Origin: Carcharhinus longimanus
Lineage: Eukaryota
Length of the DNA stretch: 64,000 bases
Reading direction: 5' to 3'
Assembly: GCA_030264375.1 (NCBI GenBank)
Contig: JASCQW010000098.1
Location: 76,303,551 to 76,367,550 of the forward strand
The notes under the pieces are model-generated. The model searched no databases. It was not told the DNA's origin and saw nothing but the letters and a program-made list of their open reading frames with translations. Position numbers and translations under genes: made by a program. Shown here in pieces: positions 1-64,000 of this stretch. How positions within the stretch are numbered: position 1 is the stretch's first letter; each line of letters opens with the position of its first letter.

Positions 1-380
1 GGAATAGAGTCTGGGTTGGATTGTGGTTGGTGCAGCCTTGATGAGCCGAATGGCTTCCTTCTGCACTTAGGGATTCCATTATGTTATTTTATGAAATGAT
101 GTTCTGGATTATATCTGATGGCAAAATTATTTTTAAATAATCAGGTACTTTCCCTTTTATAATCTTGAATGACATTTCCTTTCACCTCTACGTAAAGCCT
201 GCAGGATGTCATCAATTGACAAGTATAACACCATTGTCATAGGTCACAAAAATGGGAAATAATAGGAAAATAGAAGAATATTATAAAACTTCTTTGGGAA
301 GGACTTAAATGGCGAATCTCACCTTAAAGCTGTTTGAGGTGAAATTGTTGCAGACAGCGTGAATGCTTCTGAATGAAGAA

Positions 381-1930
381 ATGGCTGCACCATCACTCAG
401 CTTCTCCGATGCTGCATTGGAGATATTGGTTTGGCCCAGTGTATGGGGACAGGATTCTGTTCCCTTCTCAGAGTTAAAAACACCCCCAGCAACACTGCTG
501 CTGATGGTAAAAGATTGTAGAGGACGTTAATGTCAGGAGCTTGGCTCCCATGACAATATTGCAATTCAAGGTGAAATTAATTATCCTCACCGGAATACTA
601 CTCCCTGACTCTTTCCCCACCCTTTCACTGCTCTCAATCCTCCACTCCCTGCTTCCATTCACTCTCCTGTATCACTGCACCATGCCACTGTACCTTCTAA
701 CCTTTCTTTTGCCACCACAATTGCAGCCCTCACTTCTCCAGACATTGTCACTTCCACAGAACAGCCATTTCATCATGACGGGCAAATTCCCTATACACTT
801 CCCAAGAACATAATCCACACAGTTCCTTCTTTCCTCAAGAGAAGGTTATGCATAACATGAGGCAAGGGTTGGTGATCGGATGAAGCTGAGTCTGCTTGCA
901 TATCCCTGTGGAAGAAGCCACACTGGTCCTCACGGGCATGGCTGTGGTGAGAAGCATCACTAAAGGAGATGACAGGTAATGCTTTTTCAAATGTATTCTC
1001 ACCTTATACTCTTTTGTTTCTTTCCTTCTCCACCTTGCACCATCTGCATGACAAACTGCAGCTTCTTTTACTAGCCACTCATCTCTTTCCATTCCCCCTT
1101 ACGCTGACAGCTAAACCTTCTCAATCTCTTTAATTTCAGCTGCTGAAAATGTAGGTGTTCTTGTGCCATTTTATCAGAAGTGGTCATTCTACCTGAAAAT
1201 GCACGATCTCTCACTCTGACACCAGGACCAGTACCACATGTACTTTAGAGGAGGGTGGGGCTTGCACATGATGAATCATTAGCAGCAAGTGTGGCAGCTA
1301 AGGCAAGGAGATAGGAAAGAACAGATGCCAGCTCATCAGAGGACCAGGTCGCATATCAGCTCTGTTCCAAAGCAAAGGATGTAGGTGCCAACTACAAGGT
1401 TCCAGGCAACCAGGGAACACCATGGACATGTCAGGGAATGCTGGATGTACCATGCAGCTGGCTAGTGAGCACTTGCACAATATTGCAGAGATGGGAGGAA
1501 TCCAACTCCAACATTTGTTGGGTTTTCAAGCCGAACATAGAGACTTGTCATCCAGCATGGAGTGAGTGGTCAGCTCCATCGATACCACAGTAGCCACAAG
1601 CACAATCGAGCCTCTGCCGACAGTTCTGACACCTGCCAATGGAAATTCAGATGGGTGCTAGCTTGGCTGTGAGAGCCAGTATTCACAAGGGTATTTGGCG
1701 TGTCACCTCACCCCTGCACTCTCTTCTCACACAGAACCAGAGGAGTGATGAAGCTCAGTTCCTTGCCAGTGGCCTTGGATTCATGGGATAGGCAGCAGCA
1801 CTGCTCCCTCAGAATGACAGAATGCCTGCTCCCATCTGTGGGACAAACTCAGCTTCTCCAGCCCACACCTGAGCTTGCTATCAGGCCCTCAAGGCTCAAA
1901 TGGTTGCCCACCAAGGCCATTTGAAGGGCC
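381..1930 (+). pseudogene. Decayed Harbinger transposon Myb/SANT-like accessory gene
   Basis: ATG at 381 gives MAAPSLSFSDAALEILV; then W*KIVEDVNVRSLAPMTILQFKVKL (cf. W..IA..VNA....RT..QC.KKF.DL). A second segment EKVMHN... at about 840-975 ends in a gtaat donor. Stops and frameshifts present. Confidence 0.6.
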
Positions 1931-2895
1931 CTCAGTGGAAGTTTCTAAAATAAGCATGGTGCATTCTTTTTGACGGTTCATACTATAAAGAAATATGAAT
2001 AAGTCAGACATGTTTTTGGTTTCTTCTGCTAAATTGTTGAATAACTTTTATTTTAAATGATCATTGTTTATGACATTGTTCAAAAGATTGCTGACCCTGA
2101 TATTGTGAAGAAATTTAATCACATGATTCTGAGGCCATATGCTGATGTTCAGTTCCTTCACACTGCTGACCCAGACAACTTGTTTAAGATATTTCCACCA
2201 TTGCTGTGATTGCCATTAAATTTTGAACAATGCACAATAAACATTAAACCAATGCTAATGTCACGCGTGGTTCCTTGCACATGATTTTCAAAATAGATTC
2301 TGTTGATAAGACGTATTCTGCTTCAGTAGCTCATTATTATTCCAATTAACTGTAATATACCTCCTATCTGCTCATGCAGTATAATGTACTCCTTTCATAG
2401 CTTTTTAATAGAGGCAATATTTTAATAAAAATGAGTAAGTATCATTTTTCAATTCCTATGTCTTTGTTGGGCAAGATTCATTTTATAATGATATTGCAAC
2501 ATCAAAATTTTATAATGCCGTTCTGATTATTACTTTATTCCTAATGATGGTTAAGAAACACGAAAGAATGTATCCCAAAGTCCATATATTAAATAATATA
2601 TACAATTTAAATTGTAATTAGACACTTATCTGAAGACCATTCTCAAACTCCAAGCAGAATCCATGAAATGTATGATGATTTGTTCAAATCATTCAAATAA
2701 TTATTTTGGGTCTACTTTCATCAGATATGGTGAGTAATGACTTGGTTTTAATTATTTATTATAGCAGTGTTGAATTAAACATTACTACATTTTAGCCCAG
2801 AAAAGATTGGAGATCATTTTCGACTTTGGCAGAGGTGGAAAACTGATGGTAGTGAATCGGATGATGGAAAGGAAAAATGGTGGGATATGTTCAAT

Positions 2896-3205
2896 TTAAA
2901 AGATAAGGTTTATTTCATACTCACAGGTAGGCTTACATGCAGTAACATGCGGTGAAGTTACATGTGAGAATCCCCGAGATGCCACATTCTGGCACCCGTT
3001 CAGGTACACTGAGGGGGAATTTAGCATGACCAATGTACCTAACCAGCTCATCTTTTGGACTGTGGGAGAAAAATCAGAGCACCTGGAGGAAACCCACATA
3101 GACACGGGGAGAATGTACAAACCCCACATAGACAGTGTCCTGAGCTGGGAATCGAACCTGCATCTCTGGCGCTGTGAGGCAGCAGTGCTAACCACTGTGT
3201 GACCG
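2896..3205 (-). mobile_element. V-SINE (HE1-like head, alternative 'type 2' tail)
   Basis: tRNA-like head (cacagtggttagcactgctgcctcacagcgccag) and V core on -, with the type 2 tail. Confidence 0.85.
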
Positions 3206-3229
3206 TTCACCTGCACCCCCGATATGTAG

Positions 3230-3940
3230 CGAATAGCCCATTCAATAATGCCAGTTTTAAAATTCTCATCCTTGTTTTCATTTCAGATCCCTCCATACCC
3301 TGTCTATCTTTATCTCTGTAGCCTTCTATAGCCCTACAATACTCTGAGGTATTGGCAGCCTTTGATTCCAGTTGCTTATACATCTCTGTTCTTTTTTGCT
3401 TTGACATTAGCAGCTGTGTCTTCAGCTGTCTCGGCTTTAATTTCTCAAATTCCCGTCCCAAATCTCGCCACCTCTCCATCTTGCTTTCCACCTGCACAGT
3501 GGCACAGTGGCTAGCACTGCTGCTTCCCAGCACCAGGTACCCGGGTTCGATTCCCAGCTTGGGTCATTGTCTGTGCAGAGTCTGCATGTTCTCTCTGTGT
3601 CTGCGTGTGTTTCTTCCAGGTGCTCCCGTTTCCTCCTACAGTCTGAAGTGCTGGTTAGGTGCATTGGCCATGCTAAATTCTCCCTCAGTATACCCGAACA
3701 GGCAGCTAGGAGTGTCGACGAGGGGATTTTCACAGTAACTTCATTACAATGTTAACATAAGCCTACTTGTGACACTAATAAATAAACAGAGAGATGCTCT
3801 TTAACCAAGTTTTTGGTCACCTGTTGTGGCATTCATATATGATTCAGTGTCAAATTCCCATGGATTATTGCTGCTGTGAAGGGCTGCAGGAAGTTGACTA
3901 AAAGTGCTGTATGAATGAAAGTTGTCAGTGTTGTTGTTTT
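3230..3940 (+). mobile_element. Old L2 LINE 3' fragment interrupted by a SINE
   Basis: ttttaaaattctcatccttgttttc... resumes after the SINE as ctctttaaccaagtttttggtcacctg... and ends in a gttgttgtt tail. Confidence 0.55.
3495..3786 (+). mobile_element. V-SINE, type 2 tail
   Basis: gtggcacagtggctagcactgctg...ttttcacagtaacttcattacaatgttaacataagcctacttgtgacactaataaa. Confidence 0.88.
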
Positions 3941-4039
3941 CCACCCCCACTCAAACTGAAATTTATCCCCGTTATTTCCAGCACTGTGTTCATGTGGAAC
4001 TTCCTATCCACTGGATTAAAGGGAAGCTAACACAGAAAA

Positions 4040-4174
4040 GGCTGGAATTCTCCACACTCACATGCCCCACTGTTGCTGCTAGCAAGAGTGGAAAATTTGG
4101 CACTCAGTCAAATCTCTGTTCACAGGAGAGGATAGGAGAATCTCAGCTGCGGGCAAGGTTGGAGAATTCCAGCC
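4040..4174. mobile_element. 135-bp Harbinger-type MITE
   Basis: Perfect 15-bp TIR GGCTGGAATTCTCCA/TGGAGAATTCCAGCC with 3-bp TSD AAA. Confidence 0.75.
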
Positions 4175-4199
4175 AAAATATGCAGGTTAACGTCTCCCA

Positions 4200-6285
4200 A
4201 AAAATATTAAACGAATAAGAGACAATCTGTGTGGACCCTAAGCTTTTCGTGGGATATGACTAACGTTCCTTGTTCTAGACCTATTCAAGGCTCTTCCTCA
4301 TCTCTTTCTCCATTACATTGATGACCATATTGATAATGTTTCCCACACCTGCGTGGAACTGGAAAATTACGTTTACCATGTCGAAAATTACATAGACCAT
4401 GTAGATAATGGCCGCGATTCTCCCATTGTGACCCACAACTTTTCTGTTGAGTCGCAGTGGGAGATGCGCATCTGCGGCCTTGAACAGGGATTTGTGCGTG
4501 CGCTGGGAATGCGTGCGTATCTCCCAGAGCTGGCGAACAGTCGGTCAGGCCATGCTGGAAACCAGCGGGAAGGCAGGTAAGTCATTTAAATCTTTGCTGC
4601 AGGTATTTTAAGTATGTATATAAGTTAATTATTGGGACCTTTCAGGTCCCAACTGAATCTCCCAATCTGCTAGGAGGACTTCATTCTGGCAGGGTTCAAA
4701 CTAGCTCTTCACATTTGGGGAACTATTAGGAGACCCCGCCAGATTGGAGGGGGGGCAATCGGTAGCCCCCAGGGGGTCGGGCAGTGGGGAGATGGTGCTC
4801 CCTGGGCATGGGCACCCTGGCAGTGCCAGTCTGTGCCCCCAGCACTGCCCATGCCCAGGGGGCACCTTGGCACAGGGCATTGGGCAGTGCCAAGGGGGCA
4901 GGGCCTACGATGGGCAATGCCTAGGAGCAATCGGGGGGAGTGGGAGGTCCCGTTGCCACTCTGCATTGGGATGGAGGGAGGGCAGTGATTGGGGTGGGCT
5001 GGAGAGGCAGGCTGGTCTGCCAGGGAGGGAGGAGGGGTGCCTGTGTCGGGGGGGTGGCGGTTAGTCTGCCGGGGTGAGAGGGGTGGACGGATTGCCATTG
5101 CTGGGGGTGAGACCTGGACATGAGGGCGCTCCAGGACACGGGGTGTCAGGGTTGGCCCGGGAATTGTTGTGGGGGCCGCCATCGGGCTGTGGGGAGGGCT
5201 GGAGGGACAGCAACGTGGGGATCCCAGGCTGGCCAGTGATCGGGCTGGCCAGCAAATGGGAGGTTGATAGTTTGGGGCCAACGTGCATGCGCAGAGCTCC
5301 AGAACTGTCAAACTCCGGTGCAAATAGACCCTGCTCCCCACCCCGGGTTTTTAATGAGATTCCCTACTGGGGCCTCTTCAGTGCACAGAGTGCGGAGATT
5401 CAGGTGAAAAGCTGAACTGACAGTAGAGTTGGGATTTAGAACAGTTTTCCCAGCAATGCAGACACTTTTGGGAGAATCGCAGCCAAGCCTCCCAAGCTCT
5501 CTCGGAACTGGAAAACTACATTGATTTTGCTTGCAATCATCTCTGCCGTCACCTGGTCCATCTCCAAGCTTTCCCCCTCTTGACTTTTCTGTCTCCATTT
5601 CTCAGGGTAGAATATAAATTGGTATTCATTGTAAATCCTTGGACTTCCCAGTTACTGTGACTACACTTCCTCCCCTTCACTTCCTGTAAGAACTCTTACT
5701 CAATTCTCCCCATTTTGCCAACTCTGTAGTGTCTGTCCAAGTGATGCAATCTTCCATTTTAGCACTTTGAATATTTTTGCTTCTCTTCAATCAATGCTTG
5801 CCCTCAGTGTGGTTAGCAGGGTCCTTCACTGTGTCAGATCCATTTCACACATTTTGAGTCACCCCTTCCCCCCCACCTCTCAGAAGCATGATGAGGCTCA
5901 CTTTGCCCTCACCTTCCACCTGTCAGCCTCCATATACAATAGAGCATCCTCCACTATATCCATCATCTCCAGTGTGAGGCTACCACCAAACACATCCTCC
6001 CTTCTCCTCCACTTTCAGCTTTCTGAAGAGACCATTTCCTCTGCGACGTTCTGGTCCATTCCGCAGTCACCCCCAATATCCCCTCCATTTCTTACGGTAC
6101 CTTTCCATCTAAGCACGGAAGACACAACACCTGCACTTTCACCTCCTGTACTGTACAAGGCCACAAACACTCCTTAAGTGATACAACGATTCACTTGCTC
6201 TTCTTTCAATTCAGCATCTTGTATTTGTTGTTCACAATGTGATCCCCCTCCATTGGGGAAATCAGGTAATAGACTGAGCAATTCA
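4200..6285 (+). mobile_element. Decayed Penelope-like element (RT to GIY-YIG), split by a MITE
   Basis: LFLHYIDD RT motif at about 4302. Downstream remnants of the WSIS..PFLD, DYTSS and LTFH.S blocks. GIY-YIG-region QRFTCSSFN..CICCSQC..IGE at about 6184-6260. Confidence 0.8.
4410..5484. mobile_element. 1.07-kb GC-rich non-autonomous Harbinger-type element
   Basis: TIR GGCCGCGATTCTCCCA/TGGGAGAATCGCAGCC (15/16), flanks aat/aag. Same family as 7753-8784 in the opposite orientation. Confidence 0.75.
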
Positions 6286-7752
6286 AAATCTAATTCCAAT
6301 TTGAAGAAAATCTACTCTTTGACATATAACAAATGAAGCATTGGTAAGGTAAGGTTTATGCCCAGCTGCTGGCCTGGATTAGCTTCTGTTGTAGCATTCT
6401 CCAGAATTACTGTAATATATTAATGGAATATAGTGAACTATATCTTCCAAAAACAGCAGAGGTCTGCCCTTTATTGTCACTTTTTCCTATTAAAGGGCTA
6501 CTTGGTTTTGGAATGTGTACTTCCCAAGAGTGCAACTTTATTAAAAGTGACAAAAAAATTGGCAGTCACAATGTACTTGAGTTAATTCTCTCAAGCTACA
6601 CAGTCATTTAACTGGCTTCTATTTTCAACAAAAGAAAATACTGGTTTATGAAGTTGTGCGGTGCACAATGTTCATAATTACTGATTCAATGAAAACTGAC
6701 AAGACTCTGTTTTAGCAATCAGGTTCCGGATAACTGGTAATTCCTGTAATGGAATATCACAATCAGATTTGGTGGGATAGGGTGGCCCCACTGGGAGGTT
6801 TGGGAGAAGATGCATGACATAAAGATCACAAAGGCAAGATGTGAATATTGCTGTCACATTGCAGATTACACATAGATCTATTGACATGAGGAAATAATTT
6901 TGTTAAAGCTGCATGCAAAATCTGATCTGTGCTTGTGTTTCAGCGAGGAAAGAAAGATTGCTGATTGAGTTATGGAAAATTTAGTACTACTGGTGACAGT
7001 AAGAGAACAGTTAGGAAATAATGCATGTAATGATGTCAGGTTCAGTGCAAAAATACAGTCAAAAATGAGGATGCTAAACCAGAAAAAGGGAAAAGCTTAG
7101 CTGGATCAGAAGATATCTGACCCAAATTAACTGGGTAGAAAAGTTACAGAAAGCTTAACATATCAACAGTGCAAAATAACAGCTTTCAACATGAAGAGGA
7201 TATATCCAAGAATTGAGGCTGGAATTTTCCAGCCTTTCACAGCGGTGCGATCTTCCAATCCCACCGATGTGAATGGAGGTTTCAGTGGCTGGTTGGCCCA
7301 GTCGCAGTGGTGAGACTTCCAAGATGTGTCTGTAACTTATTCAAATCATTTAAATCTCCAGGCCTCCTCTTGATCATACAGACCTTGGCAATGTCCTTTT
7401 TATTAATTGTATCTCCGTCATTTCTTTGTCCTCCAAACTAGCACTTTAAGCCTTTCCACATATAGTAAAATAAAATAATTAAACTGTTTGTAGAACCACT
7501 TAGGGATGAAAGAGATTGTGCAGGACAAAAATATGGTGAAGATATTAAATAAATATCTTGAATTAATATTTATAAATCATGGTGAAACTAGATGGTTGGT
7601 ATACTGGAGAAGCATTTGGAACAAATGTTAGATGTAACTGCGGAACCCAATAGGATGAATCACTGTGCTGTGATGACAGGAGCTCCAAGTCATTGGAAGC
7701 CAGTCCCAACTGGAGAACAGTCCCAACGTCTCCAATTATCCTCAAAACTGAA

Positions 7753-8784
7753 GGCCACGATTCTCGCAAAAGATTCTAAGTGTTGAATTCATGAGAAAAC
7801 TGGTATAAATCAAGCTGGTTTTTTCAGTGTAACTTTGGACAAGAATCTCCCATACTCTGTGCACTGCAGAGGTCACAATCGGGAATTTCACAGTAACTTC
7901 ATTGCAGTGTTAATGTAAGCCTGCTTGTGACACTAATAAATTAACTTTATATCATTAAAAGCTCGGGAGGGGCAGGGCCTATTCACGCCAGAGGCTGACA
8001 GCTCTGGAACTCTTGTACATGGACAATGGTCCCGAACTGTCAGCCTGCAGTTTGCTGGCCAACTCGATTGCTGGCCAGCTGGGGAACCTCGTAGTGCTGC
8101 CTCTCCACCCCCCCACGGTCTGACCGCAGCTCCCACCGTCCATTCACAGGCCAACTCCAAACACCCGTCCCATCCCGTCCCAATTGCTGGCCTCCCTCCT
8201 GCCCTCGTTGATCACAATGACAGAGTAGCAGCGGGTCCCGCACCCCAATTAATTGCCCCCTGGGCCCCACCTCCTTGGTATTGCCCTATTCCTGGTGGGC
8301 ACTGCCAAGATGTACCCGGGCACAGGCAATTCTGCCCTTGGCTAGTGCCGGGGTACAGGCTGACACCACCAGGGTGTCCATGTCCAGGGGGCACCACATC
8401 CCCCCGTCACCTGACACACTGCTGGGCCCTGATTGCGCCCCCTTCACTCCAGCAGGATCGGCCCACGAGTTCCCCGAAAGTGGGGAGCTAGTCTGAACCC
8501 CGCAAAAGTGAACTACTCTTGAAGGGGTGGGAGATGCTAGCAGGCCCGGAGAAATCAGTCCCAGGCTCGCTAATCAGATTTAAATTACATTAAAAGTAGA
8601 TTTAAAGCACTTATCTGGTGTTCCCGCCGGTTTTCAGCATGGCTCAGATAGCGCCGGATATCCAGTGCTGGGAGATGTGCACGCAGTGGGGATGCATGCA
8701 TGAATCCCATGTATTAACGGACATGCGATTCTCCCAGACTGCCGCGCTAAAACATTAACACAGCGGGGAGGGAGAATCACCCCC
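7753..8784. mobile_element. 1.03-kb GC-rich non-autonomous Harbinger-type element inserted in a CR1 fragment
   Basis: Imperfect TIRs GGCCACGATTCTC/GAGAATCACCCCC with 3-bp TSD GAA. Contains an inserted SINE tail at about 7886-7940. Confidence 0.75.
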
Positions 8785-10144
8785 GAAGTTTCTCATCCCT
8801 GGAACAATTTTGTAAACCTCTTCTGTACTCTGTCCTTCCTATAGTGTGATGTCCAGAACTGTACACAACATTCCAGCTGAGATCTAACTCTTGTCTTCCC
8901 TTTCTTCCTTCTTTGGGGACCTTTCCTCCTCTGAAGGTTATGCTCTGTTTGTCTGTCAGACCCAGAGATCATGCAGCTACATTAACTATACTTGTAGGTG
9001 ACACGGCGCTGAATTTTTAGGTCCCACTGACATCAGGAATGGAGCCAGTTAGAGCTTGAAAAGTATGAGGCCAGCCATTGTATTGCTTCCTAGCACCATT
9101 CCCCAAATTGGCCACAAGGATGGCAGGCAATTAGACTTGTTAAGAGCTTTCTTAAAGTGGAGACCAAAGTTGAATTTTATTCCCCTCTCTCAAAGTCCCA
9201 AGTTGCTGTTCTACATAACATTCAGTTCATTCCAATATTATTTCAGTAACGATTGGCAGCCCTAATATTTTACAATGTAATTTGTTGAAGTAAGTTTGTT
9301 AGATGAATACAAATGATGGATTAAATGCTAAAACGAATGGCGATAATCAAGCACATTCTATTGTTTGTGACAATCAAGATGTATTTTAAGGCGGTTGCAT
9401 AGATCATGCAATTGTAAAATGCTCTTAAAAATCATTTATGTGTTGACAAAGCCCATGATGCCTCTTCAGTGATGAACAATTTATTTCAGTAATGTTGCAT
9501 CACAGTGTTGTCTCCCAGACAGGTCAGACATCTAATCAGAGAATTGTGACTAAGGTTCCATTGTGCCTGAGGATTGCTCAAGATAAGATCATTCACCATC
9601 TTAGGGATAAATGCTTCAGCCTGATGTGTGGCCTTTTCTGGAAGTAATAATGAAACTAGACATTCAAAATTAGCCAGCCCTAAAATAATTCAGACATAGA
9701 TTTAACCCTTTGAAGTCCACAGTATTTATGGATTATGATATCTAGTAAAAATTCTTGACCCTGAATTTATGCTAGACATAAATCTGTCCTCCCCTAGAAG
9801 GCATTTGATATTAGAGGTGGGGACAGGAGAGAGAATCCTCTGCTCTCAGGGACCAGTATGCCGTCAGCACGTGTGTCTGGGTTCGTCAGAACCCTTAAAA
9901 GTTCAGTAGGGTCAGTGGCAGAGTACTGTGCTAGCACAATCCCAGCCTATTTGTTAGGGTCACGCCCCCTCCTCTCTCTCTCTCCCTCTCTCTCTCTTCC
10001 CCCTCACCCCCCCCTCGATTTTTTTAGGCCGTTGTTTTCTCCAGTGTTACTTGCATTACGGAATACAATTTGGGAATGTGCCATTGTTTATATCATGCAA
10101 TCTGAGGGGAAGAATTGTTGGTCAACATGTTGAAGTGTGATCAA

Positions 10145-11370
10145 CGTAAGAACTAGGAGCAGAAGTAGGCAATTCAGTCCCTTGAACCTTCTCCGCCATT
10201 TAATATGATCGTAGCTGATCTTGTCTCATTCTCAATGCCACTTTCTGCCTGTTCTCCATAAATCTTCAACCCATTATTAATTAAAAATCTGTCTATCTCC
10301 TCTTTAAATTTACTCAATGTCCCGGCATCCATTGTACTCTGGGGTAGTGAATTCCACAGATTCATGACCCTCTGAGAGAAGCCTCCAATGCAACTATATT
10401 TCCTCTTCAAGTAAGGGGCCAAAATTGCACACAGTACTTCAGATGCGCGCTCACTAGTGCATTGTACAGTCACAGCAACATTTCACTACTTTTATACTCT
10501 GTTCCTTTAACAATGATTTTCAATATAATTTACCTTCCTTATTACCTGCTGTAACTGCATACTAGTTTTCTGTGATTCATGTATGAGGACACCCACACCC
10601 CCATTCCCCCTGATTCCTCTACACTGAAGCATTCTTTTCTCCATTTGGATAACAAGTTGCCTTTTCAATTTTCCCAGCCAGAATGGATAATCTCACGCTT
10701 ATGCACGTTAAACTCCATCTACCAAATGTTGGCCCACTCACCTAATCTATCCATATCTGTTTATAAATTTCTTATTTCCTCACGGTAACTTACTATCCTA
10801 CCTACTTTAGTGTAATTTGCAAGTTTATAGCACCCTCTATCCCTGTATCCAAGTGATTTGTGTAGATTGTAAATAGTTGGGGCCCGAGGACTGAACCCTG
10901 TGGCACCCCACGAGTTACATCTTGCAACCCAAAAAAGACCCATTTATCCCTACCCTCTGTGTTCCATTAGTTAGCCAATCTCTACCCAAGCTAATTACCC
11001 CTAACCCAATGTGATCTTACCTTGTGTAGGGCATAAAAATAACGATAATGTGTAGGAAGAAAACTTCAAATGATTTGTTTGTGAGTGGGCTAATCAATGG
11101 CAGATGCAGTATAATTTGGACAAGTGTGAGGTTATTCACTTTGGAAGCAAAAACAAGAAAGCAGATTGCTACCTGAATGGCTGTAACTTGGGAGAGGGNN
11201 NNNNNNNNNNNNNNNNNNNNNNNNNNNNNNNNNNNNNNNNNNNNNNNNNNNNNNNNNNNNNNNNNNNNNNNNNNNNNNNNNNNNNNNNNNNNNNNNNNGC
11301 GAACTTTGTACTCAACGCTCTGGTCGATGAAGGCAAGCATGCCATATGTCTTTTTAATATATTGACGAGA
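10145..11370 (-). mobile_element. CR1/HER1 LINE 3' fragment with an inverted internal piece
   Basis: Minus-strand FSQRVMNLWNSLPQ...FKEEIDRFL and 3' UTR. Plus-strand WQMQYNLDKCEVIHFG at about 11098-11198 next to an N gap. Confidence 0.85.
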
Positions 11371-11379
11371 TGATCACTT

Positions 11380-11670
11380 GGGTGGCCCGGTGGAACAGTG
11401 ATCAGCACTGCTGCCTCACAGGGACCTGGGTTCGATTCCTGGTTTGGGTCACTGGCTGTGTGGAGTCTGCACGTCCTCCCCATGTCTGCATGGGTTTCCT
11501 CTGGGTGCTCTGGTTTCCTCCCACAGTCCGAAAGACGATTAGGTGCATTGGCCATGCTAAATTCTTCCTCAGTGTACCCGAACAGGCATTGGAGTGTGGC
11601 GACTAGGGGATTTTCATAGTAACTTCATTGTAATGTTAATGTAAGCCTACTTGTGACTAATAAATAAATT
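11380..11670 (+). mobile_element. V-SINE, type 2 tail
   Basis: Same head, core and tail as 3495-3786. Confidence 0.85.
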
Positions 11671-12613
11671 TTAACTTGAACTTTTGATGAGTAAGCCAAG
11701 CGATTGACAATATGCTAGCAAATATCTGTGGGTTTTACCCTCCTTTTGTGGCATTACGTAGAGTAGTCCAGCCAAGATCAGGACTTTGGGAGGAGCAGTG
11801 AGAAAAAGTCCCCTACATCAGCCCGCATCCATTCTTCTGCGGCTTTGCAATTTATCATCTAGTTTAACATTATTGGAAGTAATAGATCCAACATGTGATT
11901 GCAATTAAAGCTGTGATGGACAGAATTTTGGTCTCTTAGGAAATCAGGGGAGCAGACTGAAAGTGAAGTTAAGGCAATGATTAGTGGCAATCTTATTGAA
12001 TAGCAGAGCAGGGATGAGGGTCTGTAGTCTACTCCTGCTCCCATTTCTTATATTCAATCAATTGCAAATTGCCTTTATATAAATTACCAGTAAACGACAC
12101 AGTTATTGTCAATGGTGCAAATTTGGAGGATGAATCATCTGGTTAGTTGCCCAGTACAATCTGATTACCCACTCACACTGAAACTGTATACAATATAAAG
12201 TGTTTCCCACGTCACAGAATGGTCTCAAAGGCTTCTATTTAGATTGTTAAGTGGTAAGAGCAGGATGGAGTGTTTTTCTAAACATTTATTGAATCCTCCG
12301 CTGAATAACAGTTATGTCAATTGGTTGTCAAAGCTGCAAGCAACTGGAAATCAACATAATGTCCTCTGTTACAGTCCTGGGACATTTTCTCCCATCTGTG
12401 GGTTCCTATCTGTTCTGAGTTTTGTAATTACATCTTAGATAAAGAAGGTGGGACTAAGACTCAAAGCTTAACCAAGCATGCACTTGTTCATCCAACCATT
12501 AGTTGATGACCGTCACCTTTTCTGTTTTAATTACATTTTTGACATGCCACATTCATGGCACAGGTCTGCCATCTGTCTTGACATGACCAGAACAGGGTCA
12601 CCTGGAAATGTTA

Positions 12614-12950
12614 GAATCATAGAATAGAATCATTGAATCCCTGCAGTGCAGAAGGAGGCCATTTGGTCCATCGAGTCTGCACCGACGACAATCCCACCCA
12701 GGCCCTATCCCTATAACCGCACATATTCGACTTGTTAATCTACCTGACACAAAGGAGCAATTTAGCATGGCTAAACAATGTAACCCGCACAAATTTGGAT
12801 TGTGGGAGGAATCTGGAGCACCTGCAGAAAAACCCACGCAGACATGGGGAAAATGTCGAAACGCCACACAGAATGTGGCCCGAGGCCAGAATTGAACCGG
12901 GGTCCCTGGTGCTGTGAGGTAGCAATGCTAACCACTACACCACCGTGCCG
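12614..12950 (-). mobile_element. HE1-type V-SINE
   Basis: Full head and core, plus the CR1/HER1-like tail (ggcctccttctgcactgcagggattc) on -. Confidence 0.88.
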
Positions 12951-13465
12951 TCCAATTTTCCAAATAAAAGAAAAAAATCATCAGACCATCAAACTACTGG
13001 GAGCACAAGCAAAGATCCACATGATGGCAAGGTCACATGGTTCAATGGAATAATTTCTAAAGCATTACTCATGATAACTTCAAGTTGACTCTGGTCAGCA
13101 GGAGTCATCCTAGTCTGATACTAGTCTGATTAATTAATCTCATTAATCCTTCAGCAAGGCTTCCACGCAGACGTCATTAATCCTTTGGAAAACATACTGG
13201 CGGATTCAGCAATAATTTAGCTAATACTTTGACTTTGTCTCCTTTTCCCTTATTTGCCCATCTTAAACTCATAATTTGAAGGTTAGGCAAAGACCTTAAG
13301 CACAACCTTTGGTAGATTCACTGGGAAAATAACTAATCCATTTAAAAAGGAAAAAGGTATATATATTTTTTTTTACAATACTACCCATTATATAAGTCCA
13401 ATGATTAAATAAATATAACCTGCTATAACACTTAGGAACTCCATCCTATAATGGAGCAGCACTTC

Positions 13466-14025
13466 AGGTAGCACAGTGGTTAGCACTGCTATCTCACAGC
13501 ACCAGGGACCCGGGTTCAATTCCCAACTTGGGTCACTGTCTGTGTGGAGTTTGATTGTTCTCCCCGTGTCTGTGTGGGTTTCCTCCGGGTGCTCCAGTTC
13601 CTCCCACAGTCCAAAGATGTGCAGGTTAGGTTGACTGGCCATGCAAAATTGCCTCGTAGTGCCAGGGGGTCTGTAATAAGTCCTCAGAGGCAGAAGTCCC
13701 TTCACCAAAATCCCTTTATTTATAACCCTAATAGCAGTATGCAGAATGCTAGCTGTTAGCAGTCTACTTCCCGGGAGTCTACCTCCCAGGGTTCAGAGAA
13801 ACTGTCACCCCCAGTTAAATACAAGGCAAAGACTTACTGATTGGCCCAATCAATTGGATCCTTAATCAGGGAGCTTAACTCCAATAGGTGAACCTCAATA
13901 GTCTGATTGAAGTTATTATAGGGATTAGTAGGGTAAATACATGGATAACGGGTATAAGGCCTGGGTAAGATTGCTATGAGTGCAGTCTTGATGATCTGAA
14001 TGGCCTCCTTCTGCACTGTATGATT
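13466..14025 (+). mobile_element. HE1-type V-SINE interrupted by an LTR-like insertion
   Basis: Head and core to 13671, then resumes as gggattagtagggtaaat at 13921. Confidence 0.85.
13672..13920 (-). mobile_element. 249-bp solo LTR-like insertion
   Basis: Termini TGTAATAA...TTATTATA (degenerate TG..CA inverted ends). Minus-strand AATAAA and CCAAT. It cleanly interrupts a SINE. Confidence 0.6.
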
Positions 14026-14124
14026 CACTGATAAAACTCTATTAAAGTAATATAGACTGGGGTCATTCATAAAATCCAATCTATAAATAAAGACTGTGTG
14101 ATTGGATCAACTTGCTAACAGTTT

Positions 14125-14490
14125 AGGAGAGGCAATGACAGATGGTAGCACAATGGTTGGACTAGTAATCCAGAGGCACAGCTAACACCCTGGGTTCAAA
14201 GCCCTACATCAGTGGAATTTGAATTCAGTCAATAAATCTGGACTATAAAACTAGTCTCAGTAATAGTCACCATGAACCTCTCATTGATTCTTGTAAAACT
14301 CCATCTGGTTCACTCATATCCTTGAAGAAAGGGAATCTGCCATCCTTACCTGGTCTGGCCTACATGCGAGTACGTGTGACTCTTAACCGTTCCCTGAAAT
14401 GACTGAGCCAGCAACTCAGTCCGACAAGAATTAGGAGTGGGCAACAAATGCTGGGCCTTGCCAGTGATGACCACAACCCGTGAAAAAATA
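14125..14490 (+). mobile_element. Third SINE family (tRNA-like head; ccatctggttcact...ggaaatctgccatccttacctggtctggcctacatg core)
   Basis: Homologous copies at 16430-16800, 26782-27135 and 34160-34490. Shared tail gggcaa(t/c)aaatgctgg. Confidence 0.75.
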
Positions 14491-14509
14491 AAGGGGAAAA
14501 AACCCCCAT

Positions 14510-14672
14510 CTTCCATCCAAAGATGTGCAGGTTAGATGGATTGGCCATGGCAAATTGTCCTTTAGTGTCAGGGGAGATTAATTGGGTAAACGCATGCGGT
14601 TGTGGAGATAGGGCCTGGGTGGGATTGTGGTCAGTGCAGACTTGATAGGCCAAAATGGCTTCCTTCTGCACT
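14510..14672 (+). mobile_element. 5'-truncated HE1-type SINE
   Basis: tccaaagatgtgcaggttag...ggcttccttctgcact. Confidence 0.8.
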
Positions 14673-14989
14673 ATTTGATCCACAGATGTGTCAAATAAAA
14701 TGCAGATAGATTTTAGAGTCTCAATCGCCATGAATGACCCCAGTTTTCTAGAGAGCAGGTGATCAATATATAAAGCTGACATTAGCCATCTCCATAGCAA
14801 ATCTAGAAAAGAAAGCTCCAGAAAAATATTTTTTCCATTTCATTGAACGCGGTCATTTTCCAACTGGCCACAGCTGCTTTTAAATAATTGATTTACCAAC
14901 AATAAGTGTTAAAATGTATCTTGAGTAAGGGAAAGGCAATTCGATCCAAACCAGGCCAATGTCCATTCAACATAAAATAGGAGTTCAGA

Positions 14990-15362
14990 CAAAATGAGGG
15001 GAGATCTCATAGAGACTTATAAAATTCTAATAGGACCAGACAGGGTAGATTCATGGAGGATGTTCCTAATGGTGGGGGAGTCCAGAACCAGGGGTCGCAG
15101 TCTGAGAATTCAGGATAGGATGGAGGTGAGGAGACATTTCTTCACCCAAAGAGTGGTGAGCTTGTGGAATTCATTATCACAGGGAGTAGTTGAACGTATT
15201 CAAGAGGCGGCTGGATATAGCACATGGAGCGAATGGGTTTAAAAGTTGTGGGGAAAAAGCAGGATTAGGCGATTGAGTTGGATGATCAGCCATGTTCGCA
15301 ATAAAAGGTGGAGCAGGCTGAAAGGGCCAAATGGCCACCTCCTGCTCCTATCTTCGATGTTT
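14990..15362 (+). mobile_element. CR1/HER1 LINE 3' end
   Basis: MRGDLIETYKIL...RRHFFTQRVVSLWNSL plus the 3' UTR gggccaaatggcc.cctcctgctcctat. Confidence 0.9.
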
Positions 15363-15629
15363 CAACACTGCGTTGACATACCTCATCTGTGGTACTCTCA
15401 GTTTTACTTACAGTGACCACCACAAATAACAGATGGATAACCATCACTTCTCCACCCTAGTTATTATGCATCTTAAAATATGCTTGTCAGACACAACATG
15501 GTTTTGAGAATAATCTAAACAAATTCTTTTTATTATTACATTGCCTTTGGTATCATTAATTCTGTTTGATATATTTACATTAATGAATTATTTTGAGGCA
15601 TCCACTGCTCATGAAAATACGTCTTCCTT

Positions 15630-15955
15630 CGGGAGGCACAGTGGCGCAGTAGTTAGTACTATTGCCTCACAGCGTCAGGGATCCTAGTTCGATTCCCAAT
15701 TTGAGTCACTCTCTGAGTGGAGTTTGCATGTTCTCCCAGTGTCTACATGGGTTTCCTTTGGGTACTCCGGTTTCCTCCCACAGTCCAACGATGTGCGAGT
15801 TAGGTTGATTGACTACAATAAATTGCCCCATAGTGTCAGGGGGACTAGCTAGGGTAAATGCCTGGAGTTATGGGGATAGGGGCTGGGTGGGATTGTGGTT
15901 GGTGCAGACTCGATAGGCTGAATGGCCTCCTTCTGCACTGTAGGGATTCTATGAT
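15630..15955 (+). mobile_element. HE1-type V-SINE
   Basis: Full-length copy ending about 140 bp upstream of the MTUS2 exon at 16097. Confidence 0.9.
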
Positions 15956-16096
15956 TTTTCTGATCACTGTGTTCAAATTTTTAATGTTTTGTTAAAGTAT
16001 TACAATGGCAGCCAGTTTAGAGGTGCGTTCCTGGTATTACTTCCCAATCTAAAGACACTCATCAATGGTTTCATTTTATTGTAATGTTTGTTTCAG

Positions 16097-16311
16097 CCCT
16101 TAACACAACACGATGTGAAAAGCTGCAAAAGGAGAAGGAGGAGCTGGAGAGGAGGTTTGAGATTGAGGTACAGAGGCTCCATCTGCAACAACAAGAGGAG
16201 ATTCAGGCCCTTGAAGAAAGGCTGAAGGATCATTACACTGCAGAGAAAGAGCGTCTCATAGAGGAACACAGGGAACATCTCAACAAAATTCAATCTCAAC
16301 ACAATGAACAG
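16097..16311 (+). CDS. MTUS2: MTUS2 internal coding exon (first visible; upstream exons lie outside the window or in a gap)
   Basis: tttcag acceptor and CAG|gtcaat donor. Translates (A)LNTTRCEKLQKEKEELERRFEIEVQRLHLQQQEEIQALEERL...QHNEQ, matching recalled mammalian MTUS2 AFHTAKCEKLQKEKEELERRFEDEV...QHQEQ. 215 nt, phase 1 to 0. Confidence 0.93.
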
Positions 16312-16429
16312 GTCAATGTCAGTCATTTATTTTATCATCCATTTGATTTAAAGAATAATAGGACTGAAAATTCATAGCCCTTCCAGTGCACTTCCACATT
16401 CACTCAGCATTCTGAAGAGCCATGAGGGG

Positions 16430-16800
16430 AGGTGGGATAGTGGCATAGTGATAATGTCACTGGGTTAGTAATTGAGGGGCCCAGGATAATAATTTGGGGG
16501 TGTGAGTTTAAATCCCACCACTGCAGTAGCTGCAGAATTTAAATTCAGTTAGTTAATCTGGAAGCTAAAGCAAATCTCAATAATGGTGACCATGAAGCTA
16601 TCATCGATTGTTATAAAAACCCATCTGGTTCACTAATGTCCTACAGGGAAGGAAATCTGCCATCATTATCTGTCCTGGCCTTCATGTGACAGCAATGTGG
16701 TTGACTCTAAACTGTCTTCTGAAATGGCTGAGCGAGCCACTTGATGGCAAATGGGGATGAGAAACCAACTGATGCCCACATCCCATCAAATAATTTATAA
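16430..16800 (+). mobile_element. Third SINE family copy
   Basis: Homologous to 14125-14490. Confidence 0.75.
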
Positions 16801-18497
16801 AAATCAGGCCTGTAAATTTTAAGTGCCCTCTTTTTTCAAGACTTCCCCACTCCCACCCCGCGAAGAGGAGACAAGGGAGGGAACAGCAAGGCTGGATGTA
16901 GCTTTCTCCTTGGTCTGCTGAGATAATGGTGGGTTAGTCTGCCAGGTATGTGCCAGTCTAGGGTACCAACACTGGAACTGTAGTCTGTTTTGTTTTGTTA
17001 TATTTCATCACATTGCCAAGCTTCAAATCTTTTTTTCCAGAAGGAATTCAGTAACCTATTTTGTGACTCTCTCACACTGCCCCGCACACTATTAAAATAG
17101 GTAGCATTCACAGACCTCCCCCACTGGTTCCCATCCAATTTATTTAACTTAATCAGCCTAATCCTCACCTTTCATACTGAGCTACAGGTAGGCACATCCT
17201 GGCATTTCTGGATAGATAGCCTACACATTTTGAGGCACATTGTCCCTGGATGTAGTAATAAAAAATGTATGACACTATACAAATACGCAGTATTTTAACT
17301 GCAAAAACATGGACTTATTTTTCCTTTTCTTTTTCCTAAAACCCTTTAAGTATTATGTATACAATTACTTTTAATCACCTGAACAAGAACATAAGGAGAT
17401 ATTAGGCATATGTCATAGTATTATCCATACTTTGACAGTAATTGGCCAGCCTCATTGTGGACAGCTACAGTAAGAAACTGGTGCAGTAAATGCTGTTCTA
17501 CTGAGGGTGGGACTAAAGCACCATGTTGGTGAGAATAGAAAGAGAGAATGCACACTATTGAGCAATGAGTTACCAGATAAATTGAGTTATTTGCATTTTT
17601 AGTACTTTATACAATTATGCCACAACTGGCTGCCAACTTGAAACTTCCATACAAAAAAAGAAGTATAAACTTATGAAGCTCTTTTGACCCTAAATCTTAG
17701 CACATTTCCTTCACTGTCATAGTGCTAAGATGACACTTGAAAAATGCATTAGAAATTTTAAGAAAATAATTGAACATTTATATGATTTAAATGTGTCTTT
17801 GTCAGTAAGAAACCAATACTTGGTCACATCAACATGAGAGAATGCCTGTGAAAATATGTTCCCAAATCTGTAATAACACTCATTTGATGAAGTGTAAATC
17901 TGCCTATCCCCTTCATCAACAATGTGCTTTGGCCTTAACTTCAAATACATAACCCCATTCATCTCCATAACATTTCAATGTCTCACACCATTTTTGTAGT
18001 GACTGACTTGCCACTCAGTGCCACTTAATTTTACCCAGTGGCTTTTTCAAAACCTGAGAGAAAACAAGAATTTTGTCTGATTAGCCTGAGCTGTATTGAA
18101 GCCAGCTGCTCCATTTAAAGTGACAGGCTGCTGATAATGCAGCCACTTGGTCCCACCAACACATTTTCCAGCATTCTCTTACATCTAACCCATCAAACCA
18201 TCATTTGTGATAGAGTCGCAATCATAATATTTTTGTCATAATTGGTGTGTCACTAAATTATCATATTGGAACAACTCCAGTTAAACATTTGCAGCTTCAG
18301 ACACTTAGCACATTATGTAGAAAATGTTGGCACTTTAATATTCCAATATGAACTGTTATTATATTCGTATTACAAGTTAGCGTTTGGTTGTAAGTATAGG
18401 AGGAACTGGTTGTTGGAGAAAACAGCTGCGATGTTCACAAGTAGGGACTTCACAGGGAGAATTGTTCTACAGCTCTTATATTCTTGTGCTTTATCAG

Positions 18498-18603
18498 ATG
18501 GAAGAAATATCAGCGACCCATACCAGTGTAATCACAGAAATGGAGAACAATCACACTGTTACAATAACCATTCTGCAAGATGATCATGAAAAGAAACTTG
18601 AAG
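18498..18603 (+). CDS. MTUS2: MTUS2 internal coding exon
   Basis: tttatcag acceptor and G|gtaatg donor. [35 protein letters not shown] matches MTUS2 [17 protein letters not shown]. 106 nt, phase 0 to 1. Confidence 0.93.
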
Positions 18604-18983
18604 GTAATGCATAGGATAAATATAGTGAAAATTGCTATGTGACGTAGTACTGAAAGAACTGATTGTTTACAAGAGTGCAGGAAAACCCTAGGAGAAATTT
18701 GTTGTCAGCAATTGTTGAAAGAAGCATTAATGAGACTAATTGTAAAGAAATCCGGCATTCTGGAATTAATATTTTGCATTACTGCTACGTCCTGATCTTT
18801 TTATGGTGAAGCCCTGGAGGAAGATCTGCACAGTTCATTTGATCTTGTTTTTATAACAGAGTTTACAGATGATTCTGTGGACGACTGAGACACTTGTACT
18901 TACTGCTTGTTTATTTTTCAAACTCAACAAATACTTTTGACTTCCAGAGGAATAGTAGATGCCAAAACACTCTGATACCTCAT

Positions 18984-19132
18984 TCATAGAATCCCTAGAG
19001 TGCAGAAGGAGGCCATTCAGCCCATCGAGTCTGCACAACCCCAATCCCACCCAGCCCTATTCCCGTAATCCCTCATATTTACCCCACACTAGGGTTAATT
19101 TAGCATGGCCAATCAACCTAACCCTCACATCT
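18984..19132 (-). mobile_element. HE1-type SINE 3' half
   Basis: catagaatccctagagtgcagaaggaggccattcagcccatcgagtctgcac, the reverse complement of the HE1 tail. Confidence 0.85.
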
Positions 19133-19433
19133 TCCTGAACAGTTATTCTTCTGCAAACCATTTAGTGGGTGTCAGTGTAGGGAGGGTGTTTGAGCTGCAC
19201 CTGGTGTTTGTTCTCTCCTTTGCAGAAGGGAATCGAGGCTAATTCTAGGAGTTACTGAGATCAACAAACTTGGTACAGATCTCAAATCAAAGCAGACCTT
19301 TGCTGCTCTGCAGTCTTTAGTCTGACACCACATGGTGCTAATAGCCATGATGCCATAAAGAGAAATAAAAGGTATTAGAAGAGAGAAATTGAACAGCAGT
19401 GATTTTTTTGGGATATTAATGATTTTTGTTGGA

Positions 19434-19584
19434 GAATCGTAGAATCCCTACAATACAGAATGAGGCCATTCGGCCTATCGAGTCTATACTGATCACAATC
19501 CCACCTAGGCCCTTTTCCTGTAATGCCCTTGCTAATCCGCCTGGCACTGAAGGGCAGTTTAGCATGGTCAGTCAACCTAACCCA
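19434..19584 (-). mobile_element. HE1-type SINE 3' half
   Basis: Reverse complement of the HE1 tail. Confidence 0.8.
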
Positions 19585-20154
19585 TGTTCGCGTTCGCTTG
19601 GGTAACAGCACTCCAAAGGCACTCAGTCAATTCTTCAAACAAACAGCATGCATTCAATGCAAGGTCTTCAATTATTTATGCACAAGGCAAACTCTTAAGA
19701 GCCAACACCGGATGGAGCACTTCTGAGGTTACAGAGAAACAACTCAGCAATTATAATCAATTACAGCAAATCAAGAACAAGAGATTTTTCACATCTGTGA
19801 TTAACATCCATATCCACCAATCATAGCACAGCCCTTTTGCCCTTTCTTATCCAATAGAAAACCAATCCTTCATTAGCATAATGTCCCCTCATCTTGCTAT
19901 TTGGTAAGTGCCGTGGTAATTTGTTCTTTGTTTTCATCCTGCTGCTCTGACCTGGAATGCAGTGTTCATAGAACAAGATTTTAGATATATTTGCTTATCC
20001 TGTGTACATCAGTGTTGGCCTTACTGAATGCCATGTTTGGTTAATAATCATTTTCCATTACTTGACAGTTTTTTTTTGACAATTATGGAACTTCAATTTT
20101 CACAATTGTTGTAACCTATCTTCCACCCCCACACACCTTTGGACTGTGGGAGGA

Positions 20155-20273
20155 CATGATGTGGATATGCTGGCGTTGGACTGGGGTAAACACACTAAAA
20201 GTCTGACAACACCAGGTTTTAGTCCAACCGATTTATTTGATAGTAAACTCACTAGCTTTCAAGGGGATTCCCT
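20155..20273. mobile_element. Left arm of a Penelope-derived palindromic element, truncated by a gap
   Basis: catgatgtggatatgctggcgttggactgggg...acaacaccagg...agtccaac...tagctttc, same family as 56654-56857. Confidence 0.7.
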
Positions 20274-20373
20274 NNNNNNNNNNNNNNNNNNNNNNNNNNN
20301 NNNNNNNNNNNNNNNNNNNNNNNNNNNNNNNNNNNNNNNNNNNNNNNNNNNNNNNNNNNNNNNNNNNNNNNNN

Positions 20374-20632
20374 TCTGGCCTTAGGTCACCGTCTGTGTGG
20401 AGTTTGCACGTTCTCCTCATGTCTGCATGGGTTTCCTCCGGGTGCTCCAGTTCCCTCTCACACTCCAAAGATGTGGGGGCTAGGTTGACTGGTCGTGATA
20501 AATTGACCCTTAGTGTCTGAGGGTTAGCAGGTTAAATATGTGGGGATATGGGAATAGGGCTTGGTTGGGACTGTGATTGGTGCTGACTAGATGGGCCGAA
20601 TGGCCTCCTTCTGCACTTGTTGGGATTCTATT
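20374..20632 (+). mobile_element. HE1-type V-SINE (5' end in gap)
   Basis: Core and HE1 tail. Confidence 0.85.
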
Positions 20633-21195
20633 TCATGCCTGTGACTCTATACAGTGATCTCAGCCAAACCATCGGATAGAGGTCCCTGGAACAAATAAGG
20701 AACCTAACACATAGGAGGAGGGAAGGAAAAGTTCATTGGAAATGTTACTTCATTGGGAATCTATTAGTTCATACGGAGTTGAATTGGTAGATGGAGGGGG
20801 ACAGTTCCTTGGCATTCTCTGGAGTGGCAGCTTATCAGTTAAATAAAACCATAAAAAAGTGAGGAAACACAACACAATGTTTTAAAATAAGAAAGGAAGT
20901 ATAAAAGGTAAAAATCGAACAAGTTTATTTGTCGTAAACCAATAAACCCAAAAGAAGTTGCTGGAGATAAGGAGAATGCAAAATGATGGAATAGCTTAAC
21001 TGAACTGGATTGTACAAAATATAACACCGTAGGGATTTAAACAGTGACAAAAACATGGAATTTAACTCATGAAACTATTTCCTCTCATTGAAAGATGCAG
21101 TTTGTAACTGAACTGGACAAAGTAGTTAGTTCTCCAAGGCAGGAGCAGGGTTTACTAGAAAAATCTAGCCAATGAAAAATTAAATGTGTTTAAAG

Positions 21196-21472
21196 TTTAT
21201 TTATGAGTGTCACAATTAGGCTTACGGTAACACTGCAATGAAGTTACTGTGAAAATGCCCTAGTCGCCACATTCCAGCACCTATTTGGGTACACTGAGGG
21301 AGAATTTAGCACAGCTAATGCACCAAATCAGCACAGTTTTTCAGACTGTGGGAGGAGACCCACCCAGTCATGGAGAGAACGTGCAGACTCTGAACAGAGA
21401 GTGACCCAAGCCAAGAATCAAACCTGGGTCCCTGGCATTGTGAGGCAGCAGTGCTAACCACTGTGCCACTGC
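21196..21472 (-). mobile_element. V-SINE, type 2 tail
   Basis: Reverse complement of the 3495-3786 family. Confidence 0.85.
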
Positions 21473-21489
21473 GCTCCCCCCCCAGTATT

Positions 21490-21985
21490 GCTATGTGACT
21501 TGGAGGGGAATTTCCAGGTGTTGGTGTTCCCATGTATTTGCTGTCCTTGTCCTTCTAGTTGGTAGCAGTCATATGTTTGGAGGATCGAATAGGCTTTAGT
21601 GAGTTGCTGCAGTCTTGTAGCTGGCACACACTGCTGCTACTGTGCGTAAGTGATGGAGGGAGTGAATGTTTATGGATGGGGTGCCAATTCAAGCAGACTA
21701 TCCTGGATGGTGTTGAGCTTCTCCAGTGTTGTTGGATCTGCACCCATCCAGGCAAGGAGAGAGGAAATTGGTGATGTGAAGGGATGATGCGGGTCAAAGG
21801 AGACAATGGAATTCAATAGGGCGGCAGGGTGATGGTTCGATCATGTTGCATGAAGGGGCAGCAAGGAGTGTTTAAGTGCCTTGTAGACGATGGACAGACT
21901 TTGGTGAGTGGGAGGGTGAATTACTTACTGCAGAATCCCCAGACTCTGACCTGCTCTTGTAGCCACAGTATTTAAGTGGCTGTAT
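21490..21985 (-). mobile_element. CR1-like LINE fragment carrying a 113-bp foreign insert
   Basis: catccaggcaag...gtgccttgtaga...ctctgacctgctcttgtagccacagtattt. A related piece lies at about 50870-51100. Confidence 0.65.
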
Positions 21986-22077
21986 TTATAGCAGATTAAC
22001 CCTCAAAAGGGCATTGATGGATTGGGGAAGATTCTGAAGATGGCAGAAAAGATTATTCTGGAACTTAAAACATCCGA

Positions 22078-22417
22078 GGAATCATTGAATCCCTACAGTG
22101 CAGAAGAAGGTCATTTGGCCCATTGAGTCTGCACTGATTCTCCGATAGAACATCTTACTCAGGTCCTATCCCCATAACTCCGCATATTTACCCCAACAAT
22201 CCCCCTAACCGACACATCTTGGGACATCAAGGGGCAATTATAGCATGGCTAACCCACCATCCTCATATCTTTGGACTGTGAGAGGAAACCAGAGCACCTG
22301 GAGGAAACCCACGCTGAGATGAGGAGAACATGCAAACTCCACACAGAAAGCCACCAAGATTGGAATTGAACCCGGGTCCTTGACGCTGATAGGCAGCAAT
22401 GCTAACCACTGTGCCAC
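22078..22417 (-). mobile_element. HE1-type V-SINE
   Basis: Full-length copy on -. Confidence 0.85.
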
Positions 22418-22631
22418 TCAGCAGCAAAATTTATTCTCATTGGCAAACAGCAGATTGTGAAGAATCAAGACATTTGACAGTGAAAAGTTGATTAAATGTT
22501 AATAGACTCGATACTGTCACCTCAAACTGGTTATCATATACAGTTCAGATGGTGTTGCTGCTTTAAGGGAATTTGACCTTTTCACAAGCATTTATTCTGT
22601 GAGATTTCACTTGTAGCATTTTTTCTTTCAG

Positions 22632-22705
22632 AGCTAAAAGCCATCCATGAACTTGAGAGGATAACATTAGAAGAGAATTTTGAAAAACTAAGACTTTCCC
22701 TTCAG
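22632..22705 (+). CDS. MTUS2: MTUS2 internal coding exon (not in ORF track)
   Basis: ttttctttcag acceptor and CAG|gttagt donor. (E)LKAIHELERITLEENFEKLRLSLQ matches MTUS2 HELEKKELEENFEKLRLSLQ. 74 nt, phase 1 to 0. Confidence 0.93.
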
Positions 22706-23562
22706 GTTAGTACTTGCACTATATATGGAAAATTATGCTTGATAGTGTCTGCCTTATTTGTTAATTAGGGGATGGCTTTCACAAAAAAAAACTTCTGCAA
22801 TCTTTTCCCATATTTACAAACTTGTACTGTATGCTGAAAGTTGTTTTGTCATTTGTGTGTGATAGTGTGTCCAATGCGATTTCTTGTTATTCCTGAAACC
22901 ATTTTTCTCCTGAAGATAGCCACCTTTTGAAAGTACCATATGTGCAAGGCAGATGGCCACATTTCCTTTACAACTGACTGCTGGAGTTATACCTTCCCAG
23001 TCCCCAAAAATTGCTGAGTCCTGGGGTGCAAACCAAGGGAATTGGTGATATGAAGGGATGGTGTGGGTCAAAGGAGACAATGGAATTCAGTAGGGTGGCA
23101 GGGTGATGGTTCGACCATGTTGAGTGAAGGGGCAGCAAGGGGTGTTTAAAGGTAGACAAAAGAGCATATAGATTTTGGGGGTGAGAAGGTCTAATAACTT
23201 CAGGAGTCGACTGTAAAGGAACAGTGCTTCATTGTACAAAATTAAGTAAAACAAAATTCTCAAGACTGTGGTGAACACAAACAGGTCCCAGTTGGGACAA
23301 AAGGTGAATGGATCCACTTGGGGTCCTGCTTCATGCCAGGCTCAGTATATGAGCTCCATCTGGTTCATTAATTACCAATCCCCAGGGAGCTCATATTCAG
23401 TGAGTTCTACAGTCATGGAAGAAAAAGGCTTTTCTACATTGCCTGGGGTGGGATCCTCAGGAAGGGAGGGCACATGTACATTTATCTGTATGGGACAAAG
23501 GGTAATGGAAGGACTTCAGGGGTGACTGTGAGATGACTCGGAGCGGTTGAGGGTTCACTTAC

Positions 23563-23791
23563 CCTGGCAGCACAGATGAGATCTTTCATCCTTTTCCTGC
23601 CCTGCAGGGCTGTCCTCTGGTGTATATTGTTGGCACTCACTGCCCTGGAGACTGCCTCCCAGTAAGGTAGGGCTCTTCCTTCCATCCGTGGAGTAGAGGA
23701 TGTCTCTCCGGTCCTCTGCTGCATTCAGCAGTACTTCCAGGGATGCATCACTAAATCATGATGCTGGTGCTGCCCAAGGTCTTTGAGCCAT
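23563..23791 (-). pseudogene. Harbinger Myb/SANT-like gene, first exon (decayed)
   Basis: MAQRPWAAPAS*FSDASLEVLLNAAEDRRDILYSTDGRK, a frameshift, then WEAVSRAVSANNIHQRTALQGRKRMKDLICAAR followed by a GTAAGT donor. TATTTAA about 55 bp upstream and a TIR-like end GGCCTGGAATTTT at 24050. Confidence 0.75.
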
Positions 23792-24399
23792 TTCCTGGAT
23801 GGCTGTTCAGAGTGGGGTAGAGCAGCAGCTGTCCAGGCACCTGTTAAATATGGCAGCTGAATATGATGGTGGGGTGCAATATCTTCTGCCTGCCCTGTCA
23901 CCAAAAAGGGTCAGGAAAACCCCAGTTACATAATTTTTAAGCTCGGCATCATGTGATTTGCTGCAGTTTTCTTCAGGGCTCTGTGGAGGGAAATACTCTC
24001 ACCTGCAGCTCCCACCACAAGACAGAGGTCCTGTGCAAAAATTCCAGGCCTATTCCTCTGGGAGGTTTCCTCAGCCACAGGAAGTAGGTGATTGAAGGGA
24101 ATATGTGTAGAATTTTCTCGGCTATGGATATCAGGTTGAATACCTTCACAGTTCATTCCTGAAGTCAGAAGGTGTTTGTGGGGGAGGGGGTGTTGAATTG
24201 TTTTTATTCCCAAATCTGTGGGATAAGTGAATTGAGCCTTGATGTGAGCCCAATCCCACCAACTTTGAAGTCCTCAGTTGGAATACCATTGGAGCTGCAA
24301 GTTTTATTGTTTGATTGCTTGTTACAGCTGTCCCATTGATGGTGGTTCCCCATGTCTCCTACCTTGGGGTGCCAAGGAAATAGCTTGGAGAGTATCAGC

Positions 24400-25060
24400 T
24401 GTCACTGTGTATTCTCAATTGAAGATTTATTGAAAATGTTCTTTCCGGAATAGCCGGATGGCATTATCACCCTTGAAAAGAGAAATAATGTGCTGTGAGC
24501 AGCAAAGAGAGTTTTGTCCATTTGACTTTGATCTATAGGTGGCCCTGATGTCTTCAGAAAAGCTTGGCATGTCATGGTAGTCAGTATCTTGTTGGATCTT
24601 TGGTTTTCTCTTTCCACCACATGCCCTTTGTCTTCCAATTTTGTCATTGGGCATCAGCGTTATGCTGTTTTGATACTGCCTTCTTGACTTGTGACCTTGG
24701 ATTATTCTGCAGCAATGGCGGCTGCTCATTTTTGTTCTAGGAATTCAGATATCAGTGTTTTCATTGAACCAGTCCTGGTGATGACAGTGCTCAAACACAA
24801 TGGACCCAAGAGTCTGGAGCTGAGTTTTATTTGTTCCCACTCTTCTGAAATTGAGTTGGGTGTATTGAAGGTTATCTGCGTTGGTTGTGAGCTGTGCTTT
24901 GAATTCCTCTTTTTGGTCTGGCTGCTTTAGAGCTGGGACATTGACCTTCTGCCTCTTTGAGGTTTTTTGGGTCTTGAAATATCTTGGTGCTGGGTGGATG
25001 TTCATTACCAGTCAAACAAATCAATGATCTCATCAGCAGGCATCAGTCCAGTAATGAGCA
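24400..25060 (-). mobile_element. RTE-clade LINE ORF fragment
   Basis: KVNVPALKQP...HQDWFNENTDI and IQQDTDYHDMPSFSEDIRATY...KEHF resemble the RTE EN-RT linker motifs. Confidence 0.7.
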
Positions 25061-25694
25061 ACTTAGTGAGTGGGTTGCATGAGTGGCCCTCCTTCACCTC
25101 AGTGGGCTACAAGATTGAAATCTGACTTGTTCACTAAGTGTGACCTCATGAGTAAGATTAAATGCATTTAATACACACTGAATATTTCATAATGAGTGAT
25201 TGAAAATGCTTCATCATTCATATTTTAGTAGAACAACCGACTTCAAACAGTAAAACAAAAATAAATATTTATACTTTGCTTGGAAGCAGAGCTCTCTTAT
25301 TCAATGTTGTGTACAATCAGTGCACACCTGATTAATGTGCTCTTGCTTTATGTCTGCATCATTTCAGTCATTACATGGATGGAAACCAGCAGAATCTGGC
25401 AACATTGCACATGAGCAACAGTCAACATGATGTCTCATAGGGCACACGCAGAGCCCCAATGGGCCCCATGTGATTCGTGGGCCACAGATTTCCCAATTAG
25501 TCCCTCACAGGGATCAAGTGATACAGACATCACTTAGATCTTTGACCTGAAAAATGACATAATCCAGGAGGGAGCAGCCTTTGAGGTTGGCAGCTCATCT
25601 CGTGGTCAGATTTGAAACCAAGTTTGTGAACAGTCTGGTTCATCCTCATGATTGTCAAGGAGAAAACCAGAGTCAGTAGCTAGAGAATGGAGTT

Positions 25695-26020
25695 TGTAGT
25701 GGGGACCAAAGACAGTGCTCAGAATTCTTGTTCCAAGTGTGGGCTCCTCATGTCAGGTGTTCTCTCGTGTCCCAACCCTGGGTTTTGGCAGTGTAAAATT
25801 CCTGGTGCGATTTATGAAGAGATTGCCAATGAATTGCCAAGATGTGTTCTCACTATTCAATGAAGGAAAGCGGATGAGCTCCAGAGTCTGCAGGGCAAAG
25901 AGCAGGCCATCTAGCACCGACAGATCATACCCCCATCGTCAGAGATACAGGAGAGAGACGAGAGCATCTCAAAGTGGGGGCAACTTGAAGACTTTTGGAA
26001 GTGAAAATGAACTTGGCCAC
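25695..26020 (+). pseudogene. Possible trihelix/MSANTD-type Myb remnant (Harbinger accessory gene)
   Basis: LFQVW...GAIYEEIANEL...TIQ*RK...RYRRETRASQSGGNLKTFGSENEL across frames resembles the Myb_DNA-bind_4 pattern. Confidence 0.4.
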
Positions 26021-26781
26021 AGCTGCCAGACTGTTAGCACAGAGAGGGAGCTCTTCCACAGGGCAACTTAGCTGCCAGAGCACTGGTGCAGAGAAGTAGC
26101 TCTTCCACAGAACAACTGATAGCCACTACTGTGGCCACCCCACAATTGCAAAAACAAGTGAGTGTCAGCAATGTTAGATGGAGTGTTGATCCCCCAGTTT
26201 GCTACCAATGGAAACTTCCATTCCTGGGCCAAGTTTCAGCCACTGTGGGATGCTTGCCAGTTGAAAAATCCCAGTCAGCCTCTGGGCACTGTAGTTGGCC
26301 CTTTGAAAAACTTAAAAGGTTTCCCTCATGACCAAGCAGCCAAACTTGCTTGCTCCAAAGCGGCCCAGAGGAAAGAAACATTGTGACTTGCTGCTCTCTA
26401 ATAACTTCGGGGCCTTCCCACCTCTGATGAGAATAGAAAATTCTGCCTAATACTTAATATTCCCAATCACAGTATAATGCTCAGCAAGGGAAGGGTTATA
26501 GAAAGGAAATAACAGTAAATAGGAAAAATAATCTCCTTAAATGTGATGGTCTTAATAGCCCTCTTATTGTGAGAAAGGCAAGGTTGTGGTTCAGCTGGTT
26601 ACACCAATCAGCAACTCAGAGGACTGGCCTACCTAAATGTTGCATCTTTACTTCATCTTAAAATGTAGGTGCTTTACACATGAAAAATATCCAAAGGAGA
26701 GGAACAAAATTCTGAATGGTAGCCCCTCTACAGGGAAACTGCAATGGTAAACCTCTGTCTCCCTCACTGTCTCCCTATATG

Positions 26782-27135
26782 GGGGAGGTGATGGCCTAGT
26801 GGCATAATCACTAGACTATTAATCCAGAAATTCAGCTAATGTTCTGGAGACCGGGGTTCGAATCCCATCATGGCAAATGGTAGAATTTGAATTCAATAAA
26901 AAATACCTGGAATTAGGAGTCTACAGATGACCATGAAACCATTGTTGATTGTCGTAAGAATCCACTAATGTCCTTTAGGGAAGGAAATCTGCCGTCTTTA
27001 CACAGTCTGGCCTACATGTGATGCCACAGCCACAACGATGTGGTTGACTTTCAACCACCCTCGGGCAGCTAGGGATGGGCAATAACTGCTGGCCAGCCAC
27101 CAGCACTCATGTGCCATGAATGAATTTTTTTAAAA
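26782..27135 (+). mobile_element. Third SINE family copy
   Basis: ggaggtgatggcctagtgg...ggttcgaatccc B-box...gggcaataactgctggccagcc. Confidence 0.8.
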
Positions 27136-27814
27136 ATGACAGCCTGTAAAATCTGCCTGTTTGACCAAGCTTTTGATCATCCAGAGCTCCCCCTCTGCAT
27201 TAGCGGTCTGGCAGTGGTGGCCAATTATATTCTCACCCCCCATACGGCTCCGTGAAGCACTAGGTCAGTATAAGCTCTTGTCATTGTCGCCTGTAATGAC
27301 AGAATTCCTAAAAATGGAACAAAGGAGAAATGTGGAGAAAACTGCAACTTCTTATTTTGAAGAGTTGATGTTCCTCCAGATGCTGAGGTAAATAAGGGCA
27401 TCTCTAAATGGAACTGAATGCCACCCTTTAGTTAAAACTCAGATAAAATCTGAAAGCAGAGTACTGCAGATGCTCAAAATCTGAAATAAAAACAGAAAAT
27501 GCTGGAAGTTATGATGGTTGAAAGGTCACAGACTTGAGACATTAACTATTTTTCCTGTGGTTTTTACTGTTTATATATATCTCAGTTAAAATTTGCTTGG
27601 AACTAGTTCTCCAACCAAGTCCTGCAGTCATCAAGGCGTTTGATAACTCGGACCTAAATGAGAAAGAGACTTGCTGGGTATCACAAGGAAAACAAAAACT
27701 TGTCACTCATTTTGTATACATGTCTTTAGCAGGCTTCTTGTAGTATTTCCATTTTCCAAGTTATGAGGTTATTGAAGGAAGGAGAAACTTAGCTTCAGGA
27801 TCCTCTCTGGCTTT

Positions 27815-28456
27815 TTGATATAATTTGGTATGATTTGATATAATTTGATATGATTTTATATGATTTGATATGATTTATTATTTCATGTATTGGTATACAA
27901 TGAAAAGTATTGTTTCTTGTGCACTATACAGACAAAGCATACCATTCATATGGAAAGAAACAAGAGAGTGCAAAATGTAGCGTTACAGTCATAGCTAGGG
28001 TGTAGAGAAAGATCAACTTAGTGCAAGGTAGGTCCATTCAAAAGTCTAATGGCAGCAGGAAAGAAGCTGTTCTTGAGTCGGTTGGAATGTGACTTCAAAT
28101 TTTCTCTTCCATCTTCTTCCCAACAGAAGAAGGTGGAAGAGAGAACGTCTAGGGTGTGTGGAATCCTTAATTATGCTGGCTGCTTTGCGGAGGCAGCGGT
28201 AAGTGTAGACAGAGTCAGTGGATGGGAAGCTGGTTTGTATGATGGATTGGGTGACATTCACAATATCTTGTAGATTCTTTTGATCTTGGGCAGAGCAGGA
28301 GCCATACCAATCTGTGAAATACCCAGAAAGAATGCTTTCAATGGTGCATCTGTAAACGTTGGTGAGAGTCCTAGCTGACATTTCAAATTTCCTTATTCTT
28401 CCGAGAAAGTTGAGACATTGGTGCCTTTCTTAGCTATAGTGTCGGCGTGAGGGGAC
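27815..28456 (-). mobile_element. Rex1/Babar-type LINE 3' end with (ATCATATCAA)n-like tail
   Basis: YRCTIESILSGYFTDWYGSCSAQDQKNLQ...RCLRKAASIIKDSTHP. Degenerate 10-mer tandem tail at 27815-27875. Confidence 0.85.
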
Positions 28457-30171
28457 NNNNNNNNNNNNNNNNNNNNNNNNNNNNNNNNNNNNNNNNNNNN
28501 NNNNNNNNNNNNNNNNNNNNNNNNNNNNNNNNNNNNNNNNNNNNNNNNNNNNNNNNGCAATAATTAAGAAATGGATGAATGTATTAGTTTTCTTTATTTA
28601 ACATCCCATCCCCCTCCCCCCCCCCCCATTTTTCTCTCCATCTCACACACCCAATTATAACCACAAGGGTAGTTATATAATTCACTTTGCAGTATCCACA
28701 ATTGCACTCAGTTTACTGCCCTTTTTGCAGGCTAACACCTGAGCAAACAGCAGGCATGTAGGTTCTGGTATTCTCAGTTCACTGCACAACAAAAGCTAGG
28801 GCCCTGTAACCATCCTTGACATTGGCTTGAAATTGACATTAGATACATCGGTTATATGAAATTTGACTGCTCAGACTTTGAACACTCAGCAGATTGGAAG
28901 ACTGAAGTTGTATCCCGCTATTCGATGATACAGCATGTTCAAACATATCAGACCATCTTATCCCTTGCAGCTGGATGAGGTTAATATCAAATATATTATT
29001 GTCAATTCCAATGCACAGGAACTGTTCTGTTAACATAAGCATGTGAGAGAGCTCTAGAAGGTTATTTCTTCATGAAATAATTGGTTTCTTGCTAATGCTG
29101 CTCTGTGTCATTGCCTGGTTGACATTTTCCATCAACTTGAAGAAATCTTGCAAGACCTTCATTGACATGGCAAGTTGCATACTAGGATGTATTACTTCAC
29201 AATTGTCCATATTCTAAGTTTCAGGCCACGGTCCCACCCTGTATTGGGGCTTGGATTTTGAGAGTTAGGAAGATCCGACAGACCTTTAACAATGGCAGGC
29301 AAACCCGAAAACAGATGTCCCACCCCCATTTTGGAATGATCTCATTTTTGTAAGTTGCGGAAAAGGATAAGACATGATTCACAAAGGAATGAGTTCAAAC
29401 AGACCCCATTTTGACAACATCAAGATTCTTAACCACAGTGTGGGAGTCACAAATTTATGCAGGCGACGTAAACAAGTGCTGCAATATTAATTTTATTGAT
29501 AGGTCAGGTGGTACAGCTTCTGTTCTAGCACTTTAAATAGTTGTTTGTTGGTATCTCCCTAAGGGCTCTTTATGAATGTTTGGCTGATTTTCAAAAGCCA
29601 CAACAGTTTCAGCAAAGTGTTCAAAGTCTGTGGGCAGGATTGGATGGCCTCGCTCGTCCTGAAACCGTAAAATCCTGTCCGAGGTCAACAGAACTTTCTA
29701 TGCTCCGCTCCTTACCCGCACAAATCCCTGTGGCAGGCAGGATGGTAAAATTCGTGCCCACGTTTTAATTACCAGGTTAAAGAACCTATTCAAGAATTAA
29801 CTGTCTTTGATGTGCAGTATGTAAAGAATATTGCAACATTCTGAGATATTCTTTCCTATGTGGTTGTTCAAGTTGGAAATATTCCCGACTTGAGCTGCCT
29901 GTCTGAATAGTGAAAATTCCAGCCTTACGTTTTCCCATTCAAATTAATGCTGAATGTTAGTAACAGTATTTCCTTTCTGGGGAAAGGAGCTCCTAAAGAT
30001 ATAGGATAACTTTTTTAATGGCAGCATTTTATTGAGTATTTAATTTTCTTGCAGTACACTATTGCCACAGATTTAATTGATTGAAGATAAGGAAGATATA
30101 ATAAGGAATACAATGAGGATCGAGTAGAATCTGAACTATTATACTACCAACAGATCTAAAAGCCCAGAACG

Positions 30172-30500
30172 TGGGTGGCACGGTGGCACAGTGGTTAGCA
30201 CTGCTGCCTCACAGCGCCAGGGTCCCAGGTTCAATTCCAGCCTTGGGTGACTGCCTGTGTGGAGTTTGCATGGTCTTGCTGTGTCTGCATGGGTTTCCTC
30301 TGGGTGCCCCGGTTTCCTCCCATAGTCCAAAGATGTGCAGGTTGGGTTGATTGGCCATGCTAAATTGACTCAAGTGTCAGGGGGATTAGCAAGATAAATG
30401 TGTGGGATTGCGGGAGTAGGCCTGGTGGGATTGTGGTCAGTACTGACTCGATGGACCGAATGGCCTCCTTCTGTAGGGATTCAATTCTATTCTATGGATT
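30172..30500 (+). mobile_element. HE1-type V-SINE
   Basis: Full-length copy. Confidence 0.9.
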
Positions 30501-30519
30501 CTATTCTACATGGGCTTCC

Positions 30520-30800
30520 TAATGATCAGAAGGATGAACTTCCACAAGTTGCGTAGCTTTATGATACGCTGCAAGCCCAGCTTCACACAACCTCGTCCAC
30601 AGATGCCTTTGCCAGCAGTATTCAAAGTCGCCTCCCTCCTCTATTGTTACAGCTCCACCTCCTCGCAGGCCAACACATGGCCATCTGTCACAATCAGTAA
30701 AATTCCTATTCAAATAATAAATATGTACCAGATACCTCAAGTACTTTCCTTCAAGGTCAAAGCCCGGAGCTTTTTTTCTCCTGAGCAGTATGATGCAGTC
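30520..30800 (+). pseudogene. Harbinger (HARBI1-like) transposase N-terminal remnant
   Basis: PLPAVFKVASLLYCYSSTSSQANTWPSVTISK aligns by eye to the HARBI1-family LPV..KV...L.FYASGSFQ..GD...ISQ motif. Confidence 0.55.
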
Positions 30801-30859
30801 ACCAAATGTTGTCATGTTATGGTGTAGCAGCACACTCTTCTTTCCATCAGAGAATGATG

Positions 30860-31360
30860 CCTCTATCCAGGACCTGAATAGGCTGACACTGCAGCACGGA
30901 GAGATTGCTACACTGATTTTTGGATGAGATGTGCTAGGTTGTCTGTCCTGTGACTTATGTGGATGTTAAAGATTCCTGAGCATCATTTGAGGAAGAGCAG
31001 TGATTCTCCTTATTTCCTTCCTTAAGCAACATCACCAGCAATGATGAGTGGATTGTTGTTATTACTATTTGTGAGATTTTGCTATATGGAGGTGAAAAAT
31101 AATCTGTCTGATTTACATGCAAATCAGCAACTAATACGAATACTTCCTCTGGCTTCCCCGTGGCATTTTTCTTGGCTGCCGGTGGGATTTTCTGGTCCTG
31201 CCAGTGTCAACGGGATTTCCCATTGAATCCACCCCATGCCCGGGAAATGGGTGCAGCAGCAGTGCACCGTAGTGTGAAGAGCCAGGAGATGGCACCCCTA
31301 ACGTATGAAGTGATTTTGAACAATTTTCTGAGTGGGCTGATTGAAATTATGTTAAATATT
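30860..31360 (+). mobile_element. Old DeuSINE (SacSINE1-like) remnant with an inserted small MITE
   Basis: ggatgagatg...gtggatgttaaagattcc...gaagagcag...aacatcacc...tttgtgagattttgct resembles the Deu domain. Confidence 0.55.
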
Positions 31361-31626
31361 GGGAATTAACTACTCCAAATTAAAATAAGTATCTCAAGTA
31401 AGTGTTGGGAAGAGAAGACTGAAACCGTTGCTTTTGATTCCCACTCCAAATTCCATTACCGGTTACTAATTCTGGGTGGACTTTTCCCAAAAAATGACTA
31501 ATGATTTTTCGGCCGCCTTCACCCCAGCTAAGCTTCCAGAGGCATGCAGAATGGGATAATTCCTTCCTAAGTGTCACAGCAGTGAGACAACTGAGCAATC
31601 TGTACCAACCTGACCAGTGAATTCAG

Positions 31627-32600
31627 GACTGCAATCGTCCCACACTTTGTCATTTTTTTTTGGGACAGCGGTGAATTGTGCGCTGGTTCTGGGAGGGCAG
31701 GGCCTAAACACACCAGTCAGTCTGGCTGCAAAACAATTGGGTGCCATTTTGAAAGGGTGATCTGATTTCACTGTGCACTGGAAAACACCCTCCCTCCCCC
31801 CACAGACATTGTGAATCCTCTCTTATTGGTGGCATGTTTCCCCACCCATTTCTTGACTTGGATCATTGGCATTGGGGCATTGGAACCTTCCCAATGGGTC
31901 CCCNNNNNNNNNNCCCCTTACATGACCCCCAACATGCCCCACCCCTTCACCACCCTCCTTCATAGCTCTCCCATCATAGCGCCCCTCTGCATAGCTCGCC
32001 TTCGAGACCCAGACAGGCCCCACTCCCACTCAGGCCCCATCCCCTTGGCACTGCTCCAGCACACTGGCAGTGCCAACTGGCATTGCGAGTGTGCCACGTG
32101 AGCACTGTCAGATAGGTACTGCCTAGCCATGGCCTGACCACCCAGGGNNNNNNNNNNNNNNNNNNNNNNNNNNNNNNNNNNNNNNNNNNNNNNNNNNNNN
32201 NNNNNNNNNNNNNNNNNNNNNNNNNNNNNNNNNNNNNNNNNNNNNNNCCGGACCACCCCGGGACTTCAATGCCCCCCCCCCCCAACCCTGTTTAGCCACT
32301 GTGCCTGGTCTCCGCTAGTGGAGACCAGTAGAGAGTCTTGTCAGGTTCTCACTGTGCCCAAGATCCTGGGAGTTCGGAGGATCCAGTATCAAAGTGGCTA
32401 GGCATATTTAAATGCTACTTTAACAATGCTAATTGGCTTTGTGTCCTTTCTGGACACAATCCAGTTTGTGCCAATAGCAAGGGGCCCGGGTCAATTGCAA
32501 ACCGTTTGGTGGCAGGCACAAAACCTGTTTATAGGCCAACATGCAATTTTCTGGAATTGGTGCCATTTGTGCCAAGTGCGGCAAGGCCAGAAAATCACCT
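31627..32600. mobile_element. GC-rich non-autonomous DNA element inserted in an L2 fragment
   Basis: Shares ggcagtgcca/ggcactgcc motifs with 4410-5484. Degenerate TIRs. Confidence 0.55.
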
Positions 32601-33290
32601 GCTATATCTCTCTTTCTGGCAACTGTCTGGGACTAAACCAGATTGTTCACAAGCTTGAGGTCATATCTGAGCCCACAGTGAGCTTCTGATGACATTGAAA
32701 CCATCACCACTATCACCTTTTTCCATTTCACTACCATTTTCTAACTTAATACTTGACTCCGTTCACTTGCTGCGGAAACCCTCTGTTGTTACCTGTAGAC
32801 TTAACTATTCCAAAGCCCTGCTGGTTGGTTTCCCACATTCTACCCTCTGGAAACTTGGGTCCTTCCAAAACTGTGCTCTTATGTCCTAACTCGTAGCAAG
32901 TCCCATTCACCTATCACGCCTGTGGTTGCTTACTGGCTCACAGTCAAACAACTTTGAATTTTAATAATCTTGTTCTTCTTTTCAAATCCTTCTATGTACT
33001 TGCCCCTTCTCTATCTCCGTGTTCTCCTCCACACCACAGCTCCTGTATCTTTCCTGTATCATTCTCTATCTTTAGTTGCCGAGGCCACAAGCGCAGAAAT
33101 TCCCTCCCTACACCTCTCTGTCTCTCTGCTTCTCTTTCCTGTCTTAGGACACGCCTTAAAATCTATCTCTTTGACCAAGCTTTCAGACATCCGAGACATA
33201 TTTCATTTTTTTTACCAGACCTGTGAAGTGCCTGGATAGTTCTTATTACTTTTCAGGTGCCTTATTAGTATAAGTTGTTGCTATTGTTGT
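32600..33290 (+). mobile_element. L2 LINE 3' fragment
   Basis: gctgcggaaaccctc...gttacctgtagacttaactattccaa (VTSRLDY.N motif)...tttgaccaagcttt...gttgttgct tail. Confidence 0.7.
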
Positions 33291-33549
33291 ACATATGTTT
33301 TCTTAATTAATGGAGTTCCTGAGGTCCAAGACACAATGATCTGCATGAATCAAAAGAAATTCAGCTGTGTCATTGTACAGTTGGCCAATGATCAGGAATA
33401 CTGAGTCATGTTGGTCAATTTTCCCACTCAGCAGTTCATGGCGCATTCATTAAAAGGTGACGGTTCGTGGCAACTTCTTGGAAACCAAAGGTACCCAGCT
33501 ACTGAGCCCTGGTTAATGATACACCAAGACCAGACAAAGATTGATGTGT

Positions 33550-33758
33550 GGATAATCTCAGTAGGTCTGGCAGTGTCTGTAAGGAGAGAAAAGAGCTGAT
33601 GTCCAGATGAGTCCAGATGATCTTTGTCAATGCTTTGACAAAGGGTCATATGGAGTTGAAGCATCAGTTCTTTTCTCCTTGCATATGCTTCCAGACTTGC
33701 TGAGATTTTCCAGCATTTTCTCTTTTGGTTTCAGATTCCAGCATCTGCAGTAATTTGC
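33550..33758. mobile_element. Palindromic Penelope-derived element with degenerate hammerhead motifs
   Basis: Inverted arms centred on ctttgtcaatgctttgacaaag. Same family as 59286-59497. Confidence 0.7.
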
Positions 33759-34159
33759 GCTTATAGAGATTGATGTGTGCAGAGTTTGCCTGAAGAGCCA
33801 ATCATGATATGTGGACAAACTGGGATGGATCCTAACATTCTTTCAGATACTGCAATCTTCTGCACTTTCTTTTTGGAAAATAAAAACCTAGACATCAATG
33901 CTGCTACTGATGTTGATACTTATACTTTCAAAGCTCTAGTTTATCAATTACCATCCAGTTAATTCATTGCAGTGAGTTTCCACCATATGTGTGTTCGTGT
34001 GTACAGGTGACTGTGTATATTTGAACCTGCCTCTGTACATAATACACAAAATAGGCTGGATTCATAATTAAGATGCCTTGTTCTTCTATAATTCAGGGAG
34101 TTGCTCCAAATGATGCTAATATCTCCAGATACAGCAGCATCATCTAAGAAAGAAAAGCT

Positions 34160-34490
34160 AAGGCCTAGTGGTATTATTGCTAGACTATTAATCCAGAAAC
34201 TCAGCTAAGGTTCTGGGGATAATGGGTTTGAATNNNNNNNNNNNNNNNNNNNNNNNNNNNNNNNNNNNNNNNNNNNNNNNNNNNNNNNNNNNNNNNNNNN
34301 NNNNNNNNNNNNNNNNNNNNNNNNNNNNNNNNNNNNNNNNNNNNNNNNNNNNNNAGGAAATCTGCCATCCTTACCTGGTCTGGCCTACATGTGACTCCAA
34401 AGCCACAGCAATGTGGTTGACTCTCAACTGCCCTCAAGCAAGTAGGGATGGGCAATAAATGCTGGCCAGCCAGCAACGGCCATGAATATA
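34160..34490 (+). mobile_element. Third SINE family copy spanning an N gap
   Basis: Head before the gap, core and tail after it. Confidence 0.8.
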
Positions 34491-34567
34491 AAAATGGGAA
34501 GCTTCCGTTTAAAGTGGCTCCAATATTTTCCTGTTTGACAAATTATTCATTTTTATTACATTGACAG

Positions 34568-34687
34568 GTTGCCTTGGCACCGTACCAGCACCTGGAGGAA
34601 GACATGAACAGTTTAAAACATGTTCTTGAAATGAAAAATCAGCAAATCCATCACCAAGAAAAGAAGATTATGGAACTGGAAAAACTG
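34568..34687 (+). CDS. MTUS2: MTUS2 internal coding exon (not in ORF track)
   Basis: ttgacag acceptor and CTG|gttaga donor. [40 protein letters not shown]. 120 nt, phase 0 to 0. Confidence 0.94.
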
Positions 34688-35597
34688 GTTAGAAGAAAAT
34701 CTGTGATTCTTTCTTGAAATTTCTGGGGTCAGATCCAATTGTGCAGCTTACAATCTGTGAAGTTTTGATGGAAGTTTCATATTGCAGAGTGTTGTATTTC
34801 AGTAAAGTATCCTATTGGTCAGGTTATCCCAAATACTGACATTCTGCTTTAAACTGGCTGCAAACTGTTGAAATTGTACTGGACCTGCAAAATGAGTGCT
34901 TTTTGCAGACTGCCAGTGCAGACTCAAAGGGACAAATGGCCTCCTTCTGCAACTGTAAAAGTTCTGTGAACACAAAGATTCTGTTGTGACTTTAAATTAG
35001 ATTAGTTTCAAAAGTAAGGTCCTCACAGCTTTCTTAGTCCTGACTTTGTTTTCACAAAGAGCTGCCTAGAGGTTCTGAATTATCAGAGGAACCATTTTCT
35101 TCAACCCACTCGAGACATTTGTGGACATGTGCCTCACCTCTCAATTTTCTGGCCACAGTGATGCAAAATCGTGTGGTAGGGCGCAAAGAATTCTGGACTT
35201 TGTTTGGCACGTAATGCTTCATGCCCAGAGTAGAGCTGATAAAAACTTGTCTCATCATCTCTAAGCTATAAACAGAAGGCCAACGTGCAGTCCCTATTCT
35301 CTGCCTTGGGTTAGGGAAGAACAAATTGATTGATCTCTGCTAGAAGTGTGTGTGTGTGCAGAAAAAGGGCAAAGGCAGGATCAGATGTGATGTTGTATGT
35401 CACAGAGCTCGCCAATACTCAGACGCTATTTTAACCTACCTCGCCTGGCAGGAATCTGACGGGGATTGGATTGGCTGAGTATTTTATACTCCACCCAATT
35501 TTATTTTCTATATGTACAATCCCATCAGTTTTCCAATAAGAAAGTTAGCTGATAAATACATATTTGTCCCCATCCCTTCCACAGTAAACAATATGTA

Positions 35598-36283
35598 GGG
35601 CAGGATTTTTGCCACCCTTTCACCAAAGAGTAGGCAGCAAACATATCCCCACCAATCATGGCAACACAGTGGCCACTGAACACTCCAAGAAACTTTTAAT
35701 TGGCTGGAGATGGGATTTCCACCCCTCATTCAGGAAGAAGTCCCGCCTGAGAAAGAACCACCCAATTTGTCTGGCCGGCAGCTTTGTAGCCCCGGCAGCA
35801 GACAGTGGGTAGAACAGGGCCTACAAGCGCTCCCCAAGTTGCAGAGTTCAGGAGCAGGTAAAGGCAGTGGAGAGTCTTGCAGTGGGGAGTGGAGGTGAAG
35901 TCCGGGAGTTAGGAAGGGTAGATGGAGAGGCTAATCAGGGACAATAAGCACCCACAAGGGCAGACCTTGAAGGGTGGCACCTGATGTGGTAAGAGGGTCC
36001 TTGAAGGAGGAGCCCCACCTCCCCACCAAAGGCTGAGGAGGGTGACCTGCCAGGCTTCTCCCTCCCCCAAACTCCCCCCACCAGCCTCAAAACTTTGGTC
36101 GAGTGGGAAACAACCCTAAGTAGCTAATAATTAGCTACTTAAGAGCCTGAATTGGGCTATCCGAGATCTTGCCCACCAATGTAAATTTGGGGATAAATCA
36201 GAGGCATGCAGGAGGACAGCAGGAAGACCACATGGAAACCTTAATGGCCCTACCCCACAGCAGGAAACTGTACAATTCTGCCC
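35598..36283. mobile_element. Old Harbinger-type non-autonomous element
   Basis: GGGCAGGATT.../...AATTCTGCCC termini. Internal similarity to 43985-44614. Confidence 0.55.
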
Positions 36284-36530
36284 AGAGTGTGATGGAAGCC
36301 AGGTGGAAATTTTGGATTTTTTTCCCTTATTCTTCTTACTCCCATAGAGTAAATATTTCTCTTCAATAATCTCATGAAATGGAAAAATATGCAAATCACT
36401 TAAAAATGATAAATAAAAAAGAGATAAAGATAGAGGAAAGAGCAAGAATAAAACCTGAGTGAAGACAAAAACCAGAGATGGAGGTCAAAAGGTAGAAGCT
36501 GCACTCATTTCAACATGGCCAGAGTTACAT

Positions 36531-36815
36531 AGCGGCATGGTGGCACAGTGATTATCACTACTGCCTCACAGCACCAGGGACCCGGGTTCAATTCCAGCCT
36601 TGGGTTACTGTCTGTGTGGAGTTTGCACATTCTCCCCATGTCTGCTCCGGTTTCCTCCAAAGATGTGCAGATAAGATGGATTGGCCACACTAAATTGCCC
36701 CTTAGTGTCAGCTAGGGTAAATACATACAGTTATGGGGATAGGGCCTGGATGGGATTGTGGTCGGTGCAGACTTATTGGGCTGAATGGCCTCCTTCTGTA
36801 CCATAGGATTCTATA
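36531..36815 (+). mobile_element. HE1-type V-SINE with internal deletions
   Basis: Head, core and HE1 tail. Confidence 0.88.
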
Positions 36816-37377
36816 ATTCTAAGTTACGCTTACATGCCCTTAAAGAACACTTACATGATAAATTCAGTTGTATTTCTGTAATACCAATATATGTTTGGAC
36901 CCACACAGCCAACTTCTCAAGTGTGCACCCATTGCAGAGGAGCATATGTTACGGGTCACAATGCACAATTTGCCTGATCTTTCATGCATAACGAACAGAA
37001 AGCTATAGAGATCATACACAATCTTTCAGAATGTGGCCCCAAGGGAATGTCCAATTGAAGAATCTGCCCTCCAACTCTACTTATTTCATTTATTTACCTA
37101 GATGGTGTCCTGAACACCAGTGATCACAATATAACATTAAAACATAGAAGTTAAATTCCCACCCAAAGTCAATGGATCTTGGGCTGGTCTGTCAGATTTT
37201 CCATCGTGAGCGAAACTGGAAAATCCTGGCATTGTTATCCAGCTATGTTGCTCATCCGTAAGACTTCTGAGTCATCATATTTACATGCATGTGGTTATGG
37301 GGAGAGGGTCTGGGATTGTTTGAAGCACGATGCTTCTGTATTCGGGAAACTAAGTTGTTTTTATGTCATCTTTGCAG

Positions 37378-37475
37378 GCTGAGAAGAACGTGATATTAGA
37401 AGAGAAAGTTCAAGTGCTTCAACAACAGAATGAAGACCTGAAAGCCAGGATTGACAACAATGTTGCCTTAACAAG
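37378..37475 (+). CDS. MTUS2: MTUS2 penultimate coding exon
   Basis: tttgcag acceptor and AG|gtaaac donor. [32 protein letters not shown](R). 98 nt, phase 0 to 2. Confidence 0.94.
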
Positions 37476-37825
37476 GTAAACAGCCACATGGAACAAACAG
37501 CTTTACAGCTTCTCGACACCAAGCTAGATACAGAAACCCTTGAGAGAACTGGCAGAATGTTCATGAACATGACAGCCGATTTTACAAGAGCTGTGCTTGG
37601 AGACGAATGTATCATTAATGTGCAGGCTGTGATTTCCCACCTATTCTCAATGGGCAGAAAACCACAGGCTTTTTCTTGATAGTTTCCCTCAATGAGATTC
37701 CATAAGCAGTGGAAGCTGGTATGGGGTTCACTTGCAAAATTTCTTCCATTACTTTTCTTGGATGTAATGTTTTCCTGCCCTGAAAAGATGGTCTTCGTCA
37801 CCTCAGAGGCCAGTGCATTATTACT

Positions 37826-38152
37826 GGGGCAACACGGTAGCACGGTGATTAGCACTGCTGCCTCACAGTCCCAGTGACCCGGATTCGATTCCCAGCTTGG
37901 GTCATTCTCTGTGTGGAGTTTATACATTCAGTCTGTGCCTGCGTGGGTTTCCTGCGGGTGCTCTGGTTTCCTCCCACATTCCAAAGATGTGTGGGTTATG
38001 TGGATTGGCTGTGCTAAATTGCCCCTTAGAGTGTTGGGGAGGCTAGCTAGGGTAAATGCATGGGGTTATGGGGTTAGGGCCTGGGTGGGATTGTGATCGG
38101 TGCAGACTCGATGGGCTGAATGGCCTCCTTCTGCACTGTAGGATTCTGTGAT
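37826..38152 (+). mobile_element. HE1-type V-SINE
   Basis: Full-length copy. Confidence 0.9.
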
Positions 38153-38289
38153 TCACTGAGCCAAGGATAAGAGAAAGCGTTCTTTAATTTTGAATGGAAA
38201 CTTTTTCAGACATTCAGTTTCTTCAGGTTATTGATTTACTGTGTGAGGAGGGGCAGTTAACTGCACTTCAGCAATATATCCGATTATTT

Positions 38290-38545
38290 AGGTGCTGGGG
38301 AGTAGATACAGGGGAGATGTCGGGAGTAAGTTTTTCACTCAAAGGGTGGTGGGTGAGTGGAATCGGCTGCCGTCGGTGGTGGTGGAGGCAAATTCGATAG
38401 GGTCTTTCAAAAGACTTCTGGATGAGTACATGGAACTTAATAGAATTGAGGGTTCTGGGTAAGCCTAGTAGGTATGAATATCATTGGCACAACTTCTGGG
38501 CCAAAGGGCCTGTTTGTGCTATAGTTTTTCTATGTTCTGTGTTCT
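38290..38545 (+). mobile_element. CR1 LINE 3' end immediately upstream of the last MTUS2 exon
   Basis: ttttcactcaaagggtggtgggtgagtggaat...gggccaaagggcctgt...ttctatgttct. Confidence 0.8.
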
Positions 38546-38585
38546 ATTTAGGAAAAAAGTGTTTTCTTTTTACTTGTCCTTACAG

Positions 38586-38796
38586 ACAACTGTCTGAGGA
38601 AAATGCAACACTACATGAATATGTTGAAAAGGAAAGCAAGGAGAAGAAAAGGCTGAGCAGAACGAACGAGGAGCTCGTCTGGAGACTCCAGACCGGAGAA
38701 CCTGTTAGTCCAGTCAAAATAGCGCCAACCTCCTCCAACTTCCAGTCTTCTCAGGGCACACTGGTTCCATCGGCAGTGAGTGCAAACCCAAGATGA
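38586..38796 (+). CDS. MTUS2: MTUS2 terminal coding exon to TGA stop
   Basis: ccttacag acceptor. [49 protein letters not shown]...SANPR*. The [18 protein letters not shown] motif matches MTUS2 as recalled. Confidence 0.94.
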
Positions 38797-40175
38797 TGGA
38801 AAGGCACTAGAATGAAAACATGTGGGCCGTCTTGTTACTCATGAAGCTCAGCTCTAACTGCTGGATATTCTGCTTGGTTTTGCTCAAAGAAAAGCCACCA
38901 TTTATAAATGGTGCAGATTTACAAACGTCGCTTTGAGCATGCTTATTGGCATACAGCAATAAGCAAAGAGGATTTGCTTTTAAATCCCCCGTAGGCCTTG
39001 CTATTGAAGTCACTGACTAATGCAGTTTCTGTGCATTGTCTCTTATAAAGATGCACCTTGTACAGTTTGAAATCAGAAATCCCTTCTGCAACTGTATCAA
39101 GGCTTACCATGTCCTATTATTGACCAGGTATGCAAAAACTGAGGAGGGAGGATTCCCTTGATTATATGGGCTTTTAAAATATTTGAACCGTGCCCAAATG
39201 TATCTTTTTGGGTTCACTCTGGTAGCAGTTTGAAGACAATACTTTTAAGTGAGAGTTCAGGATTTTGCTTTTTTGCCATTAGTATTGGACGAAAGTGCAA
39301 AATTATATATTTTTACACATTTGTTGAAGTATCTTAGCCTGGTGCCTCTTTCAAAATACACCCTGAACAGAGTGTGGCAATCACTCCCTCAAGTAAATCT
39401 CCCCATCGCAAAATCTCAGTATAGAGTGGGGGAGGTTGGTGGAGAAATGCAGTCTCGTATCACCAGGTGGTGCTACAGATCACTGAAGTGCAGAGCAAGC
39501 AGCTTGAGATGGAACAGTGCCACTTGCCCTTTACACAACAGCAGCTTTTAATCTACACTCCAAAGCTGCCTTTTCTTTTACAATGTGTTTGTAGTTTATT
39601 AGCTCATGAAAGAAAATGTTATTCTGTAGCAGCAGGTCAGTGTTAGGTAACCCAAGATCTATCTCTGCTGTCGGTATTTTCCCACCCCTGTCAACCAACG
39701 GTTAAGGAATGAATGTTCTGCTGGTCGCACAGTTCCGAGTCGCACCACACGCAGTGAATGTAAATACGTACGAACTGAACAGATATTGAAAGAAAGACTC
39801 GTAGTAGCTTTTTCAGTAGTCACACACAGGCACCTTGCCTACCGAACTTAACTATTAAATGCTGGAAACTTAAAACTGCCAAGAGACAAAGGCTCTTTCT
39901 CGAAGCATCACCACTGTCAGAATTTCAGAGCCAGTGCCACACATTCAAATTTGCTGAGCTTTAATGGTTCAGGCTGTGCTGCATGTACAAATCTGGATAC
40001 CTGTGTGAACTGAAAAGTTCCATCTTTTGGTTATCTTTTAACAAAATTTCAAAACATTTCTAACTGTCCAGAAAGCTTCAAAAACATTCAGGCAAGTGAA
40101 TTTGTTTACAGCTGTTAGCAGTTGCAGCTAGGGATGTGGAAATGGTAGCAATAAATCGGAATAGCAGCCACAGGG
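38797..40175 (+). other. MTUS2: Probable MTUS2 3' UTR with candidate poly(A) signal AATAAA at 40150-40155
   Basis: Repeat-free stretch after the stop codon. AATAAA at 40150 (ATTAAA at 39854), and repeats resume at about 40.4 kb. The true 3' end is uncertain. Confidence 0.5.
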
Positions 40176-43100
40176 GCCGGAATTCAATCATTATTTAGGT
40201 TGTGTACAAAATCTTCAAAAGCAGCATATAATCAGATTGCCAGAGGAGATTAGAGTGAGGGAATACACTTCATTTACCCAAAAGTTACATTTTACAAAAT
40301 TGATGAAAATTATGAAATGATGTATATATTCATTACCTCCTTGACATGAGTTTGGGAAATATCTGTCCAGTTCTACAAGTCAGGAAACTACAGGCCAAAA
40401 GCTGACATAATTTGGCAGAGAATCCCTACACTGCAGAAGGAGACTATTTGGCTCATTGAGTCTGCACCAACCCTCCAATAGAGCATCATAACCAGACCAT
40501 TCCCACCGCCCCCCCCCCCGAACCTTCTCCTGTCAACCTATGCCTCTCTCACTCCACAAGCGGAAAATTCCACCCAAGGCCAATAGACCTTTGCATGGTC
40601 CACTCCTCACCTGCATGTATTTGGACTGGTGAAGGTGAAGGAAAAAAAGAAAGAAATGCTTTCAGAAAACATTTCTTCACACATTTCAGAGGAGTGAAAA
40701 AGGACCCTGGTTTCTCTTGTCGAATGTTTGGATTTAAGAATTAACTGAAAGATATTGGATTGGACATTAATTTACTAAAGGTCACCAGACCTTTGCATGG
40801 TCACTCCCCGTCTGCTACGATTCCCGTGGCAGGCGGGACTATCCTGTTCATTTTCTCCCTGTCCCTCCCATTTCCCCGATCTTGGGCTAGTAAAATCCAG
40901 TCCTTATTTTGTGGCACTTTGGAACCCTGCATGCAGGATGTGTGTTGGGAGTAGCAGGCTGTGAAATGCAGCTATCACGTTCAGAAGGAGGGCCAGAGAT
41001 ATTTGAACCTGAAAAACAGCAATCCACCCAAGTTATACCATTGGATACCATTCATATCTCATTAGGCATTGGACCTTATCAGCCAAGGATCTGTTCATAG
41101 CAAATCATTGTTACCCTTTTGCTAACCCTTTTCTGGGCTGCTTCAATTGATGGGAAAAGGTACCTGAGTGCATGGAGACAATCTTGAGCCTGCGCTCGCC
41201 ATCCTTGAGAATACCAATGGGGCTCAAGATCCAGAAGTCTCTCTCGCAAGAACGTGATTTAGATCTTCCCCACCCCTTGCCAGCAACCTCATTAGGTTTA
41301 TGCCCATAATGGGCGTGAACCTGCTTTGCATTGATTTGAATGTATTTAAATATTATTAACCTGCTCCTGCACCAGTCATTGGGTCCCCTTTGAATATTGA
41401 CACCGTGCCGATGTGATGTCACACTGTTGCAGCTTACAACAGATTCACACAGATGTGAACCTGTCATGGAGGTCTCATCAGGGCACAGGGGTAAGTATAG
41501 CCCGTGGGGGGAGGCGCTGAGCAAGCAATGCTCCCTGGCATTACCCCTTTGCAAGATTGACACTAAGGGGCAGCATACGTTGGGAGCCTTATGGGAGAGC
41601 GTGGAATTAATTTAGATATGAGGTGTCGACCAGACTTGGATGGTGTGCAGTCTCAGACTGTGGGGTCAGGGTAATGGGGCCATTGATCGGGTGGGGTGGG
41701 GTGGGGAGTAGGCAGAAGGGTCCAATCATCAGTAAGGAGAAGGGGCCAATCAAATTGGGAATGGGGAGGGGTGCCCCTGAGACCTCCCTGGTTGGAGAAG
41801 GGGGAATGGTTTCAGGTTATGATCAGGGCACCCTTTACAGATGGCACCCCGATCTCTGTGCAGCTGTGTTTTTGCAGCATGTTTAGGCCCTGCTTCCCAC
41901 ATGACAGCGTGAAACAAACCCCCTTGATTTTTTTGGCAGAATGTCATAAGATCTGGAGAGAAACATGGCGGTTTTCTCACCTGAAACAACAAGCTGCCAT
42001 TTTTTGGTAAGATTTAATCTTATGTTTCTGAGATTGGCTATTTAAGACACACTGTTGGGGAATAAAAAGAACAACTTGCATTTTTGTAGAGCGTTGAATG
42101 TAGAAACATTTCTTAAAGCACTTCACAGGGGCATAATCCTTTAGAGGGAGTTTTACTGTGCTTACGTCCCCTGCAGTGTGCGATCTACCCAGCAGTATAA
42201 ATCAGTATTAAAGAGGGGCTGACATTTACTGCATTTGCAAGTTTTGTGCCATCTGCAACTTTTAAAATTGTGGCCATCATGGTCATCAAATTATATCAAA
42301 AAGAGCAGAGCTTTTGACTCCTACCTAGTCTATTGCTATTGCTATTGCTTTCCTCCAATCTAAAAAAACAATCACTCACCACCACTCTCTGCTTTCTGTC
42401 TCTTAGTTAATTGTTTATGCATGCTGCTATTTTGATATTATGGGCTTCACTTTTGTAAATATCTATTATGTTGCACTTTACAATCTCCATACATAACATC
42501 ACTATATTACCTTCATCAACCCTCTTCATCATTTCACCAAAGAACTCAGTCAAACCTATTGGGTATTACTTGACCCATGTTGACTGCAAGGTTTTTCCCT
42601 CTGAAAGTTAATTTTGTTGTAGATAATGACCTAAAGAAATCCCCCACTCCCATGAACATTAGGCTATTGAGCTTTTTAGTTATCAGGTTTAAATCTCCCT
42701 CACACTCTTTTTGAATAGGGTGCCAGGTTTACTACCATTGTATGTATTTTGTCTTATGCAGGGCCAGCACTGATGTTTTTCACAACTAAATTGAGTTAGT
42801 TTGATTTTGATCATCATGTTTAGGATTGAGCTGCCAACCGTACTTTATTGTAATTTCTTTTAAAGTCTTGGGTCTCAGAACGAAGAACAGGCATTTGTTT
42901 TTGCTTTCAAATCGAATTAAGCAATTCATGTTGGTGAATTTTTTTAACCTCTAGATCATAATTCTGAGTAGCAACACGCACTTACGCAGCATGGTAGACA
43001 GCCATTGGACCTGTTGAGCTGGTGCTAGCTCTTTCAACAACCAGCCATTTTTAGTTCTCTGCCTAATCCTGCTAGTTTCTCATTCTCAATTACTCGTCCA

Positions 43101-43419
43101 ACTTATCTTTAAAATTATTTATGGAATCAGCTTCTACCATGTCCAGTAAAATGTTCCAGATACGTTCAACCCTGCAAATGGAAAAAACTTATCTCCCCAA
43201 TGGTTTTGAATTTGCAGCCTCTGGTCATTGACTCACTTGCTCAGGGGTCTCCTATTCTATCTATCAAACTGCTCATCATCTTGAAAGCCCTGATTAGGTT
43301 ACCTTTTAATCTCGTCTACTCTAAGGAAAACAGTTCTAACTTTTCCAACCTCTGGTCCCTTTTCTAATGCCTTTGATCTTCTAGAGTTCCCTAGTTTTTA
43401 GAATGGTCTCTGCCAATTA

Positions 43420-45070
43420 GAAGGTACCACATAAGATGGCCAATGGAATTGGAGGTAATAGTTTGACATAGGCTGAGGATTGAGGATAGACAGAGAACAG
43501 AGTAGGAACAGAAGTGTCATTTTCTGATTGTTAGATTGTAACTGATAGTTGCCAAAGGATCAATGTTTAGCCTCAGCTATTTACAACTGTATCGATGACT
43601 TAGATGAGGGAACCAAGGGTATTGATTCCAAGTTTGTTAACAGCAAAAGGCAAGGTGGGAAAATCAGCCGTGAGGAAGACAGAGAGAGGTTCCAGGAGGA
43701 TACAGACAGCTTATACTGGCTAGAAAAAAAAGGATGTATTATAATGTGGAGAAAGTCATCCACTTTGGTAGGAAAAACAGACAGCCAGAATAATTTTAAA
43801 ATTATGAGAGACTGGGAAGTGTTAGCATTTAAGAGGCCCTTGTTAGTCACAGAAAGTTGGCATGCAGGTACAGTAAACAATTAGAAAAGCAAATGGTTTG
43901 TTAGCCATTATTGCAAAGAGTTTAAAGTATGAAAAAGAAGACGTTGTACTGCAGTTATATAGAACCTTGGTGAGACCATGCTTGGGGCAGAGTTTTTAAG
44001 ATGATGGGATTTTCCACCTCTTTGCCCTGAAGAGTCAACAGGGATGGGATTCCTGCTGATTGCAATAGCCCCACAGCCATTTAATGCTCTAAGGAGTGTT
44101 CATTGGCCGGAGGCTGGATTCTTGCCCCTCACTCCATCTCAGAGAGGTGCCTGCTAATCAGATTGGCCAACAGCCCTGTCGCCTCAGAAGCATCAATGGC
44201 AGTGGTAGACAGTACTTAGAATCTGGGCATTGATAGCGGTCTATGTCCCGTAGTTTAGGGCCAGTTAAACTTAGCTGTACAGTGAGAGGCAGGGTGGGTG
44301 GGGAGGAAGGGGAACGTCACATTGCACCAAGGGGAGGTGAGCCTCAGGGATATGAAAGAGGGAAAGAAGTGTTGGAGTCTTGACGGAGGGGCCAGAGGGG
44401 CAGAGAGCACCTGAGGAGCTCCAACCTTGGGGTGATGCCTGATATGGAAATAGGGTCCTTGAGTTCCAAGCGGGGTGACCTTCTTGGTTTCTCTTGGCCC
44501 CTGAATTCCTCCCACCAGCCTCAATATTGACAAGAAGTCCTTCAGTGACCAATAATTTGTCTCTTGCCCACCCTTGGTCTTGCCTGCCCTACACCTGCGG
44601 GCAGATTATTGCCCTTGGAGTACAGTGTGTGGTTTTGGTCTCCTTATTAAGGAAGTTCCACTTACCTCCACAACAGTGGTCCATCTGTCTGGTTCCCGAG
44701 GAGAGATTGAATAGAATGGACCTATATTCTGTAGAGTTTAAGAAATAAGAAATAATCGCATTGAAACATAAAATTTTTAAGGGCCTTGACGGGGTAGACG
44801 CTGGGATGTTTCCCCTGATTAGGATGTCTAAAATAGAACTCAGTTTAGAATAAAGGATGAACCATTTAGGAAGTTATAAAACATTGGAATTCTGTACCTT
44901 GGAAAGTTACAAATATCCAACCATTAAATAGGTCTAAGACAGAGAAGATAGATTTTTGGATATTAAGTCAATTGAGAGATATGAGGTAGTTGAGGTGGAA
45001 GCCAAGTCATGATCTTTTTAATCGGCCAAGCAGTCTTGAAGAGTCAAATGGTCTACTGCACATAGTTCTT
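43420..45070 (+). mobile_element. Old CR1 LINE RT/3' fragment split by a MITE
   Basis: IDDLDEGTKGIDSKF...; LQLYRTLVRP resumes after the MITE; CR1 3' UTR. Confidence 0.8.
43985..44614. mobile_element. 630-bp Harbinger-type MITE
   Basis: GGGCA...TGCCC ends with exact 3-bp TSD TTG. The flanking CR1 rejoins when the MITE is removed. Confidence 0.75.
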
Positions 45071-45164
45071 ATTGCTGTGGGTGATCTACGTATCATTTGG
45101 GCTTTCTAGCAAGCAAAAGGAGTTTAAAGATACTTCCTGAAAATGTTATTTTTATCTTCTTACA

Positions 45165-45560
45165 TTTTTGAAATGTTCCCCTTCCCCTTCTGAAGAGATT
45201 GACTGTTGTTGGGGTTGTGCTCTTTGGGTGCTAGTAGTCCTCTCATACCTCAACGAAATAGGTATCCCAGAACATTAGTGATGACTGTGTGAAAGCTATT
45301 GTTTCATGGGAGGACATCACAACCGAGCCAAATCCTATCATCACCTGACGACTGTGCACACCCAGCTAGGCTGACTGAATGGTGATCAGGAGCATGAATC
45401 CTGACTAATTTTGTTTGTGCTCCCCTCGCTAACCCAGAGTCACTAAGGCCAATTGGAGGGCCACAGCAACAGAGATGCTGATAGAAGCTTAGGAGTGTTC
45501 TAACTGTGTATAAGGCTGAAACACAATGGACAAATAGAAATCCACTAAGTCATCAGGGAA
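45165..45560 (-). mobile_element. Ancient SINE remnant (AmnSINE2-like)
   Basis: On -: caattggccttagtgactctgggttag...tgctcctgatcacca...aggatttggctcggttgtgatg, resembling the recalled consensus. Confidence 0.5.
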
Positions 45561-46573
45561 CCATAAAAGTGATTTTTGTTTCAAATTGTTTCTGTTCTGT
45601 GACAGGTTCAATGTGTGCAGCAACATGGAAGAAGCAGTGTTTCATACACGTCTTAACCTCTGTAGGTCAGAAACGGAGTCATCATTTATATGCAAATTAC
45701 ACTGGTGTTTTGGGGCGATTGCAGGACTGATTCCTTTGTAGTTAACTCGAGTGTTGATCTGACAAGTATTTGAGCAAATTTGTATAAAGTAACAGAAACA
45801 TCAGGTATTTAAAGTCTACACTAATTGGATGTGTCCTGTGGACACGCAAAAAGATTATTGAGTTTGGAGTTTGTTTGATACGTAGAATAATACAAGTGTC
45901 ATTTAGTTACAGTGTTTGATGAGCTGTGAAGAATTTGTATTTATTTCTGCTGGTTGCGTTGGATTCTGTGAGAATTGAGTGTAATACTGCACTGCATTCT
46001 GTAAGTATAGCCATGCTTCTGCACAATTAAAGATGGAAGCATGCAAACCCCATTCTTGAAGTGTTTTTGTCTTGTTTATATTTTGAAACTTAATTGATGG
46101 GCAAAAACGGTGCAGTTGATACCTTCTCATGAAAGATAAGTCAAAGACTTTTGCAGCTCACCTTTCTAGTCTGTTTCTTTAAAGCAAATCTGGGGATTAA
46201 GCATATCAGTTAAAAAAAAACTGACTTCGTAACAGTGATACTGATCTTGTGATCATATTGGGGACTAGGGAGTTATTAAGCCCAGTGGGAATAAGATTAG
46301 CTCGCATCAGAAAAGATGCAGGAAATCTTGTGTGTGACCAGCCTGTGCCAATCAGAGAATCAAAGTTGCAGGCTGGTTACTCAGCAACAAGGGATGCCCG
46401 CTCTGGATCTGGTTCATGATTCCTGTCAGGAAGCATTGAACAGTCACAGAACATGCCTAGAATGAGTGCCACAGAAATATCAGCAACACTTCCGCTGCCT
46501 GGACCATTCAAGAAAAACAGTACTCTGCACCAAAATTGTGTTTCCATTGACCTGTCTTTCCCATTTAGTTAGT

Positions 46574-46862
46574 TGGCGGCACAGCAGTTAACATTGCTGC
46601 CTCACAGCTTCAGAGACCTGGGTTCAATTCCCGCTTGGCTCACTGTCTGTGTGGAGTTTGCACATTCTCCCCCATCGGTGTGGATTTCTGATGGGTGCCC
46701 CTGTTTCCTCCCACAATCCGCAAGTCATGCTGGTTAGGTGCATTGGCCATACTAAATTCTCCCTCTGTATCCGAACAGGCGCCGGAGTATGGCGAACAAG
46801 GGATTTTCAAAATATCTTAATTGCAGTGTTAATGTAAGCCTACTTGTGACTAATAAATAAAC
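46574..46862 (+). mobile_element. V-SINE, type 2 tail
   Basis: Same family as 3495-3786. Confidence 0.85.
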
Positions 46863-47688
46863 TTTACTTTCAGTCAGGAATTCAAAAGATACACAATCCG
46901 CTAAAGAAATTTCTCCTCATCTCAGTCCTCATCTTCCTGAGCTTGAGCCATAATGCATGGCAGGTGGGTACTTGGGCAGTGAGTGGAATTTCTGCCCCTT
47001 ACTGGGGAGGAAATCCTGCCCTCAGGAGCTGCCAGCCAATCTGATTGGCTGATAGCTTCAGCAGTCCTGATTGATAGCGCCAAGTGTGCATGGCACTATC
47101 AGGACTGCTGAAGCTATCAGCTAGTGGGCACTGCCAGGACTGCAATCATTCCTAAGAAGATGGCATGAAGGATCCTGGAAACGGAATTCCAGAGTCTCGG
47201 GTGGGGAAGGTTTTAGCAGCTTTGGAAGAAGGTAGGATCCTTCTTCCTACCTTTGGGGGCAGTTGATTTTACAAAGCAGGCAGCTTGAAAGAATTGGAGG
47301 GTTTGGACGTTGGGTTATGCACTATCTTAGGAGTGGCTGCACACGAATGTGCAAAGGGCAACCCTTTCCTTCTCACCCTATTAAAACATTTTATAAAAAT
47401 GTCCTGGACATTACATGCCAACCATATGACAGCATAGGCAGCATTTAATTGACCCCTGATTATTAATTTAGATATGGCAGGTGGGTTGCCAATTTTGGCA
47501 CCAGCCCGCCTGCCATTTTATGGGGGTAAGTTTGGAGGTGGGCAGCAACTCTATTTAATGTGCCCCCTCCCCATACTGGAAACATGCCTGACGAGGGCAA
47601 GTAAAATCCAGCCCAATGTTTAAAATCTGCCCTCATTATTTAACCTTTTAAATATTACCATAATTCTGGTGAATTTGTCTATACCCTT

Positions 47689-49679
47689 TGTTATGGAAGG
47701 CAGACTTACCTTGTTGTAGGGGTGGGGGTGGGTGCCCTGCAGTTTCCATGTGAACTGGGCATGGGCTGCACCTGTGCAATTCAGCATAGAGGCTTAAAGG
47801 TTTACATCATGGAAACAGGCCCTTTGACACAACTTGTCCATTCTATCCTTTTTTCAAAAGCCCCTAAGCTAATCCCAATTGCCTGCATTTGGCCCATATC
47901 CCTCTATACCCATCGTACCCATGCAACTATCTAAATGCTTTTTAAAAGATAAAATTGTACCTGCCTCTATTACTACCTCTGGCAGTGTTCCAGACACCAC
48001 TCTCTGCGTGAAAAATTTGCCCCTCTAGACACTTTTGTACCTCTCCTCTCTCACCTTAAACCTATGCCCTCTAGNNNNNNNNNNNNNNNNNNNNNNNNNN
48101 NNNNNNNNNNNNNNNNNNNNNNNNNNNNNNNNNNNNNNNNNNNNNNNNNNNNNNNNNNNNNNNNNNNNNNNNNNNNNNNNNNNNNNNNNNNNNNNNNNNN
48201 NNNNNNNNNNNNNNNNNNNNNNNNNNNNNNNNNNNNNNNNNNNNNNNNNNNNNNNNNNNNNNNNNNNNNNNNNNNNNNNNNNNNNNNNNNNNNNNNNNNN
48301 NNNNNNNNNNNNNNNNNNNNNNNNNNNNNNNNNNNNNNNNNNNNNNNNNNNNNNNNNNNNNNNNNNNNNNNNNNNNNNNNNNNNNNNNNNNNNNNNNNNN
48401 NNNNNNNNNNNNNNNNNNNNNNNNNNNNNNNNNNNNNNNNNNNNNNNNNNNNNNNNNNNNNNNNNNNNNNNNNNNNNNNNNNNNNNNNNNNNNNNNNNNN
48501 NNNNNNNNNNNNNNNNNNNNNNNNNNNNNNNNNNNNNNNNNNNNNNNNNNNNNNNNNNNNNNNNNNNNNNNNNNNNNNNNNNNNNNNNNNNNNNNNNNNN
48601 NNNNNNNNNNNNNNNNNNNNNNNNNNNNNNNNNNNGCCTCTCCTTATAACTCAATCCATTAAGTCCCAGTAGCATCCTAGTAAATCTTTTCTGCACTCTT
48701 TCTAGTTTAATAATATCCTTTCTACAATAGGGTTACCAGAATTGCACACAGTATTCCAAGTGTGGCCTTTCCAACTTCAACAAGACATCCCAACTCCTGT
48801 ATTCAATGTTCTGACCGATGAAACCAAGCATGCCGAATGCCTTTTCACCACTTTATCAGGCCAAGGATTGACCCAGTGTCTCTGTACAAAAACAGTGTGA
48901 AAAAACCAAGTCATGGAACCCAGATATGGAGAAGAGTTCCCTGAAGCAGACAGGGAGGGACCCCAAAAGAAGTGTCCCAGAGAGGGCACAGAGAATGTCC
49001 CAGTTGAGTTAAGAGAGAGCAACAGAGAAAGAGGCCCCCAGAGGAGGAAGAATTGAAGACAGCAGGAGGTTGGTAACAGCATGCTGCAGGCCACTGGGAA
49101 GAAAGGTAACACTTTAGGCCAATAGTATTCTGCTTGGCCTTGCCAAAGAGCTGAAGTTTTGCATGTGAGTTGGTGCTTGAGCATATGCTCAGGAATCCAG
49201 AAGAATGGAGACTCTGGAGACAAATTAAAACCCATCTGGGTTGGAGCAACGTTTGGAGACAATTCCAAGGTGAGATCTTCGTAGGTGACTGGCATTTCGC
49301 ATCAGAAGGACAGATTAAAAAGATTAGTTGCCGCATAGCCTTATTGATGTTTGGATGGATTGTTGGGAAATCCATAGAATCTACCTTTGTTGCATCTGTC
49401 ATTTATCATGCCATGTGTGTTTGCCCACAGTTTGCTTGTTAATTCACCTGCAACTCATAATTACTTTGAATGTTGGAGTATAAAATATTGTAAATTGTTT
49501 TACCTTTCTGACCTTGTATTGTAAAATTTATTTTTGTTGGTTGAAAACCTGCAGAATCTTGAGACTTTATTCTCTTAGTAAGCATCTTAAATATCAAACC
49601 CAGTGTAATTAAACAGTGAATTACTGGTCCCTAACTGAAATGTATCAAAAACCTGGGCATCTGGTCTAGGATCAGGACC
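47689..49679 (+). mobile_element. Probable solo LTR containing a younger CR1 fragment
   Basis: Starts TGTTATG and ends tctggtctaggatcaggac. Interrupts an older CR1. Confidence 0.45.
47800..48855 (-). mobile_element. Young CR1/HER1 3' fragment spanning an N gap
   Basis: QKRFTRMLLGLNGLSYKER...RGHRFKVREERYK. Confidence 0.85.
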
Positions 49680-50066
49680 TCCTCCAATGGCAGCATATCT
49701 TTCCCATCAGTGCCCCAAAACCATCTATTATATGGACCTGACTGAGGCTCTGTATAACAGAAGAATCAGTTCCTTTGGTTTGCAATCCAATTCCTATCAA
49801 GATAAAGGTTAACATTTCATTAGGCTTTAACTATCTTTTAAACCTGTGTATTAGCTGTTGAGTGATTTGTGTACTTTGATACCTAAACCCCCTTGGCTCC
49901 TCCTCTGTACATTATCTCACCTCATTAAGAATTTAGTCTAATTTGTTTTTCTCAGATCCGAAGTGGATGACCTCACTTGCACCATTGTGCATCCATTGTC
50001 GCAGTTCTGACTTCCATACCTTTGCATCAAACTAAGGAATAGTTTTTCTGCATTTGTCTGATCAAT

Positions 50067-50177
50067 GGCAGGATTCTCCATTCTTGTTCGGAGTGGCCCC
50101 ACTGCCGGTGAGAATGGAGAATTTGACATTCCAACCAAACCTCCATTCCCATTCAGCAGCATTGGAGAATCCCAGCC
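50067..50177. mobile_element. Small Harbinger-type MITE
   Basis: GGCAGGATTCTCCA/TGGAGAATCCCAGCC termini. Confidence 0.6.
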
Positions 50178-51448
50178 ATAAATGAAGCCAGAGGTTTTTG
50201 GTGCAAATCTCGTCATTTTAAACATCTCAATTTTATCACTCTTCTAAAGCTGGAAGTATTTGAGGAACTCAGTTCAATTTTATCAAACCTCTCATAATCT
50301 AACAGTTGAAGCTCCAGTCTAATCCTACAGATGCTGTCAGACCTACTGAGTAATTGCAATGTTTTTTGTCATTATTTTGGCTTAGAGTTGTTTAGCTGGA
50401 GTCTGAACTGCAGACATTGAAGGGCATCAGAGAAGGGATGATTTACCTGGACACTTTGTTCCAGGAGCCACTCACACCCCCATAGACTGTGTAGAGCTTT
50501 TAGTTGGTCAGTTGTCAAGGAGATGTGATTGTAAGTAAGTCCAGCAAGTTTGGGAATCCAGAATGAAGTGATGTAGAAGTCTCATACCTCAACTTCAGCC
50601 AATCGATATTATGTTCTTGTTACCTGTTTGGATGAGAACAAGGATTAGAGTGTGGATGAGCAAACTGATCATANNNNNNNNNNNNNNNNNNNNNNNNNNN
50701 NAATGAAAAGGAATGTGCTAGTGAAAATGGACACTAATCAGAAGGGGATAGATTATGTTCTCTTCAGCTGCAGCCACCCATTCCAAAAGTTGTGTTCCTT
50801 ACCAGAGGCCTGGGTTTAAGACCTCTCCTCATGGCTGCAGCTGAACTTGGAATGGGATGGAAAGTTTCCATAAGGAAACTGCAGCTTGTGGATGGTACAC
50901 ACTGCTGTCACTGTGCGTTTTGGTGGTGGAGGTTCAGTACAAACATTGAAGGTGTTGGATGGAGTGCCAATCAAATGGGCTGATTTGTGCTTGGTAGATG
51001 TACAGGCTTTGGGAATTAAGAGGGGAGTTACGAATCACAGAATTCCTAGCCTGCGTATACACATAGGGCTGGTCCAAATTCCATTTCTGCTCAATGGTAG
51101 CACCCCCTACCCCACCACCACCAAATAGAGATAAACATAATGACAATTAGCTTTAAACTGGAAACATAGAGCAAGACCGTACAGGTGACAAGATTTCATG
51201 TCCTAACACTCAGAGTTGCCAAAGACTGCACCCCACCAAAATGGCTGTCCTGTAGCTATATAATGCTCCAAGGAATGTGAATTAACTGAAGCTGGGCCTT
51301 ACACCTCTCCCCACCACCATCCACCCCCCCAACCCCAAATCAAGTGGGAATTCCACTTCAATCAAACTGACTAGCAACCCTGCAGTTGCCAGGACTAGCA
51401 GTGCAAGCACTCCCCAGATTCTAAACTTCACAGTTCAGGACTAGATAA

Positions 51449-51497
51449 GTGGAGGGATCTCATGGTTAAGTGGAGGGATCTCATGGTGAAGTGGAGA
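51449..51497. repeat. 21-bp tandem repeat, about 2.3 copies
   Basis: (agtggagggatctcatggt[t/g]a)n. Confidence 0.8.
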
Positions 51498-51719
51498 GTT
51501 GAGGCCATAGTGGGTGAGGGTCTTAATAGAGAGAACAGTGCAGAGTGGGAAGAGCAGGAGACAGATCTTTGGTTGAAGGTGGGGAAGTGAATGCCCAATG
51601 TGGAAGGAGAGCTCTTAAAAGCAGTGTCCAAAGCCCAAGCAAGTTGACTTGCCAGGCTGCCCTCTGACCCTGACGGCCTCCCACCAGCCTAAAATTTATG
51701 GGCTGCTTAGCATAGAGGA

Positions 51720-52812
51720 TGTAGAATTTGTATGGGTCGAGTTAAGAAACAACAAGGGGCAAAAAATATTGCCGTGGGTGGTATACTGGCCACCAAACTA
51801 GAGGTAATGTTGGGAAGAGCTTTAGACAGGAAATCAGAGATGCATATGTTGAAGGAACATCTGTGATTATGGGCAGCTTTAATCTGCATACAGATTGGGA
51901 GAGTCAAATTAGTCACAGTACAATAGAGGAGGAATTTCTGGAGTGCATACGGGATGGTTTTCTGGAGCAATACATTGAGGAACCAACAAGGGACCAGGCC
52001 ATCATGGACTGGGTGTTGTGCAATGAGAGGGGCTCAGTTGGCAATCTAGTTGTGAGAGAATCCTTAGGCACAAAAGGCCAAAATTGTAGAATTCTTTGTC
52101 AAGGTGGAGAGTGATGTAGTTGATTCTGAAACCAGGATCCTGAATCTCAATAAAGGTAACTGTGATGGTATGAAGCGTAATGGACTGAGGAACTTTACTG
52201 AAAAGAAAGATAATGGACAGGCAATAGCAGACACTTAAAGAATGAATAGGGTGAACTCCAGAAGTTGTTTATTTCTGTTTGGTGCAAGAGTGGTGAGGGA
52301 ATTGTTGCCCAACCATGGTTCACAAGGGAAATTAGAGATAGTGTTAATTTCAAGGAAGTAGAATTTGCAAGAAAAAGCAATAGGTGTGAGGATTGGGAGC
52401 AGTTTAAAATTCAGCAAAAGGACCAACGGATTGATTAAGAAGGGAAAAAACAGAATATGAAAGTAAGCTAATGGGGAACATAGAAACTGACTGTAGAAGT
52501 TTCTATAGGTATGCAAAGAGAAAAAATTGACAACAAATGTAACCCCCTTATAGTCAGAAATGAGAATTCATAACAGGGAATAAAGAAATGACTGAGGAAT
52601 TAAATTTAAACTTTGCTTCAGTCTTCACAAAGGAAGACATTAAAAATGGACCAGAAATGCTGAGAGAAACATGCTTTAATGAGGAGCTGAAGGAAATCAG
52701 CATTAATAGAGAAATGATTTTGGGAAAATTGATGGGATTGAAGGTGACCAAGTCTCCAGGCCCTGATAATCTTCATCCCAGAGTACTTAAGGAAGTGGCC
52801 CTGGAAATAGTT
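51720..52812 (+). mobile_element. CR1 LINE ORF2 fragment (endonuclease C-terminus to pre-RT)
   Basis: IMGSFNLHTDW...EEFLECIRDGFLEQYIEEPTRDQAIMDWVL; FASVFTKED...KSPGPDNLHPRVLKEVALEI. Frameshifted. Confidence 0.9.
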
Positions 52813-53299
52813 GGGGGCGGGGGCTCATCACCACTTCCACACAAGACAGCTCGTCTTTTATCATCACATCTCAGCCCAAGACTTGCAATGTTTTGACTTA
52901 CAACGTGGTATTTAGGAACTACAGTCAAGGGTGGGGCTTTAAGGGCCTGATGTGCATCATTAAAACTCAGTCAATGTTCAGACCTGGCCGTCCACCCACC
53001 TTCATTTTGCCTTGTGTCCAGCTAGATCAATCAGATGTTCAATGGCAGACATTTAAAGGGATATTTTACAATTCAGAGAAGACATATTTCAATGAAAAGG
53101 GAAAAATCCCAGAAATCAGACAGGCAGCGGGGGGGGTGGCAGTATTTCTTTTAAAACGGGTCTGCCGGGTGATGCAGCTTTCCTCTTTGGCCATCTGGCC
53201 TCAATGATAATCTGACCCGTAGTTCGAACCTTCACAGTAAAAGACAAACCACAAAGAGGATAGACAAAGCCCTAATAAGGCTAAGGAACTTTAATTATT

Positions 53300-53565
53300 T
53301 AATGTTAGCAGATATAAGGGGTAAATAATTTAGAATTGAGACAGTGAGAAATTTCTTTACTCAGAGGATGATGAATCTCGGGAATCCTCTACCTCAGGAG
53401 GACTATAGATGCTCTTTTTTTTCAGCAAGTTCAACACTGAGATGAATAGATTTTTGGCCTGTCGTGACTCAAATTATATGGAGATTAGGCAGGAAATTAG
53501 AATTGAGGCAGATCAGCCATCATCATATTGAATTGCAGAGCAGGCTTCAGGGGCCTGCTCCTATT
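53300..53565 (+). mobile_element. CR1 3' end fragment
   Basis: ttctttactcagagg...gatcagccat...gcaggcttcaggggcctgctcctat. Confidence 0.7.
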
Positions 53566-53996
53566 GGAAACAAACATGACCAACTTTCATTTATGCAACA
53601 GTTTCTTGGTGAATGATTGTATGTGTCTTTTCTTCACCTTTAGTGTGTAATGTGATGAAGACGCAGTCATATACCTTGGGTGTTGGTCAAGGAGCCATGA
53701 CCAGATCCAGATCCTGAAGCAAATTAATCTGACCCATGAGGCCTGAGTTAGGCCTCAATAATGAGATACAATTGGTAGCAAGTACACATCAGGAGAGAAA
53801 TCAGCTTCAATAACTTCTAAATTGTGTTCAATTTAAAATTATACTTTTGTGATTTTTTTTTGAACATTGCTTTGCATACATAAAACAAAGAATGGTATCT
53901 GCATCAGTCTCTGTGGTGTAATTAGTCAACGTTTTTGGCTGTTAGCGGAAAGGTTGATAGTTCCAGACCAGGGATGGAACTTTCGCTATTTTTTTA

Positions 53997-54258
53997 GGTG
54001 GCACAGTGGTTCGCACTGCTGCCTCACAGCACCAGGGATCCAAATTCGATTCCCGGCTTGAGTCACTGTCTGTATGGAGCCTGCACATTCTCCGTGACTG
54101 TGTGGGTTTTCTGCAGGTGCCTCTCAGTCTGAAAGACATTTCTGGTTAGGTGCATTGGCCATGCTAAATTCTCCCTCAGCGTACCTGAACTGGCGCCAGA
54201 GTTTCATAGTAACTTCACTGCAGTGTTAATGTAAGTCCACTTGTGACAAAAAATAAAC
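53997..54258 (+). mobile_element. V-SINE, type 2 tail
   Basis: Same family as 3495-3786, with internal deletions. Confidence 0.82.
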
Positions 54259-54516
54259 TTGCTTTGCATTCTTCCCACATGTAAGAACAACCCAGAATGG
54301 CATCCATGGCCAAAGACAAAACAATGTGTGTCATTCAGAGCAAGAACTAAACAGAAGTGCTTAGATAAAAGTACATCTGACCAAAATGGCTGAATAATGA
54401 TAGGAATCAATTAAAGCAATACTGATCTCCAGCAATATTTTGGTTTGCATCAATGGCAAAAGGAAATTGTGCGTAGTATACAAAGACTAAAGCATTTTTT
54501 AAAAATGATGGCAAAT

Positions 54517-54852
54517 TCATAGAACGCCTATAGTATTGAAAGAGGCTATCCAGCCCATCGATTCTGCACCAACTCTCTAAAACAGCATCCACTCAAACCC
54601 CCTCTCCATCCCTGCATATTTACCATGGCTAATTCACCTGTCCTACACATCCTTTGGACACTAAGGGGAAATTTAGCATGGTCAAGCCACCTAACCTGCA
54701 CATCTTTGGACTGTGGGAGGAAATTGGAGCACATGGAGGAAACCCACATAGACATGATGAGAACATGCAAACTTCACACTGACAGTCACCCAAGGCTGGA
54801 ATCGAACCCAGTCCCTGGCGCTATGAGATTGAAGCACTAACTACTGTGCCAC
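54517..54852 (-). mobile_element. HE1-type V-SINE
   Basis: Full-length copy on -. Confidence 0.85.
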
Positions 54853-54939
54853 CCCTAAGCATTGATTCATAAGTTTTGAAGTTCTTGTCCACTAGGACAT
54901 CTTTACCAATTTTATGGGTACTGTATCTAGAGAATCCAC

Positions 54940-55004
54940 ACATTACTTACTAAACAGTGTAAAAGAAAGTAAAATGCCATTAAAAAAGCTCTTTATTATT
55001 TACA
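54940..55004 (-). terminator. Minus-strand cleavage/polyadenylation signal of a convergent gene
   Basis: TTTATT at 54992-54997 (AATAAA on -), followed on - by a U-rich/GU-rich tract (ttttttaatggcattttactttcttttacactgtttagtaagtaatgtgtgg). It sits at the edge of about 1 kb of AT-rich repeat-free sequence. Confidence 0.5.
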
Positions 55005-56653
55005 ATATGTAAGTCAGCAACAGCAGATAAAGGTACCAAAAACAATCCATTTGTTACAGATAAGAAATAATAGGATATATATTTCATAAATGATCAAAAT
55101 CATCTTTCCAAATAAAATCATGCAAAAAAATTAATGCATTTTTAGCCCCATGAACAAAAGCAAACAGTTCCAGCCAATAACTTACCATAAGGAGAAACAA
55201 AACCACAAACGTATACTTCAGATTAACTTATTTTTACATAAATACAGATTCTTAACCACATGACTATATACAGTCAACCATCCCGTTTCCTTTTGTACTG
55301 ACAACACTCGGCTATTTACATGACATCACCAAACATTCAATGTAATTTGAAAACACAATAGTAGTTCACGTTTATTTTACCTCGGCATGTGATGAGCTTT
55401 AAAAAAAAGTAACGTACCCTTTTTGTCTCTTAACAAACATCAAGTTTATTGGTAGACGAATAATGGCAAATGAATCAATGTTGAAACTTTACTGCCATAC
55501 TGTCAATTGAGTCATTGACATTTGTTATACTGCAACAGTCTGTAAACGTAACACACCCTTCGTCTTCATTGAGATAGTGGTGTGTTTATTTTGCTGTGTG
55601 AATTATGTTTCTTGTTCCAAATTATTATACACCAATGTTTCTTCAACGCCAATCATTAATACTCCAACAAACATTTATGCATAGTGATTTCAGGTAAACA
55701 GCCAGATACAGCCATACTTGGTGCTGGAAATATTCACAAGTCATTTAAAAAGAAATTACATCTTTAAAATACATCGGTCAAACTTTATGGTCAGTGTACC
55801 ATAAAGTACGCTGCAAGAGCCAAGATAGATTACTGGCAAGGTATTATCTGATGTGTCATCTATGCAATTGCCCTGTAACTCTTACGTGTACAGCACAGGA
55901 GAGCACGGCCTGAGATAGCAAAGGCTTTTGTAAATCAGACACGATTTTGGTTCTGCCCCACTCTAGTTCCAAATCAGCCAAGTATGCTGTAGCTAACTCA
56001 AATACAGGCCATTCAGCCCCTCAAGACTGCTCCACCACACAATGATAACTCCACTTTCCTGCCTACCTTCCATAACCCTGGACTCCCTTGATGATCAGAA
56101 ATCTTGTCTAATTCAGCTTAGAATATCTTCAATAACCTAGCCTCTACTGTTCACTGGAGAGGATTCTGAAGACCAACCATCCTCAGAAGAAAATCTTGTA
56201 CGTTTCAATAAGATCACCAAGTTCAAGTAGTTCTAGACTCCAACGGGTTTGGCCCAACCTTTCCTCACAAGGCAAAACTCCTTCATCCCAGAAAACTACA
56301 GGTATCCATGAGGTCAGGTCATTTTAATGGGTCCAATGCAGCACCAATGGAGATAGACAATTTAGAAAGGCCTTACTCCTGGAACAGGGCAGGAGAGCAA
56401 GGCCCACTGTCAGTGAACACCACTACCTTTGTACCTTTGCCAAGTGGATGTCCAGGTAAAAGAGGGCAGTTAGGTCATGATCTCACTTCCACCTTATTCA
56501 CACAGGATTACCAACGTACTGCCACCCTTCTCAATAATCCACAGCATCCAAGCAATAAGGAGGAGCTGGAAACCCCTATACCCCTCTGCATTTGCGAAAT
56601 AAACCAAGAATGAAAGAGGTAAATAGGTTCCCTGCAGTCTCCTCAGTGCTGGG

Positions 56654-56857
56654 CATGATGTGGAGATGCCAGCATTGGACTGGGGTGTGCACAGTAAGAA
56701 GCATCACAACACCAGGTTAAAGGCCAACAGGTTTATTTAAGATTATGAGCTTTCGGAGCACTGCTTACTCACCTGAAGAAGGAGCAACACGCTGAAAGTT
56801 CGTGATTCCAAACAAACGAGTTGGACATTAACCTGCTATTGTGAGATTTCTTACTGT
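56654..56857. mobile_element. Palindromic Penelope-derived element
   Basis: About 75-bp imperfect inverted arms at 56691-56765 and 56783-56857. Confidence 0.75.
56769..56805 (+). ncRNA. Minimal type I hammerhead ribozyme motif (partly decayed)
   Basis: TCAC-CTGAAGA-aggagcaacacgct-GAAA-gt-TC-GTGA: stem I TCAC/GTGA with CUGANGA and GAAA boxes. Confidence 0.55.
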
Positions 56858-59285
56858 TTCCTTGATGGGCACAGGTCCTGTTTTCATAATCAAGTAATTA
56901 TTGCTTTAATTCCAACATTTGGGGGGAAGGGGGAGCAGGAAGAGAGAGATCCGGTGTGCCAAGATTGCGTCTTGGGAAATCTCAGATCCACAAACTCTAA
57001 CTTCTCGCCATTCATTTTTAAATAAATGGAAAATGCCCATGATTTTCCAAGAAGCACCTCCTATGAGAACCAGGCAAAATTACCTTATAGGTATCAAAAA
57101 GCCACCATGATTTATCTCGAGAAAGAAATCTCATTCTCTCTCACTGAAAAGCAACAGCCACTTCCTTACAGACTCCAGTTACGTTCATACAAGAAATTCT
57201 GGGATCAGGTCTCCTTAGGTTATACCTAGTGATGCATCTCCTGAGTCATCATAGCTTCCCAGTAAATCACCATAGAAGACTGACCATGTTACATTTTGTG
57301 CTATGCGGAGACTTATTAAAGCTGGAGGCATAGCACAGCAGTAGCCAACTGCACATCTTCTAAAAACTATTCTACTCTGAATGTAGAGTTAAGCATCAAG
57401 CAAAGCGCCTTCACCTACTCTACTCAAATTACATTTGGGGTGGATTGTTAAACAACATTTCTGTCACACATTTGGTTTTCCTGGCCCCCGCCCCCCCCCG
57501 CCCAGGAACCGACAACAANNNNNNNNNNNNNNNNNNNNNNNNNNNNNNNNNNNNNNNNNNNNNNNNNNNNNNNNNNNNNNNNNNNNNNNNNNNNNNNNNN
57601 NNNNNNNNNNNNNNNNNNNNNNNNNNNNNNNNNNNNNNNNNNNNNNNNNNNNNNNNNNNNNNNNNNNNNNNNNNNNNNNNNNNNNNNNNNNNNNNNNNNN
57701 NNNNNNNNNNNNNNNNNNNNNNNNNNNNNNNNNNNNNNNNNNNNNNNNNNNNNNNNNNNNNNNNNNNNNNNNNNNNNNNNNNNNNNNNNNNNNNNNNNNN
57801 NNNNNNNNNNNNNCATTTGGTTTTCCTCCCCCCCGCCCCCCCGGCCGATGAACCTTCAACAATATGTTCTCCCCGTTTAAATCTCTTTCCATGGCGATTC
57901 CTGGAATCCCGACAGGAATACAGGAAAAGATATTGCGGTATTTACCAGTGTGGCAAATCTTTTGCACATTCATAAAACAAGAGGAGCAAATAATATAAAA
58001 GTAACGGTTCAGTGACATTCAGGGTATTTGGCTGTGGTTCTAGTTCTTCTGAATCAAGGGCCACTTCTCTTGTATTGACATCTGTCGTAGCTGGCATTTT
58101 GGAATAACGATGTTTTATTAGGAGATTAAAGATGGCAATTCTAAAACTCAATACCCAAGTTTGTTTCTCAGAAATGATGCAACTGCAAAAAAATTCAAGC
58201 ATTTCTATACTCTTAATAGAACAAAAAGATCAATAAGTTGAACAAAGGGAGTGACAGCCCCTGGTGAGAAGGGGAAGGGATGGCCGGGGGGGGGGGGGGG
58301 GGGGGGGGGGTGGTGGAGCCGTGACACAATCTCAANNNNNNNNNNNNNNNNNNNNNNNNNNNNNNNNNNNNNNNNNNNNNNNNNNNNNNNNNNNNNNNNN
58401 NNNNNNNNNNNNNNNNNNNNNNNNNNNNNNNNNNNTCCCGCTGAGTGAGCCAGGGATGACGTTGCATCCCAGCTCCTGCAGCGCCCACTGAACACAGAAG
58501 ACCTACAATGTACCAGTGGACACTACATGCTCCCTTCCCAGGAACACCCGGCCATGAGTACAGCCACAGTCAAGGGACCAATGGCCAGATTAATTAACAC
58601 ACCCACTCTCCCCTCAATTGCCTGCTGCCTGGACCTATTGATGGCCACCTGGGCCACGCCCAGGGGCAGGCTTACAAGGAGGTCCTTCCTCACTCACACT
58701 GCGCGTGTACACACACGAGACATGCACACACACCTGGGTGACCAAAGAACAGGAGCGTGGAGCTGAAGCCCCTTCAAATAGTGAAGAGGAGGCTGCAAGC
58801 TTGACTAATCTACATACACGTGGAACAGGGAAAACACATGTGGCTTGGGAGCCTGTGAATCTCTTTAACCTTTGATTGCACAGCACTGCTGCATGTTTCA
58901 TTTCTACATATGCTTTTTCATTTTAGAATGAGGAACTCTAACCAGAGTCTGAAAGAATACAATACCAGCATTTTCCAAGTAAACGGTTCAGGGTAACTTC
59001 ACTGATTCTATTGTCCCAGTAGGGGTCACACTTTAAATCTAATGGGATGCCATTTCAGAGGATCTATGTTCAGGGTGTAGCCATATTTCCAACCCACACT
59101 CCCTTGGAGGGCAGGACCCATTTAAAATACAGGATGGCTGTGAATTGATCTTGAAATGCGACCCTGTATTTCATTCTGAACCTTCTATGACTGCTTCCTT
59201 AACAGTCCAATTCTGTAAACTGCCATATCCCACAGGGATCAATGTCTCTATACTACTTCCCAATACAAAAACAAGCTCAATATTA

Positions 59286-59497
59286 AAATAAAAGTGAATT
59301 ATTGCAGATGCTGAAATCCAAAACCAAAAGAAAAAATGCTGGAAAATCTCAGCAGATCTAGTAGTATTTGTAAGGAGAGAAAAGAGCTGACGTTTCCATC
59401 CAGATGACCTTTGTCAAAGCTCTGGGTCATCTGGACTCAAAACGTCAGCTTTTCTCTCCTTACAGATATCGCCAGACCAGCTGAGATTTTCAAGCAT
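59286..59497. mobile_element. Palindromic Penelope-derived element
   Basis: Inverted arms atgctggaaaatctcagc...gtaaggagagaaaagagctgacg / cgtcagcttttctctccttac...gctgagattttcaagcat. Confidence 0.78.
59383..59423 (-). ncRNA. Minimal hammerhead ribozyme motif with U3-A8 variant core
   Basis: On -: AGAGCT-TTGACAA-aggtcatctggatg-GAAA-CG-TC-AGCTCT. Perfect 6-bp stem I, ACGT palindromic stem III and GUC triplet. Confidence 0.6.
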
Positions 59498-62400
59498 GAT
59501 ATTAACATTTCCACAAATTATAAATGCAGATTGACTCTTATACAAGTACCACTAGCAGTCAGTATTTCCATTGCATATATTACGTAGAATTAAACTACCT
59601 TCCTGCAAATATTTCTTAGGCCAGGATAGAAAGATTAGTGCCAATGTTGTGCATCTGCACAACTGACTAGGGGAATCGTGCCTGCTGAAATACAGATTGG
59701 AAGATCCCACGGCTGTCTCCCTCGATTTTCCAATGTGCTGATCCCAGTCAGCAAGACCCCAGCAATCAATCATGCAGTTGGCCATCCTGACCCATCATCT
59801 TCCCGCATGCAATCCCACATTTTATACTGTCAGGACAGACACACCATCTTTTCCAATAATGCGCATTTATCTGATTATCAAGAGCCACTCAAAAGCCATG
59901 GTGATCCTTTATATTTATTTTTCTTTCAGGAGTTAATCATACATCCAAATTATTTTCATTATGGTGGTTATTTGAAAATTGACAAGAAATTCATCTTAAA
60001 ACTAGAAGCTGAAGTGGGGAACATTTTATCAGTGTATTTTTCCCTTAATTACTTACTACTTTAAAACTCTCTAATGTCACTCAGCATTGAGTAACTGGGC
60101 AAAGATGTCCTTGTCAAAGTGCTCAGAGAAAATGGCAGCCAAAAGCAGAGTCTGATGGCTGCACGTCACCAAACATTAACGTGCATCAGTCACATGTGAC
60201 CTTAGGTTGTAATTTTTAAAAAACATTTTAAAATTTATCCCATGACTTGAAGATATGAATGGTAAACATCATACTTCCCAATTACACTACACAGTAATAT
60301 AAAATACACCAGTGGATCATCACTAAAAGAATCATTGAGTTATTACCAGAAATGAAGCTAAGGATAAACAAGTAATCTTTCAGAAACCTGTGCCAGTTTT
60401 TTGCTACAGCAATCTATTGCCACTGACCTGCACTCCCTAGAGAGCAGAGTCTTTTTCCACGTTGTCCGTTAGAAGATGCAACGTCTGCATCATCCCCTGA
60501 CCAGCCAAGCACTGAAGATCCAATAACCTTCTGAATAAAGGCATTTCTCTTCATTCTGACCATCGGTGATTAAGTTGACATTGTTATTAACTCGTTTTTG
60601 ACTCAACCAGGGAAAATGGTTACGATCGCTATCAAAACCCTCAAGTGTTTTTAAAACTCTGTAGTAAGTTTTGTCTTAGTTTTCTCTATCCTAATGGAAA
60701 GAGTCCTGGTATTTCAATTCTTGCAATTATGATTTCCCATCTCTTGGGTAATCCTAGTGAATCNNNNNNNNNNNNNNNNNNNNNNNNNNNNNNNNNNNNN
60801 NNNNNNNNNNNNNNNNNNNNNNNNNNNNNNNNNNNNNNNNNNNNNNNNNNNNNNNNNNNNNNNAATCCTAGTGAATCTACGCTATATTGTTTTTATAGTT
60901 TCAATGTGTTTGCTATAATATGTACAAACCCATACCTTTGCTGCAACTATGACCTTGTTTAAATTCAGAGGTAGCGGGAGAGGGGTTGCATGGTCCATTT
61001 GCCAGTGGGCCAATTGAGGGTCTGAAGCAGTCAATTAACTGCCCTCCCTCCTGCTGCCACTGGGCTATTACTTGTTTGTGGGGGCGGGGGGTGAACTACC
61101 AAGTGTCCAGGCTGCCTCCTTTTTAGACTTGTGTGCCAATCAAAAGTCCACCCTCACCTTTATAAACCTGATCCTCCATCCCCTCACTGGGGTCTGCCTG
61201 CCTGGCCTCAGCAAGATCCCAGGTTTATGTCTCAGTTCCATCACTGTCCCCCCCCTTCTGGGCTGCCTGTAATGCCAGCAGTGGCCCAGCAGGGTGTTGC
61301 GACAACAAGACAGCCACCAGCTTCCTGCTCCCATGATAGGGCTTTGATTCAGATTAACAGCCAAAGAGGATGCAGCCTCACCCACCCAAGATAAAATTCA
61401 GCCCACGTTAAATATATCCCTATTTACAAAAACCAAAAGTGCCGTTGAAATTTTTTTTTGTAACATCTATTTCAGCCCTACAAAAGCCCCACCCAAACTA
61501 TTTCATTCCTCTAACTACAGTTCTGTGCATCGTTCCCCCTTTCTGTCATTGGATCCCATCCTCCCAACCACCAAGCTCTGGAATTACCTCCTTAAATCCT
61601 TCAGTCCCTCTATCACCTTCCCCACCTTAACAATCACCTCTGAACAAGGCTTCGATCATCCTGGTAATGTTTGTTGTGAAATGTTGGGGGATGGTTTTCT
61701 GCATTTCAAATGCTTTGTGAATATAATTTTCCTCATCAAGACTTTAAAGCCATTGCCAAATGGACAAAAGCTCTCTTTGCTCCTTCGTCATTTTGCAATA
61801 AAGAAAAACTGTCAAAGGTCCAGTAGCTTTATTCTACAGGATTGAGCTCCATATCTTAACATTTTACTTTTGGCGAGGTAATTGGATTGGAAAAAAAAAC
61901 ACACGTATTGCCGTAAATTCTTCACTTTTATCACATTCACAATCACCCCCTTGTAAGATACTCCCATCTCCAGATGTGGAGGAGCTAAAGCTTAGTGGTC
62001 ATTGTACTTGCAGCCAGCAAACCCATATGTTCAAATCCCACAAGCAGATAGCTGATTTCAATATACTCTTGCCATCTGCCGTCTGGCAACAGATATGATA
62101 AGCATGAAAATGGCTCTAACCTAACTGATTCACTAATATCTTCCAGTAGAGGGAGCATGCTATCCCCAAGTGTGACTCCAGTCCCAGACCATGGGGTGGG
62201 GCTTTAATGCCCATAGTAACAACTGCCAGTGCTGCCATTTTGCAACAATATGATGCATCACCAATAGTTGCAGACATGATACAAGGTGTAGTCTAAGTGC
62301 ATTATATTGCTTCAGGGGATTTGTTACAAATAATATGTATTTTATTAGAATCACAATGTTCATCCCAACACAAAATTGCTCTTTCTGCAATTCCCAGAGG

Positions 62401-64000
62401 CATGATGCATTCAAAACCTCAGGATTTTGCTACCAAAATCTCCCTCTTTTTAAAATTTGATTGGAAACGTAGTTTGGCTTCTCAAAATCGATTGACTGTG
62501 CAGAGTGACCTTAATGGAGACTTTGATGCGACTTTTGCAGAAGACTAAATAATGTATTTGTTAATGCCGTAAATTTTGGGGTATGAATTTTAAAAGTCTC
62601 AGTACCATATTTTGCTGTTCCTGCTAAACAGCAGTTGATAAAAAAATTACACCCATTTGTTCTGCTAAAGTCTCAACAAAAATTGCTGCAACACAAATTG
62701 ATGAAATGCAGTACATGGTGCACACTGCTCCTCAGAAATTGCATTGCTGGTTCCTTCCAGAATCCAAATCTCTCTACTAAGTAAATCAATTTTCATGTGC
62801 ATTAAGGTCCAATAACTGACTGAGGTCCTGCCACAATAACATGCACGAAGGAAGTTTTTTGTTTAAAAATGAGGGGCACAGTCTCTCTCATGATTAGAGC
62901 TCTACCTACTCTAATTCTACATGAAAATCTCCTCCCAGAACATCTGCTTAGTCACTGAAATGCAGTGTCCTAGGTTTTCTGATTGCATTGCTACGAGTAA
63001 TTAAAACCTTAGATGGCATCTCTTGACGTTGTAATGATTGATTAAAAATTGAACAAATAGTTCTGTGTGCAAATATGTTTCTAAAAAGGTGCCATATCCA
63101 CCACACCTTGATCAGGAAAGTATGCCTCTGCTCCAAGATATCGGACGTCCATTTCAGCAGTGCACACAATTCCATTCCTCATTCTTTGTCTCCAGCAGGC
63201 CAAGCTGGTTCATGGTCAACCTTTGGGTGCTTAATGCTTCAGAAAGCATGGGAGAAGGAAGAGCACTCAATGTGAAGCCCTATGTTTCCAGCTGAATCAA
63301 TAGTCTGGACTCTTGTCCAATTCATTCATGCCAATGCCTCTCACGAGCTTGCCCAGGCTTTTACTGCTTTCCAAATATAAAGCAAACAAAAAACACAACA
63401 GAATGTCACCTAATTTAAGATTACAAATAACTGGCCTTTCATTGTCTGAACCAGAGAGTCATCCAACTGTTTTTAAACTGTCATGGTGTTAACTGATTCT
63501 TTGTCCTACTGAGGAGGAATATGTACTTGTGGTAGATTCCAGGCTTGGATTCCTTCTCCACTTTTAGCCAAAGGCAAAACACTGGTTCCTTTCTAAAGCT
63601 ATAGAGGTTTTGCCACCACAAATAATTGGCACAATTACACAGTGATCCCTTCACTGTTCTTTCTGCAATGTAATATGCAAATTTTGCTCCTGCATTTAAA
63701 GGCAACTGGGTGTGACATTCTTCACCCGCCTCCCCCATCATCCGAAACAAAAGATGAATGTGGACTTTCAAAATCAGACCAACCACTGAGATGATAAATT
63801 AAATCATGAGGGCTGAGTAAAAGCTGCAAAACAACCGGACCTGATTTTGTTTTTAGTTACTGAGTTCGTTTGATACGATTCCTTTCCTTACCTGCTCTGA
63901 CAATAAAATGTAGAGATTGTCACAACGTTTGAGGAGTTGTCTCTCAAAATAGTCAAAAGAGATTATTAGCAATGGGTAGGATGTTTAAGTGTTCACTTTT

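Follow-up and report, generated by a model that had tools for sequence, protein, structure and literature searches.

The window, a 64,000-nt stretch of the Carcharhinus longimanus genome, contains at positions 59288-59497 what is very probably the hammerhead-carrying 3′ end of an abundant Penelope-like element, inserted head-to-head long ago; the family core is U3-A8, and this copy is damaged and likely inert. The U3-A8 motif is real and represents the family consensus, and it is a known variant in a known layout. The ribozyme aspect is thus ordinary, as both the core variant and the layout have been published. The genome does offer a natural experiment, in that U3-A8 and C3-G8 subfamilies of the same element are present together, each in hundreds to thousands of copies, and the subfamily junctions tell which RNA was copied. 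This makes two matters testable: the role of a hammerhead if uncleaved RNA is the template, and the origin of head-to-head palindromes. The most useful part is the junction statistics combined with the paired subfamilies, with copies that start at the 5′ edge of the ribozyme, 30 bases past a TATA box.

The insertion and its hammerhead motif

The features are as follows, with distances counted from U3 of the hammerhead core.

59288..59497: whole insertion, a head-to-head pair of Penelope-like element 3′ ends, defined by aligning it to the second copy in the window and 28 others in the genome, by inverted repeat I1/I13 and by the arm ends
59288..59421, minus strand: long-tail arm, which starts at the central AGCT, takes in the hammerhead and the full tail and ends at about +131; 88% identical to the family majority
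59418..59497, plus strand: short-tail arm, ending at about +83 without the 30-40-nt tail; 90% identical to the family majority
59383..59423, minus strand: minimal type I hammerhead motif with a U3-A8 core and damaged stem II, from sequence, variant-hammerhead scan and forced fold
59411..59417, minus strand: core box TTGACAA, identical to the family consensus, with U3 at 59417 and A8 at 59412
59397..59409, minus strand: damaged stem II, each strand one base short, with position 11.1 read as G and the G10.1-C11.1 pair lost
59389..59396, minus strand: GAAAC-GTC, comprising G12 to A15.1, the palindromic ACGT in the place of stem III and the GUC triplet (numbering as in PMC4209133)
Between 59389 and 59388, minus strand: predicted cut site
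59418..59421: self-complementary AGCT at the palindrome centre; it supplies the 5′ strand of stem I and is where family copies most often have their 5′ boundary
59422..59450, plus strand: degenerate second hammerhead, with the core down to two bases, stem II intact (59424-59438) and G12 changed to A
59280..59289, plus strand: left copy of a candidate target-site duplication, overlapping the first two bases of the element
59499..59508, plus strand: right copy of the candidate target-site duplication
33551..33755, minus strand: second palindromic family copy, with 79% identity, TTGACAA on each of its arms and a flanking duplication of 13 bp

Read directly, the minus strand from 59423 to 59383 consists of AGAGCT, TTGACAA, a 14-nt spacer, GAAA, CGTC and AGCTCT, which is the layout given by a first-pass annotation of this DNA. 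When both strands of the 64-kb window were scanned for variant hammerheads, the motif was the sole match. A family pattern that permits all four states of positions 3 and 8 has 1,486 matches in the genome of 2.68 Gb, against none for the reversed pattern used as a control. Because of these counts and the single match in the window, the motif is not attributed to chance. Rfam reports no hammerhead family in a scan of 57000-62000 with E values up to 10. Nine weak Rfam matches in the same region, to hairpin-type microRNA models and others, were taken as chance hairpin matches.

The annotation had given the element an extent of 59383..59451. The motif does lie there, but the element is wider and forms an imperfect palindrome (59288-59497) centred on AGCT. 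Its candidate flanking duplication is 10 bp with one mismatch.

State of the copy

Compared with the 28 other copies and the second window copy, stem II of the minus arm is one base short on each strand and has a G at 11.1; family contigs show the two extra stem II bases, at 59398 and 59407. Due to the missing bases and the G at 11.1, which leaves G opposite G, the G10.1-C11.1 pair is lost, and a forced hammerhead shape has a helix of only 3 bp in stem II. The plus arm keeps GGGTC-atctg-GACTC (59424-59438) and has lost the core box, as the annotation had noted. Six core bases are deleted, and G12 is lost too, reading A (AAAAC for GAAAC, 59439-59443). The perfect 6-bp stem I also described there is present but is particular to this copy and arises because the opposite arm has C at its position 3; the family form is a 4-bp AGCT/AGCT stem.

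The palindromic RNA is predicted to form a hairpin of −95.5 kcal/mol (plus) or −100.1 kcal/mol (minus), compared with −70.3 kcal/mol when the hammerhead is imposed. By these modelled energies, the palindrome fold beats the hammerhead fold in this copy by about 30 kcal/mol. This preference, and lesions at conserved positions in both arms, speak against the earlier idea of a working ribozyme on each strand.

The insertion is found at the same site in contigs of three other organisms, each contig covering only part of the stretch; one of the runs, X15, is possibly the source sample itself. Among the 22 runs listed, all represented by contigs, none is an RNA run. In the element parts covered there is no gap relative to the window, and hence the stem II and core deletions are old and common to the other organisms.

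The autonomous parent element

A protein search gave 11,540 candidates, of which 150 were scored, and 29 endonuclease loci were examined, with one short contig left out. The hammerhead arm is found downstream of the endonuclease in 21 of the 29 loci, and N gaps are present in seven of the other eight. The arm is thus the end of a once autonomous Penelope-like element. Where the core is readable at these loci, T3 is present in 20 of 20 and A8 in 18 of 20, with no C3-G8 among the 20. The assignment as a Penelope-type minimal hammerhead made in the first-pass annotation is supported.

At two loci (L044 and L054), a pyrimidine-rich repeat lies upstream of the arm, followed by a decayed frame with endonuclease and reverse transcriptase-like parts, the latter recognized by eye. 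The endonuclease piece matches Pfam GIY-YIG with an E value of 0.0039, which is below the curated cut-off, and a Pfam match is absent in seven of eight decayed frames; the reverse transcriptase-like part matches no Pfam model. In the Atlas, the neighbouring clusters, at 0.95-0.96, are GIY-YIG and HTH_animal ones, where the families are represented on 15-40% of members. Linked reverse transcriptase and C-terminal GIY-YIG coding, characteristic of EN+ Penelope-like elements, is displayed by the family and is not found in the 59288-59497 stub. A Cys-rich CX2-5CxxC linker motif is present before GIY-YIG in L044 and L180. The linker fits the description of Neptune/Nematis (PMC8557442) and may point to Neptune membership. 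In contrast to published EN+ Penelope-like elements, no intact full-length element or intact open reading frame was recovered among the loci examined.

Two side features of these sequences were observed. The family tail past the cut site has two pyrimidine-tract-plus-AG stretches that resemble splice acceptors, the first followed by ATG. At L094:7079-8187, decayed LINE-like reverse transcriptase fragments, recognized by eye, are situated upstream of a truncated Penelope-like copy.

Copy junctions and the RNA template

An anchor placed downstream of the cut site gave 2,654 genomic matches. The first 89 of 100 listed were taken, and removal of 14 with N at the junction left 75 clean copies. These comprise 19 inverted copies, 19 that continue into the upstream repeat and 37 simple stubs; the arms of the inverted copies end at many different points. 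The 5′ start falls within −7 to −2 of U3 in 28 of the 75 copies, and in 16 it coincides with the A of AGCT. Among the 75, not one of the uninverted copies starts at the cut site, and two inverted copies start there roughly. Perfect 22-nt palindromes are centred before the core in 102 cases and at the cut site in two, and this argues that uncleaved RNA is the likely template.

In the U3-A8 family a TATA box starts 30 nt before the A of AGCT. Five copies of the sister subfamily described below have TATA at −33 to −35 from U3 with a different intervening sequence, and palindromic copies are without a TATA box. The boundary has another possible explanation, a doubtful one, in which AGCT is a splice acceptor or a hot spot for fold-back and self-priming instead of a transcription start. 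AGCT is self-complementary, a pyrimidine tract ending in AG lies upstream of the boundary, and the intron of Drosophila virilis Penelope is reported to end at helix I (PMC4209133). However, the stubs retain the AG, and those that start at AGCT have no upstream exon sequence in common (11 + 14 candidates, about four of which are misclassified pLTR copies). The TATA spacing of ∼30 nt in both subfamilies, despite the different sequence between, also argues for a transcription start. A spliced upstream exon at the boundary was rejected for lack of a common upstream sequence. The extra upstream G that would be a cap signature is not seen in stubs starting at AGCT (5 of 25 candidates), a point against the transcription start.

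Among 30 palindromic copies, 29 have a long arm (+129 to +147) paired with a short arm (+79 to +104), with modes about 36 nt apart; the 30 were found by a query of the same long/short shape. Flanking repeats scoring 9 or more, candidate target-site duplications, accompany 15 of the 30. An inverted 5′-truncated repeat with a 30-40-bp tail on one end, as in EN+ Penelope-like elements, is present. Head-to-tail monomers bounded by cleavage sites, as in non-LTR retrozymes, were not found among the copies analysed.

The U3-A8 core and its C3-G8 sister subfamily

A hand count of the first 100 listed of the 1,486 family matches gave 94 T3-A8, three C3-A8, three T3-G8 and no C3-G8. Only three of the 1,486 are C3-G8, and TTGACAA is confirmed as the consensus. 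A looser pattern has 2,740 matches, of which the first 100 were classified. Those ending in GTC comprise 59 T3-A8 and three T3-G8; those ending in GTT comprise 21 C3-G8, 12 C3-A8, four T3-A8 and one T3-G8. The GTT-type copies represent a sister subfamily (L209-L238) that displays a canonical C3-G8 core, a GUU triplet and, at stem III, a 6-nt palindrome AACGTT; its 5′ boundary is likewise AGCT. Of its 438 matches, the first 100 listed comprise 65 C3-G8, 30 C3-A8, four T3-G8 and one T3-A8.

G8 falls within a CpG. In the sister subfamily, positions 7-8 read TG in ∼30 and CA in ∼30 of the 100 listed copies, which is the symmetric mark of CpG decay. In the U3-A8 family, TG is found at these positions in none of the 100 listed, and A8 was thus already in the master element. 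Decay after insertion is therefore ruled out as the source of T3 and A8: it is seen in the sister subfamily, which retains C3-G8, and is absent from the U3-A8 family. The view in the first-pass annotation of a core fixed as T3 with A8 is supported, and the co-change is a single evolutionary event in the C. longimanus genome.

The majority sequences of the two subfamilies differ at about 13 of 100 positions. Of the 13 core positions, however, only 3 and 8 differ, and stem II is unchanged. Elsewhere in the motif, the subfamilies differ at H17, at two bases of loop II and at a wobble-compatible position of stem I; a further difference, at 16.2, is only apparent and reflects CpG decay in the majority sequence. 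On sequence grounds, this pattern favours a compensated, selected U3-A8 core.

It is nevertheless conceivable, if unlikely, that U3-A8 is a neutral relic, in which a master element lost ribozyme function by CpG decay of G8 to A and a chance change of C3 to T, and was amplified since retrotransposition needs no cleavage. The templates are almost all uncleaved, hammerhead mutants are reported to be without effect on insertion in vitro (PMC11167929), and there is just one co-change event in this genome. A relic would not readily account for the unchanged remainder of the core and stem II in subfamilies so far diverged, nor for the confinement of other changes to loop II, H17 and the wobble-compatible stem I site. 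In addition, unrelated elements show this swap as well (PMC4209133; PMC3088659). Selection for a compensated core is thus the preferred reading.

The family consensus displays the minimal type I core: the 3-8 pair, U4, G5, A6 and A9, G12, A13 and A14, A15.1-U16.1 and H17, together with G10.1-C11.1 and a palindromic 15.2-16.2. Constrained folds of real copies give a 4-bp stem I and a 5-bp stem II. T3-A8 is found together with intact C11.1, G12 and G16.2 in 28 of 100 listed matches. Most genomic copies are without G12, C11.1 or G16.2 because the motif has two CpG sites (C11.1-G12 and 15.2-16.2). In the best fold of monomers from both subfamilies (L038, L045, L161 and L170), the core box pairs with the cleavage-site region, which might represent an off state.

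Relation to known hammerheads and Penelope-like elements

The non-canonical core is not novel, being published both for natural hammerheads and for Penelope-like elements. Covariation to U3-A8 in natural hammerheads, stated to be active in vitro, was described by Perreault et al. (2011; PMC3088659). It is the same covariation as in the shark family, and the passage describing it concerns neither this retrotransposon family nor motifs that lack helix III. Cercyon elements of Schistosoma mansoni carry U3-A8 in about 1,300 of their minimal hammerheads (Cervera and De la Peña, 2014; PMC4209133). The same work reports that motifs occur in opposite-strand pairs and that even dimers have low activity.

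The shark motif resembles these metazoan Penelope minimal hammerheads in being type I, with a 4-bp helix I, an extra base between A9 and 10.1 and, as the family form, G10.1-C11.1. Both also lack helix III, are palindromic at 15.2-16.2, number more than a thousand copies with U3-A8 and include opposite-strand pairs (PMC4209133). The shark motif differs in host and element family, in a helix II of 5 bp versus 7-8 bp and in having a C3-G8 sister subfamily in the same genome.

Penelope-like elements as a rule have inverted ends, tails and palindromic junctions (PMC3846280; PMC8557442). With the EN+ elements described in these sources, the family shares head-to-head inverted ends, a tail on one arm, short target duplications (candidates here), a TATA box in the pLTR and GIY-YIG at the C-terminus. 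Poseidon PAc of Anolis carolinensis similarly has two 3′ end classes, priming on both strands, an uncleaved template and a hammerhead located close to the end of the pLTR (Frangieh et al., 2024; PMC11167929). PAc, however, has a C3-G8 core and the start of its open reading frame in stem II, and its mechanism was established in vitro, whereas in the shark it is inferred from genomic junctions. Animal non-LTR retrozymes are also short, non-coding, hammerhead-bearing sequences related to pLTRs (bioRxiv 10.64898/2026.07.22.740005). Retrozymes are described as head-to-tail and bounded by cleavage, whereas the shark copies are single or head-to-head and start before the core. No report of the U3-A8 family was found in the open literature that was searched.

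A proposed mechanism

A TATA promoter in the terminal repeat would make transcription begin with the AGCT at the 5′ side of stem I, a start site to which the genomic junctions point. The element protein would then nick both target strands, and reverse transcription of uncleaved RNA would be primed internally, at two sites separated by about 36 nt. Priming on both strands, two start sites and an uncleaved template are reported for the anole element PAc in vitro (PMC11167929). The two cDNAs would join head-to-head, via the self-complementary AGCT when both are full length. The U3-A8 hammerhead of the master element would likely have been a ribozyme of weak activity, dependent on dimers or on protein, that selection maintained; in palindromic stubs, the hammerhead would be locked in a hairpin and would have decayed.

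A published alternative for the formation of head-to-head palindromes is self-priming on an antisense template (Arkhipova et al., PMC3846280). It is tentatively hypothesized here that the 5′ AGCT explains the palindromes without an antisense template. By this hypothesis, the TATA promoter puts the hammerhead at the first bases of the RNA, selection keeps U3-A8 catalytic and only uncut RNA integrates, so that the ribozyme might act as a switch which, by decapping, directs transcripts to translation, to decay or to retrotransposition.

The first-pass annotation had instead proposed a distinct non-autonomous palindromic family of ∼200 bp, which would be copied whole and have functional ribozymes on both strands. 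This is highly improbable: the 102 perfect central palindromes with one centre, the similar arm lengths in 29 of 30 palindromic copies and the large excess of short copies over coding ones, which trans mobilization could allow, speak for it, but the same arm terminates elements coding for reverse transcriptase and GIY-YIG, inversion is seen in just 19 of 75 copies, whose inverted arms have variable break points, the TATA box is missing from palindromes, the hairpin costs the hammerhead fold about 30 kcal/mol, and both arms of the 59288-59497 copy are damaged.

Other sequences in the window

A fragment of a more distant relative is found at 27462-27545; it is internally deleted and displays 80% identity over 46 nt. 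A 29-nt direct repeat is present at 57469-57497 and 57814-57842, either side of an assembly gap, and is probably an assembly artefact.
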